This document shows, piece after piece, positions 1 through 64,000 of a DNA stretch of 64,000 bases. How positions within the stretch are numbered: position 1 is the first letter of the stretch; each line of letters starts with the position of its first letter. The notes under the pieces were generated by a model. The model had not been told where the DNA came from. It searched no databases and saw only the letters and a list, made by a program, of their open reading frames with translations. The stretch covers positions 3,900 through 67,899 of the forward strand of contig CAZHFC010000016.1 in assembly GCA_964531985.1 (NCBI GenBank). Direction: 5' to 3'. Made by a program: the position numbers and the translations under genes. The DNA comes from an uncultured Bacteroidales bacterium. GTDB lineage: Bacteria > Bacteroidota > Bacteroidia > Bacteroidales > B18-G4.

Positions 1-467
1 TCATTGCCGGGGGGACCTACGACAAAAGCGAGGGTTTCTTCATCAGCCCCACGGTCATACTCACCAATGACCCCATGTACGAATCGATGCAGGAAGAGAT
101 CTTTGGCCCCGTGCTGACCATCTACCTGTATGATGACGAAGCCTATGAGGAAACACTCGAACTGGTCGACAAAACATCGCCCTATGCCCTTACGGGTTCG
201 GTATTTGCCAGCGACCGTTTTGCCATCGATCTGGCCATTAAGAAACTGGTAAACGCCGCGGGTAATTTTTACGTGAACGACAAGCCGACGGGAGCCGTTG
301 TCGGTCAGCAGCCTTTCGGTGGCGCCAGGGCTTCGGGCACCAACGACAAATCAGGGTCGTACCTGAACCTGATTCGATGGGTGTCGCCAAGGACCATCAA
401 GGAGAACTTCGATCCGCCGGCCGATTACCGTTATCCATTCCTGGAAAGTGAATCTCCGGGAAAATGA
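1..467 (+). CDS. pruA: L-glutamate gamma-semialdehyde (1-pyrroline-5-carboxylate) dehydrogenase, C-terminal fragment (5' end outside window)
   Basis: The frame is open from base 3. Aldehyde dehydrogenase C-terminal motifs are present: EEIFGPVLTIY, PYALTGSVFA, QQPFGGARASGTNDK. Confidence 0.8.
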   Translation, partial: IAGGTYDKSEGFFISPTVILTNDPMYESMQEEIFGPVLTIYLYDDEAYEETLELVDKTSPYALTGSVFASDRFAIDLAIKKLVNAAGNFYVNDKPTGAVVGQQPFGGARASGTNDKSGSYLNLIRWVSPRTIKENFDPPADYRYPFLESESPGK

Positions 468-520
468 TGTTATGAACAGGAAGAATGGAGGATAATTTCC
501 CGCGCCGGCGGAACAGGCAG

Positions 521-736
521 TTACTTTTTGATCACATATTTTTTCCTGACCGGAGTTGAATGTGTGAATGAATGCCTGTTCGAAGGCGATTTGTAGGACT
601 TGATCCTGGATGACCGGTCATAGCTGATCCTGGATGTTGATGAATACTTTTGCTGCGTACAGGAAGAGGTTGAGAACATGAGCAGCATGAGGAATGTCAG
701 GGGAAGGATAACCAGAATATATTTTAAATACTTCAT
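521..736 (-). CDS. Small hypothetical lipoprotein-like protein (71 aa)
   Basis: N-terminal hydrophobic signal followed by FSTSSC (a lipobox-like Cys). The rest is Ser/Lys-rich with no recognisable domain. Confidence 0.35.
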   Translation of the reverse strand: MKYLKYILVILPLTFLMLLMFSTSSCTQQKYSSTSRISYDRSSRIKSYKSPSNRHSFTHSTPVRKKYVIKK

Positions 737-920
737 GAAAATATTTTTAAAGTATTGGCGTTAATTGGCGCTGTAAATTTAACGAAAAAAAAGCATATAC
801 TGTATATTTGAATCACATAAAAAGCATCCGTCGCGGGTTTGATCCGCTTTCTTCCGGCCATTAGCCCGCAGGATATCAGACTGACAACCAATTGCTTTTG
901 ATAAATTAAACAACTATACC

Positions 921-1334
921 ATGAAACACAAAATCAGCAGTAACTGGAAAAATGATATGTCGTTCGAGGCAGAAGTCAACGGATTTCGCATCCTTCTCGA
1001 TGCCGATGAGGGCGTAGGCGGAAAAGGGCAGGGGCCAAGGCCCAAGCCGCTCACCCTTGTTTCCCTGGCGGGATGTACGGGTATGGACGTGATCTCCATC
1101 CTGAAAAAGATGCGCGTTGAGCCCGCCTCCTTCAATATTGAAGTGGAAGGCGAACTCACCGAAGAACACCCCAAATACTACCAAGCCATCCATATCCGGT
1201 ATGTTTTCGGAGGAGAGGGCCTGCCTGCCGACAAGATCGAGAAAGCGGTAAATCTCTCACAGGAACGCTACTGCGGTGTGAGTGCAATGTTGTCGAAAGC
1301 TGCCCGTATCACGCATGAGATCGTGATGGAGTAG
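921..1334 (+). CDS. OsmC family protein (peroxiredoxin-like)
   Basis: 137 aa, with the OsmC-type pattern GPRPKPLTLVSLAGCTGMDV and a C-terminal ERYCGV motif. That gives the two conserved Cys. Confidence 0.8.
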   Translation: MKHKISSNWKNDMSFEAEVNGFRILLDADEGVGGKGQGPRPKPLTLVSLAGCTGMDVISILKKMRVEPASFNIEVEGELTEEHPKYYQAIHIRYVFGGEGLPADKIEKAVNLSQERYCGVSAMLSKAARITHEIVME

Positions 1335-1361
1335 CGGTCCCGCTATTCCCTTTTTCACGGA

Positions 1362-2015
1362 TCAGAGAAGGATATCGTTCAGTTCGCTGATGATCATGGC
1401 CGTGGCTCCCCAGATAATATGTCCGCCGAGGATATAGGCAGGAACGGTGATCTCTTGCATGCTCCTATGCGGAATGGTGATTTCCTGCAAACAATCCTTT
1501 CTGCCGAAAACACTGATATCCGCAGTAAGTATCTCGGCCACTTCGGCAGGCTCGGGCCTTAGCACGGGGGTGCCGGCAAACCACCCTGCCACAGGAAGAA
1601 CGCAGAAGTTGCTGGGCGGAATGAAAACAGGGCTCAGTTGCCCGAGTACCTCGATCTTTCCGGTTTCGATGCCTGTTTCCTCTTCCGCTTCGCGTAAGGC
1701 GGTCGTAACAAGATCACCGTCGGAATCTTCATATTTCCCCCCGGGAAAAGAGATCTGCCCGCTGTGCACGCCGTCATATTCCACCCGCCTGATCAGCACC
1801 GTATTTATGAGTCCCGTTCCGCCACCGTAAAAACAGATCAGCACCGCCGCCTTTTTTGCATTTTCCGGATAGGGTTTCCCGGTATATTCCTTCCTCCTGA
1901 ATGCCGGCAGCATTTTAAAATGCGATTGAGTGCCCGGCAGCCTGCCCCTGAGCAATGTCCGCAAATTTTCCCGAAATGTCTCGTATTCCCGTTCCATAAA
2001 GCTGCAATCAGGCAC
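1362..2015 (-). CDS. NUDIX hydrolase, CoA pyrophosphatase-like
   Basis: Nudix box GGKYEDSDGDLVTTALREAEEETG. Length and layout are typical of the NudL/CoA pyrophosphatase group. The start may be the internal Met at 1997. Confidence 0.8.
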   Translation of the reverse strand: MPDCSFMEREYETFRENLRTLLRGRLPGTQSHFKMLPAFRRKEYTGKPYPENAKKAAVLICFYGGGTGLINTVLIRRVEYDGVHSGQISFPGGKYEDSDGDLVTTALREAEEETGIETGKIEVLGQLSPVFIPPSNFCVLPVAGWFAGTPVLRPEPAEVAEILTADISVFGRKDCLQEITIPHRSMQEITVPAYILGGHIIWGATAMIISELNDILL

Positions 2016-2151
2016 AAAAGTAAGGTTTTCGGGTTAAACGAAACGCATGGGAAAATCACAAACGGTCTTGCCTGAAAGCAGAAACAAGACATGCATTCGT
2101 CAAGGTGAAAAAAAAATTGATGCTTTTCCGGGATTTATTATTAATTTTAGC

Positions 2152-2439
2152 ATGAATTTTCAGCCCATGGTTAAGGAAAGACAGGAAGCATCGGGTAATA
2201 CGGATGAACTGATGACAAAACGGAGGGTGTTGATCCTCTACAACGACGATCACAACACATTTGACCATGTCATCAATACGCTTATCGAAATATGCGGGCA
2301 TGATCCCCTGCAGGCCGAACAATGCACGCTCATTGTACATTATAAAGGAAAATGCAATGTCAAAAACGGTTCTTTTTCCGAATTGAAACCCATACATGAT
2401 GAAATGGGTAGACGCGACCTGACAGTCGAAATCTTATAA
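2152..2439 (+). CDS. clpS: ATP-dependent Clp protease adaptor ClpS
   Basis: Core ClpS signature VLILYNDDHNTFDHVINTLIEICGHDPLQAEQCTLIVHYKGKC. I chose the ATG at 2152 rather than the long ORF start at 2047. Confidence 0.85.
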   Translation: MNFQPMVKERQEASGNTDELMTKRRVLILYNDDHNTFDHVINTLIEICGHDPLQAEQCTLIVHYKGKCNVKNGSFSELKPIHDEMGRRDLTVEIL

Positions 2440-2455
2440 ACTAAAAACAATAACG

Positions 2456-2926
2456 ATGTTCTGGTTGGTGGTACTTACGCTGATATTGATCGGGCTTGCA
2501 TTTCTCCTTTTGGAGATACTTGTCATACCCGGCGCCGGCGTTGCCGGGGTGATCGGATTCATCCTTCTCGGTGTCGGCATCTGGCAGGCATATGATTATT
2601 ACGGAAGTACGACGGGTCACTGGGTTCTGGTCGGCACCATTGCCGGTACCGTGATCCTGCTCGTCGTATCCCTTCGGTCGCGGACATGGAAAAAAGTGAT
2701 GCTGAAATCCGCCATCGGCGGCCGTGTCAACCTTATTGACGAGGAAAAACTCAAACCCGGCGACGAAGGCATCAGTGTTTCCAGACTTGCACCCATGGGC
2801 AAGGCCATATTCGGCGAGGAATATGTTGAAGTCAGGACATCAGGCGGTTACCTGGATTCAGGTACGGCCATCGTTATTGAAAAAATTGAAGACCGCAAAA
2901 TTTTTGTTAAACCTAAAGAACAGTAA
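2456..2926 (+). CDS. NfeD family membrane protein
   Basis: Two or three N-terminal TM helices plus a C-terminal OB-like soluble domain ([31 protein letters not shown]). It ends 2 bp upstream of an SPFH/flotillin gene, which is the usual pairing. Confidence 0.8.
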
Positions 2927-2928
2927 AC

Positions 2929-3924
2929 ATGGACTCTCAAGTATGGATTGTGATTGCCATCGGTTTCGGAGCGCTTTTCGCCCTTTGGCTCATTTTTTAT
3001 TTTATCCCGGTAGGATTATGGTTCAAGGCACTGGTTTCCGGTGTCAGGATATCATTGCTGCAACTGGTATTCATGCGCTGGAGGAAAGTTCCGCCCCCCA
3101 TCATTGTGAACAACCTCATTGCCGCCACCAAAGCCGGCCTGACACTCAACAGGGACGCCCTTGAGGCGCATTACCTTGCCGGCGGAAAGGTTAAATCAGT
3201 GGTCAATGCCCTCATCTCTGCCGACAAGGCGAACATGGAACTCGACTTCCAGGTAGCCACGGCCATCGACCTGGCGGGAAGGGATGTGCTTGAGGCCGTC
3301 CAGATGTCGGTAAACCCCAAGGTGATCGACACACCGCCGGTCACCGCCGTTGCAAAGGACGGGATACAGCTCATCGCCAAGGCCAGGGTCACGGTAAGGG
3401 CAAACATCAAACAACTTGTCGGCGGGGCCGGCGAAGAAACGGTACTAGCCAGAGTCGGCGAAGGTGTCGTATCATCAATCGGCTCAGCCAATTCGCATAA
3501 GCAGGTACTTGAAAACCCCGATTCCATCTCACGCGTCGTACTTGAAAAAGGGCTCGACTCCGGTACAGCCTTCGAGATACTTTCGATCGATATTGCCGAT
3601 ATCGATATCGGCAAGAACATAGGCGCCGTCCTTCAGATGGACCAGGCCAATGCCGACAAGAATATCGCCCAGGCAAAAGCTGAGGAAAGAAGGGCCATGG
3701 CCGTGGCCAGGGAACAGGAAATGAAAGCCAAGGCACAGGAAGCCAGGGCCAACGTGATCCAGGCCGAAGCGGAAATCCCCAAGGCCATTGCCGAAGCATT
3801 TCGTTCCGGTAACCTTGGCGTGATGGACTTCTATCGCTATAAAAACCTGATCGCCGACACCCAGATGCGCGAATCCATTGCGGATAAGCCCGAAGGGGAC
3901 GCAAAGATCAGCGACGATGAATAA
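2929..3924 (+). CDS. floA: Flotillin-like protein FloA (SPFH/UPF0365 family)
   Basis: N-terminal TM hairpin, an SPFH core and an Ala/Glu-rich coiled coil ([42 protein letters not shown]), at the usual 331 aa. Confidence 0.9.
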
Positions 3925-4040
3925 CGGATCCCATTAACCACGGCCTGCCATGGCCGAAGATGCTTATCCCTGCTTCCCCGGCCCGGAAGCAGGGATATTT
4001 TACATACTTTTGCACCTTCATTTACCCGGCTGAATTATCG

Positions 4041-6221
4041 ATGAACACCCCCGGCAACACCAACGACCCGACCGCTCAGGCCTTCGGTTCCCTGATGGAA
4101 GGCTGCCGTGGCTTTTGCAGCCGGCAGGAACAGGATGCGATCCAAACTGCCTTTGGGCTGGCCGTCAGGGTTCATGGTGATCAAAAGGCAGATAACGGCG
4201 AATACCGGATCGCACACTCCTTAAAGATCGCCAGTATTGCCATGGAAGAGATCGGGCTGGGCGCAACTTCTGTTATCGCGGCACTGCTGCACGATGTTGT
4301 AAACTGCAGCGAGATCACCATTGCAGAGATCAGGGACACCTTTGGCGATACCGTTGCCAGCCTGATTGAAGAGTATTCAAAACTCTCAAACCTGAACACG
4401 AAAAAGATCGATGTAAATTCTGCGAAGTTCAGGAATCTCTTCATGACCATCGTCGACGATATCAGGGTGATACTGCTGAAACTGGCCCACCGGGTGCACG
4501 ATATGCGAACGATCACGGAATTGCCCCCTGCGAAGCAGGAAGTTTTCGTTGCCGAAACAGAACACATATACCTGCCGATCACCCACAGGCTGGGCCTGTA
4601 CAGGATCAAAACCGAACTCGAGGAGCGGCTGATGCATTACACGCATCCTGCAATATATGCCGAAATAGCCGAAATGATCAGGGAAACCGATACAAAGCGA
4701 AAGCTCTTCATTGAAGAGTTCACGGCACCGATCAGAAAGGAAATGTACAAACAGGGGTTTGACTTCGACATTCTGGGAAGGCCGAAATCCATTCATTCCA
4801 TCTGGCAGAAAATGAAACGCCAGCATGTGCAGTTCGAGGAAGTTTATGACCTTTTTGCCATCAGGATCGTGATCAACGGTAAACCTGAAAACGAAAAAAC
4901 GGATTGCTGGAAAGTATATTCCATCGTAACCAATATTTACCAGCCCAATCCAAAACGTTTGAGAGACTGGATCAGCACACCCAAAGCCAGCGGATACGAA
5001 TCGCTGCACACCACCGTGCTCGGTCCGGGCAATCGCTGGGTAGAGGTGCAGATACGCAGTGCCCGCATGGATGAGCATGCTGAAAAAGGACAGGCCGCCC
5101 ACTGGCGCTACAAAGGTTTCGACAGTGGCGACGATTCACAATCATGGCTGAACCAGGTCAGAGACATCCTCGAAAACCCCGATCAGCTCAATTTCGACAG
5201 CAAGGAAAGCCCGATGAAGACTTCGCCATCCGGCAAGATTTTCCTTTTCACCCCCGACGGGGACCTGAAAGAACTTCCCCGCGGGTCGACGGTTCTCGAC
5301 TTTGCCTATGAGATCCATACAAGGGTGGGAGACCAGTGCAACGGAGCAAGGGTTAATAATAAGATCGTGCCGATCAGGCACGTACTCAATAACGGCGACA
5401 AGGTGGAGATCATCACGTCCAAAAGCCAGACCCCTAAGCTCGACTGGCTGAAATTCGTCATTACCACAAAAGCAAAAAACAAGATCAAGCGCTCCATCAG
5501 GGAAATGAAGTTCAGGGAATCGGCCGAAGGAAGCGACACCCTCCGCCGCAAACTGAAAAACTGGAAAATCCCTTTCAGCGATGAGGTGATCGACAGGCTG
5601 GTGAAACATTATAAGTTTTCCAGCGCCCTCGACCTATACAGCCTGATAGCCTTTGATAAAATTGACCTGAATGAACTCAGGCAGGTATTGCTCGATAAAG
5701 AGGAAAGTCCCAGGGAAAAGGCCGAAACGCAGCGTGAAAGTACCGACAGGAGTAAGGCTGCCGGGGATGATCAATACCTGCTTATCGACAACAAGCTCGA
5801 CCAGGTCAATTTTCACCTGGCGAAATGCTGTAACCCCATACCCGGCGATGAAGTGCATGGGTTCGTCACCATCGGAAAAGGCATCAGCATCCATCGAAAG
5901 AATTGTCCCAACGCCAAACGCATGCTCGAAAAGTACGGTTACCGGCATATCGACGTTAAATGGAAAAGCAACGAAGAAGGAACAACTTTCCAGGCAACCG
6001 TCAGGATCACGGGTGATGACCGCATTGGCATGCTGGGCGAAATAACCAGTGTGATCTCAGGCAACCTGCGCGTGAACATGCAATCGATAAAGGTCGAAAC
6101 CGGCGGAAAAACCTTTACGGGTTTCATACGGCTCACCGTCAGGGACAAAAAACATTTTGATGAGTTGATCCATAAACTATCGAAGATCAAAGGGGTATCG
6201 AAAGTTTCCCGGATCGATTGA
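4041..6221 (+). CDS. Bifunctional (p)ppGpp synthetase/hydrolase, RelA/SpoT family
   Basis: HD hydrolase motif (AALLHDVV), synthetase region (YESLHTTVLGP..WVEVQIRS), TGS domain (FTPDGDLKELPRGSTVLDFAY) and a C-terminal ACT-like domain. Start set at the ATG at 4041. Confidence 0.9.
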   Translation: MNTPGNTNDPTAQAFGSLMEGCRGFCSRQEQDAIQTAFGLAVRVHGDQKADNGEYRIAHSLKIASIAMEEIGLGATSVIAALLHDVVNCSEITIAEIRDTFGDTVASLIEEYSKLSNLNTKKIDVNSAKFRNLFMTIVDDIRVILLKLAHRVHDMRTITELPPAKQEVFVAETEHIYLPITHRLGLYRIKTELEERLMHYTHPAIYAEIAEMIRETDTKRKLFIEEFTAPIRKEMYKQGFDFDILGRPKSIHSIWQKMKRQHVQFEEVYDLFAIRIVINGKPENEKTDCWKVYSIVTNIYQPNPKRLRDWISTPKASGYESLHTTVLGPGNRWVEVQIRSARMDEHAEKGQAAHWRYKGFDSGDDSQSWLNQVRDILENPDQLNFDSKESPMKTSPSGKIFLFTPDGDLKELPRGSTVLDFAYEIHTRVGDQCNGARVNNKIVPIRHVLNNGDKVEIITSKSQTPKLDWLKFVITTKAKNKIKRSIREMKFRESAEGSDTLRRKLKNWKIPFSDEVIDRLVKHYKFSSALDLYSLIAFDKIDLNELRQVLLDKEESPREKAETQRESTDRSKAAGDDQYLLIDNKLDQVNFHLAKCCNPIPGDEVHGFVTIGKGISIHRKNCPNAKRMLEKYGYRHIDVKWKSNEEGTTFQATVRITGDDRIGMLGEITSVISGNLRVNMQSIKVETGGKTFTGFIRLTVRDKKHFDELIHKLSKIKGVSKVSRID

Positions 6222-6596
6222 GCATATCCCGGATGGCTTTTCATCCTTTTTTGCAGGCTGCAGCCCGGGAAGCATATCAGGCAGCAAGTTAATTATTTGT
6301 TAATGCAAAAAACAATTGGCGGTTTTTATTGTTTACTCTTAACAATAACCGGAATCACAACAAGTAAGGATACGGTTGCTGTCAGTAAACCTCTAGCGGG
6401 AGGTTCATGCACCCCAAAATGCAAAGAGATTATAAATTTTGATGCAGAAAGAGGAAAGGGCACGGCAAAGTATCGCACTTACGGCAAGTTCTTTTAAAGT
6501 ATATTTTCAAATCAAAGAGACAGACTATTACCTTTTCTTTCCTTTCTTTAATTCTCTATTGGTTTTTATTCGTGATCGGGGTAATAGTCTTTTTAA

Positions 6597-6630
6597 AGCG
6601 GCGGCCAAAAACCGCCGCTTTTTTTTATAT
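6597..6630 (+). terminator. Rho-independent terminator with no convincing upstream CDS
   Basis: Perfect 8-bp GC stem agcggcgg / ccgccgct with a ccaaaaa loop, followed by a run of 8 T. It lies about 375 bp downstream of the RelA/SpoT stop and 73 bp upstream of the next ATG. Confidence 0.55.
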
Positions 6631-6702
6631 TTTTGCCATAAGTGCATCTCCGGAAGAAGCAAATTGTTTGCCGGACAGGACGCCTCACCTAAGCTGAAAA
6701 CC

Positions 6703-8337
6703 ATGGCAAGGAAGTTTTTCCCTTATTTATTGTTCATATTGCCGCTTGCCTTTTCATGCAAGAGATATGCAGACCCTCCTGAACACACCGTGTTCCGCTA
6801 CAATGAGGCGGCAGGCATCAGCTCCCTTGATCCGGCCTTTGCAAGGGATCTTGCCAACCTGTGGGTATGCAACCAACTTTATGACGGGTTGGTATCGCTC
6901 GACGAGAAGCTGCAGATCAAACCTGCCGTTGCACACTCATGGCAAATTTCCGACGACGGCAAAACCTATTCTTTTTTCCTGAGGGACGATGTGTACTTTC
7001 ATGATCATGAGGTTTTTGAAGGAGGCAAAGGGAGGAGGGTCACCGCACACGATTTTGTCTATTCCTTTTACAGGATCTCCGATCCAAGGACTGCATCGCC
7101 CGGTGCCTGGGTCTTCAGTCACGTGGCCGACAGCGGTTTTTCGGCAGTGAACGACACCCTGTTCCAGATCAGGTTGAAATATCCCTTCATGCCCTTCCCG
7201 GGTCTGCTCACCACCCAGTACTGCAATGCCGTTCCGCGCGAAGCCGTCGAAAAGTATGGGCGTGATTTCAGGAGCCACCCCATCGGCTGCGGCCCTTTTC
7301 AATTTCAATACTGGAAAGAGGGCGTGAAGCTGGTACTGCGCAAGAACCCCGTCTATTACCTCTTTGATGATGACGGAAGGCGGCTTCCATACCTGGAGTC
7401 GGTTAGTATATCCTTCCTGATCGACAAACAATCTGCCTTTCTGCAGTTCATACAGGGCAAACTGGATTTTATGTCGGGGATTGATGCAAGCTACAAGGAT
7501 GAATTGCTCACTCCCGACGGGCAACTGCATCCGGCTTACCGCGACCGCATCAGGCTGACAACCCAGCCATATCTCAATACAGAATACCTGGGTATACTGG
7601 TTGATACAAGCCAGGAAAAGCTAAGGGGGAACCCACTGGCCGATAAGCGCATCCGGCAAGCCATCAGCTACGGCTTCGACCGCCGGAAGATGATGCGCTT
7701 CCTGAGGAACAATATCGGGATACCCGGAAGGGGAGGGTTCATCCCGGCAGGCATGCCCGCTTTTGATACCGGCTTTTCCTATGGCTATTCCCATGATCCC
7801 GACAGGGCATCGCAACTACTCCGCGAAGCCGGTTTTCCCGATGGGGAAGGGCTTGAAGCCATCACCCTGACCACTTCAGCCGAGTACCTTGACCTGTGCA
7901 AATATATACAGCATGAACTGGGCTTATTGGGGATCCCGATAAAGATCAGTGTCAGCCCGCCCGCCGCCATCAGGGAAATGCGCGCCCAGGCAAAGATCCC
8001 ATTCTTCAGGGCATCATGGGTAGCCGACTATCCCGATGAAGAGAATTACCTCTCACTCTTTACAAGCACGAATTTCTGCCCCGCAGGGCCAAACTACACA
8101 CGCTTCAGCAACGCCCTGTACGACAGCCTGTACACCACCGCCCTTGGAGTGACCGATGATGATGCCCGGCACACCATTTACCGGGCCATGGACAGCCTGC
8201 TTATGAAGGAGGCTCCCGTGGTGATCCTATACTATGACGAAGTATTGCGATTTACGCAGAACAAGGTCAGGGGACTGGGCAGCAACCCTGTTAACCTGCT
8301 CGACCTCACTTCTGTCAGCAAGGAGGAGCGGGAATAG
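6703..8337 (+). CDS. ABC transporter substrate-binding protein, family 5 (peptide/nickel type), lipoprotein
   Basis: Signal peptide plus lipobox (LPLAFSCK) and SBP_bac_5-like core motifs. No permease or ATPase genes are adjacent. The ATG at 6703 was chosen because the longer ORF would read through the terminator at 6597-6630. Confidence 0.85.
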   Translation: MARKFFPYLLFILPLAFSCKRYADPPEHTVFRYNEAAGISSLDPAFARDLANLWVCNQLYDGLVSLDEKLQIKPAVAHSWQISDDGKTYSFFLRDDVYFHDHEVFEGGKGRRVTAHDFVYSFYRISDPRTASPGAWVFSHVADSGFSAVNDTLFQIRLKYPFMPFPGLLTTQYCNAVPREAVEKYGRDFRSHPIGCGPFQFQYWKEGVKLVLRKNPVYYLFDDDGRRLPYLESVSISFLIDKQSAFLQFIQGKLDFMSGIDASYKDELLTPDGQLHPAYRDRIRLTTQPYLNTEYLGILVDTSQEKLRGNPLADKRIRQAISYGFDRRKMMRFLRNNIGIPGRGGFIPAGMPAFDTGFSYGYSHDPDRASQLLREAGFPDGEGLEAITLTTSAEYLDLCKYIQHELGLLGIPIKISVSPPAAIREMRAQAKIPFFRASWVADYPDEENYLSLFTSTNFCPAGPNYTRFSNALYDSLYTTALGVTDDDARHTIYRAMDSLLMKEAPVVILYYDEVLRFTQNKVRGLGSNPVNLLDLTSVSKEERE

Positions 8338-8347
8338 TTTTTGATGA

Positions 8348-9109
8348 TCAGAGCATGAGCGTGAGCCCGTCGTAAGCCGGGAATACCCCTTTTGGCAACA
8401 TTTTAAGGGTTTCTGCATGCGTACCCATCATATGGCTGATGTGCGTGATAAATGCCTGTTCGGGTTGCAGCTCCCTGATCACTTCCAGTGCACCTGCCAG
8501 GTTAAAATGCGATACGTGCTTCTCCCTTCGCAATGCATTGATCACCAGTATCCGGCTGCCCCTGATGCTATTCATGGATCGGGAAGGAATTCCATTACAA
8601 TCGGTAATATATGTGAAATCACCGATACGAAAAGCCATCACCTGCATGCGCATGTGCAACACCCTGATGGCTTCAACGCTTACCCCTTTTACCCTGAAAA
8701 CACCCGGACCGATCTTGTTCAGCAGGAAACGGGGAATGCCCGGATAGGGATTATTGCCAAAAGCGTAGTGGTAATCGCGCCGGATGGCCCTCAGCGTTTT
8801 TTCCGTGGCATAGATATCAAGCGGTTTACCCTGCAGGTAATTGTATGCCCTCAGGTCGTCCATGCCCCCGATATGGTCTTTGTGGCCATGGGTGATGAGC
8901 ACGCCATCGAGGGAGGGGAAGGGGTGTGCAAGCAATTGCTGCCGCAGGTCGGGGCCTGCATCGATCAGCAGGTAGCGGCCCCTTGTTTTCACCATGACCG
9001 ACGACCGCAACCTGCGGTCGCGGGGGTCATCCGAACGGCAAACAGCACAATTGCAGCCGATCACCGGCACCCCCTGCGACGTACCCGTACCAAGAAAAGT
9101 AATCTCCAA
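8348..9109 (-). CDS. MBL-fold metallo-hydrolase
   Basis: HxHxDH motif (ITHGHKDHIGG) and N-terminal EITFLGTGTSQGVP. The probable TTG start at 9109 gives the canonical N-terminus. The ORF-track start at 9184 would overlap the divergent gene. Confidence 0.8.
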   Translation of the reverse strand: MEITFLGTGTSQGVPVIGCNCAVCRSDDPRDRRLRSSVMVKTRGRYLLIDAGPDLRQQLLAHPFPSLDGVLITHGHKDHIGGMDDLRAYNYLQGKPLDIYATEKTLRAIRRDYHYAFGNNPYPGIPRFLLNKIGPGVFRVKGVSVEAIRVLHMRMQVMAFRIGDFTYITDCNGIPSRSMNSIRGSRILVINALRREKHVSHFNLAGALEVIRELQPEQAFITHISHMMGTHAETLKMLPKGVFPAYDGLTLML

Positions 9110-9168
9110 GAGAATGTATATTTTTGTATTATTGTTGCGCCAATATAATAAAAAAACACGGAAGCAGT

Positions 9169-9684
9169 ATGACATTTGTTTCAACAGACATCAGAAAGAT
9201 CAGCGGCAACTTCGTGCAGTTGATCGGCTACGACTGGATGCTCATCACGGCCGGAAAGCCTGATGATTACAACACCATGACGGCGGCCTGGGGCAGCATC
9301 GGCTTTCTGTGGAAAAAGCCTGTTGCCATGATCTTTATCAGGCCTCAGCGCCATACTTTTCAATTTGTTGAAAAGTATGATGATTTCAGCCTGTGTTTCT
9401 TCGACAAACATTACAGGCCCGTTCTTGATTTTTGCGGAAGCCATTCAGGAAGGGATACCGACAAGGCCGGCGAAACCGGGCTCACTCCGGCAATGTCCCC
9501 TTCGGGGATCATATACTTTGAACAGGCCCGCATGGTGATCGAATGCCGCAAGGTGTACTTCGACGATATGAAACCTGCCCGTTTCCTCGACGATTCCATC
9601 GATAAAAACTACCCTTTAAAGGACTATCACCGTATGTACATCGGGTTCATAACGGACTGCAGGATAAAACAAGCACAAGCGTAA
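9169..9684 (+). CDS. Flavin reductase family protein (FMN-binding split barrel)
   Basis: About 170 aa with a pattern typical of flavin reductase-like domain proteins (WMLITAGKPDDYNTMTAAWGSIG). Start at the ATG at 9169. Confidence 0.7.
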   Translation: MTFVSTDIRKISGNFVQLIGYDWMLITAGKPDDYNTMTAAWGSIGFLWKKPVAMIFIRPQRHTFQFVEKYDDFSLCFFDKHYRPVLDFCGSHSGRDTDKAGETGLTPAMSPSGIIYFEQARMVIECRKVYFDDMKPARFLDDSIDKNYPLKDYHRMYIGFITDCRIKQAQA

Positions 9685-9741
9685 AAAAAGGTTAACCTAA
9701 AATCGTATCTTTACATCCTTTCACGAATCTTTATTAATACA

Positions 9742-10299
9742 GTGGGATTCTTTGTAAAAATCAGGAAATATGCGGGATTTTGCAGGCTCAGGCGTGAATC
9801 CTCAAAGGTGTTGCGGGAGAAAAGGACCGTGGGGCTTTCAAAAGCCAGGAATATCGGGCTGGTGTATTATCTGCCCGATGAGGAGTCGTACAGGACGGTC
9901 AGCGCCTTTGTGAAAAAGCTGCAGGAACAGGGAAAGGTCGTAAAGGCACTTGCTTATGTCGAAAACCGCAGGCTCACCGGGCTGTTTCTGCCTAAATTGT
10001 CATACGATTTTTTTTATCCCTCGGGGCTGGGCTGGAACTACAAACCCAGAACCCTGCGGGTAAAGGATTTCACGGACACTCCCTTCGACCTGCTTCTTGA
10101 CCTGAGCCTGGCCGACAAACTTCCCTTGCTTTTCGTAACCGCCATGAGCAAGGCTAAATTTAAAGCCGGGATGCAAAGTGATGCCAGGAGCCGCCTGCTC
10201 GACCTTATGATCAGCCTCGACAATAAAAAAGGCCTGCAGGACCTCATTGAACAACTTGAACATTACCTGAATATCATAAACGGCAAATATGAAGACTAA
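9742..10299 (+). CDS. Hypothetical protein (185 aa)
   Basis: Clean ORF with a GTG start that overlaps the dapA start by 11 bp, suggesting translational coupling. I recognise no motif. Confidence 0.5.
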   Translation: MGFFVKIRKYAGFCRLRRESSKVLREKRTVGLSKARNIGLVYYLPDEESYRTVSAFVKKLQEQGKVVKALAYVENRRLTGLFLPKLSYDFFYPSGLGWNYKPRTLRVKDFTDTPFDLLLDLSLADKLPLLFVTAMSKAKFKAGMQSDARSRLLDLMISLDNKKGLQDLIEQLEHYLNIINGKYED

Positions 10300-11182
10300 A
10301 ACCATCCAGGGTACCGGTGTGGCCCTGATCACGCCCTTTCACAAATACGGAACCGTCGACTTTAGCGCACTTTCGAAACTGGTCAGGCATACACTTGAGG
10401 GTGGGGCCGACTTCCTGGTGGCCCTCGGGACAACCAGCGAAGCGCCCGTGCTCTCGGCAGATGAAAAAAATGCCGTGCTCAATCACATAATAGAGGAAAC
10501 GGAAGCAAAAGTGCCGCTTATTGCAGGCATTGGCGGAAACAATACACAGCAACTGGTCGACACCATCCGTTCTATGGATTTTGAGGGGATCAGCGGCCTG
10601 CTTTCGGTTGCACCCTATTACAATAAACCGCGCCAGAAAGGCTTGTATTTTCATTTTAAGTCCATCGCCGCCGTGAGCCCGGTACCGGTCATCCTGTACA
10701 ATGTGCCGGGGCGCACAGCCTCAAATATCAGTGCAGAAACCTGCCTGAGGCTGGCCAGGGAATTCGATAATATCATAGGGGTGAAAGAAGCGTCGGGGAA
10801 CCTGAACCAGGTGATGCGGATCATCAGGGATAAGCCTGAGGGTTTTTCGGTCTTGTCGGGCGATGACGTGCTTACCTATCCGCTGATGGCCCTCGGTGCT
10901 TCCGGCGTGATCTCCGTTGTGGCCAATGCCTTGCCGGCAGCATTTTCGAAAATGGTCAACTTCATGCTGAATGGGAAATATGCCGAAGCAGCCCCTATAC
11001 ACTATTCATTGCTTGAGATCATGGATGCACTTTTCGAAGACGGCAATCCGGCCGGGATCAAGGCAGCCCTCGATCACATGGGCATTATTAAGAACAATCT
11101 GAGGCTGCCGCTGGTCAAGGCCAATAAGGGCACCTATAACAAGATCGCCAGGCTGATCAACGAGCTCCCTGGCAATATTTGA
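10289..11182 (+). CDS. dapA: 4-hydroxy-tetrahydrodipicolinate synthase
   Basis: Full-length DapA pattern (GTGVALITPF, GTTSEAPVLS, IILYNVPGRT, IIGVKEASGN with the Schiff-base Lys). Confidence 0.95.
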   Translation: MKTKTIQGTGVALITPFHKYGTVDFSALSKLVRHTLEGGADFLVALGTTSEAPVLSADEKNAVLNHIIEETEAKVPLIAGIGGNNTQQLVDTIRSMDFEGISGLLSVAPYYNKPRQKGLYFHFKSIAAVSPVPVILYNVPGRTASNISAETCLRLAREFDNIIGVKEASGNLNQVMRIIRDKPEGFSVLSGDDVLTYPLMALGASGVISVVANALPAAFSKMVNFMLNGKYAEAAPIHYSLLEIMDALFEDGNPAGIKAALDHMGIIKNNLRLPLVKANKGTYNKIARLINELPGNI

Positions 11183-11250
11183 TGGCACAGGGCGGGTTTC
11201 CACGGCAAAATCATATTACCTTTGTAAAGTCCACATTAAACTGCTACGAA

Positions 11251-12933
11251 ATGTTCAAAAGAGTCATTTTTGTCATAATGCTGCTCGCAGGCCTTTTCCA
11301 GTTGCGTGCACAGGATAGCGCGGATCCTTTTTCCGGCAGCCCCGAAGTTTATTTTACCTTCCATGCCGTCGACAGGCAGGAACTTGAGCATCTGACCCGC
11401 ATGGTTTCCATCGATCATGTCAGCGATGATCTGCAGGTTTTTGCCTATGCAAACAGTAAGGAATTTGATGAATTCCTCTCTCTGGGCATGGCATATCGTA
11501 TCCTTCCTCATCCGGGGACACTGATCGAGCCCGAAATGCTTGATGAAGTGAATGTAAGGGGGATTACCGACTGGAATTTCTATCCGACTTTCGATGCCTA
11601 TACAGACATGATGTACCAGTTTGCCGAAGACCATCCCGACCTCTGTGAAGTTTTCAGCATCGGCAATTCATACCAGGGTCGCCCCCTTCTTGTTGCCAGG
11701 ATATCAGACAATGTCGGCGTGGCCGAAGGGGAACCGGAGTTTTTCTATACATCCACCATGCACGGGGATGAAACGACCGGGTATGTGCTCATGCTCCGGT
11801 TGATTAACTATCTTCTTACGGAATACGACAACGACCCGAAGGTCACCATGCTGGTAAACGAACTCGACATCTATATCAATCCCCTGGCCAATCCCGACGG
11901 CACATACAAGGCAGGCAATTCGAATATTTACGGGGCTATCCGCTATAATGCACACAATGTAGACATCAACAGGAATTTTCCCGACCCGGAAGACGGTCCC
12001 CATCCCGACGGCAATGAGTGGCAGATAGAAACCATCCATTTCATGGACTTTGCCGAAACCCGTAACTTCGTGATGAGCGCGAACATCCACGGCGGTGCCG
12101 AAGTATGCAATTATCCGTGGGATACCTGGGCTATACTGGCTGCCGACGACAACTGGTGGATCCATGTTTGCCGGGAATATGCCGATACGGCACATTATTA
12201 TTCCCCCCCGGGATATATGACCGGCTTTAACAACGGCATCACCAATGGTTATCAGTGGTACACCATTTCCGGCGGACGCCAGGACTACATGAACTATTTT
12301 CAGCAGTGCAGGGAATTCACACTTGAAATATCCAACACCAAACTCCTTCCTGCCAGCCAATTACCTGCATTCTGGGATTATAATTACAGGTCGTTCCTGA
12401 ATTATATGGAACAGGCCCTGTATGGGGTGAGGGGCAGGATCACCGACAAATCAACCGGCCAGCCGCTCGAAGCCGAAGTTTATGTGCTGAACCACGAAGC
12501 GGACAGTTCATGGATCTACTCGTCACTTCCCGAAGGGAACTACCACAGGCTGCTGGCTGCCGGAACCTACAACATCCGTTACAGTAAGCCCGGATATCTT
12601 CCGCAGGTATTCGAAAATGTGGTGGTTAACAACCGTCAGCCCACGATCATCGATGTGGAGCTGGTGGATGCGTTTTCGTCCGTTGATGAAATGGATGAAA
12701 GAATGGTTAAAATCTATCCGAATCCCGTTACCGCTGCCTTCATGAAAGTCACATCCGGTTACCCGGCCGATTCATATACCATATGGAATATGTCGGGAGA
12801 AATACTTATGCATGAAGAAACAAAGGGCGAAGAGATCCTTTTTGTTGACGTGAGCGCACTGCCGGCCGGAACCTACATTATAAGCCTGTTGCATGACGGA
12901 AGGCAGATGAAGGGCAGGTTCGTCAGGCGATAA
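11251..12933 (+). CDS. M14 family zinc carboxypeptidase with T9SS C-terminal sorting domain
   Basis: Signal peptide, zinc-binding region FFYTSTMHGDETTG, a later HGG, a carboxypeptidase-regulatory-like domain (GVRGRITD) and a C-terminal YPNP...GTYIISL...GRFVRR sorting domain. Confidence 0.85.
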   Translation: MFKRVIFVIMLLAGLFQLRAQDSADPFSGSPEVYFTFHAVDRQELEHLTRMVSIDHVSDDLQVFAYANSKEFDEFLSLGMAYRILPHPGTLIEPEMLDEVNVRGITDWNFYPTFDAYTDMMYQFAEDHPDLCEVFSIGNSYQGRPLLVARISDNVGVAEGEPEFFYTSTMHGDETTGYVLMLRLINYLLTEYDNDPKVTMLVNELDIYINPLANPDGTYKAGNSNIYGAIRYNAHNVDINRNFPDPEDGPHPDGNEWQIETIHFMDFAETRNFVMSANIHGGAEVCNYPWDTWAILAADDNWWIHVCREYADTAHYYSPPGYMTGFNNGITNGYQWYTISGGRQDYMNYFQQCREFTLEISNTKLLPASQLPAFWDYNYRSFLNYMEQALYGVRGRITDKSTGQPLEAEVYVLNHEADSSWIYSSLPEGNYHRLLAAGTYNIRYSKPGYLPQVFENVVVNNRQPTIIDVELVDAFSSVDEMDERMVKIYPNPVTAAFMKVTSGYPADSYTIWNMSGEILMHEETKGEEILFVDVSALPAGTYIISLLHDGRQMKGRFVRR

Positions 12934-12959
12934 AACCGGATGAATTATCAGAAACGCTT

Positions 12960-14216
12960 CTAACCGAAAGGTATCCCGACAGCCAGCACAAACCTGTACA
13001 ATATGATGAACAGGAGGACAGGCAGGATCAGCCTGATACGCGGGCCGATGCCGATCTGCTCATCTTCAAAATACAGCGCAGGGTAGAAGCGGGAGCTGAT
13101 GATAACGGACAGGATGGTGATGAACATGATATACATCACCGTCATGTCGTAAAGCAGTATCTCGGGAAACATCACGGCACCCACCAGCAGACTGCCTGCC
13201 AGGAAGGGAATGATCAGCTGCGCCCATAAAAAGCTTCCCTGCATCCGTTTTTCGAGATGCGAATAGTAGCTGTTGGCCGAGATCAAAAACGACCTTGCGC
13301 TGAATACCCCCATCAGTATGAGGGCAAGGATGGAGATAATGGAGAATATAACCTTTTCGGTATCGGAGAAATAAGACCAATCGAGGGCATGGCCAAGCCC
13401 TTTTCCAAAGATGCTTCCGGTAAGCAGTGACCCGAAAAAGGCATTGAAACCGTGCAGGGCTCCCCAAAGCAGGAACAGCTTGAACAACCCGCGGCCGGTG
13501 CGTAACTGCGCAAACAATATGGCCATGACCACACCCAATATGCCGCTGATGATGGGCCCCGAAGAAAAGATCATCTTTACGGAATCGCCATACCATTGCT
13601 CCGGCTTGACAAGCCATACCACTTTATGATAATACAGGATTGAATGGTAATTGAAGAACAGGCCTGAAATGACCGATGTGACCAGCCCGATAAAGAATAT
13701 GAACAGGTAGGAGGCAACGAAAAGAAGGGTCGAATGGAGGGCGATGACAACAAATTCATTGATATTTTCCCTGTTTTCGGCGGCATGTTTCAGCAGACGG
13801 GGAAAATGCAGGGGGTTCAGGCCCCTGATAAACCTGAGCGTGTTATTTGCGCAGGCTTTCATAAAGAAACGTAACAGGCGTATCCTTCTTCTTTTGCGGA
13901 ATTTCCGCAATCTACGCGCTTCTTCCCGGAGAAGATCCTTTTCCTGTGCGTGGCTGCCTGCCTCTTCCTTCAGTCTCTGCCTGCGCTCCCTTTCAAGGTT
14001 TTTTTCTTCGGCCCGTTTCAGTTTTTTTCTATTGCGTTCCGCCTGAGTGTCGGCCAGGCGTTTCTTCCTGATCGTTCTTTTTCGCGTCAGCCTTTCTTCC
14101 TTTTCCCTGTTTGCCTCCAGCCGATGTTTAACCGCCCTGCTTTTCCTTATATGGCGGAGGTAACGCAGCCGCCGGTATATGCGGTAGGGGAGGGAATATT
14201 TCTTTCGTGATGCCAT
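12960..14216 (-). CDS. Hypothetical polytopic membrane protein with a highly basic N-terminal region
   Basis: The N-terminal ~130 aa are Arg/Lys/Glu-rich (RKKRLADTQAERNRKKLKRAEEKNLERERRQRLKEE), followed by about 8 predicted TM helices. Start set at the ATG at 14216. Confidence 0.6.
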   Translation of the reverse strand: MASRKKYSLPYRIYRRLRYLRHIRKSRAVKHRLEANREKEERLTRKRTIRKKRLADTQAERNRKKLKRAEEKNLERERRQRLKEEAGSHAQEKDLLREEARRLRKFRKRRRIRLLRFFMKACANNTLRFIRGLNPLHFPRLLKHAAENRENINEFVVIALHSTLLFVASYLFIFFIGLVTSVISGLFFNYHSILYYHKVVWLVKPEQWYGDSVKMIFSSGPIISGILGVVMAILFAQLRTGRGLFKLFLLWGALHGFNAFFGSLLTGSIFGKGLGHALDWSYFSDTEKVIFSIISILALILMGVFSARSFLISANSYYSHLEKRMQGSFLWAQLIIPFLAGSLLVGAVMFPEILLYDMTVMYIMFITILSVIISSRFYPALYFEDEQIGIGPRIRLILPVLLFIILYRFVLAVGIPFG

Positions 14217-14364
14217 GCAGGGGTTACTCCATGGCAAATGTATGAAACGAAAGCGAAAGATCTTTGTCCTGAAGAAAGAAATTCTGATAAAAATCCGGGG
14301 CATCCTCACGCAATGTGAATAATTCCGGAGCCCGTGCCCGGAAAGGAAGTGTTTCAGGTCCTGC

Positions 14365-15615
14365 CTATGTCTTCGAAACAGCTTCCTTCATTTCGCTGCT
14401 GTAAAGGCCCTTGTCGAGCTTTTCCTTTACTTTGGTGAAGGCATCGATGGTATATTCAACATCTTCGAGTGTATGCACCGCCGTTGGGATCAGCCTGAGG
14501 AGGATGATATCCCTTGGCACCACCGGGTATGCCACGATCGAACAAAAGATGTTATAGTTTTCGCGCAGGTCGTATGTGATCTGGGTTGCTTCGGGAACCC
14601 CGCCGCTGAGGATAACCGGTGTTACGGGCGACTGCGTATTACCGAGGTTAAACCCCCTGGAGCGCAGGCCGTCCTGCAGGGCGTTTACGATGGTCCACAA
14701 CTTTTCCCTGTGTTCGGGATTGCTGCGGACCATATCCAGCCGTTTGAGGGCTCCGAACACGATCGGCATGGGTAATGATTTTGCATAGATCTGCGAACGC
14801 ATCATATATTTCAGGTAGCGGATAATGTCTTTGTCGCCGGCAATGAAGCCGCCGATCAGTGCCATGGCCTTGGCAAAGGTGCCGAAGTACAGGTCGACCT
14901 GGTCCTGTACGCCCAGATGTTCGTCGGTACCGGCGCCTGTCGGGCCCATGGTCCCGAACCCGTGTGCATCGTCAACGAGCAGCCTGAATTCATACTTTTC
15001 CTTCAGGGCGCAGATATCTTTCAGCTTGCCGAGGTCGCCCGACATGCCGTAAACGCCTTCTGTGATCACCAGCGTGCCGCCGCCCGTCTGGTCAGTGATT
15101 TTCCTGGCCCTGCCGAGTTCCTTCTCAAGATTGTCGATGTCATTGTGCGGATACACAAATCTTTTCCCGAAATGCAGACGCATGCCGTCAATGATGCATG
15201 CATGCGCTTCACTGTCGTAAACGATCACGTCCTTGCGGTCGACCATGGAATCGATGACGGAGACCATACCCTGGTAGCCGTAATTCAGAAGGTAGGATGA
15301 TTCCCTGCCCACGTATGCTGCAAGTTCCCTTTCGAGCTGTTCGTGGTATTTTGTCTGCCCCGACATCATTCTTGCACCCATGGGATAGGCGAGTCCCCAC
15401 TGTGCGGAAGCCTCCGCATCGGTTTTTCGCACTTCGGGGTGATTCCCCAGTCCGAGGTAGTTGTTCAGGCTCCAGACAAGCCTTTCCTTGCCCATGAACA
15501 ACATTTTGTTCGAAAGTTCCCCTTCAAGTTTCGGGAACATGTAATATCCTTCTGCCTGGTCGCGATATTGCCCCAGGGGGCCGGGTCTGCTGAGCACTTT
15601 TTCAAAAATATCCAC
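14365..15615 (-). CDS. PLP-dependent alpha-oxoamine synthase family enzyme (serine palmitoyltransferase / 8-amino-7-oxononanoate synthase / Kbl-like)
   Basis: Class-II aminotransferase fold motifs: NNYLGLGNHPEV, LLVDDAHGFG, and GTFAKAMA carrying the PLP lysine. Substrate cannot be assigned from sequence alone. Confidence 0.85.
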   Translation of the reverse strand: MDIFEKVLSRPGPLGQYRDQAEGYYMFPKLEGELSNKMLFMGKERLVWSLNNYLGLGNHPEVRKTDAEASAQWGLAYPMGARMMSGQTKYHEQLERELAAYVGRESSYLLNYGYQGMVSVIDSMVDRKDVIVYDSEAHACIIDGMRLHFGKRFVYPHNDIDNLEKELGRARKITDQTGGGTLVITEGVYGMSGDLGKLKDICALKEKYEFRLLVDDAHGFGTMGPTGAGTDEHLGVQDQVDLYFGTFAKAMALIGGFIAGDKDIIRYLKYMMRSQIYAKSLPMPIVFGALKRLDMVRSNPEHREKLWTIVNALQDGLRSRGFNLGNTQSPVTPVILSGGVPEATQITYDLRENYNIFCSIVAYPVVPRDIILLRLIPTAVHTLEDVEYTIDAFTKVKEKLDKGLYSSEMKEAVSKT

Positions 15616-15852
15616 AGTAGTATGTTTTAAGTATTAATTTGGTTTTCTGTTGCAAAAATATGAAACCTTCGCATATTGGCGTATGTAAACAGAACAATAT
15701 TGCAAGAAGTTATCCGCAACACCCGTCAAACCATAAAAATATAAGCATATTATTGATGCCTGGCTGAATTGTTCCCGTTCCTGATCAAGACTATAATAAT
15801 CGCCCGGGAGAAACGTTTTTATTTCTCACTAAAATAGATTACTTTTGCGGCC

Positions 15853-16647
15853 ATGTTAAAAAGCTGGATTATAACGGTATTGACCATAGTTGCGATCTTC
15901 GCTGCTTCCTGTTCAAAGCATTCCCGGATCATGAAAAATCCCGACAATGACGTGAAGTACGAAGCAGCCATAGATTATTACAACAAGGGGGATTATTACA
16001 GGGCTATCCAGCTTTTCGACCAGCTGATTGCCGTTTACAGGGGGACTGAAAAACTTGAAGACCTCAATTATTACTACGCATATTGTCATTATCACCAGGA
16101 AGATTATTTACTGGCCAGTTACTATTTCAAAAGATACGCCCAGAATTTTCCGAACAGCCCCAAAGCCGAAGAGTGCCTTTTTATGAATGCGTATTGTTAC
16201 TATCTTGACTCGCCCAAATACAGCCTTGACCAGACCAACACCTATGAGGCCATCAAGGAAATGCAATTGTTCATCAATTTGTATCCCGATAGCGAACGCA
16301 TACAGGAGTGCAACCTCATCATGGACGAACTGAGGGGCAAACTGGAGAAGAAAGCCACGGAGATTGCCATTCAGTATTTCAAAACAAGGCAATACAAGGC
16401 AGCGATCAGGGCACTGGAGATTGTACTGGAAGAGTTTCCCGACACCAGGAACAGGGAAGACATCTTTTATTACATCATGAAATCATATTATTATTTTGCC
16501 CAGTACAGCATCGACGACAAACAGGCAGAACGCTACCAGCAGGCGGTGGAATTGTACAACGACATTGTTTACCTTTTTCCCGAATCGAAATATATGAAGG
16601 AGTTAAACATCATGCATAAAAATGCCAGGGATAAACTCAACAATTAA
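15853..16647 (+). CDS. bamD: Outer membrane protein assembly factor BamD
   Basis: Lipoprotein signal (FAASCSK) and TPR-like repeats. Size and position immediately upstream of rpoZ-coaBC match the conserved Bacteroidota arrangement. Confidence 0.85.
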   Translation: MLKSWIITVLTIVAIFAASCSKHSRIMKNPDNDVKYEAAIDYYNKGDYYRAIQLFDQLIAVYRGTEKLEDLNYYYAYCHYHQEDYLLASYYFKRYAQNFPNSPKAEECLFMNAYCYYLDSPKYSLDQTNTYEAIKEMQLFINLYPDSERIQECNLIMDELRGKLEKKATEIAIQYFKTRQYKAAIRALEIVLEEFPDTRNREDIFYYIMKSYYYFAQYSIDDKQAERYQQAVELYNDIVYLFPESKYMKELNIMHKNARDKLNN

Positions 16648-16665
16648 CAGAAAAAAAACGAACAG

Positions 16666-17004
16666 ATGGATTATAAAAAAGTAAAAACCGAAACCACTGC
16701 GGTAACCCGCGATAAACACAGGTTTTACGAACAAACCGGCAACATCTACAAGTCGGTGGTGATCATGTCGAAAAGGGCAAACCAGATCGGACTGGAGGTG
16801 AAGGAAGAACTGAACAGGAAGATTGAAGAGTTTGCCACTACTTCCGATAACCTGGAAGAGATCTTTGAAAACAGGGAACAGATTGAGATTGCCAGGTTTT
16901 ACGAACAATTGCCCAAGCCCAGCCTCATCGCCATTCATGAATACCTGAACGAGCAGGTCTATTTCAGGGATCCGCATGATGAGCCCCAGACAGAAACCGT
17001 TTAA
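16666..17004 (+). CDS. rpoZ: DNA-directed RNA polymerase subunit omega (Bacteroidota long form)
   Basis: 112 aa with GNIYKSVVIMSKRANQI and FYEQLPKPSLIAIHEYLNEQVYFRD, matching the Bacteroidota omega pattern I recall. Confidence 0.8.
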   Translation: MDYKKVKTETTAVTRDKHRFYEQTGNIYKSVVIMSKRANQIGLEVKEELNRKIEEFATTSDNLEEIFENREQIEIARFYEQLPKPSLIAIHEYLNEQVYFRDPHDEPQTETV

Positions 17005-17019
17005 TCACAGCCGCTCCGG

Positions 17020-18219
17020 ATGCTGAAAAACAGGAAGATCATCCTTGGGATCACAGGCAGCATCGCCGCCTATAAGATCCCTTTCCTTGTCCGCCTGCTG
17101 ACAAAGGAAGGAGCGGTGGTTCAGGTTGTCATGACGCCTGCCGCCCGGGATTTTGTCACCCCCCTGACACTTTCCACCCTATCGGGGAACCCCGTACTCA
17201 TTGAATCTTTCGACAAGGATGACGGGAGCTGGAACAGTCATGTGGAGCTTGGTTTATGGGCCGATGCCATGCTGATTGCCCCGCTCAGCGCCAACAGCAT
17301 GGCAAAGATGGTCAATGGCATTGCCGACAACCTTTTGCTGACCACTTATCTTTCGGCGCGCTGCCCTGTTTTTTTTGCACCCGCCATGGACCTCGACATG
17401 TTCAATCATCCTTCCACGATTGCCAACGTTAAAAAACTGCAGGAATACGGCAACCATTACATCGCCCCCGCCGAAGGTGAACTTGCCAGCGGCCTTTGCG
17501 GAGCCGGCAGGATGGAGGAACCGGAGAACATACTGAGCATTCTGGAAAAGCATTTTGAAAAGGAATGGGATTTCAGTGGTAAAAATATTCTCGTCACCGC
17601 AGGCCCCACCTATGAAGCCATCGATCCGGTACGTTTTATCGGGAACCGTTCATCGGGACTCATGGGCTTCGCCATTGCCGGTGAATTTGCCGAAAGGGGG
17701 GGGGCAGTCACGCTGGTCGCCGGCCCGTCTTCGCTGCCGCTCGAAAACGAAAATATCAACAGGATCGATGTGGAATCGGCGGAACAGATGTACCAGGCAT
17801 GCATGACACATTTTTCCGCTGCCGATATCGTGGTGATGGCTGCCGCCGTGGCCGACTACAGACCTGAAAAACCCTCCGCCGAAAAGATCAAGAAGTCTGA
17901 AAAACAATTGCAGCTCAGCCTCGTCAAAACACAGGACATCCTGGCCGAAATGGGCCGTTCTAAACGCAAAGACCAGTTTCTGGCCGGCTTTGCACTCGAA
18001 ACACACAGACAGCTCGAATTTGCTGAGAAAAAACTCGAAAATAAAAACCTCGATCTCATCGTTCTGAATTCACCCAAGGACCAGGGCGCCGCCTTTGGTG
18101 TGGAAACCAATAAGGTGACCCTGATCACAAGGGATAAGAAAAAATTTGAATACGAACTTAAACTAAAGTTTGATGTAGCGACTGATATCGTAGATAAGAT
18201 CAAGGAGTTAACCACTTAG
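17020..18219 (+). CDS. coaBC: Bifunctional phosphopantothenoylcysteine decarboxylase / phosphopantothenate-cysteine ligase
   Basis: N-terminal flavoprotein domain (ILGITGSIAAYK, APLSANSMAKMVNGIADN) and a C-terminal CoaB domain (ITAGPTYEAIDPVRFIGNRSSG). Confidence 0.95.
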   Translation: MLKNRKIILGITGSIAAYKIPFLVRLLTKEGAVVQVVMTPAARDFVTPLTLSTLSGNPVLIESFDKDDGSWNSHVELGLWADAMLIAPLSANSMAKMVNGIADNLLLTTYLSARCPVFFAPAMDLDMFNHPSTIANVKKLQEYGNHYIAPAEGELASGLCGAGRMEEPENILSILEKHFEKEWDFSGKNILVTAGPTYEAIDPVRFIGNRSSGLMGFAIAGEFAERGGAVTLVAGPSSLPLENENINRIDVESAEQMYQACMTHFSAADIVVMAAAVADYRPEKPSAEKIKKSEKQLQLSLVKTQDILAEMGRSKRKDQFLAGFALETHRQLEFAEKKLENKNLDLIVLNSPKDQGAAFGVETNKVTLITRDKKKFEYELKLKFDVATDIVDKIKELTT

Positions 18220-18244
18220 AGAATCCTTAAGCAAACCATATTCC

Positions 18245-19141
18245 ATGTACAGGAACATCATCATATCACTTCTTTCCATTATCATCAGCATTCAGGTGCA
18301 TACGCAGGAACTTATGTGCGATGTGCAGATCAATACCCAGCAGGTTGAGGGAACCGACAAGAAGGTATTTGAAACTTTACGCCTTGCGCTTTTTGAATTC
18401 CTGAACAACCGGCAATGGACAAATTACAATTTTGGCATCGAAGAGCGGATCGAGTGTACCATTCTTATAAAGGTCAATAACCGGATCTCAAGCGATGAAT
18501 TCAACGGCGAATTACAGATCGCCCTGAAACGACCCATTCATAATTCTGCCTACAATTCGACAACCTTTAACTATGTTGACAAGGATTTTAAGTTTAAATA
18601 TGTTGAATACCAGCCCCTTGATTATGTCGATAATTCTTATACCAGCAACCTGACTTCGGTATTGGTTTATTATGTTTATATTTTTCTTGGGATGGATTTC
18701 GATTCCTTTACCCTTTTCGGCGGCACACCCTATTTCGAAAAGGCTGAAAGCATTGTAAATGCAGCACAAAGCTCCGGGGAAACGGGGTGGAAATCATTCG
18801 AAAGCCAGCGCAACAGATTCTGGCTGGTCGAAAATTTCCTGAATCCCTCTTACCAGCCCATCCGGAAATTCATGTATGAATACCACCGGCTGGGTCTCGA
18901 CGTGATGTATGAGGATGCATACAAGGGCAGGGCAAACATACTGAAAAGCCTTGAATACCTCGGACAGGTCAAAGACGGATGGCCGAACCTCTACCTGCTC
19001 CAGCTCATTATGGAGGCCAAACGGGATGAATTTGTCAATGTCTTTTCCGAAGGCAGCGCCACCGAAAAAACACGTGCCATCAACCTGCTTAAAAAGATCG
19101 ATCCCGCACAGTCGTCGACCTACGATGCCATTATGAACTAG
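18245..19141 (+). CDS. DUF4835 family protein (some databases label this family T9SS PorD)
   Basis: Signal peptide. Size and position between coaBC and recN match the conserved Bacteroidota neighbourhood. The family assignment is from memory of that synteny, not from a motif. Confidence 0.65.
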   Translation: MYRNIIISLLSIIISIQVHTQELMCDVQINTQQVEGTDKKVFETLRLALFEFLNNRQWTNYNFGIEERIECTILIKVNNRISSDEFNGELQIALKRPIHNSAYNSTTFNYVDKDFKFKYVEYQPLDYVDNSYTSNLTSVLVYYVYIFLGMDFDSFTLFGGTPYFEKAESIVNAAQSSGETGWKSFESQRNRFWLVENFLNPSYQPIRKFMYEYHRLGLDVMYEDAYKGRANILKSLEYLGQVKDGWPNLYLLQLIMEAKRDEFVNVFSEGSATEKTRAINLLKKIDPAQSSTYDAIMN

Positions 19142-19275
19142 AAGATCCGCCCGCCTTTTCCCTCCGGGCACTTTTCTTCCTGCATGCCAGAAATACTGCC
19201 CTGCCTTTTCAAACAGTTTGCATCTTGTTTTTTCAATATATGTATCTTTGCAGGGATACACTGCCTCCATAATAC

Positions 19276-20943
19276 ATGCTCAAACATTTAAGCATAAGCA
19301 ACTACATCCTTATTCCGGAACTGGAACTGGACCTTTCGCCTGGCTTTACGGTAGTGACGGGCGAAACCGGTGCCGGCAAGAGCATCCTCATCGGAGCGCT
19401 TTCACTTATTTTGGGGCGAAGGGCAGATACGGATGTGCTGCTCGATGAGAACAGGAAGTGTATCATTGAAGGTGTGTTTAACATACGGGCTTACGGCCTG
19501 GAAAGTTTTTTTGAAACAAATTCGCTCGATTATGACAATGAATGCCTTTTAAGGCGTGAGATAAGCAGGCAGGGAAAATCAAGGGCTTTTGTCAACGATA
19601 CGCCTGTTACACTGCCCGTGCTCAGAGCGCTTGGCGACATGCTCGTCGACATACACTCCCAGCATGAAACCCTGATGCTGAATGAATCGGGTTTTCAACT
19701 GGCCGTGCTTGACCAGTTTGCCGGCAATACAGCCTTGTTGCAGGATTATGAAAGTTGTTACGGGCAGTACCAGTCAGGCCTGGCCCGGCTTCGCGCGCTC
19801 AGCAGTCAGGAGGAACAAATGCGGGCAGAGGAAGATTTCTTAAGGTTTCAGTACGAGGAGCTGAACAGTGCTGCTTTGAAGGAGGGTGAGCAGGAAGACC
19901 TTGAGGAAGAACACCGGCTGCTTACCCACGCGGAAGAGATCAAAAGCAAGCTGTTTGAAGCCTTACAACACCTGAATGATACTGATACGGGACTTATCGA
20001 CAAGCTACATGCCCTTAAGCAACTTACGGCCAGGATCGCCCCTTTTCAGGCTTCCATTTCCGACCTTCACGGGCGCATCGAAAGCGTGGACATAGAGCTG
20101 AAGGATATTGCCGTCGGACTGGAACACATCGAAGAGCGTATCCTGCTCGACGACAAGCGTCTTGCAGAAGTGGATGGCAGGCTGAATCTCATCAACGGAC
20201 TGCTGCAAAAACACCGTCAGCACGATACGGCATCCCTGCTCGCATTGCGCGACGAATACGGGAGAAAGCTTGCCGGGCTCAGCTCGCTCGACGAAGACAT
20301 CGGGCAGCTCCGGAAAAAGCTGGATGAAGAAAGACAAAAGCTGGAAAAACTTTCCGCAGCGCTTACAAGCAAAAGGCAGGATGCCATCCCGGGGCTCGAA
20401 AAAGGGATGGTTGAAGTGCTGGCCCGCCTGGGTATGGAAAAAGCCGTATTGAATATCCGGCTGGATAATACGGAGGAGTTTACTCCTGCAGGCTGCAACA
20501 GGGTAGAGTTCCTCTTTTCGGCCAACCCGGGCAGCCCGCCTGCCGCCGTGAGCAGGATCGCCTCAGGAGGAGAGCTCTCCCGCCTCATGCTGGCCATCAA
20601 GTCAATGGTGAACAGCAGGAGCCTCCTGCCAACCATCATTCTCGACGAAATCGACATGGGCGTGTCAGGCGATATTGCCGGGAAAGTCGGGAAACTGCTG
20701 AAAAATATGTCGGCCGGCACACAACTTATCGCCATCACCCATCTTCCGCAGATCGCCGGGTCGGCCGGCGTGCACTATAAGGTTTATAAAACCTCATCAG
20801 GCGAACGGACCGTATCGGGCGTAAGCCGATTATCGGAAGAAGAAAGGATTGGAGAAGTGGCAGCCATGCTCAGCAACGAAAAGGTTACAGCATCGGCCAG
20901 GGAAACGGCCCGTGAACTGCTCGGACTGAAAGACCTTTCATGA
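19276..20943 (+). CDS. recN: DNA repair protein RecN
   Basis: Walker A (GETGAGKSIL), a long coiled coil, the SMC signature (ASGGELSRLMLA) and Walker B (TIILDEID). Confidence 0.95.
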   Translation: MLKHLSISNYILIPELELDLSPGFTVVTGETGAGKSILIGALSLILGRRADTDVLLDENRKCIIEGVFNIRAYGLESFFETNSLDYDNECLLRREISRQGKSRAFVNDTPVTLPVLRALGDMLVDIHSQHETLMLNESGFQLAVLDQFAGNTALLQDYESCYGQYQSGLARLRALSSQEEQMRAEEDFLRFQYEELNSAALKEGEQEDLEEEHRLLTHAEEIKSKLFEALQHLNDTDTGLIDKLHALKQLTARIAPFQASISDLHGRIESVDIELKDIAVGLEHIEERILLDDKRLAEVDGRLNLINGLLQKHRQHDTASLLALRDEYGRKLAGLSSLDEDIGQLRKKLDEERQKLEKLSAALTSKRQDAIPGLEKGMVEVLARLGMEKAVLNIRLDNTEEFTPAGCNRVEFLFSANPGSPPAAVSRIASGGELSRLMLAIKSMVNSRSLLPTIILDEIDMGVSGDIAGKVGKLLKNMSAGTQLIAITHLPQIAGSAGVHYKVYKTSSGERTVSGVSRLSEEERIGEVAAMLSNEKVTASARETARELLGLKDLS

Positions 20944-20984
20944 TAAACGGCACTTTAGCGTTTAAAAAAATAAAATCCTGAAAA

Positions 20985-21836
20985 ATGGCATATCAACTTT
21001 TAAAGGGAAAAAAAGGGATCATTTTCGGAGCCCTCGATGACAAATCCATTGCATGGAAAGTGGCTGAAATGGCCCGGGAGGAGGGAGCCGCTTTTACCCT
21101 GTCCAATACCCTCTCGGCACAGCGATTCGGACAGATCGACCAGCTTGCCGGAAAATGCGATTCCATTGTGATCCCGGCCGATGCCACGAATGTGAAAGAC
21201 CTGGAAGAAGTGTTTGTCAGGTCCATGGAATTCCTTGGCGGAAAGGTCGACTTCGTATTGCATTCCATCGGCATGTCGATGAACGTGCGCAAAAAGAAAG
21301 TCTACAACGACCTCGACTATAACTTTTTTCATAAAACACTCGACATCTCAGCCATTTCTTTCCACAAAATGCTGCAGGTAGCCAGTAAGCTGGATGCCAT
21401 CAGGGAATGGGGCTCAGTGGTAGCCCTGTCGTATATCGCGGCCCAGCGCACCCTCTATGCATACAACGACATGGCAGATGCCAAGTCGCTGCTTGAATCG
21501 ATCGCCAGGAGTTTCGGATACATTTACGGACGTGAAAAAAAGATACGCATCAACACCATTTCCCAGTCGCCAACCATGACAACCGCAGGCAGCGGCGTAC
21601 GGGTGATGAAAGGTCTGATGGATTTCACCGACCGCATGGCCCCGCTGGGAAACGCCGATGCCGAAGAATGCGCCGGCTTCTGTATCACCCTGTTCAGCGA
21701 CCTTACCAGAAAGATCACCATGCAGAACATATACCACGACGGCGGTTTTTCAAGCATGGGCATGAGCCAGAAGGCCATGAGCATGTACAACAGGAGTTTT
21801 GAGTGCGACTGCCCCGATGACCCGCCTGTCGATTGA
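20985..21836 (+). CDS. fabI: Enoyl-[acyl-carrier-protein] reductase (NADH), FabI type
   Basis: SDR fold with the FabI-like N-terminus LLKGKKGIIFGALDDKSIAW, and the Tyr/Lys region YIAAQRTLYAYNDMADAKSLLE. Confidence 0.8.
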   Translation: MAYQLLKGKKGIIFGALDDKSIAWKVAEMAREEGAAFTLSNTLSAQRFGQIDQLAGKCDSIVIPADATNVKDLEEVFVRSMEFLGGKVDFVLHSIGMSMNVRKKKVYNDLDYNFFHKTLDISAISFHKMLQVASKLDAIREWGSVVALSYIAAQRTLYAYNDMADAKSLLESIARSFGYIYGREKKIRINTISQSPTMTTAGSGVRVMKGLMDFTDRMAPLGNADAEECAGFCITLFSDLTRKITMQNIYHDGGFSSMGMSQKAMSMYNRSFECDCPDDPPVD

Positions 21837-22035
21837 GGATCATCTTTCGCTTTCAAGGATATCTTCTCTGATCTTCCGCCTGAGCGGTTTTCGGCCAGGG
21901 ATCACCAATACATTACGATTTCACAATCCATTACCAAAAATTTTGCGATATCTGTTCCGGATTTTTACTTATCTTGGCGGGGTATAAGCAATCACACATC
22001 GTTCAACCATTACTAACCGCAATAAAATTATATCT

Positions 22036-23178
22036 ATGATCGGATTCGAACTTGAAAAAAAACACCTTGAGATCATCGAAAAGTACAAGGACTTTACCAA
22101 CAGATGGATCATTCCACAGCGCATGAAATGGGATGAGCTTTCGGAATTCCCCTGGGAGATCGTGAAGGCTGCCTACGACGAAAAGATCATCAACGGCTCA
22201 CTTCCTGTGGAATACGGAGGCAATGGCTTTTCCATTTTCGAGAGCTCTCTTTCGTCGGAGGAGCTTGGTTACGGCTGTACGGGCATCGGCATCTGTATCG
22301 ATGCCAGTACCCTGGCGCTCACACCCACTTTTCTGGCCGCTACCGATGAGCAGAAAAAAAGGATATATGGCGAGATGTTTGAAAAGAAGGCTGTGGCCGC
22401 CTACGCCCTAACGGAGCCCATGGCCGGCTCTGATGTGCAGGGCATCCGTTCCACTGCCATCAAAAAGGGCGATAAATACATCCTGAACGGGCATAAGCGC
22501 TTTATCACCAATGCCGAGGTTGCTGAATTCATTACGGTCTTTGCCATGACCGATCCGGAGCGTGGCTCACGGAGCCTGTCGGCTTTCATCATTCCCGCCA
22601 ACCTGCCCGGTATACAGATACTGCCAAGGCTGCAGAAGATGGGACAGCGCGCCTCCGTACAAAATGAGATCATCTTTACCGATGTGGAGATACCGCTTGA
22701 TAGCCTGTTGGGGCAGGAGGGACATGGCTTTTTGATTGCCATGAAGACTTTCGACCGCACCCGCACCGGGGTGGCCGCCGCCGCCATCGGCAATGCACGC
22801 GCCGCCTTCGATCATAGCCGTGAATGGGCAAAAAACAGGGTGCAGTTCGGTAAACCCATTGCCGCCCAGCAGGTGATCGCTTTTATGCTGGCCGATATGG
22901 CAACCAATATTGAAGCCGCCAAAACCCTTGTATGGAAAGCCGCATGGGCTTATGATACCGGGCAGCGCGACTTCTCAAAACTCTCGGCCATGGCCAAATA
23001 TTATGCCACCGATATGGCTATGCAGGTTACTGCCGATGCAGTACAGGTGATGGGAGGAGAAGGATACTCCCGCGATCATCCCGTTGAAAAGATGATGCGC
23101 GACGCCAAGCTTTCCATGATCTACGAAGGCACAAACCAGGTAAACAGGCTGGTGGTGTCGAAAAGCATACTCAAATAA
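22036..23178 (+). CDS. Acyl-CoA dehydrogenase (short/medium-chain type, 380 aa)
   Basis: ACAD motifs YALTEPMAGSDV, ITNA, and the C-terminal QVMGGEGYSRDHPVEKMMRDAK..IYEGTNQV. Confidence 0.9.
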   Translation: MIGFELEKKHLEIIEKYKDFTNRWIIPQRMKWDELSEFPWEIVKAAYDEKIINGSLPVEYGGNGFSIFESSLSSEELGYGCTGIGICIDASTLALTPTFLAATDEQKKRIYGEMFEKKAVAAYALTEPMAGSDVQGIRSTAIKKGDKYILNGHKRFITNAEVAEFITVFAMTDPERGSRSLSAFIIPANLPGIQILPRLQKMGQRASVQNEIIFTDVEIPLDSLLGQEGHGFLIAMKTFDRTRTGVAAAAIGNARAAFDHSREWAKNRVQFGKPIAAQQVIAFMLADMATNIEAAKTLVWKAAWAYDTGQRDFSKLSAMAKYYATDMAMQVTADAVQVMGGEGYSRDHPVEKMMRDAKLSMIYEGTNQVNRLVVSKSILK

Positions 23179-23208
23179 CAGGATTTATTTCCAGCCTGAT
23201 AAATTGAG

Positions 23209-23241
23209 CGCCTCCTCCGGAGAAAGGGGAGGAGCCTTCTT
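23209..23241. terminator. Hairpin terminator between convergent acyl-CoA dehydrogenase genes
   Basis: Stem ctcctcc / ggaggag with an 8-9 nt loop, followed by ccttctttt. It sits in the 63-bp gap between two convergent stops. Confidence 0.5.
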
Positions 23242-25029
23242 TTAAAAGCGGTACCTGTTATCTTCTATAAGTTTATTCGCGATCCTCCTGCGGGCAGCCT
23301 TGGTGTTTACGGGCCTGGTTTGGGTAAAGAAGTCGATCCGTTCAAGCATCACCTCTCTTTCGCTGACCTCATCAGGAAGGGAGTTGATGGCGTCGTAGCC
23401 GGCCTTGCGGATGACAGCCCCCGCTTCGTAGATCACCACGTCAAGGATGTCATTATAGACTTCACCGTATTTGGGATGACCCGTTTCCTTCATCTTTTTT
23501 ACCCGCAACATGGTTGATTCGGCGGCATAGGTTTGCATGATGACATCGGAAATATTGCAAAGCACTTCCTGCTCATTGAAAAGTTCCTTCCGGAAAGCAT
23601 CGGTGGCCACTCCCAGCAGGAAAAGGGCAGCCTTTTTGAAATTGCCCGTGCACTTTTGTTTTTCTTCGTAGCAATTTCCGTCTGTGGCCGACTGTTCCGC
23701 TTCCTTATCAGATTTTTTAACCACATGTTGTGAATAACGCACCACATCGAAGCCGACGCGCAGGGCCTTTTTTATGGTAGTATCGGCAACCAGCAGGCGG
23801 TTGATCTCATTGGTGCCTTCGAAGATACGGTTGATTCGTGAATCGCGGTAGGCGCGGTCAACATCGGTTTCGCTTGAAAAGCCCATTCCGCCGTAGATCT
23901 GAACGGCTTCGTCAACCACGTAGTTCAGGGCCTCGGAACCAAAAACCTTGAGCAGGGCCGCTTCTATGGCATACATAGCAATGGCCTCAATGGTTGCCTG
24001 TGGTTTTTCCATTCCCTCCGCCATCAGTTTTCCGGCAGCTTCATCAATATTCTTACTTACCCTGTAAACAGCCGATTCGGTGGTAAAAGTACGGATAACC
24101 TGTTCGGCCAGTTTGTGTTTGATGGCGCCAAAATTGGATATCGGCTGCCCGAACTGTTTGCGTTCGTTGGCATATTGCACCGACTGGGAGATGGCCCTCC
24201 TGGAGGCACCAAGAACGGTTCCGCCCAACTTGATGCGGCCCATGTGAAGGATGTTCAGTGCGATCCTGAATCCACCGCCCCGCTTTCCAAGCAGGTTTTC
24301 AACGGGAACTTTTACGTCATTATAGAAGATCTGCACGGTTGACGATCCCTTGATGCCCATCTTGCGCTCCTCGGCGTTGATCACGATCCCCGGCCAGTTC
24401 TTCTCCACAATAAAAGCACTGTAAACCCGGTCGTTGTCGATCTTGGCAAAGACAGTCTGTATATCAGCAAAACCCCCGTTGGTGATCCACATTTTCTGTC
24501 CGTTGAGGATGTAGTGTTTTCCGTCAGGGGAAAGCACGGCCCTGGTCTTACCCGAATTGGCATCGCTGCCGGCATTGGGTTCGGTGAGGCAATATGAAGC
24601 CGCCCATTCGCCTGATGCCAGCTTGGGCAGGTAACGTTCTTTCTGATCTTCATTGCCGTAGTAAAGGATGGGCAATGTGCCGATGCCCGTATGGGCCGAA
24701 TAGGCCACCGAAAATGAGTAGCCCGCTCCCATGGCATCGCTGGCCAGCATGGAGGTGACGAAGTCCTGGTCGAAACCGCCATATTGTTCGGGCAGCGAGA
24801 TGCCCAGCAGGCCCAGTTCTCCCGACTTATATATCAGATTGCGCATCAGGCCTTCCTCCTGGCTGTCGATGCGGTCGAGCAGGGGAAAGATTTCCGTTTC
24901 GAGGAAGCCTTCACAGGTTTGAACGATCATATTCTGTTCTTCATTCATGTCTTCGGGAATGAAGATGTCGGTATAATCCGATTCCCTGATCAGGAATTCA
25001 CCGCCACTTTCAATTTTATCCTTTTTCAT
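23242..25029 (-). CDS. Acyl-CoA dehydrogenase family protein, long form (595 aa)
   Basis: ACAD core (CLTEPNAGSDA, WITNGGFAD, QIYGGMGFSSETDVDRAYRDSRINRIFEGTNEINR) plus a C-terminal extension of about 180 aa. Confidence 0.9.
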   Translation of the reverse strand: MKKDKIESGGEFLIRESDYTDIFIPEDMNEEQNMIVQTCEGFLETEIFPLLDRIDSQEEGLMRNLIYKSGELGLLGISLPEQYGGFDQDFVTSMLASDAMGAGYSFSVAYSAHTGIGTLPILYYGNEDQKERYLPKLASGEWAASYCLTEPNAGSDANSGKTRAVLSPDGKHYILNGQKMWITNGGFADIQTVFAKIDNDRVYSAFIVEKNWPGIVINAEERKMGIKGSSTVQIFYNDVKVPVENLLGKRGGGFRIALNILHMGRIKLGGTVLGASRRAISQSVQYANERKQFGQPISNFGAIKHKLAEQVIRTFTTESAVYRVSKNIDEAAGKLMAEGMEKPQATIEAIAMYAIEAALLKVFGSEALNYVVDEAVQIYGGMGFSSETDVDRAYRDSRINRIFEGTNEINRLLVADTTIKKALRVGFDVVRYSQHVVKKSDKEAEQSATDGNCYEEKQKCTGNFKKAALFLLGVATDAFRKELFNEQEVLCNISDVIMQTYAAESTMLRVKKMKETGHPKYGEVYNDILDVVIYEAGAVIRKAGYDAINSLPDEVSEREVMLERIDFFTQTRPVNTKAARRRIANKLIEDNRYRF

Positions 25030-25128
25030 AAGATCTTGTTTTGAGCCTGCAAATATATAACAAGCCGGATATAAATAAAAATATGGATGGCATGGTTTCT
25101 GCCAAATAAGGCAGTACGGGTCTGGTAT

Positions 25129-27681
25129 TTATTTCTTTTTGGGCGGTGCGGGCTTGGCAGCGCTGGTGATCCTGACCTTCATCTCGTCCTTTTTATCGTC
25201 ATAATCAAGCCTGATAAGGTCGTTTTCGTATACTTTACGTTTTATCAGCTCCTCGGCCAGTACATCTTCCACATATTTTTGTATGGCCCTTTTCAGTGGT
25301 CGGGCCCCAAACTGCGGGTCCCATCCTTTTTCGATAATATAATCCTTGGCCTTCTGGCTGATGCTGATCCGGTAACCCATACCGCGGATCCTTTCGTAGA
25401 GATGATTCAGTTCGATTTCGATGATCTTTTCGATATCCTCTTTTTCGAGGTTTTCAAATATCACCACGTCGTCGATACGGTTGAGGAATTCGGGGGCGAA
25501 TGATTTTTTAAGGGCGTTTTCGATCACACCCCTGGCATAGGTCGATTTACCGGCTTTCTTCGCAGTGGTGGAAAACCCGACGCCCTGTCCGAAGTCCTTT
25601 AACTGCCGCGACCCGATATTGGAAGTCATGATCACGATCGTATTTCTGAAGTCGACCCTTCTTCCGAGGCTGTCGGTCAGCACTCCGTCGTCGAGGACCT
25701 GCAGAAGCAGGTGGAAGACATCGGGGTGGGCTTTTTCTATTTCATCGAGCAAGACGATGGAATAGGGTTTACGGCGCACTTTTTCGGTAAGCTGGCCGCC
25801 TTCTTCATAGCCCACATAACCGGGAGGAGCGCCAACGAGGCGTGACACCGCGAATTTTTCCATGTATTCGCTCATGTCGATACGCACCAGGGCATCTTCG
25901 GTATCGAAAAGGTACCTGGCCAGCATCTTGGCAAGATGTGTTTTACCCACGCCTGTGGGACCGAGGAAAATGAAGGTGCCAATGGGCTTGTTGGGGTCTT
26001 TGAGCCCGGCCCGGTTGCGGCGTATGGCTTTCACCACCTTTTTGATGGCTTCATCCTGTCCGATCACCGTTCCGGCCATATCTTTCTCCATGTTGATCAG
26101 CCTTTCGCTTTCGTTTGTCGCGATGCGCTGCACCGGAATGCCAGTCATCATGGATACGACTTCCGCCACGTTTTCATCGGATACCGTTTCACGATGGATC
26201 CTGGATTCTTCTTCCCATCTGGCCTTTGCCTGCTCGAGCTGGTTGTTGAGCTGGCGTTCCATATCTCGGTATTCGGCGGCTTCCTCAAACTTCTGGCTGT
26301 TGATGGCCGATGTCTTTTTGGCTTTGAGGTCTTCGATCCTGCCTTCGATGTCGATGATCTCGGCCGGCACATGGATATTGGTAATATGTACCCGTGAGCC
26401 TGCCTCGTCCATGGCGTCGATGGCCTTATCGGGGAGAAAACGGTCGCTCATATACCTGTTGGTAAGGTGTACGCATGCATGGACGGCTTCCCGCGTATAT
26501 TTTACCAGGTGATGGTCTTCGTATTTGTCTTTGATGTTGTTCAGTATCTCGATGGTTTCTTCCGTGGTGGTGGGGTCGACCAGCACTTTCTGGAAGCGGC
26601 GTTCGAGGGCACCGTCTTTTTCAATATACTGCCGGTATTCGTCGAGGGTTGTGGCGCCTATGCACTGTATCTCGCCGCGGGCGAGGGCAGGTTTGAACAT
26701 GTTGGAAGCGTCGAGGGAGCCGGAGGCGTTGCCCGCGCCCACGATGGTATGTATTTCGTCGATGAAGAGGATAATGTCGGGGTTCTTTTCAAGCTCATTG
26801 AGCACGGCTTTCATTCTTTCCTCGAACTGCCCGCGGTATTTGGTACCGGCCACCAGTGATGCCAGGTCGAGGGTTACGATGCGTTTCCCGAACAATGCCC
26901 GCGACACTTTTCGTTCGATGATGCGGCTGGCAAGGCCTTCGGCGATGGCCGACTTGCCCACGCCGGGTTCTCCGATCAGGATGGGGTTGTTCTTTTTGCG
27001 CCGGCTGAGGATCTGTGCGATGCGTTCAAGTTCCTTTTTACGGCCCACAATGGGATCGAGGCGTCCTTCTTCTGCGGCCCGGGTGATGTCGCGGCCAAAG
27101 TTGTCGAGGACAGGTGTCTTCGACTTCGAATCGGAAGGCTTGCGGATGCTGCTGCCAAACCCGCGGCCGCCTTCTTCCATTTCATCCTCCGGGGTGTCGT
27201 CGGAAAGTTCGTCGACCGGTTCAATTTTGGGGCGCATATGTTCACTGGCGGCGATGGAGTTGATCTCTTCCCTTACCATTTTATATTCCATTCCGTACCT
27301 TTTCAGGCTGCGGCTCACCAGGTTGTCGTCATCCTTGAGTATCGACAACAACAGGTGTTCCGTACCGATCAGGTCGCTGTTCATCGACCTGGCCTCCAGG
27401 TATGTGATCTTCAGCACCCTTTCGGCCTGCTTCACCACCGGCAGGTTGTCGATGCTGATATTCCTCTTTTCGGGGTTGATGATGGGCTTTTCGATCATTT
27501 TTCGGAGCTGGACGAGGTCCACCCCGAAATGCAGCATGATCTGCACGGCCAGGCCTTTTCCTTCGCGGAGTATCCCAAGGAGCAAGTGTTCCAGCCCTAA
27601 ATAATCGTTTCCAAGCCTCAGCGCTTCCTCCCGGCTGTAGGCCAGTACATCCTTTACCCTCTGCGAAAATTTTGATTCCAT
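25129..27681 (-). CDS. clpC: ATP-dependent Clp protease ATP-binding subunit, ClpC type (two AAA+ modules)
   Basis: Clp N-domain repeats, two Walker A sites (GEPGVGKSAI, GPTGVGKTHLAK), a UVR-like motif (FEEAAEYRDMERQL) and the ClpB_D2-small domain. Confidence 0.9.
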   Translation of the reverse strand: MESKFSQRVKDVLAYSREEALRLGNDYLGLEHLLLGILREGKGLAVQIMLHFGVDLVQLRKMIEKPIINPEKRNISIDNLPVVKQAERVLKITYLEARSMNSDLIGTEHLLLSILKDDDNLVSRSLKRYGMEYKMVREEINSIAASEHMRPKIEPVDELSDDTPEDEMEEGGRGFGSSIRKPSDSKSKTPVLDNFGRDITRAAEEGRLDPIVGRKKELERIAQILSRRKKNNPILIGEPGVGKSAIAEGLASRIIERKVSRALFGKRIVTLDLASLVAGTKYRGQFEERMKAVLNELEKNPDIILFIDEIHTIVGAGNASGSLDASNMFKPALARGEIQCIGATTLDEYRQYIEKDGALERRFQKVLVDPTTTEETIEILNNIKDKYEDHHLVKYTREAVHACVHLTNRYMSDRFLPDKAIDAMDEAGSRVHITNIHVPAEIIDIEGRIEDLKAKKTSAINSQKFEEAAEYRDMERQLNNQLEQAKARWEEESRIHRETVSDENVAEVVSMMTGIPVQRIATNESERLINMEKDMAGTVIGQDEAIKKVVKAIRRNRAGLKDPNKPIGTFIFLGPTGVGKTHLAKMLARYLFDTEDALVRIDMSEYMEKFAVSRLVGAPPGYVGYEEGGQLTEKVRRKPYSIVLLDEIEKAHPDVFHLLLQVLDDGVLTDSLGRRVDFRNTIVIMTSNIGSRQLKDFGQGVGFSTTAKKAGKSTYARGVIENALKKSFAPEFLNRIDDVVIFENLEKEDIEKIIEIELNHLYERIRGMGYRISISQKAKDYIIEKGWDPQFGARPLKRAIQKYVEDVLAEELIKRKVYENDLIRLDYDDKKDEMKVRITSAAKPAPPKKK

Positions 27682-27981
27682 GCTTTATGTTTCTGTCACG
27701 ATGTTTATGCTTTACTAAATGGTAACAAGTGAACCACAGTCTCTGTTCACCGCCTGACATTTTCGTACATCCGTCAGGCAGGCTTGATCTTACCACCAGG
27801 TAAACACACTCCAAAGATACTTACATCGGCTTCGATAAACCGACATTTTGCAAAGATACTTATTAACAGAAATCTGTTAAAAATAATCAGGCCCAAAAAT
27901 GGCTGAAATTCGCTAATTTTCACTACTTTCGTGACCTCTAAACAATACACGGAACAGCTTTTTAATAATAATGAACGGAAG

Positions 27982-30474
27982 ATGAACGAAGGAGAAAAAA
28001 TTATCAGGGTCAACATAGAACAACAGATGAAATCGGCCTACATCGACTATTCCATGTCGGTGATCGTTTCACGGGCACTCCCTGATGTGCGCGACGGGCT
28101 CAAGCCTGTTCACAGGCGGGTCTTATTCGGCATGCTCGACCTGGGCGTGCTCTCGAACAGGCCTTACAAGAAATCGGCCAGGATCGTAGGGGAGGTGTTG
28201 GGGAAATACCATCCGCACGGTGATTCCTCTGTATACGACACCATGGTGAGAATGGCACAGGACTGGTCGTTGCGCTATCCGCTGGTCGACGGGCAGGGCA
28301 ACTTCGGTTCCATCGACGGCGACAGCCCGGCAGCCATGCGTTATACCGAGGCACGCATGAAAAAGATAGCCGAAGAAATGGTGGCCGACCTCGATAAGGA
28401 CACGGTCAACTTTCAGCTTAACTTCGACGATACCCTGGAAGAACCCTCCGTGCTGCCGGCCGCCATCCCCAACCTGCTGGTGAACGGCGCCTCCGGAATA
28501 GCCGTCGGGATGGCTACCAACATGGCCCCGCACAATCTTACGGAAGTGATCGACGGCATTGTAGCCTACATCGGCAACAACGACATTACAATACCCGAAC
28601 TGATGCAGCACATCAAGGCCCCCGACTTCCCGACGGGCGGGATCATTTACGGTTATGAAGGGGTGAAGGATGCATATGAAACCGGCAGGGGCAGGATCGT
28701 GATCCGCGGCGAAACCAGCGTGGAAGACATGGGCCACGGCAGGGAACGCATCATCGCCACATCCATCCCGTACATGGTGAACAAGGCCGAACTGATCAAA
28801 AAAACAGCCGAACTGGTCAATGATAAGAAGATAGAAGGGATCAGCGACATCAGGGACGAATCCGACAGGTCGGGCCTGCGTATCGTGTATGAACTGAAAA
28901 AAGGGGAGATCACCAACGTGGTACTCAACAAGTTGTACCAGTTTACACCCCTGCAATCGTCCTTCAGCGTCAACAATATCGCCCTCGTCAAAGGCAGGCC
29001 GATGATGCTGAACCTCAAGGATATGATCAGGCATTATGTGGAACACCGCCACGAAGTGCTGACAAGAAAAACCCGTTATGAACTCGACCAGGCCGAGAAA
29101 CGGGCCCACATTCTTGAAGGACTCCTCATTGCCCTTGACAAACTCGATGAAGTGATCGCCCTGATCAGGGCTTCCCGTACGCCTGAGATTGCCAGGAACG
29201 GCCTGATGCAAACCTTTGAACTGAGCGACCTGCAGGCAAGGGCCATACTCGACATGCGGCTTCAGAAACTCACCGGCCTGGAAAGGGATAAGGTGCGTGA
29301 AGAACATAACGAGCTGATGGAAAAGATCAAATACTTCAACAGTATCCTTGCCGACGAAGGCCTCCGGATGAGCATACTGAAAGAACAACTGCTCGAAATA
29401 AAAGAAAAATACGGCGATGCCGACCGTACCAGGATCGAATATTCGGCCGACGATTTCAGGATTGAAGACACCATACCCGATGAAGAAGTGGTGATCACCA
29501 TCTCACACCTGGGATACATCAAAAGGACCAAACTCAGCGAGTATCGCCGGCAAAACCGGGGGGGGAGAGGCGCTAAAGGAAGCAACATCCGCGACGAAGA
29601 CTTTCTCGAATACCTTTTTGTGGCCACCAACCACAATTATATGCTGTTCTTCACCGAAAAAGGCAAGGTGTTCTGGCTCAGGGTCTTTGAGATCCCCGAA
29701 GGAAGCCGCACATCCAAGGGGCGTGCCATACAGAATATGATCAATATAGAACCCGAAGACAAGGTGCGGGCCTTCATCAATGTGAAAGACCTGAAAGATG
29801 AAGTCTATATTAAAAGTAACTTTATCATCCTCTGTACTTTAAAAGGAACCATCAAGAAAACTTCGCTGGAGGCCTACAGCAGGCCACGGCAAAACGGGAT
29901 CAATGCCATCAATATCCATGAGGGCGACCAGTTGCTTGAAGCAAGGATGACCGATGGCAAAAGCGAAGTGATGCTGGCATTGAGGTCGGGGAGAGCGATC
30001 CGCTTTAATGAAGGGACTGTCCGCCCCATGGGCCGAAATGCAGCGGGTGTTAAGGGAATAAAACTCGGCGATGACAAAAACGATAAAGTGATCGGAATGA
30101 TCTGCATTTCCGGGCAGGAATCGGATGTGCTGGTGGTATCGGAAAACGGTTATGGCAAAAGATCCGGACTCGACGACTACCGCATCACCAACAGGGGAGG
30201 TAAAGGCGTGAAAACCATTAATATAACCGAGAAAACAGGCAAACTCATTGCCATAAAGGATGTAACCGATATGGATGACCTGATGATCATCAATAAATCC
30301 GGGCTCATCATCCGCATGGCGGTCGAAAGCCTCCGGCTGATGGGACGCGCCACACAGGGTGTGCGACTTATCAACCTGCGGGATGAGGATGCCATTGCCG
30401 CTGTAGCCAAGGTCGAAGTTATTGATAATGATGAAATTGAAGAGGAAACAGCAGGAGGGGAGGAAGAAAATTAA
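27982..30474 (+). CDS. gyrA: DNA gyrase subunit A
   Basis: The active-site Tyr lies in [10 protein letters not shown], and the QRDR reads [18 protein letters not shown]-terminal beta-pinwheel repeats and an acidic tail are present. The ATG at 27982 is preferred over the GTG at 27931. Confidence 0.95.
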
Positions 30475-30628
30475 GAAATGGCCCAAATGCCCTGCAGCCG
30501 GGGATTAGAAGGCTGATAGGGAATTCAGGGTGCAATCTGAACTGATAATTATGGCAGGAATTTTGGTATATTCGTTAAGGAATATATACTTTTGCCTTTA
30601 TGAAATAAAACCAAAAAAAATTACAGTT

Positions 30629-31777
30629 ATGAAAAAATTGATCATCCTGCTTTTCGCCATCGCGATGGTTTCAGGCCTGCAGGCACAAAACTCGAAACGG
30701 ACAAGTGCATTCAACTACCTCAATAACGGGGTACTAGACAAGGCCAAGGAATATATTGACCCGACCATCACCCACGAAAAGACCATGAACGTTGCGAAAA
30801 CATGGTTCTACAGGGGCAATATCTACCTGCAGATCGCACTGAGCGACAATCCCGAATACCGCGCACTTGACCCCAACGCTTTGTATGTTGCCTATGAATC
30901 GTATAAGAAGTGCCTGGAATTGGACGACAGGGGAGAATACACTGATTTTGTTTACCAGAACTTCCGGGTGATCGCCTCCAACTATTTTAACCAGGGTGTT
31001 GCCGCATATAACCAAAGTGCCTATACGGATGCTTCACAGTTTTTCCTCAACACCTACAATATTTCCAAAGATTTTGGTGTTACTGATACCCTGGCCTTGT
31101 CAAATGCAGCGCTATCCTATGACATCGCCGGCGAATCCGGGAAAGCCCTTCCCATATACCTTCAGCTTATTGAGATGGGGTATAAGGATCCCATCGTTTA
31201 CAATGCCGTTGCCAACATCTATCTCAACCAGAACGATACCACGCTGACCGAAAAGTACCTGGTCGAAGGCAGGGCAGCATTTCCCGAAGATTACCAGTTG
31301 CTCATCACCGAAACGAACCTGTTTCTTTCCAGGGGGGAAAATGAAAAGGCCATCGACAACCTTTTACAGGCGCTTGAAACCGATCCGATGAACAAAACCA
31401 TCTGGTTCGCCCTGGGCACGAATTATGAAAACACCGGCAACATTGACCAGGCCGAGGCAGCCTACCAGAAGTGCCTCGACATCGACCCTGACTACGCCGA
31501 TGCCTATTACAATATGGGCGCCATGTACAACAACCAGGCTGCCGAGATCATGGAAGTTGCCAATGAACTGCCGCTTGATGCAGTGAAGGAATATGACGAA
31601 GCAAAGGCCCGCGCCGACACCCTGCTCGAAAAAGCGCTTCCTTACCTCGAGAAATCCGATGAGCTGAACCCCGGCAATCTTGCCACGCTGCAAACACTGA
31701 AACAGATCTATACCATCCTGAACCAACTCGAAAAGTTACAGGAAATAAACGATAAGATAAAAGAGATCACTCAATGA
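30629..31777 (+). CDS. Secreted tetratricopeptide (TPR) repeat protein
   Basis: Signal peptide (MKKLIILLFAIAMVSGLQAQ) and several TPR-like repeats (for example AEAAYQKCLDIDPDYADAYYNMGAMY). Confidence 0.75.
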   Translation: MKKLIILLFAIAMVSGLQAQNSKRTSAFNYLNNGVLDKAKEYIDPTITHEKTMNVAKTWFYRGNIYLQIALSDNPEYRALDPNALYVAYESYKKCLELDDRGEYTDFVYQNFRVIASNYFNQGVAAYNQSAYTDASQFFLNTYNISKDFGVTDTLALSNAALSYDIAGESGKALPIYLQLIEMGYKDPIVYNAVANIYLNQNDTTLTEKYLVEGRAAFPEDYQLLITETNLFLSRGENEKAIDNLLQALETDPMNKTIWFALGTNYENTGNIDQAEAAYQKCLDIDPDYADAYYNMGAMYNNQAAEIMEVANELPLDAVKEYDEAKARADTLLEKALPYLEKSDELNPGNLATLQTLKQIYTILNQLEKLQEINDKIKEITQ

Positions 31778-31881
31778 TATCTTAAAGGCGATCACAGCCT
31801 GCACCAAAGGAGGGAAGATGTAGTTTTTCTCTCCTTTGATTTAAAAGGGCTATTTAACATAATATTAATTATGAGACAATA

Positions 31882-32518
31882 ACAGCAAATTCCGTAATAC
31901 GAAGTATTTAACATAAAACCAGTTATCGGGACGAAGTCCGATAACGACAGGTTTTATGTTAAGGAATTTGCTGTGATCACCACCATAATACGAAGCAATC
32001 AAAATAAAACCGGTTATCGGGACGCAGTCCGGTAACGGCAGGTTTTATGTTCAGGAATTTGCTGTGACCATCGCCCCAATATGCAGTATTCAATTAAACA
32101 GTCTAACCGGACGCAGTCCGATAACGACAGGTTTTATGTTAAGGAATTTGCTGTGATCATCACCATAATACGAAGCATTTAAAATAAAACCGGTTATCGT
32201 GACGCAGTCCGATAACGACAGGTTTTATGTTAAGGAATTTGCTGTGATCATCACCATAATACGAAGCATTTAAAATAAAACCGGTTATCGTGACGCAGTC
32301 CGGTAACGACAGGTTTTATGTTAAGGAATTTGTTGTGATCATCACCATAATACGAAGCAATCAAAATAAAACCGGTTATCGTGACGCAGTCCGGTAACGG
32401 CAGGTTTTATGTTCAGGAATTTGCTGTGATCACCACCATAATACGAAGCAATCAAAATAAAACCGGTTATCGGGACGCAGTCCGGTAACGGCAGGTTTTA
32501 TGTTAAGGAATTTGCTTT
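31882..32518 (+). repeat. Tandem array of seven ~91-bp units, each with a ~50-nt imperfect hairpin (candidate structured-RNA or terminator-like array)
   Basis: The anchor word ggaatttg recurs at 31963, 32054, 32143, 32234, 32325, 32416 and 32507, giving periods of 91, 89, 91, 91, 91 and 91. Each unit contains acataaaacc-N-gttatcgggac-gca-gtccgrtaac-N-ggttttatgt. An inverted copy of the anchor (acagcaaattcc) sits at 31882-31893. No ORF of 60 aa or more exists on either strand. Confidence 0.9.
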
Positions 32519-32600
32519 GCCGTAATGACTCCGCAAATCCTTTCTCCCACAAAAGATCAACACCTTATCACTTCATTCAAAGGAAGTAATCTCCGCAGGA

Positions 32601-33506
32601 ATGAATAATTTTATTAATTTCGAAAAAAACAATCCAATCATGAGTACATTCCTGGATCATTTAAAAAGCCTCATCAATCTGAAGCTGATAGAAACCGAAT
32701 CATTCACATTATCGGTATCTAACATACTGATCGCGATCCTGGTTGTGATCATTACAATATTTTTCCTCAGGGGACTGAAGAAAGTTTTTAAAAGGCTGGC
32801 CAAAAGGGATGTTCTCGATCAGGGCACATCCCATTCACTCTTCCTGATCGTTAAATACCTGATATGGGTCATTATTATCGTAGTGCTGATCGACAGCATG
32901 GGATTAAAAGTTTCCATACTGATTGCCAGCACAGCAGCCCTGCTTGTTGGTGTGGGATTGGGTTTACAGGAGCTTTTCAAGGACGTTGCCAGCGGCATCA
33001 TCCTTCTGGTTGAACGTACCGTTAAAGTGAATGATGTTGTGGAACTGGACAATGAGATGATCGGACGGGTGGTTTCCATCGGTCTCCGGACCTCAAAAAT
33101 CAAGACCCGCGACAATGTGATCACGATCATCCCAAACTCCATGCTGGTAAACGACCAAGTCGTTAACTGGTCGCATATTGAAGACAGAACCCGCTTTCAC
33201 GTAGAGGTGGGTGTAAAATACGGAAGTGACCTGGACCTGGTGACCCGGGTGCTGCTTGATTGCGCCAAAGGGCATCCGGGGATCATTGCCGATCCGGAGC
33301 CAACTGTAAGATTTGTGGATTTCGGGGAGTCAAGCCTTGATTTTCAGCTTTTTTTCTGGACAATTGAAACTTTCAGGGTAGAGAAAATCAAAAGTGACCT
33401 TCGTTATTTAATCGATAAGGCCTTCAGGGAGAATAATATAGAAATCCCTTTCCCCCAAAGGGATCTCTATCTGAAAAGCACACCTGACAGTAATCAAAAA
33501 TCATAA
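32601..33506 (+). CDS. Mechanosensitive ion channel family protein (MscS-like)
   Basis: Three TM helices followed by the MscS beta-domain pattern (VKVNDVVELDNEMIGRVVSIGLRTSKIKTRDNVITIIPNS..NWS). The start could also be the Met at 32640. Confidence 0.85.
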   Translation: MNNFINFEKNNPIMSTFLDHLKSLINLKLIETESFTLSVSNILIAILVVIITIFFLRGLKKVFKRLAKRDVLDQGTSHSLFLIVKYLIWVIIIVVLIDSMGLKVSILIASTAALLVGVGLGLQELFKDVASGIILLVERTVKVNDVVELDNEMIGRVVSIGLRTSKIKTRDNVITIIPNSMLVNDQVVNWSHIEDRTRFHVEVGVKYGSDLDLVTRVLLDCAKGHPGIIADPEPTVRFVDFGESSLDFQLFFWTIETFRVEKIKSDLRYLIDKAFRENNIEIPFPQRDLYLKSTPDSNQKS

Positions 33507-33525
33507 TGAAGGCAAAACCAGGAAA

Positions 33526-35388
33526 ATGGCTTACAGATTAATATATGATAAAGAGCAACATCAATTTGCCGAACAAAAGATCATCCCTTTGTTTGAAGAT
33601 GATACTATTCTTAAGGAAGCCTACAGTACAGGTACCTTGAATGATGTGAAAAAGGAAGATCAACTCCTGCTGTACCTGTCAGACCATCAGCTCAAAGACC
33701 TCTTGCCCCGGCTGGCTGGTTCAGGCATTATTGTGGCTATCCTCCCGCATCCTGATGCAAGAGAGGCATGCCTGGGCATGGGCGTAGACAGAAGCCTGAG
33801 CAATGCCATAAAGCACATATTAAAAGGGCAAACCCCGATCAAAACAGACCTGTTGTTTTGCAATGGTATGCCTGTTTTCAACAACATGGTGGTTGGTCAG
33901 ACTTTTAAACTAAGCAGCGAAGGCATGTCCGACCCCGGCGGGTTTTTGAAGCGAAAACTCCGCCTTTTGGCGCGGTTTTTTAATATAAAGCCCTTCCGAG
34001 TCGATGTGGATCTTACAAATGAAAAGCACATAAAAACCTCCGTTGCGGGCATCGTGGTATCTGAACACCGGAAAAGTTCCCTCCTTTCCCGCTTGCTTTT
34101 GGATGATTCATCTGTCAGTGACGGGAAAATGCACGCGTTTTTTGTGAGCCCCCGCAGTGTAGCCGGGATGATCCGTTTTTTTGTCAGTTCATTATGGAAA
34201 ACGAACAGGCTGCCTTCCTTCGGTGCGCATATAAAAACTTCACAGATCACGATCACTTTTCCGGGTGGCCCCAGGGATGTGTTGATCGACAATGAAGTGT
34301 CGAGAACGGAAAAACTCGAATTTCAGGTTGGAAAGAAACAAATTGATATTATTCCGGGAGCCTACCTGAAATTACCCGAAAGCTCCAATCAATCCGCCGA
34401 AATCTTCAAAATCAGTGCGCTGCCGACGGGTGAAACCGCCCATGTCTTATCTGAACACAAGCTTCCCCTGATCAGGCATGCTTCCACGGAGGAGTTCAAG
34501 GATCTGTTTATGGTACTGAGAGATAGTGCCCGCACAAAGAATTCTTACCTGGTCTTGATGGTGCTTTCAACAGTACTTGCAACTTTCGGTCTTTTTGCCA
34601 ACTCCTCCCCTGTTGTTATTGGTGCCATGATCCTGGCCCCGCTGATGTCGCCCATCATCTCTCTCAGCATGGGGACTTTACGGCAGGATAAAAAACTGAT
34701 AACAACCAGCATAAGCACGATCATGGCCGGGCTTGCGCTTGCATTTTTATTTACCGTATTTCTCACATGGTTAACACCGATAGAAACTGCAGGATCAGAG
34801 ATCATGGCCAGGACACGTCCAAATTTACTTGATCTTGGCATTGCGGTGGTTTCCGGCATTGCCGGTGCCTATGCACATGCCAGGGAAGAAGTGGCAAAAA
34901 CCCTTGCGGGCGTGGCCATTGCCGTAGCCCTGATACCACCCCTGGCAGTTGCCGGTATCGGACTAGGATGGGCCGACTGGAGCATCTTCGGAGGAGCGGT
35001 ACTTCTGTTGGGTACAAACCTGGCCGGTATGGTGCTGGCGGCCGCACTAACCTTTATGTTTCTTGGTTTCAGCCCCCTCCGGCTGGCCGGTAAGGGGATG
35101 TTGATTTCGCTGGTACTGGTGCTGTTGCTCAGTATACCGCTGGCACTTGGGTTTAAGCAGATGGTACAAGAACATAAAATCATTAAACAACTTGAAGGAT
35201 TGGAAACAGAATTTGCCATTATCAGGGATGTTAAGGTGGAAGAACTCTCCCCTGTTAAGATATCGCTGAAACTGGTATCGGAAGGCCCTGCCGGTGACGC
35301 TGACATAGAAATTATAAAACAATTGATTGAATACAAGGTAAAACGCAAGGTTGAAATTGAAGTGGTTACGGCCATTTCAAGAAAATAA
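33526..35388 (+). CDS. Fusion protein: N-terminal diacylglycerol/lipid-kinase-like domain plus C-terminal DUF389 membrane domain
   Basis: The C-terminal half has the DUF389-type pattern (VIGAMILAPLMSPII, AGVAIAVALIPPLAVAGIGL) with about 6 TM helices and a small C-terminal soluble domain. The N-terminal ~300 aa look like the YegS/DAGK catalytic fold (weak, by eye). Confidence 0.65.
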   Translation: MAYRLIYDKEQHQFAEQKIIPLFEDDTILKEAYSTGTLNDVKKEDQLLLYLSDHQLKDLLPRLAGSGIIVAILPHPDAREACLGMGVDRSLSNAIKHILKGQTPIKTDLLFCNGMPVFNNMVVGQTFKLSSEGMSDPGGFLKRKLRLLARFFNIKPFRVDVDLTNEKHIKTSVAGIVVSEHRKSSLLSRLLLDDSSVSDGKMHAFFVSPRSVAGMIRFFVSSLWKTNRLPSFGAHIKTSQITITFPGGPRDVLIDNEVSRTEKLEFQVGKKQIDIIPGAYLKLPESSNQSAEIFKISALPTGETAHVLSEHKLPLIRHASTEEFKDLFMVLRDSARTKNSYLVLMVLSTVLATFGLFANSSPVVIGAMILAPLMSPIISLSMGTLRQDKKLITTSISTIMAGLALAFLFTVFLTWLTPIETAGSEIMARTRPNLLDLGIAVVSGIAGAYAHAREEVAKTLAGVAIAVALIPPLAVAGIGLGWADWSIFGGAVLLLGTNLAGMVLAAALTFMFLGFSPLRLAGKGMLISLVLVLLLSIPLALGFKQMVQEHKIIKQLEGLETEFAIIRDVKVEELSPVKISLKLVSEGPAGDADIEIIKQLIEYKVKRKVEIEVVTAISRK

Positions 35389-35567
35389 TTTTAGGATATC
35401 CCGGTTGCTTACCAAAAGATTGTTACTCAACTCGCCCAGGGTTAAGGCTTTAAACAAATTCATAGCGCTACCTGATCAATATTATCCTGTTCAGCTTTCA
35501 TTCGCCTGCCTGATTTCGTATATTTACATCTGTAATGAACATTTTTTGTTAACCCAAAACTTCATCC

Positions 35568-37403
35568 ATGAAAAGAAAACTACTTTTTGCAGCGGTCATT
35601 TTCTGCGGAACGGCCATGATCACGCTCACGGCGCAGAACAATTTTCCTGAGGGTTTTATCCCCTTCGAAATGCAAGAGATTCACCCGGATATGGGTGGAA
35701 ATAACCAGGGGGGCGTGATCGGACAAAAGAGTTACGACCACACTGTGATCGGCACTACCTGGTATGATGCGCAGACCGTGAATTACGGCAATATCATGCC
35801 ACGCATCTGGGCTTATGACGACGGCAGCGTGGGCGCCACCTGGATGTCGGCCGGCCCCGGCCTGGTACCCGAACGCGGTGCCGGCTATAATTATTACAAC
35901 GGTGTAGAATGGGGCATCGGAGACCCGCATGTTGGTCCGGCCGAGCGCACGGGATGGCCCAATTACGCTCCCTGGGGTGCCGGCGGTGAGATCATCTCCC
36001 TGTACCGTTATATAGCCGGCGAAGGCCCCATCTGGATATTCAAACGTGAAGTGAAAGGCACAGGCGAATGGGAATTGGTTGAACTGACGGGCCCGGCAGG
36101 CACTTCGCTCGTATGGCATTCGATGATGACCAGCGGTGAAAACCACGAATATATCCATATCCTGGCCTATAGCTACGACCAGCCCGTACAGGGGCAGGAC
36201 AATGCCCTGCTGTATTTCCGCTCTTCCGACGGCGGTGAAACCTGGAATCCGAACGGAATTATCATTGAAGGACTTGGCATCGGGTACCTCGAAACCATCA
36301 ACGCCCTTTCCTATACCTGGGCCAATCCGGTTGGCAGCACCATCGCCTTTACCTATGGCTTCGACCGCTGGGGCGGATGGGTATTCAAATCAAACGACCA
36401 TGGCGATACCTGGGAAAGTATCCTGGTAATGGAATCACCCTATAGTCCCTTCGATCCGCCCACCGATACCGATCCATACGGCGCAGGCATCGGAAGCTCT
36501 GCCATTGCACTCGACTCTGAAGGTAAAGCCCACGTGGTCTTTCCCAGGATGATGCAGGTATGGCAAGGCGGAGAATGGTTTTATTACCCCCTCAACAGCG
36601 ACGGGCTGATATACTGGAATGAAGACAAAGCACCCCTCGACAGCACGATTATCAGTACCGCCGGGCTCGACAACCTGGCCGACGGCGGTTACCTCTGCGG
36701 TTATATATTCGGTTACGACCCCTCGGTAGGCGTTGAAATACCCAGCGGACAACCCAATTACGCCAACGCCCTCTGCGGTTTCCCGGTGATCTCGATCGAT
36801 GCCCAGGACAATATTTTCATTTCCTCCAGCAATGTGGCACCCGGCTATACCAATGGTGAATTCCTCTATCGCCATATCATTGCCAACAGCTCTTTCGACG
36901 GCGGAAACACCTGGAACGGCATGATCGACCTGAACGATGAGATCCAGTTCATATTTTCGGAATGCGCATACCCGGCCATGGCGCCGGTGATCGACAATAC
37001 CGTGTATTTTCTTTTCCAGGAAGACAATGTACCGGGTACTTTTGAGTGGCCCGGCGAACAACCCGAAGCAAATGAAAACAATATGGTGATGATGGAAGTC
37101 CCCAAAAGCGTGTTTGTAGGCCTGGAAGAGCCCGTAAACAGCCATGCTGCCTTCATGTCGTCACTCTGGCCGAACCCTGCAGCTACGGTCAGCCGTTTCA
37201 CAGTTGACCTGGAGACTGCCGGTGGGCTGAACGTTGAAGTTTTCAATGCCGGCGGACAAAAAGTAATGCAACAAGACCAGGGATTGCTGCAAGCAGGGAA
37301 ACATACCCTTCACCTGGACCTTAAAACACTCAACAGCGGTTTGTATTTTGTGAGGATCACGGCCGGAAGCAGGCAGGCCGGCAAGCGGCTGATCATACAA
37401 TAA
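35568..37403 (+). CDS. BNR/sialidase-fold repeat protein with T9SS C-terminal sorting domain
   Basis: Signal peptide, three SxDxGxTW BNR motifs (SSDGGETW, SNDHGDTW, SFDGGNTW), and a C-terminal LWPNPA...SGLYFVRI...GKRLIIQ. Confidence 0.75.
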   Translation: MKRKLLFAAVIFCGTAMITLTAQNNFPEGFIPFEMQEIHPDMGGNNQGGVIGQKSYDHTVIGTTWYDAQTVNYGNIMPRIWAYDDGSVGATWMSAGPGLVPERGAGYNYYNGVEWGIGDPHVGPAERTGWPNYAPWGAGGEIISLYRYIAGEGPIWIFKREVKGTGEWELVELTGPAGTSLVWHSMMTSGENHEYIHILAYSYDQPVQGQDNALLYFRSSDGGETWNPNGIIIEGLGIGYLETINALSYTWANPVGSTIAFTYGFDRWGGWVFKSNDHGDTWESILVMESPYSPFDPPTDTDPYGAGIGSSAIALDSEGKAHVVFPRMMQVWQGGEWFYYPLNSDGLIYWNEDKAPLDSTIISTAGLDNLADGGYLCGYIFGYDPSVGVEIPSGQPNYANALCGFPVISIDAQDNIFISSSNVAPGYTNGEFLYRHIIANSSFDGGNTWNGMIDLNDEIQFIFSECAYPAMAPVIDNTVYFLFQEDNVPGTFEWPGEQPEANENNMVMMEVPKSVFVGLEEPVNSHAAFMSSLWPNPAATVSRFTVDLETAGGLNVEVFNAGGQKVMQQDQGLLQAGKHTLHLDLKTLNSGLYFVRITAGSRQAGKRLIIQ

Positions 37404-37426
37404 AAAACAGTGAACTGGCTGTAAAA

Positions 37427-37471
37427 AAAAGCCTCCCCTGGCGAAAGAGCCATTATGCGGGAGGCTTTTTT
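37427..37471. terminator. Bidirectional hairpin terminator between convergent genes
   Basis: aaaaaaaagcctccc ... gggaggctttttt: a 7-bp GC stem extended by A/T pairs, with an A-run upstream and a T-run downstream. Confidence 0.55.
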
Positions 37472-37586
37472 CACTCTTTCAACCCAAAAAAAACTCACTT
37501 ACATCAACACTTTAATCAACCCCTATTATTAGCTGATTATCAGTATCTGCAACCATTTTATTTAAGCAGCATATTTTCTGCATTTT

Positions 37587-38165
37587 TCAATAATTTCCTT
37601 CCATCATATCCACCATCCAATCGTGATCGAGTGGCTTATCCGTAATAAGATCCGGGCCGGCCAGATAAACCATCCCCCGCTCCTCCCCTGCCCTGAACGC
37701 ATAATGCCTTCCTGCAAAGAGAAATGTATACCTCCCCTCTTCCAGGACAATGCGGCAGTGATAGCGTTGGCCGGATTTGATTGTGTCGAAGATGAAATAC
37801 TCTTCCTGCTGATCGTTTAGGTCCGGGTCGTGAATAAAACAGCGGCTGCCCACGATGAGCAGGGTATCGTCCACACAGCGGTATACAAGATATGCCGAAG
37901 AGCAATCCTCGTCCGTACCCTGCAAAATCCCCCTGATTCTCTGCCAGTTATCGCCGTAACGACTGGAATAGTACCAGCTATCGTTGGTCGTGAAATAAAA
38001 GTCGAGGCTACCCTCGTCCAGCAGGGATATGCCCAAACCGGCAGGTGCATGTTCACCGGCCAGTATCACATAACGTTCCCGGCCATTCAATGCCTCAAAT
38101 AAATAGGAAAGGAATATGATCATGGATGAAGTGATCAAAGCCAGAAAAATACGCTTGCGCATCAT
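37587..38165 (-). CDS. Hypothetical membrane-anchored/secreted protein (192 aa)
   Basis: N-terminal hydrophobic anchor and no recognisable motif. Coding is inferred from ORF length and position. Confidence 0.5.
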   Translation of the reverse strand: MMRKRIFLALITSSMIIFLSYLFEALNGRERYVILAGEHAPAGLGISLLDEGSLDFYFTTNDSWYYSSRYGDNWQRIRGILQGTDEDCSSAYLVYRCVDDTLLIVGSRCFIHDPDLNDQQEEYFIFDTIKSGQRYHCRIVLEEGRYTFLFAGRHYAFRAGEERGMVYLAGPDLITDKPLDHDWMVDMMEGNY

Positions 38166-38389
38166 AAGCGGTTCAAAGTTTTATGTGCAGTTCAAATGTA
38201 ATGTTTTCGAATACCGCCTGCAACTTTCCAATGACGGGAAAGCCTGGTTTAGGGTTATTTACGTAATAATTTCAATGATGTACGCAGCAGGGGGCTAAGG
38301 GATCCACTGTTCCCGTTACGCTTACCTCCGAATATATCGCATCTTTTTTTATATATTTGGTTCCTGTTAATCTAAATCAAAAGGATAAT

Positions 38390-40039
38390 ATGAAAAAGTA
38401 TCTGTATCCGGTCATTTTACTCTTATCTTTCCATTCAGTTGTGGTTTCGCAGCACGACAGCACGGCTTACGAAAAAGGGCTGGAAGCCATCACCCTGCAG
38501 TCCGTAAAGGGGCAGCTCGATTTCCTGGCTTCCGACTGGACGGAAGGTCGTGGCACCGGCATGCGCGGCGAGTACATTGCCTCTGACTACATTGCCAGTA
38601 TATTCAGCATTTACGGGCTGAAGCCGGGCGGCGACCAGAAGTGGTATTATCCTACCCGGGAAGAGCGGGCAAAGGGAATGCGTGCACATCCCTATGACAC
38701 CTATTTTCAGGAGATCACCCTGGTTAAACACAAGCCCGGTGAATTGCAGCAATTTACGCTTCAGAGCGGCGACCTTACATACCATCTGAACCATCATACT
38801 GACTTTTCCATTGATCCCGGGCAGATCGCCCGTGAGATCAATGCCTCCATCGTCTTTGCCGGTTACGGCTTTGTGGATGAGGATAATAAGTATGATGATT
38901 TCAAAGGTCTTGATGTTGCCGGAAAGATACTGATCAGGCTTAAGGGCTTTCCGGGCCATGGCGACACTGCCAGCGAGGCATACCAAAGGTTCAGGTCGGA
39001 TGGCAGTTACGCCATGTATTACCTGCAGCAGGAAAAAGACAAAATTGCAGCCCGGAAAGGGGTCGTAGCCATTATTGATGTAGATCCCGGCAACGACAGG
39101 TCGGGGAGCTGGGTTAGCAATATCCCTTTCAGGCACAAGACTGAGTATTATGAAGGAGATAATAAGCTAAGCACCATTTACGACTATTCCTGTTCACTGC
39201 CGGGTGATTCCATTTCCGCTTCCCCCTTGCGTATCAGCCTGAGCAAGAGAATTGTCAGCGAAATATTCAGGGGCAGCGGCTTTGATGCGGAAGCATGGGA
39301 AAGGGAGGTTGCCATGACTATGAAGCCGCCAGCGGTAAAGCTTCAAAGCAAATCGGCTCACATACGGACCAGCGTCGATTCAGAACTCATCTTGACCAGG
39401 AACGTGATCGGAATACTTGAAGGTGAGGATACCACGGAAGCCATTGTGGTTGGCGCACACTATGATCATCTGGGCATGTTTGACGGCTATATCTGGAACG
39501 GGGCCGACGACAATGCCTCGGGCACCGTTGGAATGATGAGCATTGCAAAAGCATGTATGGCAACCGGGGAAAAGCCGGCCAGGACCATTATATTTGCCGC
39601 ATGGACTGGGGAAGAAAAGGGCCTGCTCGGATCACGCTATTTTGTCGAGCACCCCTGTGTACCCATTGAGAAGATCAGGTTTTATCTCAACTATGATATG
39701 ATCTCGCGTGACGCAAAAGACGACAGCCTGGGCACAGCCTGCCGCATGATGTATACGGCCGGAAAGAAGTTTCTGGAAGATAACACCATGCGTTTTATCG
39801 ATCAATATGATATCAACCTCGACGTAAGCATGCGACCCAGCATGAGCCGGGGCGGAGGCAGCGACCATTCCCCATTTGCCCGTAAGGATGTACCCTGGTT
39901 TTATTTTATGGGTGGCTTTCACAGCGACTACCATACACCGAAGGATGAAGTGCACAAGGTGAACTACCATAAGCTGACCGGGATCAGCAGGATCGGTTTC
40001 CTGAACATCTGGGCACTTGCAAACATGAAGGAGCTGTAA
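38390..40039 (+). CDS. M28 family metallopeptidase with PA domain
   Basis: Signal peptide, a PA-like insert, and M28 zinc-ligand regions (VVGAHYDHLG, ADDNASGTVGMM, FAAWTGEEKGLLGS, GGSDHSPF). Confidence 0.85.
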   Translation: MKKYLYPVILLLSFHSVVVSQHDSTAYEKGLEAITLQSVKGQLDFLASDWTEGRGTGMRGEYIASDYIASIFSIYGLKPGGDQKWYYPTREERAKGMRAHPYDTYFQEITLVKHKPGELQQFTLQSGDLTYHLNHHTDFSIDPGQIAREINASIVFAGYGFVDEDNKYDDFKGLDVAGKILIRLKGFPGHGDTASEAYQRFRSDGSYAMYYLQQEKDKIAARKGVVAIIDVDPGNDRSGSWVSNIPFRHKTEYYEGDNKLSTIYDYSCSLPGDSISASPLRISLSKRIVSEIFRGSGFDAEAWEREVAMTMKPPAVKLQSKSAHIRTSVDSELILTRNVIGILEGEDTTEAIVVGAHYDHLGMFDGYIWNGADDNASGTVGMMSIAKACMATGEKPARTIIFAAWTGEEKGLLGSRYFVEHPCVPIEKIRFYLNYDMISRDAKDDSLGTACRMMYTAGKKFLEDNTMRFIDQYDINLDVSMRPSMSRGGGSDHSPFARKDVPWFYFMGGFHSDYHTPKDEVHKVNYHKLTGISRIGFLNIWALANMKEL

Positions 40040-40110
40040 GCCCCTGCCATTCCGGCACGAACCCACAGCTCCTCCCGGTATGACCGGGCAAGCCTTTTTA
40101 CCGGCGTACG

Positions 40111-40878
40111 CTAATCCATGATACAGCGTATCGACATGCCAAATGTCTTGCCCAGGTGACTCCTGTATACGCCCGCCGAAGCAAAGCCCATACTCCTGTA
40201 ATAAGCGCTGCCGTATGTTGGATGGGCATAGCTTGTCCACCAGCTACCCTCGGAACCCATTACCACGAAAGCGCTTCCAGTCCCCCTTTTTCCGCCCGGC
40301 AGGGCCGTAAAACCGGTTTCATTGGTTGCCCCCGAATTAGGCGGGTCCCAATGGGTTGTCCCCGCTTCTTTCAGCTTATTGCCCGCCACGGCCTGTCCCC
40401 CCAGGTAATCGGTCAGGGCGGTCCATTCGTCATCATGGGGAACATGCCAGCCAACCGGACATGGATTTTTTCCGCCATTGCCGTCCGCATTTGTCACATG
40501 CCAGTTGTAAAGGGCCCCGTAGGGATCTTTGAATGCGATGTTATTATCATACCAGCAGTATGCATGGGTGGATAAGGTATCCCATATGCCTGCTGTGGGT
40601 TGCAGCGGGATGGGCGTACCGTCATTATAACGGGTGGTTTTGAGGTTTTGCCCAAGCCATTTTTGCGAACCGATCTCCACAATGGTATACACATTGCCGT
40701 CGATATCCGTTACGAAATTTCCTCCCCCGCCGGCATAGAAAATAATGCTGTCGATGTCGCTAACGGCATATTTAACGACCGTACCGCTTGCCAGGTGGAC
40801 ATACATGCTGTCCTGCTGGGCCCCTGCCGGCCCTGCCATGAGCACCGACATCAAAATGATGGTAATTATTCTTTTCAT
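40111..40878 (-). CDS. FISUMP (Fibrobacter succinogenes major paralogous) domain protein, secreted
   Basis: Signal peptide and the characteristic series IGSQKWLGQNLKTTRYNDGTPI, GALYNW, CPVGWHVPHDDEW, AGNKLKEAGTTHW, NETGFTALPGGKR. Confidence 0.8.
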   Translation of the reverse strand: MKRIITIILMSVLMAGPAGAQQDSMYVHLASGTVVKYAVSDIDSIIFYAGGGGNFVTDIDGNVYTIVEIGSQKWLGQNLKTTRYNDGTPIPLQPTAGIWDTLSTHAYCWYDNNIAFKDPYGALYNWHVTNADGNGGKNPCPVGWHVPHDDEWTALTDYLGGQAVAGNKLKEAGTTHWDPPNSGATNETGFTALPGGKRGTGSAFVVMGSEGSWWTSYAHPTYGSAYYRSMGFASAGVYRSHLGKTFGMSIRCIMD

Positions 40879-40894
40879 TGTTTGTTTCTCCCTC

Positions 40895-41410
40895 TTAGTT
40901 TTTAATGAATTTTTTGGTGATCATGGATTTGCCACTGTGCATACGGCAGAGATACAAGCCCTCAGGAATTGCCGAAAGATCGGTCTGCCAGCTCAGCCTT
41001 TCATTTCCGTCGGGAAGGTATTCACTGTATACCAGCCTGCCATCGGTTGAAATGATATCAAGTCTGGCGGTTTCTGTGCCTGGCATGTAACAGCGTATAT
41101 GCAGGGTTCCGGAAACAGGATTGGGATACAGGTCCATCTCCGGTTTTGCAGGGGCAATCTGAGCCGGTATGTGCAGAAGGTCGGTGAAGTTCACATATCG
41201 CAGATCGGCCAGCAGGTAGTTGTCGCTGCTGCCGCTTTGCATTTCAATGAACAGTTCGCCGGATGAGAAATGCAGCTTATTGATACTGCCGATCACATAG
41301 CTCGTTTGCTGGCCGCTGTTCTCCAGCACATAGAGGTTCTGGGCTTTCAGGGCTGAGAATGATAAGGAGAGAACAATCAGCCCGGCCAGGAGTTTTGTTA
41401 TATTTTTCAT
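40895..41410 (-). CDS. Small secreted protein with T9SS C-terminal sorting domain
   Basis: Signal peptide and C-terminal LYPNPVSGTLHI...EGLYLCRM...KKFIKN. Confidence 0.7.
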   Translation of the reverse strand: MKNITKLLAGLIVLSLSFSALKAQNLYVLENSGQQTSYVIGSINKLHFSSGELFIEMQSGSSDNYLLADLRYVNFTDLLHIPAQIAPAKPEMDLYPNPVSGTLHIRCYMPGTETARLDIISTDGRLVYSEYLPDGNERLSWQTDLSAIPEGLYLCRMHSGKSMITKKFIKN

Positions 41411-41422
41411 CTGACTTCGTCT

Positions 41423-42460
41423 TTATTGGATCACAAGTTTTCGGGTTAAACTGCTTCTTTCCGACCTCAGTTCCACGAAATAGCAGCCCTGACTGAGACC
41501 AGACAGGTCGATCCTGCCATTCCGGGCATTTTGCCTTAACATTTCCCGGCCCTGCAGGTTATAGATGATGATCTCTCCGGCCGGAAGATCTTCACTGTAC
41601 AGGATATGCACAGCGTTTTTGGCGGGGTTCGGATAAAGACTGAACCCAATGTTTTCAGGGCTTTCTATTCCCGAGGGTGATTCATATTCGGCCAGGTAAT
41701 GAACGGAATAAAGGCCTTTATCCCAAAGGAATTCCATAATGGTCAGTACAGGCACTTTGATATTGGGAGCATACCAGGTATAACTGACATCGGTAAATTC
41801 ACCCAGGTAGAACCAGGGTTCACCGATATCGAACCTGTACCATGAATGGATGACTGATGTGGTTTTCAGGCGCAACACGCCGGGATAGGTATCCACAGGT
41901 GTTGTAATGGAACCCCAGGCATCGGCCTCAACGGTGACCTGGCCTGAATCGCGCATCACATAATAGCCCATATCTACCGAATACATAAGTAATTCGGTGT
42001 TGAAATCGAAATCGTCTCCGTATGTCATCGGAAACTGCAGGTCGGTATAGCTGGTCAGATAATTGGTAAAGCTGGTATTTCCGGCCTGATGCCAGCCCAT
42101 GGCAAGTATCTCGCGTGAACCGGCATTCGATTTATAGTACTGGTAGGGCCCATCATCGGAGGCAAATAATTTGGTGGCGATATTTGCCCCTGCGGCGCCG
42201 GAAGAATCGGCAAAGGGTGTGTTGGACGGATCTACACAAATGGCGGCATCGCCCTCAAAGAAACCGCTTCCGGAAATGACTTCAAAGTCCCATACCTGAT
42301 TGGCTCCGGCTCCGCCCGGATCAATGCTAGTTACTTCATTATAGCCATCCAGGCGGTAATAATCGCCAATGGCAAAGTTCAGGTTATTGTTCAGCACCGG
42401 TTGTGCAAACAAGCCCTGCATGCTAAAAAGCACAATAAATAAGAGGATCGTTCTTTTCAT
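41423..42460 (-). CDS. Secreted protein with T9SS C-terminal sorting domain
   Basis: Signal peptide and C-terminal LYPNPAKNAVHI...QGCYFVEL...RKLVIQ. The N-terminal domain is unassigned. Confidence 0.7.
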   Translation of the reverse strand: MKRTILLFIVLFSMQGLFAQPVLNNNLNFAIGDYYRLDGYNEVTSIDPGGAGANQVWDFEVISGSGFFEGDAAICVDPSNTPFADSSGAAGANIATKLFASDDGPYQYYKSNAGSREILAMGWHQAGNTSFTNYLTSYTDLQFPMTYGDDFDFNTELLMYSVDMGYYVMRDSGQVTVEADAWGSITTPVDTYPGVLRLKTTSVIHSWYRFDIGEPWFYLGEFTDVSYTWYAPNIKVPVLTIMEFLWDKGLYSVHYLAEYESPSGIESPENIGFSLYPNPAKNAVHILYSEDLPAGEIIIYNLQGREMLRQNARNGRIDLSGLSQGCYFVELRSERSSLTRKLVIQ

Positions 42461-42925
42461 AGTTTTTTGTTTTGGGGTTTATAATTCTTTTTTTTTATCC
42501 GGATCATTAAAATGATCAAATATCTTTTTTAAGGCTTCTTTCCTTATCCGAATATTTTTTTTCTTATCGGACAATTGCCGGTTTTGGCCTTCCGCTTTTT
42601 TCCTTCCTGAACCAGCTGTTTTTTTTTCCTTGCCTTTCATTTTTTGCCGTTGGGATGTAAAATTACCACAGCTAATTACCGAACGCCACAAAAACCGGGT
42701 TGTAATAGGTTGCCGGGGCTGTTTCAAAAAGTAGCAAAATCAGGATTTAGCTGATTAGCAAGGGTTACAGAAGGAGAAATAATCCCAGTCGGGGTTTGTA
42801 GGGAAAGGCCATTGTAAGGGATTGCTTATGCCGTTTGTGCAGAAAAGCGTGGTTATCCGGCAGCTGACCTTATATGACTAAGCCGGTTTCCGTGAAATGC
42901 TTTCAGTGATAATTCCAGGATCTGA

Positions 42926-44719
42926 TCAGAGTTTCATCAGGCAGGGAACGAGGCTGTCGTCTGACTGCAGGCCCAGCTTCTTTCTCAGGCGGTACCGGGT
43001 CGACTTGATCCCTGCTTCCGACTTATAGGTTACGGCGGCAATTTCCTTTGTGCTGAGGTTGAGTTTCAGGAAGGCCGCTACCTTGATCTCGGCGGGCGTC
43101 AGGTCGGGGCATCTGATCAGCAGCCTCTGAAAGAAATCGCTGTGGATATTCTTGAATATCTTTTCAAATTCATTCCATGAATTATCCCGCAATTGTGCTT
43201 CGAGGCCGGCAACAATGCCATTCACCTCGTTGTACAGTTCCTCTGATACATTATGTTTACGGCTGAAGCTTTCCAGTTTTTCGATGATATCGCCGATGGT
43301 TTCGTTCATTCGCAGCATTTCAAGGGCTTTTGAAGCCAGTTCCCGGTTTTTCGCTTCCAGTTGTTTTTCCAGCAATTGCTGCTCCTTATCCTTTAATTCA
43401 CTTTGTTGCCAATGGATCGTCTTTTCCTGCTCGTAGATCTTCCTGCGGCGTTTCATGGCATTGGTTTTCATGCGGAAGAGAAACAACAACAGCAGAAGGA
43501 TGGCTGCCATGGCAATAATGGATAATGTCAGGATCAGGTTATTCTTGGCCTGGATCTCGTTCCTGCTTTTCCATAGCTTGATTTCACTGTCTTTCCGGCT
43601 GACCTGGAATTTCAGTTCCAGTTCGCGGATGATTTTTTCCCGGTTCGCTGCGGCGAGGCTGTCCTTCAGGCTTGCACCCAGTATGTTGTAGTCATAGGCT
43701 TCCTGATAACGTCCGTTAAGCGCCATGAGCGATGCCAGGGAGGCGTAGATATCGCTCATGAGGCTGGGATTGCTTATCCTGCGGGCAATTGCCAGGGCGG
43801 CGAAGGAGTTTTCGAGGGCATTTTCGCCATGACCAAGATGATGTTGTGCCTCGGCCAGTTTGTATAAATTAATGCATATGCCCGTGTCGTCGTTCAGGGA
43901 GGAAAAAATTCCCATTGAGGTTTCAAACATTTCTCCGGCTTCCCGGTAGTGTCCTGTTTTGAGCAGTAGTTTCCCGATAGTGAACTGCATGCTGGCTATG
44001 CCACGGGGCTCCTCCAGTCCTGATTTGATCTCCAGCACCTTTTCGTAGTATATCAATGCCGAATCATTCATACCCAGGGATTCATATACCATACCGATCC
44101 CGCCCAGGTTTGTTGCCTCGTCCGATAGCCGGCCAATTCCCCTGTTCAGGGCCAGTGCCTCCTGAAAATAGCCGATGGCCAGATCCGGTTCGGAGCGGTG
44201 CAGGTGCAGGCTTCCCAGGCTGTGACAGCCGATTGCCATTAGTTGCTTATCGCCCGATATTTCGCTGAGCCTGACCACTTCCTGAAAATCGGCAATGGCA
44301 TTCAGCTGGTCGCCGTTGATGTTGTGAATGGCCCCGATGGCAAAATGATATTGCGCAAGGCCTTCGATGTTTCCGGTCTCTTCAAAAATGGCCCTGGCCT
44401 TTTCGAGGTATCCGTGTCCCAGATCGTATTCATCCTTATAATAGTACGCCCTTCCCTGCCAGAGCAGGCTACCGGCGATGCCTTGTTTGTAATTGAGTTC
44501 TGTGGACAGCACCAGGGCTTCCTGCAGATAAAGAAGGGCTTTTTCAAAGTCCCTGCTGCAATAATTCTTGCCCAGGTCGATCAGCAGATTAGCCCTGGCT
44601 GTGTCGGGTGGCATGGAGAGCAGCATTTCTTCCTTCCCCTCAAAATCAAAGGAGTGTAATGGAAAAGCCTTTATGCAAAGCAGGGCTGACAGAATGATGA
44701 CCGGTATTATTTTGTACAT
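42926..44719 (-). CDS. Membrane-anchored TPR-repeat transcriptional regulator with C-terminal LuxR-type HTH
   Basis: The order is signal/anchor, about 8 TPR-like repeats, one TM helix (LILTLSIIAMAAILLLLLFLF), a coiled coil, then a LuxR/GerE HTH (LTPAEIKVAAFLKLNLSTKEIAAVTYKSEAGIKSTRYRLRKKLG). Start at the ATG at 44719. Confidence 0.8.
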   Translation of the reverse strand: MYKIIPVIILSALLCIKAFPLHSFDFEGKEEMLLSMPPDTARANLLIDLGKNYCSRDFEKALLYLQEALVLSTELNYKQGIAGSLLWQGRAYYYKDEYDLGHGYLEKARAIFEETGNIEGLAQYHFAIGAIHNINGDQLNAIADFQEVVRLSEISGDKQLMAIGCHSLGSLHLHRSEPDLAIGYFQEALALNRGIGRLSDEATNLGGIGMVYESLGMNDSALIYYEKVLEIKSGLEEPRGIASMQFTIGKLLLKTGHYREAGEMFETSMGIFSSLNDDTGICINLYKLAEAQHHLGHGENALENSFAALAIARRISNPSLMSDIYASLASLMALNGRYQEAYDYNILGASLKDSLAAANREKIIRELELKFQVSRKDSEIKLWKSRNEIQAKNNLILTLSIIAMAAILLLLLFLFRMKTNAMKRRRKIYEQEKTIHWQQSELKDKEQQLLEKQLEAKNRELASKALEMLRMNETIGDIIEKLESFSRKHNVSEELYNEVNGIVAGLEAQLRDNSWNEFEKIFKNIHSDFFQRLLIRCPDLTPAEIKVAAFLKLNLSTKEIAAVTYKSEAGIKSTRYRLRKKLGLQSDDSLVPCLMKL

Positions 44720-44837
44720 AATACGATGGCGGACCGGATTTAATCGCTTAGGAAAACATGAATGCCGGCACATGTCCGCTAACAAATATAATGATATTTC
44801 GATAAGGATTGAAAAACAAACGGCCAATATTGTTTTT

Positions 44838-46181
44838 TCAAAGCCTGAGCAGTTTCACATCGGGATGCCTTCGCAGGTATCCCCTGATAATAACCTGCAC
44901 ATCTTTGTTATCGGCATACGGCCTGATGCAGTCCTCAAGCTTATTGGTATTGCCGTCGTTTTCACGGCCGCTGAATCCAAAGCCCCTGTAGCTGCCATGG
45001 CTGACCTTTACCACGGCGATTTCGTTTTCGTTCCTGCCCTGGTCCAACAGCAGGAAATTGTATTCGGGATTCACATATTTTTCCAGTGCCTGGTTTACCC
45101 TTGCATTATAATCTTCGTGCGGTTCCCTGCCCGTGCAGGCACCTTTGCATCGCCTCACCTGTTGGTAGAAGCAGGCTCCTTCCGACTGGTAGAGTCCGCA
45201 CAGCTTCTGGCAGAGTTCGTATTCATCGCACAGGAACTGCAAATGTGCATTGGCTTCTTTTCGGGTTGCATAGGATGTGAGCGGCATTTCCCCGTCGCGC
45301 AGGGGCTTTACAAGCAGCCGGGTATATTCACCTGCCATTTGGCAGGCATAGAGTCCATAGCGGTAAAGCGTTCTTCGCTGGGAGCGGTTATAGATTGGTT
45401 TACGTTTCTTGATCTCATCTGATTCGAGCAGCAGGGCGATGAGTTCGCTTCCAGTCAGTTCCCAATGGATATCGGCCACGCGCTCGCGCATTTCGATTGC
45501 GCGCCTGGTGTTGTTGTTGCTAAGGTGTGAAAGCACGCGTTCGCGGATATTAAGACTTTTCCCGACATAAATGATCTCTCCTGCCCCATCAATGAAATAA
45601 TATACTCCGGTTTCTTCAGGGAGCTTGTCGGTAACCTTTTTGCTTAGGTTGGAATTAAGCCCTTTAAGTGAGAGCTTTATCAGATCGTCTTCCAGTGATC
45701 GCAGGTGTTCAAAGAGTTTCACTGTGGCCAGTGCATCTCCGGCAGCTCTGTGTCGGCTTTCATTTTTTATATCAAGTTCCTTGCAGAGATTGCCTAGTCC
45801 GTAGGAAGGTCTTTTGGGAATGAGTTTCCTGCTCAATTGTTTAGTACAAAGGGTTTTTCGTTTATAATCATAAAAAAGCCGTTTGAATTCCGCGCGCAGG
45901 AAGCGATAATCGAATGATACATTGTGTCCTACGATGATCCTGTCTTCAGTCATTTCCACGATTTTACGGGCCACTTCGCAGAAGCGGGGCGCACCGGCCA
46001 CCATCCGGTTGCTGATGCCTGTGAGTGCAGTTATCTGGTACGGGATGCGTTTTTCAGGGTTCAGCAGTTGCTGGTATTGGCCCGTAATGGTATTTCCGTC
46101 GTGCAGGTATACGGCAATCTCGGTAATCCTTTCCGTGGCGGGGTTTAAGCCCGTGGTTTCCAGGTCGATGATGGCGAACAT
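44838..46181 (-). CDS. DEDDh (DnaQ-like) 3'-5' exonuclease fused to a GIY-YIG / UvrC-N-terminal-like nuclease (Cho-like)
   Basis: Exo motifs (IIDLETTGL, VGHNVSFDYRFL, HRAAGDALAT), GIY-YIG (GVYYFIDGAGEIIYVGKSLNIRERV) and a Cys-rich UvrC-like stretch (ACFYQQVRRCKGACTG). Confidence 0.85.
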   Translation of the reverse strand: MFAIIDLETTGLNPATERITEIAVYLHDGNTITGQYQQLLNPEKRIPYQITALTGISNRMVAGAPRFCEVARKIVEMTEDRIIVGHNVSFDYRFLRAEFKRLFYDYKRKTLCTKQLSRKLIPKRPSYGLGNLCKELDIKNESRHRAAGDALATVKLFEHLRSLEDDLIKLSLKGLNSNLSKKVTDKLPEETGVYYFIDGAGEIIYVGKSLNIRERVLSHLSNNNTRRAIEMRERVADIHWELTGSELIALLLESDEIKKRKPIYNRSQRRTLYRYGLYACQMAGEYTRLLVKPLRDGEMPLTSYATRKEANAHLQFLCDEYELCQKLCGLYQSEGACFYQQVRRCKGACTGREPHEDYNARVNQALEKYVNPEYNFLLLDQGRNENEIAVVKVSHGSYRGFGFSGRENDGNTNKLEDCIRPYADNKDVQVIIRGYLRRHPDVKLLRL

Positions 46182-46190
46182 GTGACGGTT

Positions 46191-46991
46191 TTACAGATTG
46201 AGCCTGGTTTGTATTTCCATGACCTGCTTTTTAAGGCTCTGTACCTCCTCCATCAGCTTTTCTTTTGGCATGTTTGGCTCCGGCACTTCGGCACTGATGT
46301 AGTGTACGAATTTCCAGACCTCCCTGATCCGGGATGCTTCGATGGTATATGGTTCGAAGAGCGGGTTGAGGGATATCAGTTTCAGTTTTCCATCCTTTCT
46401 GATCAGGTTTTCCACCACCTTGAAAACGATGCCGTCGTCGAGGGTGAGGATGATATAGGGATAATTGCTCCGGATCATGGTCCAGTTCTCGACATACTCG
46501 CCTGTTACCCATGATTTGTCGGGGATGGGCAGCATGGAGTCGCCGCTGATCTGGAATGTACGGTATTTGCGGTCGCGCGAGAGGAAGGGAAGCTGGAAGG
46601 TTGGCAGCACCCTGATGAAGTCGGGGTCGGCGAAGCCATGCGTATAGCCTGCCGAGGCCTTTTCGTTCACCAGTTCGATGTTCTCGTTGTTCTCATTGTC
46701 GACCGTGGTGGCCAGCACCCGCAGCTTGCTGCCTTTCAGGTAGACGTCGTAGCCTCTTTCCACCTGCGAGAGCTGGCTTTCGCTCAGCTGCGACAGGTCG
46801 ATGCGGATAAGTGTGTCGATGGCGATATTGAAGTATCCGGAGAAAGCCATCAGCGCTTCGATGCCCGGCTGGGCAACCTGGTTCTCGTAACCGCTGAGCG
46901 TGGAGCGCTTCATTTCCAGCGCATGGGCCACGTCGTCCTGGGTGCGGCCCCGGCGCTTGCGGAGTAATTTGATATTTGAACTAAAATACAT
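46191..46991 (-). CDS. XRE/CI-type HTH + S24 peptidase repressor (non-canonical LexA-like)
   Basis: N-terminal HTH (IKLLRKRRGRTQDDVAHALEMKRSTLSGYE), a candidate Ala-Gly cleavage site (KASAGY), the S24 nucleophile motif (ISGDSMLP) and a downstream Lys. It starts 10 bp downstream of the exonuclease stop, and the ATG at 46991 is used as its start. Confidence 0.85.
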   Translation of the reverse strand: MYFSSNIKLLRKRRGRTQDDVAHALEMKRSTLSGYENQVAQPGIEALMAFSGYFNIAIDTLIRIDLSQLSESQLSQVERGYDVYLKGSKLRVLATTVDNENNENIELVNEKASAGYTHGFADPDFIRVLPTFQLPFLSRDRKYRTFQISGDSMLPIPDKSWVTGEYVENWTMIRSNYPYIILTLDDGIVFKVVENLIRKDGKLKLISLNPLFEPYTIEASRIREVWKFVHYISAEVPEPNMPKEKLMEEVQSLKKQVMEIQTRLNL

Positions 46992-47063
46992 AGTTGAATT
47001 GATTGAATTGGTTAAATCAGTTGAATCAGTTAAATCGGTTGAATCGGTTGAATTTGTTGATAG
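46992..47063. repeat. Eight tandem 9-bp units (NNGTTRAAT) abutting the repressor start codon
   Basis: The units read agttgaatt gattgaatt ggttaaatc agttgaatc agttaaatc ggttgaatc ggttgaatt tgttgatag. The ORF-track N-terminal extension (STDSTDLTDSTDL) is just this repeat translated. Confidence 0.75.
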
Positions 47064-47067
47064 GACA

Positions 47068-47134
47068 CACCTCACCCCTTAACTCCCAACCCCTTTTCCC
47101 CTCTCCTCTGAGGAGAGGGGCCAGGGGTGAGGTG
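47068..47134. repeat. GC-rich nested hairpin element (REP-like)
   Basis: The outer stem cacctcacccct (47068-47079) pairs with aggggtgaggtg (47123-47134). The inner stem is cccctctcc / ggagagggg around a 5-nt loop. Confidence 0.7.
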
Positions 47135-47147
47135 CATATTTTATTAT

Positions 47148-47250
47148 AAAAACTTGCATGTCGTACCAATTAATGATTATATTGTAATCGAAAAAATGAT
47201 TAATATTTAATCAAAGATAATACAATCAAAATATATAATGCAAGTTTTTT
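47148..47250. promoter_or_regulatory. Imperfect ~100-bp palindromic divergent control region with candidate operator half-sites
   Basis: The outer inverted repeat is aaaaacttgcat (47148-47159) / atgcaagttttt (47238-47249). The central perfect inverted repeat is tgattaa-tat-ttaatca (47197-47213). TGATT/AATCA words recur at 47174, 47197, 47209, 47224 and 47252. Confidence 0.4.
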
Positions 47251-47262
47251 TTGATTTTTTTT

Positions 47263-48411
47263 ATGATGGGCGATAAAAGGCAGATCATTCACCTCGACCT
47301 CGACACTTTTTTTGTGTCGGCGGAGCGGCTGTTAAACAGTCGCTTGATTGGCAAACCCGTCATTATTGGCGGGCTTTCAGATCGTGGCGTGGTGGCAAGC
47401 TGCAGTTACGAGGCACGCCGTTTCGGGGTACATTCGGCCATGCCGATGAAGACGGCCAGGGCCCTGTGCGGGGATGCTGTTGTTATAAGGGGCGACATGG
47501 ATCTTTATTCGCGTTATTCCGAAATGGTTACGGAGGTCATTGCCGAACGTGCCCCCTTGTATGAAAAGGCGTCGATCGACGAGCATTATATCGACATCAC
47601 GGGTATGGACCGTTTCTTTGGCTCGCTGAAGTGGACGCAGGAGTTGCGCAGCCACATCATCAGGCATACCGGCCTGCCTATATCCTTCGGCCTCTCGGTG
47701 AACAAGACCGTGTCGAAGATCGCCACCGGCGAGGCCAAGCCCAACGGGCTGCTGCAGGTACTGCAGCCTGAAGTGCAGTCGTTCCTCGCTCCGCTCCCGG
47801 TAAGCAGGATACCCATGGTTGGCAAAAAGGCATACGAGATATTGCGATCGATGGGCGTTTCGCGGATCGAAACCCTGGCAGGCATCCCCCCGGAAATGAT
47901 GGAACGCCTGATGGGAAAAAACGGCATACTGCTGTGGAAGAAGGCCAACGGCATCGACAACAGCCCTGTGCAGCCATATTCGGAACGGAAGTCGATCAGT
48001 TCCGAAAGCACTTTCGAAAACGATACCACCGATGCCGGCAGGATGAAGGAGATCATCGGCACAAAGATTGAAAAGCTGGCTTTTGAGCTCAGGAAGAAGC
48101 AAAAACTCACTTCCTGCATCACGATAAAGATCCGCTATGCCAATTTCGACACCCACAGCCTGCAAAAGCGCATCCCATACACGGCTTTCGACCATGTGCT
48201 CATCCCCCTCGGGAAAGAGCTTTTCGGGAAGTTGTACCAGCGGCGGATGCTCATCAGGCTGGTGGGTGTCAGGTTCAGCCACCTGGTGAGCGGGGTGCAG
48301 CAACTCAACATGTTCGAAGACACGCCGGAGATGGTGAATTTGTATAATGCGATGGATAAGATACGACTGAGGTATGGTAAAAGAGCCATCCGGAGAGCGG
48401 TGGGTTTATGA
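47263..48411 (+). CDS. dinB: Y-family DNA polymerase IV (DinB-like, catalytic residues present)
   Basis: IIHLDLDTFFVS and SIDEHYIDIT align with E. coli DinB D8 and D103/E104. SCSYEARRFGVHSAMP is also present, along with the little-finger region. Confidence 0.9.
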   Translation: MMGDKRQIIHLDLDTFFVSAERLLNSRLIGKPVIIGGLSDRGVVASCSYEARRFGVHSAMPMKTARALCGDAVVIRGDMDLYSRYSEMVTEVIAERAPLYEKASIDEHYIDITGMDRFFGSLKWTQELRSHIIRHTGLPISFGLSVNKTVSKIATGEAKPNGLLQVLQPEVQSFLAPLPVSRIPMVGKKAYEILRSMGVSRIETLAGIPPEMMERLMGKNGILLWKKANGIDNSPVQPYSERKSISSESTFENDTTDAGRMKEIIGTKIEKLAFELRKKQKLTSCITIKIRYANFDTHSLQKRIPYTAFDHVLIPLGKELFGKLYQRRMLIRLVGVRFSHLVSGVQQLNMFEDTPEMVNLYNAMDKIRLRYGKRAIRRAVGL

Positions 48412-48474
48412 AACTCTAAATCCTAATGTTCTAAATTCTAAACAAATTCTAATGACACAAATTCGAATGTTACA

Positions 48475-48542
48475 AAGCCCCTCTCCCCCTGCCTCCCTCT
48501 CCCTGGGGAAAGGGGGCCGGGGGTTAAGGGGTGAGGGGCTTT
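48475..48542. repeat. GC-rich hairpin element (REP-like), second copy type
   Basis: aaagcccctc (48475-48484) pairs with gaggggcttt (48533-48542) around a C-tract/G-tract core. It is preceded by AT-rich ctaaat/ttctaa word repeats at 48415-48474. Confidence 0.65.
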
Positions 48543-48564
48543 AAATGTCGTAATACCTAATACT

Positions 48565-51507
48565 TTGTACTATAACTGCCACACATACTACAGCCTCCGC
48601 TACGGTACCCTTTCGCCGGAGGAGCTGGTGAAGCTGGCCAAAAGCAAGGGCCTCGAGATGCTGGGCATCGCCGACATCAACAACTCCACGGGGGTGATCG
48701 ACTTCGTGAAGGCTTGTAAGGCGGAAGGTGTCCGCCCGGTGGCGGGAATGGAATTCCGCAACGGGAACAAATACCTGTACACCGGCATTGCGCGCAACAA
48801 CGAAGGTTTCAGGGAGCTGAACGAGTTTCTGTCGGAGCACCGCCTGGAGAAAAAGGAGCTTCCCGCCAGGGCACCCGTATTGCCCAACTGCTACGTGGTA
48901 TATCCTTTCGGGGGGGCGTATCCCGGCAGGCTTGCCGGTCATGAATATGTCGGCATAGGCCCCGGCGAAGCGGGCAGGCTCCTCTCCTCCCCGCTTCGGA
49001 GCAGGCAGTCGAAGCTGCTCTTGCACCACCCGGTAAGCTTTGCCGGAAGCAGCGGCTACGAGCTGCACCGCCACCTGTGTGCCATTGGCAATAACACCCT
49101 GCTCTCGAAGCTCACCCCGCTGATGACGGCCGCCGCCAATGAGTCTTTCCTGCCCGAAGATGATGTGCTGAAGGCTTTTGAGCATTATCCCGACATCCTG
49201 AGGAATACCGAAAGGATGATGGCCGATTGCCATGTCGAATTCGATTTTCATTCCATCAGGAACAAGAAAACCTTTACGGGAAGTGTTTACGATGACAAGC
49301 TGCTTTTGGAGAAGCTGGCGATAGACGGACTGGAGTACCGCTATGGCAAGAATAACCGCGAAGCGGAAGAAAGGGTCAGGCACGAACTTGGCCTGATCAC
49401 CCGCCTGGGCTTTGCGGCCTACTTTCTCATCACCTGGGACATCATCCGCTATTCCATGTCGCGCGGCTTCTATCATGTGGGCCGTGGTAGCGGGGCCAAC
49501 AGTGTAGTGGCTTATTGCCTGAAGATCACGAATGTTGACCCTGTCGAATTAAACCTTTACTTTGAACGATTCATCAACCCGCGCAGGAGCAGCCCCCCCG
49601 ATTTCGACATCGACTATTCCTGGCGGGAACGGGATGAGGTACAGGACTATATCTTTAAGCGTTACGGGCGGAGACATACGGCCCTGCTCGGGGCCATGTC
49701 GACCTTCAGGGGGCGTTCGATATACAGGGAACTGGGCAAGGTTTACGGGCTTCCCAAGGCCGGGATCGACCTGTTGGTGCACCATCCCGGCCACCCGGAA
49801 GCAAAGGACCACATTACTGAAAAGATCCATTCCCTGGCGGGGATGATGGCCGGTTTTCCCAACCTGCGCAGCATCCATGCCGGCGGCATCCTCATCTCCG
49901 AAGAGCCCATCTGCTGTTATACCGCCCTGGATATGCCTCCCAAGGGCTTTCCCACCACGCAGTGGGACATGTACGTGGCCGAGGACATTGGCTTTGAGAA
50001 GCTCGACATCCTCAGCCAGCGGGGTATCGGGCATATCAGGGAATGTGCCGGCATTGTGAGGGAAAACAGGGGCGTCGGCGTGGATATTCACCGGGTGGAA
50101 GTGTTCAAGAAGGACGAAAAAGTAAAGGAGCTTTTGCGCCGGGGCGAGACCAACGGCTGCTTTTACGTGGAAAGCCCTGCCATGCGGGGGCTGCTGAAAA
50201 AACTGCGCTGCGACGACTACCTGCGGCTGGTGGCGGCCAGCTCCATCATCCGGCCGGGCGTGGCCCGCTCGGGCATGATGCGCGAATACATCCGCCGTTT
50301 CCATCACCCGAACGATTTTGAATACATCCACCCCGTGATGAAGGACCAACTGCAAGAGACCTTCGGGGTAATGGTGTACCAGGAAGATGTGCTCAAGGTG
50401 TGCCATCACTTTGCCGGCCTCGACCTGAGTGATGCCGATGTGCTGCGCAGGGCCATGAGCGGCAAGTTCAGGAGCAGGAAGGAGTTCGACAGGATCGTAC
50501 GGAAGTTTTTCAGTAACTGCCGGGAATATGGCTATCCGGAGGCGGTAACCAGCGAAGTGTGGCGGCAGATCGAAAGCTTTGCCGGGTATTCCTTCTCCAA
50601 GGCCCATTCTGCCTCCTATGCCGTGGAAAGCTTCCAGAGCCTCTACCTCAAGGCCCATTATCCGCTGGAGTTTATGGTGGCTGTAATCAATAACTTCGGG
50701 GGATTTTTCCCGCAATGGGTGTATTTCAATGAAGCCCGTCGCCGGGGAGGGGAAATCATGCTGCCCTGCGTGAACCACAGCAACTACAAGACCTGCATCA
50801 GGGGGAAACGGATATATATGGGTTTTATCCACATCGACAAGCTTGAAAGGGCGTTGGGGAAGGGCATCGCAGACGAACGCGGGCGGAACGGCCCTTATGC
50901 TTCGCTTGAAGATTTTATCCGCCGCATGCCTGTGGGCGCCGAACAACTGGTGTTGCTCATCAGGGTTGGGGCATTCGGTTTTACGGGCAGGAAAAAGCCG
51001 GAACTGCTCTGGGAAGCCTGCCTGCACCACGGCAAGGGCCGCAAGTCCGGGGCCGGCCCTACCCTTTTCGCGGCAGGGATGAAAAACTATGAACTCCCGC
51101 AACTGGAATGCAGCAAGGCGGAAGATGCCTATGACGAAATCGAGCTATGCGGCTTCCCACTGAGCATGAGCTGGTTCGAGCTGCTGCAACAACCCGCGAA
51201 CGGGATCTTGCGGGCTGCAGAAATGATGAAATTCGTGGGGCGGAAGGCTCAGATGGCCGGACTGCTGGTTACCGTGAAGTATGTGCGTACCGTGAAGAAA
51301 GAGATCATGAACTTTGCCGCCTTCCTCGACGACAAGGGTGAATTTTTCGACAGCGTGCACTTTCCCGAAAGCCTGAAGCAATACCCTTTCCGCGGAAACG
51401 GAGTTTACCTGCTGTATGGCAGGATCGTGGAAGAGTTTGGGTTTCCGGGCATTGAAGTTGATCGGATGTTAAAACTTCCACTTAAGGCTGATCCACGAGC
51501 TGTTTGA
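48565..51507 (+). CDS. dnaE2: Error-prone DNA polymerase III alpha-subunit paralogue (DnaE2-like, 980 aa)
   Basis: The order is a PHP domain (CHTYYSLRYG..GIADINN), the pol III alpha palm/fingers (VGRGSGANSVVAYCL, PDFDIDY, FEKLDILSQRG, FSKAHSASYA), then an OB fold. The protein is short and directly follows dinB. The start is an apparent TTG. Confidence 0.85.
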   Translation: MYYNCHTYYSLRYGTLSPEELVKLAKSKGLEMLGIADINNSTGVIDFVKACKAEGVRPVAGMEFRNGNKYLYTGIARNNEGFRELNEFLSEHRLEKKELPARAPVLPNCYVVYPFGGAYPGRLAGHEYVGIGPGEAGRLLSSPLRSRQSKLLLHHPVSFAGSSGYELHRHLCAIGNNTLLSKLTPLMTAAANESFLPEDDVLKAFEHYPDILRNTERMMADCHVEFDFHSIRNKKTFTGSVYDDKLLLEKLAIDGLEYRYGKNNREAEERVRHELGLITRLGFAAYFLITWDIIRYSMSRGFYHVGRGSGANSVVAYCLKITNVDPVELNLYFERFINPRRSSPPDFDIDYSWRERDEVQDYIFKRYGRRHTALLGAMSTFRGRSIYRELGKVYGLPKAGIDLLVHHPGHPEAKDHITEKIHSLAGMMAGFPNLRSIHAGGILISEEPICCYTALDMPPKGFPTTQWDMYVAEDIGFEKLDILSQRGIGHIRECAGIVRENRGVGVDIHRVEVFKKDEKVKELLRRGETNGCFYVESPAMRGLLKKLRCDDYLRLVAASSIIRPGVARSGMMREYIRRFHHPNDFEYIHPVMKDQLQETFGVMVYQEDVLKVCHHFAGLDLSDADVLRRAMSGKFRSRKEFDRIVRKFFSNCREYGYPEAVTSEVWRQIESFAGYSFSKAHSASYAVESFQSLYLKAHYPLEFMVAVINNFGGFFPQWVYFNEARRRGGEIMLPCVNHSNYKTCIRGKRIYMGFIHIDKLERALGKGIADERGRNGPYASLEDFIRRMPVGAEQLVLLIRVGAFGFTGRKKPELLWEACLHHGKGRKSGAGPTLFAAGMKNYELPQLECSKAEDAYDEIELCGFPLSMSWFELLQQPANGILRAAEMMKFVGRKAQMAGLLVTVKYVRTVKKEIMNFAAFLDDKGEFFDSVHFPESLKQYPFRGNGVYLLYGRIVEEFGFPGIEVDRMLKLPLKADPRAV

Positions 51508-51545
51508 ATTCTGAAATCTGATATTTGAATTCTGAATTCTGAAGT
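51506..51545. repeat. Left 40-bp inverted repeat bracketing the four-helix-bundle gene
   Basis: The sequence is gaattctgaaatctgatatttgaattctgaattctgaagt. Its reverse complement matches 51971-52010 at 39 of 40 positions. It overlaps the dnaE2 stop codon. Confidence 0.9.
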
Positions 51546-51552
51546 GAATCGT

Positions 51553-51909
51553 TTATGGGCTGTTTCTTTGAGAGCTTCTGACTGATGTTACAAAGATGCT
51601 GACCAATTGATTAGCTTCATCAATTGATTTTTGAATCAAATCCTGATTCATGCAAAGATTGTTTTGCTCAATTATCTGCAGATTAATATGTGATTCTCTT
51701 AGCTCTTTGAGGCATAAACCCTGTTTGTGTATGAAATCCTTCCTTGATTCTGCGCTCCTCGCTTCGCCATAGTTCAGTGCCGCACTGGTTGATGACCTGA
51801 TAAGTTGCTTTGATAAGTGATCTGCTTCAAAGCTTCCATTTAGCTGCTTTTTCACCAAGATGCACAAAGTAGCAAAACAAATTAGTCGCTTTTGTATGTT
51901 CTCTTTCAT
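51553..51909 (-). CDS. Four-helix-bundle protein (23S rRNA intervening-sequence protein family)
   Basis: About 118 aa with the family pattern LSKQLIRSSTSAALNYGEARSAESRKDFIHKQGLCLKELRESHINLQII. Start at the ATG at 51909. Confidence 0.85.
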   Translation of the reverse strand: MKENIQKRLICFATLCILVKKQLNGSFEADHLSKQLIRSSTSAALNYGEARSAESRKDFIHKQGLCLKELRESHINLQIIEQNNLCMNQDLIQKSIDEANQLVSIFVTSVRSSQRNSP

Positions 51910-51970
51910 AATAATTAATACCAAAAAGAGAAAAATGTCACACTTTGCAAACTAACTTTCTTGTATAATA

Positions 51971-52010
51971 ACTTCAGAATTCAGAATTCAAATATCAGAT
52001 TTCAGATTTC
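51971..52010. repeat. Right 40-bp inverted repeat bracketing the four-helix-bundle gene
   Basis: The sequence is acttcagaattcagaattcaaatatcagatttcagatttc. It ends 1 bp before the stop codon of the convergent SRAP gene. Confidence 0.9.
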
Positions 52011-52011
52011 C

Positions 52012-52827
52012 TCAGCCCCACGGATTCTCCGGATTGTAATTGAACTTCTTCCCCGCTCCCATTCCTTGCAGCTCAACATCCTCCTGTGTTTTGATATCGT
52101 ATTCGGGCACGATCCGCTCTCCTATGGGTTTGAGGAGTTCAGGGCCTTCGGCGCGGGGGTTTTTGATGGCCGGGTCGATGGGATAGGCATTCATCAGTTC
52201 TGCGGGATAAGGCTTCAGCAGTTTGGTGATGTCGGCCAGGGGCAGGCTGTTGTCGAGCCATTTTTTTTCATGCCGCTGGTCGAGGATGACGGGTGAACGG
52301 TGGTGAGGCAGTTTTAGCAGCAATTCGTTGGCCGTGGTGGTGATAATGGCGAAGCCCCTGACGATCTCGCCGGTTTCCCTGTTCAGCCATTCATCCCAGA
52401 GGCCTGCAAAGGCGAAAGGCCTGACCTGGTTTTTCAGGTATACCACAAAGGGCTTCGACAGTTTTTCCTTAACGGTACCTTCGATAAAGGCATCGGCGAT
52501 GACCAGGCAGCGTTGTGAGCGGATGGGTTTGCGAAAGGCAGGCTTGGTGATGATGCCCTTTGCGCCTTTATAATTCGGGTCGTCCTCCTTATTATGATCG
52601 CCCTCGGCGCGTGCATTGATGAGGTACATGGGCTTTTTGGCCCAGAAGGGCGTCATGCCGAAGCGGTACAGCTGCAGCTCGCGGGGGTTGTCGCCGGTGA
52701 TGACCGGGACCGTCTGCCCGGGGGAAATATTGTAATCAGGTTTCCATTCCATCTCTTCCGGGACGGTGACATTGAACCTTTTCCCGATCTGTTCGAGTTT
52801 CTGTACAAGGATGTAACGGCCGCACAT
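52012..52827 (-). CDS. SOS response-associated peptidase (SRAP / YedK-like abasic-site processing protein)
   Basis: The N-terminus MCGRY carries the catalytic Cys2, and the SRAP core follows (INARAE, FRKPIRSQRCLVIADAFIE). A C-terminal extension of about 50 aa is present. Confidence 0.9.
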   Translation of the reverse strand: MCGRYILVQKLEQIGKRFNVTVPEEMEWKPDYNISPGQTVPVITGDNPRELQLYRFGMTPFWAKKPMYLINARAEGDHNKEDDPNYKGAKGIITKPAFRKPIRSQRCLVIADAFIEGTVKEKLSKPFVVYLKNQVRPFAFAGLWDEWLNRETGEIVRGFAIITTTANELLLKLPHHRSPVILDQRHEKKWLDNSLPLADITKLLKPYPAELMNAYPIDPAIKNPRAEGPELLKPIGERIVPEYDIKTQEDVELQGMGAGKKFNYNPENPWG

Positions 52828-53176
52828 GAGGTGTCAGGTTTGTGGTAAAGATAATGAATATCAAGGTACGTGGTGCGGGGGACGGGGTTATCCGGTTAAA
52901 TGGCTACATGCATCTGCTGCATCATTATAACCCCTTAATTACCGGCGATATGAACGCGTGGATACCCTATGTTTAACAGGACGGCGGGCAGACATTCAAA
53001 TAATTGGCACAGCTTATGAAACCAATTACAATATCGCTGCCGGCATGGACGATATGGGCTTTTTTCCCTGGCAGGAACAGCAGCGGTGCCTACTCCCGGG
53101 CCGATCCGGTAATCGTGAGCCACAAATACGCCTATCTTTCGGGCAAGGCAGGAAGAGCGGCGGCACGACTGCAGCT

Positions 53177-54166
53177 TTATAATTTGACGATCTTTTTGGT
53201 TACGGTTTGCCGATCCAGCACTATCCTGCAAAAATATACCCCCGCCGGAAGCCGGCTGATATCCAGTTCCATTTCGTTTTTCGCTTGATTCATTACTTTG
53301 AGGATCAGGCGATCACCGGCAGGATTGAATATTTCGACAACCGGATCTGCTAAAGCCATCTGACTGGTGCTGATCCTGATGACATCGCAGGCAGGGACGG
53401 GATAGATGGATATTTCAGGCCGGATGATCTCGCGAAGCATGGTTGCTTCCAGTGATGCGATATAAAAGTGGTAGGAGGTATGATAAACATCCTGGAGGTT
53501 TTCGAATGTGATGGTCAGCGATTTCAGGCGCAGGTCGGGCATAAAATATGCCGCAGGCGCTTCGCTGGAGGGCATGCCTCCTATAACCAGGTTGTTGTAT
53601 ACGACATAGTTATCCGGCGTATCTGAACCCAGGAGTGCTGCATGGATGGCATCCCATTTTGGAATATTTACACCATCCTCCCCAAGGTTGGCGTCGAACA
53701 ATTCCACCAGCCAGCCATCGATCATTTCCGGTGAAACAGGGTCGTCGTTTTCATCGATGGCCGAAACCAGGCAATTTTCCACATCGATATCCACTACACA
53801 AAATCCCCAGGCACTGACGGGAGTGGGTTGGTCAAACAGAAGGGTCAATGTGGCACTTGATGTCAGTGGCTGCCCTGCCGTTCCAGGCCCGTTCATGACG
53901 ACCTGTATCCTCAGATTCTGTGCATCGTCGGCCTGTCCGAATACATTCTCAAAAGCGCTTCCGTCGTCAAAAATCTCGTTGTCGGGTATCTGCACTTCGC
54001 CGGTTAAAGTGCCGCTTACGGTCCACTCAAAGTCAGATAGGGCGGCATTCTCAAAACTTCCGTTGCCCTGATGCAGCCCTGTAATCTCATAAGTCGCATA
54101 TTCCTGTGAAAAGCAGCCTGATACGACTGAAAACGCAATAACGAAGGTGTAAATTAATTTTTTCAT
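53177..54166 (-). CDS. Secreted protein with T9SS C-terminal sorting domain
   Basis: Signal peptide and C-terminal IYPVPA...AGVYFCRI...KKIVKL. The N-terminal domain is unassigned. Confidence 0.7.
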   Translation of the reverse strand: MKKLIYTFVIAFSVVSGCFSQEYATYEITGLHQGNGSFENAALSDFEWTVSGTLTGEVQIPDNEIFDDGSAFENVFGQADDAQNLRIQVVMNGPGTAGQPLTSSATLTLLFDQPTPVSAWGFCVVDIDVENCLVSAIDENDDPVSPEMIDGWLVELFDANLGEDGVNIPKWDAIHAALLGSDTPDNYVVYNNLVIGGMPSSEAPAAYFMPDLRLKSLTITFENLQDVYHTSYHFYIASLEATMLREIIRPEISIYPVPACDVIRISTSQMALADPVVEIFNPAGDRLILKVMNQAKNEMELDISRLPAGVYFCRIVLDRQTVTKKIVKL

Positions 54167-54231
54167 TTTAGGTTATTTTTGTTCTTTCCTTCCCCTCTAT
54201 CCGATTTTTTGGAAGGGAATTGGAGAGATGT

Positions 54232-56850
54232 TTATTGCTTTATGATCTTCTTTACGATGGTTTGATTTTCAAGATTTATCCTCACGAAATAGATCCCTGC
54301 AGGAAGATGGCTGATGTTGAGTTCCAGTGTTCCAGCCCCCACCCCCGGCCCTTCCCCCAACTGGTGGAAGGGAGAAATTGCAACCGGTTTACCATACAAA
54401 TCCACCACTTCAACCTGTAATTTTGAATTTTGAATTTTAAATTTGGAATTTGTTTGGTGCTTGGAATTTGTAATTTGGAATTTCCCCCGGGTCGGGTTGG
54501 GGTATAGCAAAACATCTGCCCCGGTTGCCGGATTTTTTTCAAAGACACCGGCGTTTGGAACCAATGGTCCGTATTTCAGCAATACCTTGTTGCCGCCTGC
54601 ATAGCCTTCGTTTTGTGATGTGAAAAATACCGAAACCAGGCTCATCCCGTCTGCAAAACCCGGTGCATCATCGAACCAGTTATGTCCACCATCTTGGGAA
54701 TGCCAGATCACTTCTCCTCCAACTATCCAACCTTCAGTGGAATTGATAAAAAATACGTCCTGCAGTAATTTATCAGACAACCCGCTTTGCTGGCTATGAA
54801 GCCATTCGATCCCATCAATGGTATAATTGATCAATCCATAACCCCCCACTGCCCAGCCTGTAATATTATCATTAAAAAATAGTGAATTGCGACCATCGGT
54901 ACTGCTATAAAATTGAAGATTGTTCCAAGTATTCTCTTTGTACTTGCCAATATATACTTCTCCCAATACTTTACCTTCACTGTTATCTTCCGGAAAACAG
55001 ATTGATTGTAAATTCACTGAAACACCCGTTGGTGAAATATCCGTAATGCCTGCATCATCAAATGACCAGACGGTTCCGTTGGCACCACAGGTATATCCGG
55101 TGTCGGAGTCTGGAGGAAAATGAACAGAATTCAACACGCCACCGGGTTCGTGCAGCATGGACCAGTTTGTGCCGCCATTTTCTGTCTTGACAATTTTACC
55201 GCTAAAAGTCACCACATACCCTTCCAGGTTGTTTTTCATAAAAATGGAGGAAGTGATACCGGAGTTTTCCGGAAGGGCCTGGATTTGAAAGGTCTCACCT
55301 CCGTCGGGTGTGTAATACACCCGGTCATTTCCTCCGGCCAGCCATCCTTCCTGTCCGATAAAATGCAAATCGTGTATTGATAAGTATTCAGACGTGTGAT
55401 TTGTGATATTCTGCCATCCGTGAGTGGCGGTCATGGTGGCGGTAAAGTCCTGAGTGATCGTCTGGCCGGAAAGGTTTATCGTCGCTGATACCGGACTGAA
55501 TTCGTAGTAGATCTTCTCAGGGGTGACGATGTAATTCCCCGGGGGCATGTAATCAAAAAAATATTCACCGGTTTCGGAGGTCTTTACCGTGGCATTGACA
55601 GGGCCTTCAATTTTCAGCAATACATCCTGAAGGGGACCGCCATTGATCAATACCTTTCCTTGTATGGATCCTGAAGGCAGGGGATCATCATCATGTCTTA
55701 CGGGCCATATTCGCGATAATCCAGGGTCTTCTTTAAGCAATTCAAGAGTTACATCCACTAGTGTGATATTCACGGCATGTACACTTAAAGTTGCATGGGC
55801 CGCGGTAGTTGAGGTCCAGTATCTTCCTGCGGGTGGAGTAAATGGATTGTTTGGGGGAAGGTATGTGAACAGGTAATTTCCGCCGAAATGCCTTAATGAC
55901 AGGATCTCGTGCCTGTTGGGCAGGCGCCAGTCGTTGTATCCGCAATAATTCATATTGTTCAGCGAGTCGAGATATGCAAAAGCCTGGGTCCATGTTATTT
56001 CATCATCCCAATTGGTTCCTGTCAATCCAAATAAATCTAATGGATCCGAATTTTGAGTCCACATCAGGCCGGTCAGACGGTCGGTAACGGTGCTGTCGTT
56101 GTGGTCGATGAACCGGGGGGTAGGCCAGGAAACGCCCAGGTCGAGGTCTTTGTCATCGCCGGGGTATAAACTGAGTTCCTGTGAAGTTTTGGGAAGTTCG
56201 ATCAGTCCGATCCCATGCTCGCCTCTCACCGGCAGCACATACACTTTTCTTTTATCGGCATAGATCTCGGGAAGGATCTTTCTGAACCACAACACCTGCC
56301 CCGGCCAGAATTTTGAATTGGAATGGATCTCCCACTGATACATCCCGACTGCAAAAGCAATGCCTTTATCATCTCCGGAAGACGAGCTCCAGTAAACTTG
56401 CTGGATATTCACAAAAGGATGGTTTTCCCCAAGTGCCGTATCCGGCCTGCCGAGGTCGAGAAGGGAGGTCAGCTCCATGATATTGGGCAGGCGCCAGTCG
56501 TCGTGGCCCAGGTAATTCTCATTATTCAGTTTTGCCACGTAATCCAGAGCCGTGGTCCAGTTGACCGAGCCGTCGCCGACGTCGTAGTCCTGGTCGAAGT
56601 CCGGGTCGCGCATCGCCATGATATTCCCTTCCGTTGCCCAGATGAGGCCTGTCAGGGCATCGGTACAGGTGCCGTTCCCGTGGTTGGTAAATCGCTGCGT
56701 CGGCCAGTGCACACCATTTTGCAGGTCACCGTCGTCGCCAGTGTGGTAGCTGGTAAGCTGGCCGGTGGCGGGGAGCTCAATCGTGCCCTGCTGGCTGAAT
56801 GCTGTCAGGCTGATCAGGCTTAAAGAAGTCAGTAGAAATAGATGCTTCAT
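54232..56850 (-). CDS. Multidomain T9SS cargo: two DUF1566 (Lcl C-terminal-like) domains, a CarboxypepD_reg-like domain, a BNR/Ycf48-like beta-propeller and a sorting domain
   Basis: Signal peptide. DWRLPN..EL.SL occurs twice (HDDWRLPNIMELTSL, YNDWRLPNRHEILSL). The region GSIQGKVLING..GNYIVTP follows. Propeller blades are repeated (TPDGGETF, TENGGTNW, SQDGGHNW). The C-terminus reads YPNPTRGKFQI...AGIYFVRI...KKIIKQ. Confidence 0.75.
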   Translation of the reverse strand: MKHLFLLTSLSLISLTAFSQQGTIELPATGQLTSYHTGDDGDLQNGVHWPTQRFTNHGNGTCTDALTGLIWATEGNIMAMRDPDFDQDYDVGDGSVNWTTALDYVAKLNNENYLGHDDWRLPNIMELTSLLDLGRPDTALGENHPFVNIQQVYWSSSSGDDKGIAFAVGMYQWEIHSNSKFWPGQVLWFRKILPEIYADKRKVYVLPVRGEHGIGLIELPKTSQELSLYPGDDKDLDLGVSWPTPRFIDHNDSTVTDRLTGLMWTQNSDPLDLFGLTGTNWDDEITWTQAFAYLDSLNNMNYCGYNDWRLPNRHEILSLRHFGGNYLFTYLPPNNPFTPPAGRYWTSTTAAHATLSVHAVNITLVDVTLELLKEDPGLSRIWPVRHDDDPLPSGSIQGKVLINGGPLQDVLLKIEGPVNATVKTSETGEYFFDYMPPGNYIVTPEKIYYEFSPVSATINLSGQTITQDFTATMTATHGWQNITNHTSEYLSIHDLHFIGQEGWLAGGNDRVYYTPDGGETFQIQALPENSGITSSIFMKNNLEGYVVTFSGKIVKTENGGTNWSMLHEPGGVLNSVHFPPDSDTGYTCGANGTVWSFDDAGITDISPTGVSVNLQSICFPEDNSEGKVLGEVYIGKYKENTWNNLQFYSSTDGRNSLFFNDNITGWAVGGYGLINYTIDGIEWLHSQQSGLSDKLLQDVFFINSTEGWIVGGEVIWHSQDGGHNWFDDAPGFADGMSLVSVFFTSQNEGYAGGNKVLLKYGPLVPNAGVFEKNPATGADVLLYPNPTRGKFQITNSKHQTNSKFKIQNSKLQVEVVDLYGKPVAISPFHQLGEGPGVGAGTLELNISHLPAGIYFVRINLENQTIVKKIIKQ

Positions 56851-56948
56851 AGCGTTTTATTTTTTTGTTACCGGCTACCGGTTACAGGAAGTCTGATATC
56901 TGATGTTTGATATCTGAAGTCTGAAATTAATCCATAATCCATAATTTA

Positions 56949-57216
56949 TCATCCAAAATCATAGCTTAATGATCTTCCGCACTCCAACCCCATCCTCAGT
57001 CTGCAGCTTCACCAGGTATAGTCCCGACGGCAAATGGCTTACATCAACAATTATCTCTGACTCTCTGACTCCCGAATTCTTGTATTCATAAACTACCCTT
57101 CCGTACAGGTCAACAATCTTCAGTTTTGAGTTTTGCCCCTCGACTCCGCTCGGGATGACATTGGTGCCGGGTGCCGAGTGCCGAATACTTATTTTATCCC
57201 GGCAGGGATTGGGGTA
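56949..57216. repeat. 268-bp perfect direct repeat, copy 1 (3' end of a T9SS cargo gene plus 10 bp downstream)
   Basis: By my base-by-base reading it is identical to 58304-58571. It encodes the same 85-aa sorting domain, YPNPCRDKISI...VRKIIKL. Confidence 0.95.
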
Positions 57217-58179
57217 AACCTCGAACTCCAGATTCTGGATATTATCTCCGATTCCTGAAATTTCGGTGTATTTTAATAAGGTTTTGCCAATTCCAACTGC
57301 ATAACCATTGGTTGGGGAAGTGAAGTGGATGCCGAGTAATGTATTTGTCGTTAGCCCATCTGCCTCAATTGTCCAGGTTGTCCCGCCATTAATGGTATGC
57401 AGAATCCTTCCGCCGCTGTTAATTGCCCAGCCCTGATTGGTATTTAAAAAATAAACCTTAATAAGGGTATGATTCTGCGGGTCAGGATTTGTTTGCTCAA
57501 ACCAGTTTTTCCCGTCTGTTGTAAGGGCGATAATACCTCCATCACCTACAACCCAACCATTTAATGAATCGACCATGTAAATTGCATTGTATCCACCACT
57601 CGGGTAATCCTGGTCGGCGGCTGTCCAGGTTCCATTGATAAAATGTCTAATAATACTTCCTCCACAAACCCAACCTTCAGAACTATTAACAGGGAAACTA
57701 ATACCAGTTTGCGTGTCAGGAACTCCGCTGTTCATTTTAGTTACACCAGTACTATGGATCATCCAAATATTCCCGTTTAATCCGCAACAATAGCCTGTAT
57801 CTCCTGCAGGGGGAAAAGAAATATCTGCCAGAGTTGTTGACATTGTTCCATGAAAATCCCAGTGTTCGCCACCATCGGTTGTTTTGTAAATAAAACCACT
57901 GGCACCTCCGGCGTAGCCTACATTGGCATTTAACATATGGATGGCATTACAAGTATATAAAGTGGTTTGCACCTCAAAAGTCTGTCCTCCATCGGTGGTG
58001 TGGTATATTTCGGCTATTGAACTACTTGTAATCCAGCCTTCATCGTCGGAAACAAAGAACACATCCGTCAAGTTGGGAGTGCCGGGGAGGTTAGCGCTGA
58101 TGTCTTTCCAGCCGTATTGCTGGCTGCTGGCGCCAAGGCTTATCGCGGTTAAAAAAATGATTGCAAATAGTTTCTTCAT
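56959..58179 (-). CDS. BNR/Ycf48-like beta-propeller protein with T9SS C-terminal sorting domain
   Basis: Signal peptide, repeated blades (TTDGGQTF, TTDGGEHW, TTDGKNW, TINGGTTW), and a sorting domain identical to that of the next gene. Confidence 0.75.
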   Translation of the reverse strand: MKKLFAIIFLTAISLGASSQQYGWKDISANLPGTPNLTDVFFVSDDEGWITSSSIAEIYHTTDGGQTFEVQTTLYTCNAIHMLNANVGYAGGASGFIYKTTDGGEHWDFHGTMSTTLADISFPPAGDTGYCCGLNGNIWMIHSTGVTKMNSGVPDTQTGISFPVNSSEGWVCGGSIIRHFINGTWTAADQDYPSGGYNAIYMVDSLNGWVVGDGGIIALTTDGKNWFEQTNPDPQNHTLIKVYFLNTNQGWAINSGGRILHTINGGTTWTIEADGLTTNTLLGIHFTSPTNGYAVGIGKTLLKYTEISGIGDNIQNLEFEVYPNPCRDKISIRHSAPGTNVIPSGVEGQNSKLKIVDLYGRVVYEYKNSGVRESEIIVDVSHLPSGLYLVKLQTEDGVGVRKIIKL

Positions 58180-58303
58180 CGCATTGTATTTATTGGTGCG
58201 CGGTACGAGGCACGCGGTTATTCATTGTCCATTGTCAATTTTCAACTGTCAGTTTTCAATTTATCTCGCATTCCCGTATTCCCGAACTCTCGTATTCTTG
58301 TTT

Positions 58304-58571
58304 TCATCCAAAATCATAGCTTAATGATCTTCCGCACTCCAACCCCATCCTCAGTCTGCAGCTTCACCAGGTATAGTCCCGACGGCAAATGGCTTACATC
58401 AACAATTATCTCTGACTCTCTGACTCCCGAATTCTTGTATTCATAAACTACCCTTCCGTACAGGTCAACAATCTTCAGTTTTGAGTTTTGCCCCTCGACT
58501 CCGCTCGGGATGACATTGGTGCCGGGTGCCGAGTGCCGAATACTTATTTTATCCCGGCAGGGATTGGGGTA
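58304..58571. repeat. 268-bp perfect direct repeat, copy 2
   Basis: Identical to 56949-57216. Identity breaks at ggggta|a versus ggggta|t on one side and at a|tcatcc versus t|tcatcc on the other. Confidence 0.95.
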
Positions 58572-60794
58572 TACGGCAAAATCGATCTCCTGCACGGGCT
58601 CCTCTATCCCCAGGTTCCCTTTCTTGACCAAAATACCGACACTTTCCTTGGTTCCCGTCTCACAGGTGAAGCTTCCGTACCAGTCGGATGTTACAGGAAC
58701 CAGCCACCTGAGCACCTGCGATGTCTCCCCGTCGAAATCATCCGAATCGAGGATGGCATCATCGTAATACCACTGGTAGGTTTCCGACTGGACCACGGCA
58801 TCAAATTTCACTATGCTCTCAATTGGTTTGTCGTCGATCAGTTCGATGTATTGTTCATTGCTGACATAAACATGCGTTAGGTGATTGACCCATTGCCCGT
58901 TATTGGTGATATTGCCGTTAATGTACAGGAAGAGATATTCACCTCCGTAGTTATCCATGATCACCCCGTGGTTGACCACACTCCCATCTACGGGCAGATG
59001 ATAATGCTTGGCTCCTCCCCCGTATGCATTTGGCATCAGGGTATCGCCTATGGTTACCGGCCCTTCGAATGAAACGCTGTCATCGACAAAAACCCGATCA
59101 TACACTTCCAGTCCGTTGATGCAATCAAGATATTGCAGGTAACCACCGTGCAGTTTTGCATGATCCAATATGCCGTTGTGCAGCCAGCCTCCCATTGTGA
59201 GGGACTTGCCTTTCATATCCAGGATTGCACCTCCCAGGTCAAAATCACCGGAAAAACCAAGGTCGCCCGTGAGTGTGCTCAGGTCATTATTGCTTTCAAG
59301 GTTGATAAACTTGCTTTCGAAGACGCAGCCCTGGTCCTGGTACAGGCTTTGAAACTGGGTCCCGTTGAGCACGGTTTCAGTATTTTTCCACACTCCCCGG
59401 TTTTCCAGGTTGCCGGAAATATGAAGTCGCAGCATATCACCAGGGTTGATGTCGCGCACGACCCCTTCATTCCTGAAATTACCATCGACAAAAAGGTCGA
59501 AATACTTGCTTCCGCCGCCGTATACATTCGACTGCAGGGTGTCGATCACCAGCACATCGTTCAGGAAGAGGTTGCCGTCGTCGCAGGTCACCGACCCGTA
59601 GATCTTCAGGGCATCCAGGCTGGTCAGGTTCTGTATGTATGCATTTTTCAGCAAACAGTTGTCGATATAGCCATTATACAGCCATCCTTCCACCCGGAGC
59701 ATCATGTTCTCCATGTAGAGCGTCGCTCTTCCCAGGTTGAAATCCTGTAATATGGAGATGTCGCTGTTGGCGCGTATGCTGCTGGTCGAATCGAGATCGG
59801 AAAAATAGGAGTCAAAAACCATTCCGTTGGCCTGGGTGATACTTTGCTCCTGCTCCCCAACCAGCTTAACGTAATAACAGCTCCAATGCCCGTTATTCAC
59901 AATGTCGCCTGTGATGAGGATGCTGAGCCGGTCGTCGTTCTTCTGGTCGTTGTTGTCCCTGATCACCCCGTTGTTGGTCAGGTTTCCCTCTATCAGCAGG
60001 TTTTGAATACCCAGCCCGCCGCCGTATTCATTGTTCTGCAGTGTATCGCTGACCGTGACGTTCCCGACAAACCTGAGCGTATCTGCAGGGCTTTTGTTTA
60101 CGGCAAACCTGCCCTTGATGAAGAAGTTGCCTTCTATCGTCCCGTTATAGATGAGCGTGCCGGTTGCATCCAGGGAATGGCTACCCATATGCAGGGTCGA
60201 ACCTCCCAGGTTGAAATCCATGACGTTCGTATTATTGGTAAAAAAAATACAGTCGAATTTCAGGTCGCTGTCGGCATAGATATCGCATGGGGCCGTGCAT
60301 TCCCATACACCTCCGAAGACACTTCCCTGACCCTGGCTTATATGCTGGCCGTTACCGGTCAGCAAGGTCTTTTCAGGCCTCCAGCTTCCATCATTATAGA
60401 TATTACCGTTTATGTTCAGCTGAAGGTATTCATAGTCATCAGGTATGGTGCCGCAATGTATCATCCCGTGATTTGTAAAATCATGGGCAACATGAAGGAT
60501 AAATGTCCCCAGCCCGCCGCCATATTCGTGGGGTTGCAATGAGCCGCCCGTTTCAACGATTACCCATCCGCCAACACTGTGGTGAATTTCATAACCAATA
60601 ACATGACCTATGATCACCGGGCCATGGATAACCGCCGTATCGCTTTGTCCGGGTATAACACCACCTATCCATGTCGACTCATTATTCCATTTTCCGCCAG
60701 TAGTTGTTGAATGAATGGTATTTGCCAGCGTGGAAGCGCTGAAAAATACAATGGCAAGCAAAGCCAATGTCTTTAATGTAATAATATTTCTCAT
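58314..60794 (-). CDS. Large T9SS cargo protein built from four ~167-aa internal repeats
   Basis: Signal peptide. The motif E/V/A-YGGG followed by x10-12, N.G and V/I recurs at about aa 91, 257, 425 and 591. The C-terminus is the duplicated sorting domain. Confidence 0.75.
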   Translation of the reverse strand: MRNIITLKTLALLAIVFFSASTLANTIHSTTTGGKWNNESTWIGGVIPGQSDTAVIHGPVIIGHVIGYEIHHSVGGWVIVETGGSLQPHEYGGGLGTFILHVAHDFTNHGMIHCGTIPDDYEYLQLNINGNIYNDGSWRPEKTLLTGNGQHISQGQGSVFGGVWECTAPCDIYADSDLKFDCIFFTNNTNVMDFNLGGSTLHMGSHSLDATGTLIYNGTIEGNFFIKGRFAVNKSPADTLRFVGNVTVSDTLQNNEYGGGLGIQNLLIEGNLTNNGVIRDNNDQKNDDRLSILITGDIVNNGHWSCYYVKLVGEQEQSITQANGMVFDSYFSDLDSTSSIRANSDISILQDFNLGRATLYMENMMLRVEGWLYNGYIDNCLLKNAYIQNLTSLDALKIYGSVTCDDGNLFLNDVLVIDTLQSNVYGGGSKYFDLFVDGNFRNEGVVRDINPGDMLRLHISGNLENRGVWKNTETVLNGTQFQSLYQDQGCVFESKFINLESNNDLSTLTGDLGFSGDFDLGGAILDMKGKSLTMGGWLHNGILDHAKLHGGYLQYLDCINGLEVYDRVFVDDSVSFEGPVTIGDTLMPNAYGGGAKHYHLPVDGSVVNHGVIMDNYGGEYLFLYINGNITNNGQWVNHLTHVYVSNEQYIELIDDKPIESIVKFDAVVQSETYQWYYDDAILDSDDFDGETSQVLRWLVPVTSDWYGSFTCETGTKESVGILVKKGNLGIEEPVQEIDFAVYPNPCRDKISIRHSAPGTNVIPSGVEGQNSKLKIVDLYGRVVYEYKNSGVRESEIIVDVSHLPSGLYLVKLQTEDGVGVRKIIKL

Positions 60795-60798
60795 AATT

Positions 60799-61170
60799 TC
60801 AGGTTTTTGGATTAATATATTTTTCGATAATCTCCGTCAGTTGTATCAATTTTTTTTCTTTGACGGGAATTTTTTTTCCATCAGACAGGAGTATCCCGTC
60901 CACGGCTTTATCAGGAATTTTGCTGATATGCTCCGCATTCACAAGATGATCGGGATGGATCCGGATAAAACTGCAGTTCCCCATCTGATCTTCGATGATA
61001 TCCAGGCTTAACTGCATGATCATTGTCTGCCCGTTCTTCAGGTACAGCTTGCATGTATTTCCGTCTGCCTCAATGCGGATCACCATATGATCCTTCAACA
61101 ACAATTCCTGTTTCCCTGTTTTGAGTTTCATTACGAACCACTTGTGTCGTAAAGGTACATCAGGGGGCAT
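60799..61170 (-). CDS. Stand-alone LytTR DNA-binding domain protein
   Basis: The 123-aa protein matches the LytTR pattern (IRIEADGNTCKLYLKNGQTMIMQLSLDIIEDQM..FIRIHPDHLVN). Its stop lies 4 bp from the start of the downstream cargo gene. Confidence 0.75.
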   Translation of the reverse strand: MPPDVPLRHKWFVMKLKTGKQELLLKDHMVIRIEADGNTCKLYLKNGQTMIMQLSLDIIEDQMGNCSFIRIHPDHLVNAEHISKIPDKAVDGILLSDGKKIPVKEKKLIQLTEIIEKYINPKT

Positions 61171-61232
61171 GCAAAAGTGTGGACAGTTGATTATCTGCCG
61201 GTGAGAAATGATTATTTGCCGGGATTGATCAA

Positions 61233-61970
61233 TTACATCTGCTCAAAGAGCCTGAAGAGCGCATCTTTTTTGCGCAGTGAGACAGGCACCTGGGAGTCGT
61301 CGTCCATCACGATATGCCCGCCCTCCGACTTATCGTAGCGCAGCACATGCTCGAGGTTTACAAGGTGGGATTGGTGTGTGCGGAAAAAGCCTGCCTTTTC
61401 AAGCACTTCCGCATAATCTTTCAGTGGTTTCGAAACGGTCATCTTCTTTCCGTTGTCGAGGTGGAAATGGGTATAGTTCACATCGGCTTCGCATCGGATG
61501 ATGCTGCCGATGTTGATGATATGGATGCTTTCGGCCGTTTTCAGGATGATTTTCCTGAGTTTTTCCAGGTTTGAGAGCAGGGCGTTGACCTTCATGGCCA
61601 TCTGCTCCTGACTGATATATTCGGCGGCCTTTTCCACTGCCGTGATGAGGTCGGCGGCGATGACCGGCTTTAGAATGTAATCGAGGGCACTGCACCTGAA
61701 AGCCCTGATGGCATATTCATCGTGGGCCGTGATAAAGATCACCCTGAAGCATATCTTTTCAAATCTGTTCAGCAGGTCGAAGCCATTGCCATCGGGAAGG
61801 TTGATATCGAGAAAAACGAGCTGGGGCGCCTTTGTTGTGATCAGGTCATACGCCGAAGCCACATCGCCGGCTTCACCGAGAACATCAAGCTTAATTCCCG
61901 ACAGTCTGAGGATCTCACGAATGGTTTGCCGCGCATTGGATTCATCATCTACAATAACAGCTGTGATCAT
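61233..61970 (-). CDS. LytR/AlgR family response regulator (receiver + LytTR)
   Basis: Receiver (AVIVDDESNARQTI, LVFLDINLPDGNGFDL) and LytTR (IIRCEADVNYTHFHLDNGKKMTVSKPLKDY..FFRTHQSHLVN). The ATG at 61970 is used; the longer ORF overlaps the kinase gene. Confidence 0.9.
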   Translation of the reverse strand: MITAVIVDDESNARQTIREILRLSGIKLDVLGEAGDVASAYDLITTKAPQLVFLDINLPDGNGFDLLNRFEKICFRVIFITAHDEYAIRAFRCSALDYILKPVIAADLITAVEKAAEYISQEQMAMKVNALLSNLEKLRKIILKTAESIHIINIGSIIRCEADVNYTHFHLDNGKKMTVSKPLKDYAEVLEKAGFFRTHQSHLVNLEHVLRYDKSEGGHIVMDDDSQVPVSLRKKDALFRLFEQM

Positions 61971-61989
61971 ATCAGCATGGTTTTTTCGT

Positions 61990-64000
61990 TTAACACCTGC
62001 AGGGTATATCGATCTCCACCCGCACTCCTTTTTCACCCTTGCCGAGGGTTTCCAGGTCGGTGATCTGCAATCTGAATTTTTTTCTGTTCCTGCCCGAAAG
62101 CATCTCAAGCCTTTCGCGTGTGATCTCCAGTGCCAGGCCCCGGTGTTGTTCCTTGCCTTTCCCCTGCCGGGCCTTATCAAGCCCAACACCGTTATCTTCC
62201 ACCCTGATCCTGACCCTTCCCTCTTCCATCAGGGTATATTCAACGCTCAGCATGCCCTTCCCCTGTTTATTGCGCAACCCGTGCTCGATGGCATTTTCCA
62301 CGAAAGGCTGGGCAAACATGGAAGGGATCATTACAACTTCCGCATCGATGGCAGGATCAATCACGATATCATATTCAAACTTCTCGTCGAATCGTAATTT
62401 TTGCAGTTCCAGGTAGGTCCGGAGCATGGCAATCTCTTTCCCGAAAATGATAAAATCGCCCCTGCTGCTTTCCAGTGTCTGTCTGACCAGTTCGGCGAAC
62501 CTGGCAAGAAAGTCGGCTGCCTTCACGGGTTCGTTCCGGTATATATAATTCTGGATGGCGATCATGGTATTGAAAATGAAATGGGGGTTCATCTGCGACC
62601 GCAATAACTTTTGTTCCAGTTCGGCGGCTTTTTTTCTCGATTTTAACCTGCTCTGAACGAAAAACAGGTACAGCAGCAGCAATATGAACAGCACCCCTCC
62701 TGCCATGGTGATCAATATGCGGTTACGGTTCAGCAATTTGAGTTTCTGCACTTCGGTTTGTTCGCTGAGAAGGGCTATTTGCTGCTCCCGTTTCTCCGAT
62801 TCATATTTTTTCTCGAGTTCTGCAATGGCCTTATATTTTTCCGAATTAAAAATGCTGTCTTTCAGGCACGCATGTTCCTTAAAGTATTCAAGTGCCATGC
62901 CTGTCTCGCCCCTGGCCATGCAAATGTCTGACATGACGGCATGGGCCCGGCTTTCCAGTTCAACGGATGCTGTCTCCCGGGCAAGGCCGAGCGCCCGGGA
63001 AGCATTTTCGCGGGCTTTCTCGAGCCTCCCTTCATGTAAACAGATCTCGCTCATCCTTATTAGTATTCCGGCCATCGTTGTCTGATCATTTTCCCGGGAT
63101 GACAGTGCCATGGCCTGCCCGTAATAGCTGAGTGCCATTTCATGCTCACCTTCTTCCTGCCAGCTTTCGCCGATCAGGAAAAGGCATTCATCATACTGGT
63201 GGTTATAGTCGCTTTGCATATAAAACAGCCTTGACTTTTCATAATACTCCCTGGCAAGGCCATACTGCCCTTTCCGGGCATAAACATAGCCAACGCCAAG
63301 GTTGCAGGCCGACTCCCTGACCTGGTCATTGATCCCGGTCGACAATTCCAGGGCCCGGAAATAATAGCGAAGTGCATTTTCAAAGTCGTCCTGTTTGCTG
63401 TACACGGCACCTATATTTTGCAGGCAGGTAGCAATCCTCCGGATGTGGCCAAGATCTTCGAGTAACTTCAGGGCGTCAATATAATGCTCCAAAGCGATAA
63501 GCAGGTAACCTTTTTCCTTGTGTGCATTTCCGAGGTTGACGCGGCAGGCAGCGATCCAGGATGAATCACCGCACAGGTATGCATAGGCCAGGGCCTTTTC
63601 GTAATAGAAGAGCGCTTCGTCGGGCTTCCCCTGGTTTTTCAGTACGATCCCGATCTCGCTGTATGATTCGGAAAGAAGGCCGGGATCATCCAGCTCATGC
63701 GCAATGGCCAGCGCCCTGTTAAAAAAGGCAAGGGCGCTGTCGTAGGCACTGCCAAAAAAATATTCAATCCCAAACTCGAGGTGTATCCTTGCCTGGTATC
63801 TTTTAAAAACATCCAGGGGGAATTCGGAAGGTGCAAGCCCCATTGCGAGAAGGCTGTCGATATTCCGTCCGACCAGTTCCTGCGCCAGGCCAAAATAATG
63901 GAGCAGTGAATCGGAAGGGCCATTAATATAAAGGTAACCTTCTTTGAACAGTTTGGCGATGACGGCCGTGTCGCGGGCAAAGACACCTTCTCCTTCCTGC
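61990..64000 (-). CDS. TPR-repeat sensor histidine kinase, LytS/YehU type (5' end outside window)
   Basis: The order is TPR-like repeats, one TM helix, a His_kinase motif (MNPHFIFNTMIAIQNYI), then HATPase_c (VEDNGVGL). I translated the frame upstream of the first Met (63843) and found no stop before base 63999, so the gene continues past the window edge. Confidence 0.85.
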   Translation of the reverse strand, partial: QEGEGVFARDTAVIAKLFKEGYLYINGPSDSLLHYFGLAQELVGRNIDSLLAMGLAPSEFPLDVFKRYQARIHLEFGIEYFFGSAYDSALAFFNRALAIAHELDDPGLLSESYSEIGIVLKNQGKPDEALFYYEKALAYAYLCGDSSWIAACRVNLGNAHKEKGYLLIALEHYIDALKLLEDLGHIRRIATCLQNIGAVYSKQDDFENALRYYFRALELSTGINDQVRESACNLGVGYVYARKGQYGLAREYYEKSRLFYMQSDYNHQYDECLFLIGESWQEEGEHEMALSYYGQAMALSSRENDQTTMAGILIRMSEICLHEGRLEKARENASRALGLARETASVELESRAHAVMSDICMARGETGMALEYFKEHACLKDSIFNSEKYKAIAELEKKYESEKREQQIALLSEQTEVQKLKLLNRNRILITMAGGVLFILLLLYLFFVQSRLKSRKKAAELEQKLLRSQMNPHFIFNTMIAIQNYIYRNEPVKAADFLARFAELVRQTLESSRGDFIIFGKEIAMLRTYLELQKLRFDEKFEYDIVIDPAIDAEVVMIPSMFAQPFVENAIEHGLRNKQGKGMLSVEYTLMEEGRVRIRVEDNGVGLDKARQGKGKEQHRGLALEITRERLEMLSGRNRKKFRLQITDLETLGKGEKGVRVEIDIPCRC

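What the first reader, a model, noticed from the sequence alone, without database searches (positions are those of the whole stretch)
31882..32518. Seven tandem ~91-bp units, each with a conserved ~50-nt hairpin, between the TPR gene and mscS
This 637-bp non-coding array has a period of 89-91 bp. That is not a multiple of 3, stops occur in all frames, and neither strand has an ORF of 60 aa or more. Each unit has two parts. The first is a ~40-nt linker, ggaatttgctgtgatcaYcaccataatacgaagcaWtYaaa. The second is an extended hairpin, acataaaacc-N-gttatcg(g/t)gac-gca-gtccg(a/g)taac-N3-4-ggttttatgt. The third unit (about 32054-32142) has a degenerate 5' arm. The first hairpin is additionally enclosed by an inverted copy of the linker word (acagcaaattcc at 31882 against ggaatttgctgt at 31963). 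The variable positions inside the hairpin fall in two places. The g/t change is at a predicted bulge. The a/g change opposite a T still pairs as a G-U wobble if the plus strand is transcribed, but would be a C-A mismatch on the minus strand. That pattern is what selection on a plus-strand RNA structure would produce, rather than a DNA palindrome. Each hairpin ends in uuuuauguu, which is terminator-like. A 6-codon mini-ORF (ATG TTA/TTC AGG AAT TTG CTG TGA) starts inside every 3' arm. It is not a CRISPR array, because the inter-hairpin segments are conserved rather than unique and no cas genes are present in this window. Possible roles are an array of small-RNA genes, a multi-terminator or attenuator in front of mscS, a protein-binding platform, or a brick-type composite repeat.
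Basis: partly seen in the sequence, partly recalled or inferred. Interest (0 to 1): 0.8.

Follow-up and report, generated by a model that had tools for sequence, protein, structure and literature searches.

The report
Hairpin repeat array beside chromosomal dif
The seven hairpin repeats are real, but they are extra copies of a conserved folded DNA module that sits beside the chromosome's dimer-resolution site (dif) in many Bacteroidota, and in related genomes this module borders imported defence-gene cassettes; they do not look like small-RNA genes or a control region for mscS.

Summary
In detail: window 31882-32518 holds 6.9 tandem copies of a 91-bp non-coding unit, each with a long hairpin.

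Two bases upstream, at 31852-31879, lies a 28-bp dif site. Its reverse complement, TTGTCTCATAA-TTAATA-TTATGTTAAAT, has a XerD arm identical to that of E. coli dif.

Unit 1 belongs to a Y-shaped module found in at least 170 sequence variants across Bacteroidota. The module almost always lies just beyond the XerC arm of dif or of a dif-like site. Its long stem carries an invariant XerD-arm word on both arms, and the other helices co-vary.

Where two modules are kilobases apart in related contigs, they usually bracket defence-related genes: restriction-modification (R-M) or Abi in four of the five spans checked. In another relative, a split array unit encloses one more R-M pair.

Units 2-7 have no cargo and look like decaying duplicates. 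They share a C-to-A change in the XerD arm and lack the outer-stem 5' strand. A near-identical strain has only two units.

Best reading: a Xer/dif-linked recombination or junction module, amplified in tandem. The recombination role is inferred, not shown. A transcribed RNA is not excluded. The link to mscS is refuted.

The parts
30629..31777 (+). TPR-repeat gene. It is the conserved left neighbour (gyrA-TPR-dif synteny).
   Evidence: Pfam TPR families. The exact 382-aa product is present in three other assemblies. A TPR homologue lies 46-200 nt left of the dif motif in most of the 62 loci (of 118) that carry one within 2.5 kb, and gyrA lies beyond it in 45.
31809..31838 (+). Terminator-like hairpin plus T-run that ends the TPR gene (GGAGGGAA...TTCTCTCC TTTG).
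   Evidence: Read directly from the sequence. An equivalent GC hairpin precedes dif in many related loci. The consensus scan did not call it because the loop is 10 nt.
31852..31879 (-). Chromosomal dif site. Plus strand: ATTTAACATAA-TATTAA-TTATGAGACAA. Canonical orientation on the minus strand: TTGTCTCATAA-TTAATA-TTATGTTAAAT (XerC arm, 6-nt centre, XerD arm).
   Evidence: 21 of 28 bases match E. coli dif, with the XerD arm 11 of 11. Close to published Bacteroidetes dif predictions (PMC3025954 suppl. 2). The motif was found in more than 120 species genomes, at one place per contig. Genes converge on it: 15+/6- to the left, 6+/14- to the right, p = 0.013.
31882..31974 (+). Unit 1, the intact Y-shaped module. 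P1 5' strand 31882-31893. Small hairpin P1a 31894-31907 (AATAC-GAA-GTATT). Long hairpin P2-P3 31908-31962. P1 3' strand 31963-31974.
   Evidence: MFE -40.9 kcal/mol in the same fold as 13 other genomes. Covariance-model score 94.1 bits. z = -5.5 against shuffles. P1 co-varies, with 9 different sequences. P2 and P3 co-vary.
31906..31933 (+). Second dif-like site, embedded in the 5' arm of hairpin 1 and direct with respect to dif: ATTTAACATAA-AACCAG-TTATCGGGACG.
   Evidence: XerD arm 11 of 11 identical to the window's dif, XerC arm 5 of 11, centre 2 of 6. The 3' arm holds the inverted XerD-arm word TTATGTTAA at 31954-31962, with a 9-nt spacer.
31962..32052 (+). Unit 2: P1 3' strand, 14-nt linker, weakened P1a, and a hairpin with a mutated XerD arm (AATCAAAATAA).
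   Evidence: (48.6 bits).
32053..32141 (+). Unit 3 (89 nt). The 5' arm is replaced and only the 3' arm is intact.
   Evidence: z +0.35. The covariance model does not match it.
32142..32505 (+). Units 4-7, four 91-nt copies at 32142, 32233, 32324 and 32415. All carry the C-to-A change in the invariant ACATAA.
   Evidence: (49-58 bits for three of them).
32506..32540 (+). Terminal partial unit: P1 3' strand (AGGAATTTGC), then CCGTAATGAC, then an inverted GCAAATCC.
   Evidence: Read. The same end is present in the 2-unit allele.
32640..33506 (+). mscS-type channel gene. It is a right-hand neighbour only and not part of the element.
   Evidence: Pfam MS_channel domains. In L001 an R-M gene pair lies between the array and mscS. 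Other relatives have unrelated right-hand genes.

Best explanation
The array is a tandem amplification of a dif-flanking forked-hairpin module. This is a structured DNA element of about 93 bp. In many Bacteroidota it lies 2-21 nt beyond the XerC arm of the chromosome dimer-resolution site dif.

Shown:
- dif is at 31852-31879.
- Unit 1 is a conserved member of this module family.
- Its long hairpin has the XerD-binding word on both arms. On the 5' arm, a 6-nt spacer follows and then a XerC-arm-like half-site. This makes a second Xer-type site, direct with respect to dif, with a different centre (AACCAG against TATTAA).
- In relatives, the pair 'dif-like site + module' recurs at the borders of horizontally acquired cassettes.
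- Units 2-7 carry no cargo, share a disabling C-to-A change and lack the outer-stem 5' strand.
- Copy number differs between near-identical strains (7 against 2).

Inferred:
- The module is a junction or attachment element for Xer-dependent insertion of cassettes next to dif, of the IMEX or dif-module type.
- The folded hairpin presents a XerD-bound duplex, as the single-stranded attP of phage CTX does.
- The differing centre keeps the module from recombining with dif itself.
- The tandem copies arose by unequal exchange between units, or by re-insertion of excised mini-circles at the module's own site, and now drift as relics.
- The array does not regulate mscS.
For: 1. dif identity:
- The XerD arm is identical to E. 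coli dif.
- It matches published Bacteroidetes dif predictions.
- The motif occurs in more than 120 species genomes, with a TPR homologue within 2.5 kb on the left in 62 of 118 loci, usually 46-200 nt away.
- Gene orientation converges on it, p = 0.013.

2. Module family:
- 14 genomes give the same Y-shaped fold.
- P2 and P3 are 98.2% paired, with 10 of 20 pairs showing double changes, 0 of 500 shuffles as high, and 36-48% paired in slid controls.
- P1 occurs in 9 different sequences, each of 7-14 complementary pairs.
- The invariant columns are the XerD-arm words and CAG.

3. Linkage to Xer sites:
- In 100 Bacteroidota dif loci the model finds only the 13 known modules, all directly beside dif, plus two weak matches at dif-plus-inverted-dif pairs (L127, L138).
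- In the window there are no hits outside the array.
- 72 of 131 pattern hits in metagenomes, a few of them chance matches, and 67 of 90 filtered modules in species genomes have a standard dif 50-65 nt upstream. Most of the rest have a variant dif-like site, or are second units in an array, or lie at contig ends.

4. Cargo:
- L001: EcoO109I-type endonuclease plus methylase, inside a split unit.
- L328/L395: a type IIG R-M enzyme plus a PDDEXK nuclease, then a D12 methylase cassette.
- L378: EcoRII, Vsr and a C5 methylase.
- L358: Abi_2.

5. Tandem cargo-less arrays recur independently, with periods of 96-148 nt, in L081, L302, L314, L342, L362, L436 and L449.

6. Decay and variation.

7. Truncated units in L004, L020 and L081 break at or near the XerC-arm/centre boundary of the 3' arm.
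Against: - No recombination has been observed. No excised circle or empty-site pair was found for this module.
- Simple CTX-type single-strand integration models do not reproduce the observed order (perfect dif first, then the module). This is my own derivation and it was not resolved.
- P3, the would-be XerC arm, varies freely, so sequence-specific XerC binding there is doubtful.
- Three scans of viral contigs found no phage or other single-stranded replicon carrying this module.
- GC skew across the 64 kb is flat, so the terminus is supported only by gene orientation.
- Xer genes were not looked for in the window.
- The window's own array has no cargo and none of the inverted sites seen in L328.
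- One of the five cargo spans checked is not defence-related (L298).
Confidence: 0.6

Rival explanations
1. The module is a gene for a structured non-coding RNA, or a cis-acting RNA, transcribed from the plus strand. It happens to lie beside dif, and the array makes several copies of it.
For: Strong covariation in three helices. All 5 one-sided changes in the 14-genome alignment are G.U on the plus strand. There is a weak plus-strand excess of G.T pairs in 171 hairpins, p = 0.03.
Against: - No Rfam family matches.
- No TAnnTTTG promoter box on either strand.
- No canonical terminator.
- The invariant nucleotides are exactly the XerD-arm word on both arms, which an RNA has no reason to keep.
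- The module keeps a fixed position and orientation relative to Xer-type sites, including at cassette junctions far from TPR.
- The minus strand folds almost as well: the plus strand is more stable in only 95 of 171 hairpins.
- Units 2-7 are degenerate.
Confidence: 0.12
2. The module is a selfish, non-autonomous, MITE-like element whose outer inverted repeats (P1) are transposase ends. It targets the XerC side of dif, as IS1202-family elements do in Acinetobacter.
For: Terminal inverted repeats of 7-14 bp. A position a few bases from the XerC arm, comparable to IS1202-family targeting (abstract of PMC10132070). A patchy distribution: 13 of 100 dif loci.
Against: - P1 differs in sequence between lineages while staying complementary, unlike ends recognised by a transposase.
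- No target duplication was noticed by eye.
- Usually one place per contig fetched (two in one MAG), and no dispersed copies.
- No transposase is associated: 145 different families occur in the right flanks.
- The tandem units lack the left repeat.
Confidence: 0.1
3. The module is a host structural element of the terminus. It could be a cruciform or insulator that shields dif from transcription, or an accessory sequence that controls Xer or FtsK activity at dif. The extra copies would then be neutral slippage products.
For: Constant position next to dif. Both strands fold. A-tract/stem/T-tract symmetry. It follows the TPR terminator.
Against: Most Bacteroidota dif loci lack it (87 of 100). It also occurs at internal cassette junctions next to variant sites. 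The terminator scan is negative.
Confidence: 0.1
4. The array is an assembly artefact: a mis-assembled or inflated repeat.
For: One assembly breaks inside dif just before the array, and another has only 2 units. A 91-bp tandem repeat is hard to assemble from short reads.
Against: The seven units differ at several positions and chain in one order. Both flanks are identical in the independent assemblies. Tandem arrays of the same module occur in seven or more unrelated genomes.
Confidence: 0.03

Closest known systems
CTX phage attP(+): two inverted dif-like sites that fold, in the single-stranded phage genome, into a hairpin recombined by XerC/D with dif (PMC4246890, PMC3442271)
   Same: Inverted XerD-arm words form the stem. 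The centre is imperfect and asymmetric. The structure lies next to dif. The fold is conserved and forked.
   Different: No phage or single-stranded replicon was found. The element is resident in the chromosome. The would-be XerC arm varies in sequence. The observed order, dif then module, does not follow from the simple CTX integration scheme.
Acinetobacter dif modules: cargo flanked by pdif sites of alternating orientation, on plasmids and near the chromosomal dif (PMC6449649, PMC12907356)
   Same: In L328, Xer-like sites alternate in orientation around the cargo, and the same junction blocks appear at different positions in L328/L395 and L378, consistent with cassettes being re-sorted. No recombinase gene was seen in the cassettes annotated.
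   Different: A different phylum. Each junction carries a ~93-bp Y-shaped hairpin module, which has no counterpart in what I know of pdif modules. The cargo is restriction-modification or Abi rather than antibiotic resistance. The window's array has direct repeats and no cargo.
IMEX arrays at dif in Vibrio cholerae (TLC, RS1, CTX, VGJ) and the Microviridae proviruses of Bacteroidales flanked by dif-like sites (PMC3091885)
   Same: Elements without an integrase pile up on one side of dif, bounded by dif-like direct repeats. Some BMV proviruses have an additional dif-like sequence near one end, which the authors compare to the inverted sites of CTX phage.
   Different: Pfam found no phage protein families in the cassettes annotated. 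The units here are 91 bp. The module itself is not described in that paper.
Integron attC arrays and clusters of attC sites without an integrase (CALINs)
   Same: Serial hairpin sites whose structure is conserved more than their sequence. Cassettes lie between sites. Unpaired bases are a conserved feature.
   Different: The R' box fails the consensus: GTTAAGG against GTTRRRY (my own reading of the sequence). The conserved word is the XerD arm. The anchor is dif, not attI. No intI gene was looked for.
IS1202-family insertion sequences that insert 5 bp from the XerC arm of dif and pdif (PMC10132070)
   Same: Insertion on the XerC side of dif at a short distance.
   Different: Those elements are 1.5 kb long and carry a transposase. 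The module is 93 bp, non-coding, and has co-varying ends.

Membership tests
dif (XerC/D core site) | 28-bp site of 11 + 6 + 11 nt, with a conserved XerD arm and palindromic inner arms | tested here: met
   TTGTCTCATAA-TTAATA-TTATGTTAAAT. The XerD arm matches E. coli dif at 11 of 11 positions, 21 of 28 overall. It is close to the predicted dif of Pedobacter and Cytophaga.
dif (XerC/D core site) | One copy per chromosome, intergenic, in a conserved position | tested here: met
   One match per contig in more than 120 species genomes. A TPR homologue lies within 2.5 kb on the left in 62 of 118 loci, usually 46-200 nt away. One copy in the 64-kb window.
dif (XerC/D core site) | Lies at the replication terminus (GC-skew switch, converging genes) | tested here: inconclusive
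   Gene orientation converges: 15+/6- on the left against 6+/14- on the right, p = 0.013. GC skew is flat, -0.007 against 0.000. A 64-kb window is too short to settle this.
dif (XerC/D core site) | The genome encodes XerC/XerD and FtsK | not tested
   Not searched in the window. PMC3091885 reports xerC and xerD homologues in Bacteroidetes.
CTX-type attP(+) / IMEX | Two dif-like sites in inverted orientation that fold into a hairpin | tested here: met
   The 5' arm is ATTTAACATAA-AACCAG-TTATCGG. The 3' arm is CCGATAA-CGACAGGTT-TTATGTTAA. The fold is conserved with covariation.
CTX-type attP(+) / IMEX | Carried on a mobile replicon with a single-stranded stage, or on a circular element | tested here: not met
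   Three IMG/VR scans found no relative of the module. No circular contig was seen.
CTX-type attP(+) / IMEX | Xer-dependent integration or excision demonstrated | not testable with these tools
   Needs biochemistry or genetics.
dif modules (Acinetobacter type) | Cargo bounded by Xer sites in opposite orientation, alternating along the array | tested here: not met
   Not met in the window, which has no cargo and only direct repeats. Met in the relative L328: inverted site b, cargo, then a direct variant site.
Integron attC | R''/R' boxes RYYYAAC and GTTRRRY, with intI nearby | tested here: not met
   Unit 1 has ATTTAAC, which fits R''. Its R' reads GTTAAGG, which fails the last position, and units 2-7 read ...AAA instead of ...AAC. 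intI was not searched for.
Intrinsic terminator | GC-rich stem followed directly by a U-run | tested here: not met
   No plus-strand call in the array. The U-run is paired with the upstream A-run.
Known RNA families (Rfam 15) | Match to a curated covariance model | tested here: not met
   Best hits reach 17-22 bits against gathering scores of 40-144.
CRISPR array | Conserved repeats separated by unique spacers | tested here: not met
   The inter-hairpin segments are conserved.
REP/BIME/MITE dispersed repeats | Many dispersed copies per genome | tested here: not met
   No copy elsewhere in the 64 kb. One contig only in the L001 genome. Found only beside dif in 100 loci.

The most novel reading that the evidence does not exclude
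Bacteroidota have an integron-like cassette platform at dif that is driven by Xer. A chromosomal, forked DNA hairpin with an embedded XerD-binding arm serves as the folded recombination substrate or junction element. Defence cassettes (restriction-modification, Abi) are inserted, stacked and shuffled beside the terminus. The window's seven units are a run of empty junctions.
Probability: 0.3. Interest if true: 0.85.

Novelty: new variant of a known kind. Interest (0 to 1): 0.7.

Why it matters
Use of the host Xer machinery by mobile DNA is known from Vibrio phages, Neisseria islands and Acinetobacter dif modules. In Bacteroidetes it has only been inferred, for a few microvirus proviruses.

This finding points to a conserved, structured DNA module tied to dif across several orders of the phylum: Bacteroidales, Flavobacteriales, Cytophagales and Saprospiraceae. 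In the cargo-bearing relatives checked, it borders mostly restriction-modification and abortive-infection cassettes.

If the module is a Xer substrate, three things follow:
- It would explain how defence genes are exchanged at the terminus of Bacteroidota chromosomes.
- It would be a second natural case, after CTX phage, of a folded hairpin used in Xer recombination.
- It would give annotators a sequence and structure marker for dif and for cassette boundaries in Bacteroidota genomes.

It is directly testable, because cultured carriers exist (Polaribacter ponticola, Cyclobacterium qasimii, C. xiamenense).

Tried and rejected
- **Rfam scan** of 31000-33500 at permissive E-values: only noise.
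- **Terminator and sigma-70 promoter scans**: nothing in the array on the plus strand.
- **Bacteroidetes TAnnTTTG box**: none on either strand in 31780-32640.
- **Exact hairpin core** in species genomes: no hit, so the window's species is not a representative genome there.
- **Junction word** GGTTTTATGTTNANGAATTTG: found only three close relatives; the other hits were chance matches inside genes.
- **First guess for the 28-nt 'leader'**: I took it for a transposon or IS end (TGTCC...). I rejected this once gyrA-TPR synteny and the match to dif were seen.
- **Viral contig scans**: the generic pattern for inverted XerD arms gave mostly AT-rich chance hits plus some true dif-like pairs. Neither that scan nor the two module-specific patterns found a relative of the module.
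- **GC skew** in the window: flat and uninformative.
- **Simple CTX-type integration schemes** (XerC cutting the 3' arm, or XerD cutting the 5' arm): neither gives the observed order 'perfect dif, then module'. Left unresolved.
- **Integron attC reading**: the R' box does not fit.
- **Idea that the right flank is always a defence island**: rejected. Flanks of single modules are ordinary and diverse (145 Pfam families in 136 ORFs). Only cargo lying between two modules is enriched for defence genes.
- **Dysgonomonas mossii hit (L429)**: a chance match.
- **MAFFT alignment of P1**: out of register, so P1 covariation was tabulated from each sequence's own pairing. That procedure favours finding pairs.
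Full report

Yes. Tandem Repeats Finder reports one strong array at 31895-32516: period 91, 6.9 copies, 89% matches, no indels. Cutting at the word AGGAATTTG gives units of 80, 91, 89, 91, 91, 91 and 91 nt and a partial eighth. Only minus-strand ORFs of 40-45 aa overlap the array. The hairpin core occurs six times in the array and nowhere else in 64 kb, where none is expected by chance.

Unit 3 has lost its 5' arm. Unit 1 is enclosed by ACAGCAAATTCC and GGAATTTGCTGT.

The 5' arm ACATAAAACC exists only in unit 1; units 2 and 4-7 read AAATAAAACC. The 'terminator-like' U-run is paired inside the stem, and the terminator scan does not call it.

**2. What lies next to it: dif**

Relatives were fetched through the TPR protein on the left. 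They showed that a 28-nt word just upstream of unit 1 is conserved even where the TPR protein is only 46% identical.

A scan of one genome per species with TTAACATAATATNNATTATNNGACA hit more than 120 contigs. Most are Bacteroidota of many orders, and a close variant occurs in Proteobacteria and other phyla. Sequence on both sides of the motif is unrelated between genomes. In 62 of 118 loci a TPR homologue lies within 2.5 kb on the left, usually 46-200 nt away, and gyrA lies beyond it in 45.

Read on the minus strand, the window's word is TTGTCTCATAA-TTAATA-TTATGTTAAAT (31852-31879). E. coli MG1655 carries GGTGCGCATAA-TGTATA-TTATGTTAAAT next to hipA. From my own knowledge, that is dif. The XerD arm is identical at 11 of 11 positions, and 21 of 28 positions match overall.

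Published predictions of dif in Bacteroidetes are nearly the same sequence. Examples are Pedobacter heparinus TAGTCACATAATTAATATTATGTTAAGT and Cytophaga hutchinsonii TTGTTATATAATTTACATTATGTTAAAT (PMC3025954 supplement 2).

Genes in the window converge on the site: 15 plus and 6 minus on the left, 6 plus and 14 minus on the right, Fisher p = 0.013. GC skew is flat and says nothing. I take 31852-31879 to be the chromosomal dif site.

**3. What unit 1 is**

Unit 1 starts two bases after the XerC arm. Its hairpin 5' arm reads ATTTAACATAA-AACCAG-TTATCGGGACG. That is a perfect XerD-arm word, a 6-nt spacer, and a half-site with 5 of 11 matches to the XerC arm. The site is direct with respect to dif but has a different centre. 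The 3' arm holds the inverted word TTATGTTAA after a 9-nt spacer.

The same layout follows dif in 13 other species genomes: Bacteroidales, one Flavobacteriales and one Mariniphaga. All 14 fold into one Y shape (MFE -34 to -50 kcal/mol):
- an outer stem, P1;
- a small hairpin, P1a;
- a long hairpin, P2-P3, with an internal loop of 1 nt on the 5' side against 4-6 nt on the 3' side.

On a MAFFT alignment, P2 and P3 are 98.2% paired. Ten of 20 pairs have changes on both sides (27 cells). No shuffle out of 500 reaches any of the measures, and controls with the partner slid by 1-3 columns pair at only 36-48%.

P1 occurs in nine different sequences, each with 7-14 complementary pairs. That table is taken from each sequence's own pairing, which favours finding pairs.

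The invariant columns are ACATAA, TTATGTTAA and CAG. So the XerD-arm word is kept on both arms, while the rest of the stem is free to change as long as it pairs.

**4. How tightly the module is tied to Xer-type sites**

A covariance model built from the 14 sequences finds only the array in the window: unit 1 at 94 bits and four other units at 49-58 bits. In 100 Bacteroidota dif loci it finds only the 13 known modules, always directly beside dif, plus two weak matches at dif-plus-inverted-dif pairs (L127, L138).

The pattern TTAACATAANNNCAGN{25,55}TTATGTTAA does not contain dif.
- In metagenomes, 72 of 131 pattern hits, a few of which are chance matches, have a standard dif 50-65 nt upstream.
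- In species genomes, 67 of 90 modules that pass a stem-complementarity filter do.
- Most of the rest have a variant dif-like site with a longer spacer (…AAGCTATTTAACATAA-TGCAATTCCA-TTATAGGACAA), or are second units of tandem arrays, or lie at contig ends.

Carriers include the cultured Polaribacter ponticola MSW5, Cyclobacterium qasimii M12-11B and C. xiamenense.

**5. Cargo**

In L001 (TPR 90% identical), two units follow dif. A third unit is split by 1.65 kb that encodes an EcoO109I-type endonuclease and an N4/N6 methylase. After that come the 3' arm, a linker and mscS.

Five contigs have two modules 3-5.4 kb apart. What lies between them:

| Contig | Cargo |
|---|---|
| L328 | 1003-aa MmeI/Eco57I-type enzyme plus a YhcG PDDEXK nuclease |
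| L395 (overlaps and extends L328) | D12 methylase plus two unknown ORFs |
| L378 | EcoRII endonuclease, Vsr, C5 methylase, and an S24/HTH repressor |
| L358 | Abi_2 plus a LytTR two-component pair |
| L298 | Non-defence genes |

L328 shows the fullest anatomy. In order it reads: dif, module, two inverted dif-like sites, cargo, variant direct site, module, and the same again. This alternation recalls Acinetobacter dif modules (PMC6449649, PMC12907356).

The same junction blocks appear at different positions in L328/L395 and L378, which is what shuffling of cassettes would give. Right flanks of single modules are ordinary and diverse.

**6. What units 2-7 are**

They repeat the segment 'P1 3' strand, 14-nt linker, P1a, hairpin'. 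They lack the P1 5' strand. They all carry a C-to-A change in the invariant ACATAA, which puts A opposite G. Their P1a is weakened, and unit 3 has lost its 5' arm. Taken singly they fold no better than shuffles. They look like copies of one already-mutated progenitor that are now drifting.

Copy number varies. A contig from another sample, with the identical TPR protein, has unit 1 plus one unit that equals unit 2 in its body and unit 7 at its junction. That is what an in-register exchange between units 2 and 7 would leave. A third assembly breaks inside dif. Short-read collapse cannot be excluded, so long reads are needed.

Cargo-less tandem arrays of the module, with periods of 96-148 nt, occur independently in seven or more other genomes.

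**7. Mechanism**

Shown:
- the position of the array beside dif;
- the family and its conserved fold;
- the XerD-arm words on both arms;
- the linkage to Xer-type sites;
- cargo between modules;
- decay of units 2-7 and variation in their number.

Inferred:
- The module is a junction or attachment element for Xer-dependent cassette insertion.
- The hairpin presents a XerD-bound duplex, as the folded attP of CTX phage does (PMC4246890, PMC3442271).
- The different centre prevents exchange with dif.

Truncated units in L004, L020 and L081 end at or near the XerC-arm/centre border of the 3' arm, where XerC would cut. This fits the model but comes from three cases read by eye.

Against the model:
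- Simple one-step CTX schemes do not give the observed order.
- P3 is not conserved in sequence.
- No single-stranded replicon with the module was found.
- No recombination event has been caught.

**8. Strand and the RNA question**

In the 14-genome alignment all five one-sided changes are G.U on the plus strand. Over 171 distinct hairpins the bias is small: 143 against 108 G.T pairs, p = 0.03, and the plus strand is more stable in 95 of 171.

With no promoter box, no Rfam match and a protein-binding word conserved on both arms, a DNA-level role is more likely. A transcript is not excluded.

**9. Comparison and novelty**

The element works most like CTX attP(+) and like dif modules or IMEX arrays. 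It fails membership of each on at least one tested feature: there is no mobile single-stranded replicon, and in the window there is no cargo and no alternating sites.

Four full-text searches of the paper library found no description of a hairpin module beside dif in Bacteroidota. The nearest is the report of microvirus proviruses flanked by dif-like sites (PMC3091885).

I rate it a new variant of a known kind. The window's own array is the empty, partly decayed form of it.

Noticed in passing
window 57054-57184 and 58409-58539: Identical short repeats recur 1355 bp apart: TCTCTGAC x2.2 and GTGCCGA x3. This implies a direct duplication of about 1.35 kb across the minus-strand ORFs 56959-58179 and 58314-60794.
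   Followed up: no
window 46993-47053, 51503-51543, 51973-52010, 54419-54483, 56888-56960: There are several short tandem repeats of 7-9 nt, with up to 9.7 copies.
   Followed up: no
window 32520-32640: No Bacteroidetes-type TAnnTTTG promoter box lies between the array and the mscS start, on either strand. How mscS is transcribed is therefore unclear.
   Followed up: partly
window 1-64000: Long ORFs converge on 31852-31879: 15+/6- on the left and 6+/14- on the right, p = 0.013. GC skew is flat.
   Followed up: yes
L328 4871-4902; also L301, L315, L377, L395, L451, L478, L490: A variant Xer-like site with a 9-10-nt spacer, usually preceded by AAGCTAT, stands in place of dif in front of modules at internal cassette junctions.
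   Followed up: partly
L328 231-260 and 300-332; L073, L084, L086, L090, L121, L133 downstream of the module: Inverted dif-like sites follow the module in several genomes, for example TTGTCCTATAA-TTGGACA-TTATATTAAAT followed by AGCCGC. The first of them in L328 has dif's own central hexamer (TTAATA).
   Followed up: partly
L189, L216, L154, L159, L251, L258 (IMG/VR contigs): These contigs carry dense arrays of XerD-arm-like words (TTTAACATAAT and ATTATGTTAAA) in both orientations. The contigs L149, L231 (about 4.1 kb) and L228 (part of a 16-kb contig) carry a dif-like site plus an inverted XerD arm within a 76-nt stretch.
   Followed up: no
L002 7395-7495: A run of N masks the middle of what is probably a tandem array of three or more units in a second Bacteroidales MAG. 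Its linker sequence differs from the window's.
   Followed up: no
L127 and L138 (Niabella): Here dif is followed after 17 nt by an inverted copy of itself, and by another further on. This is a different arrangement from the module.
   Followed up: no
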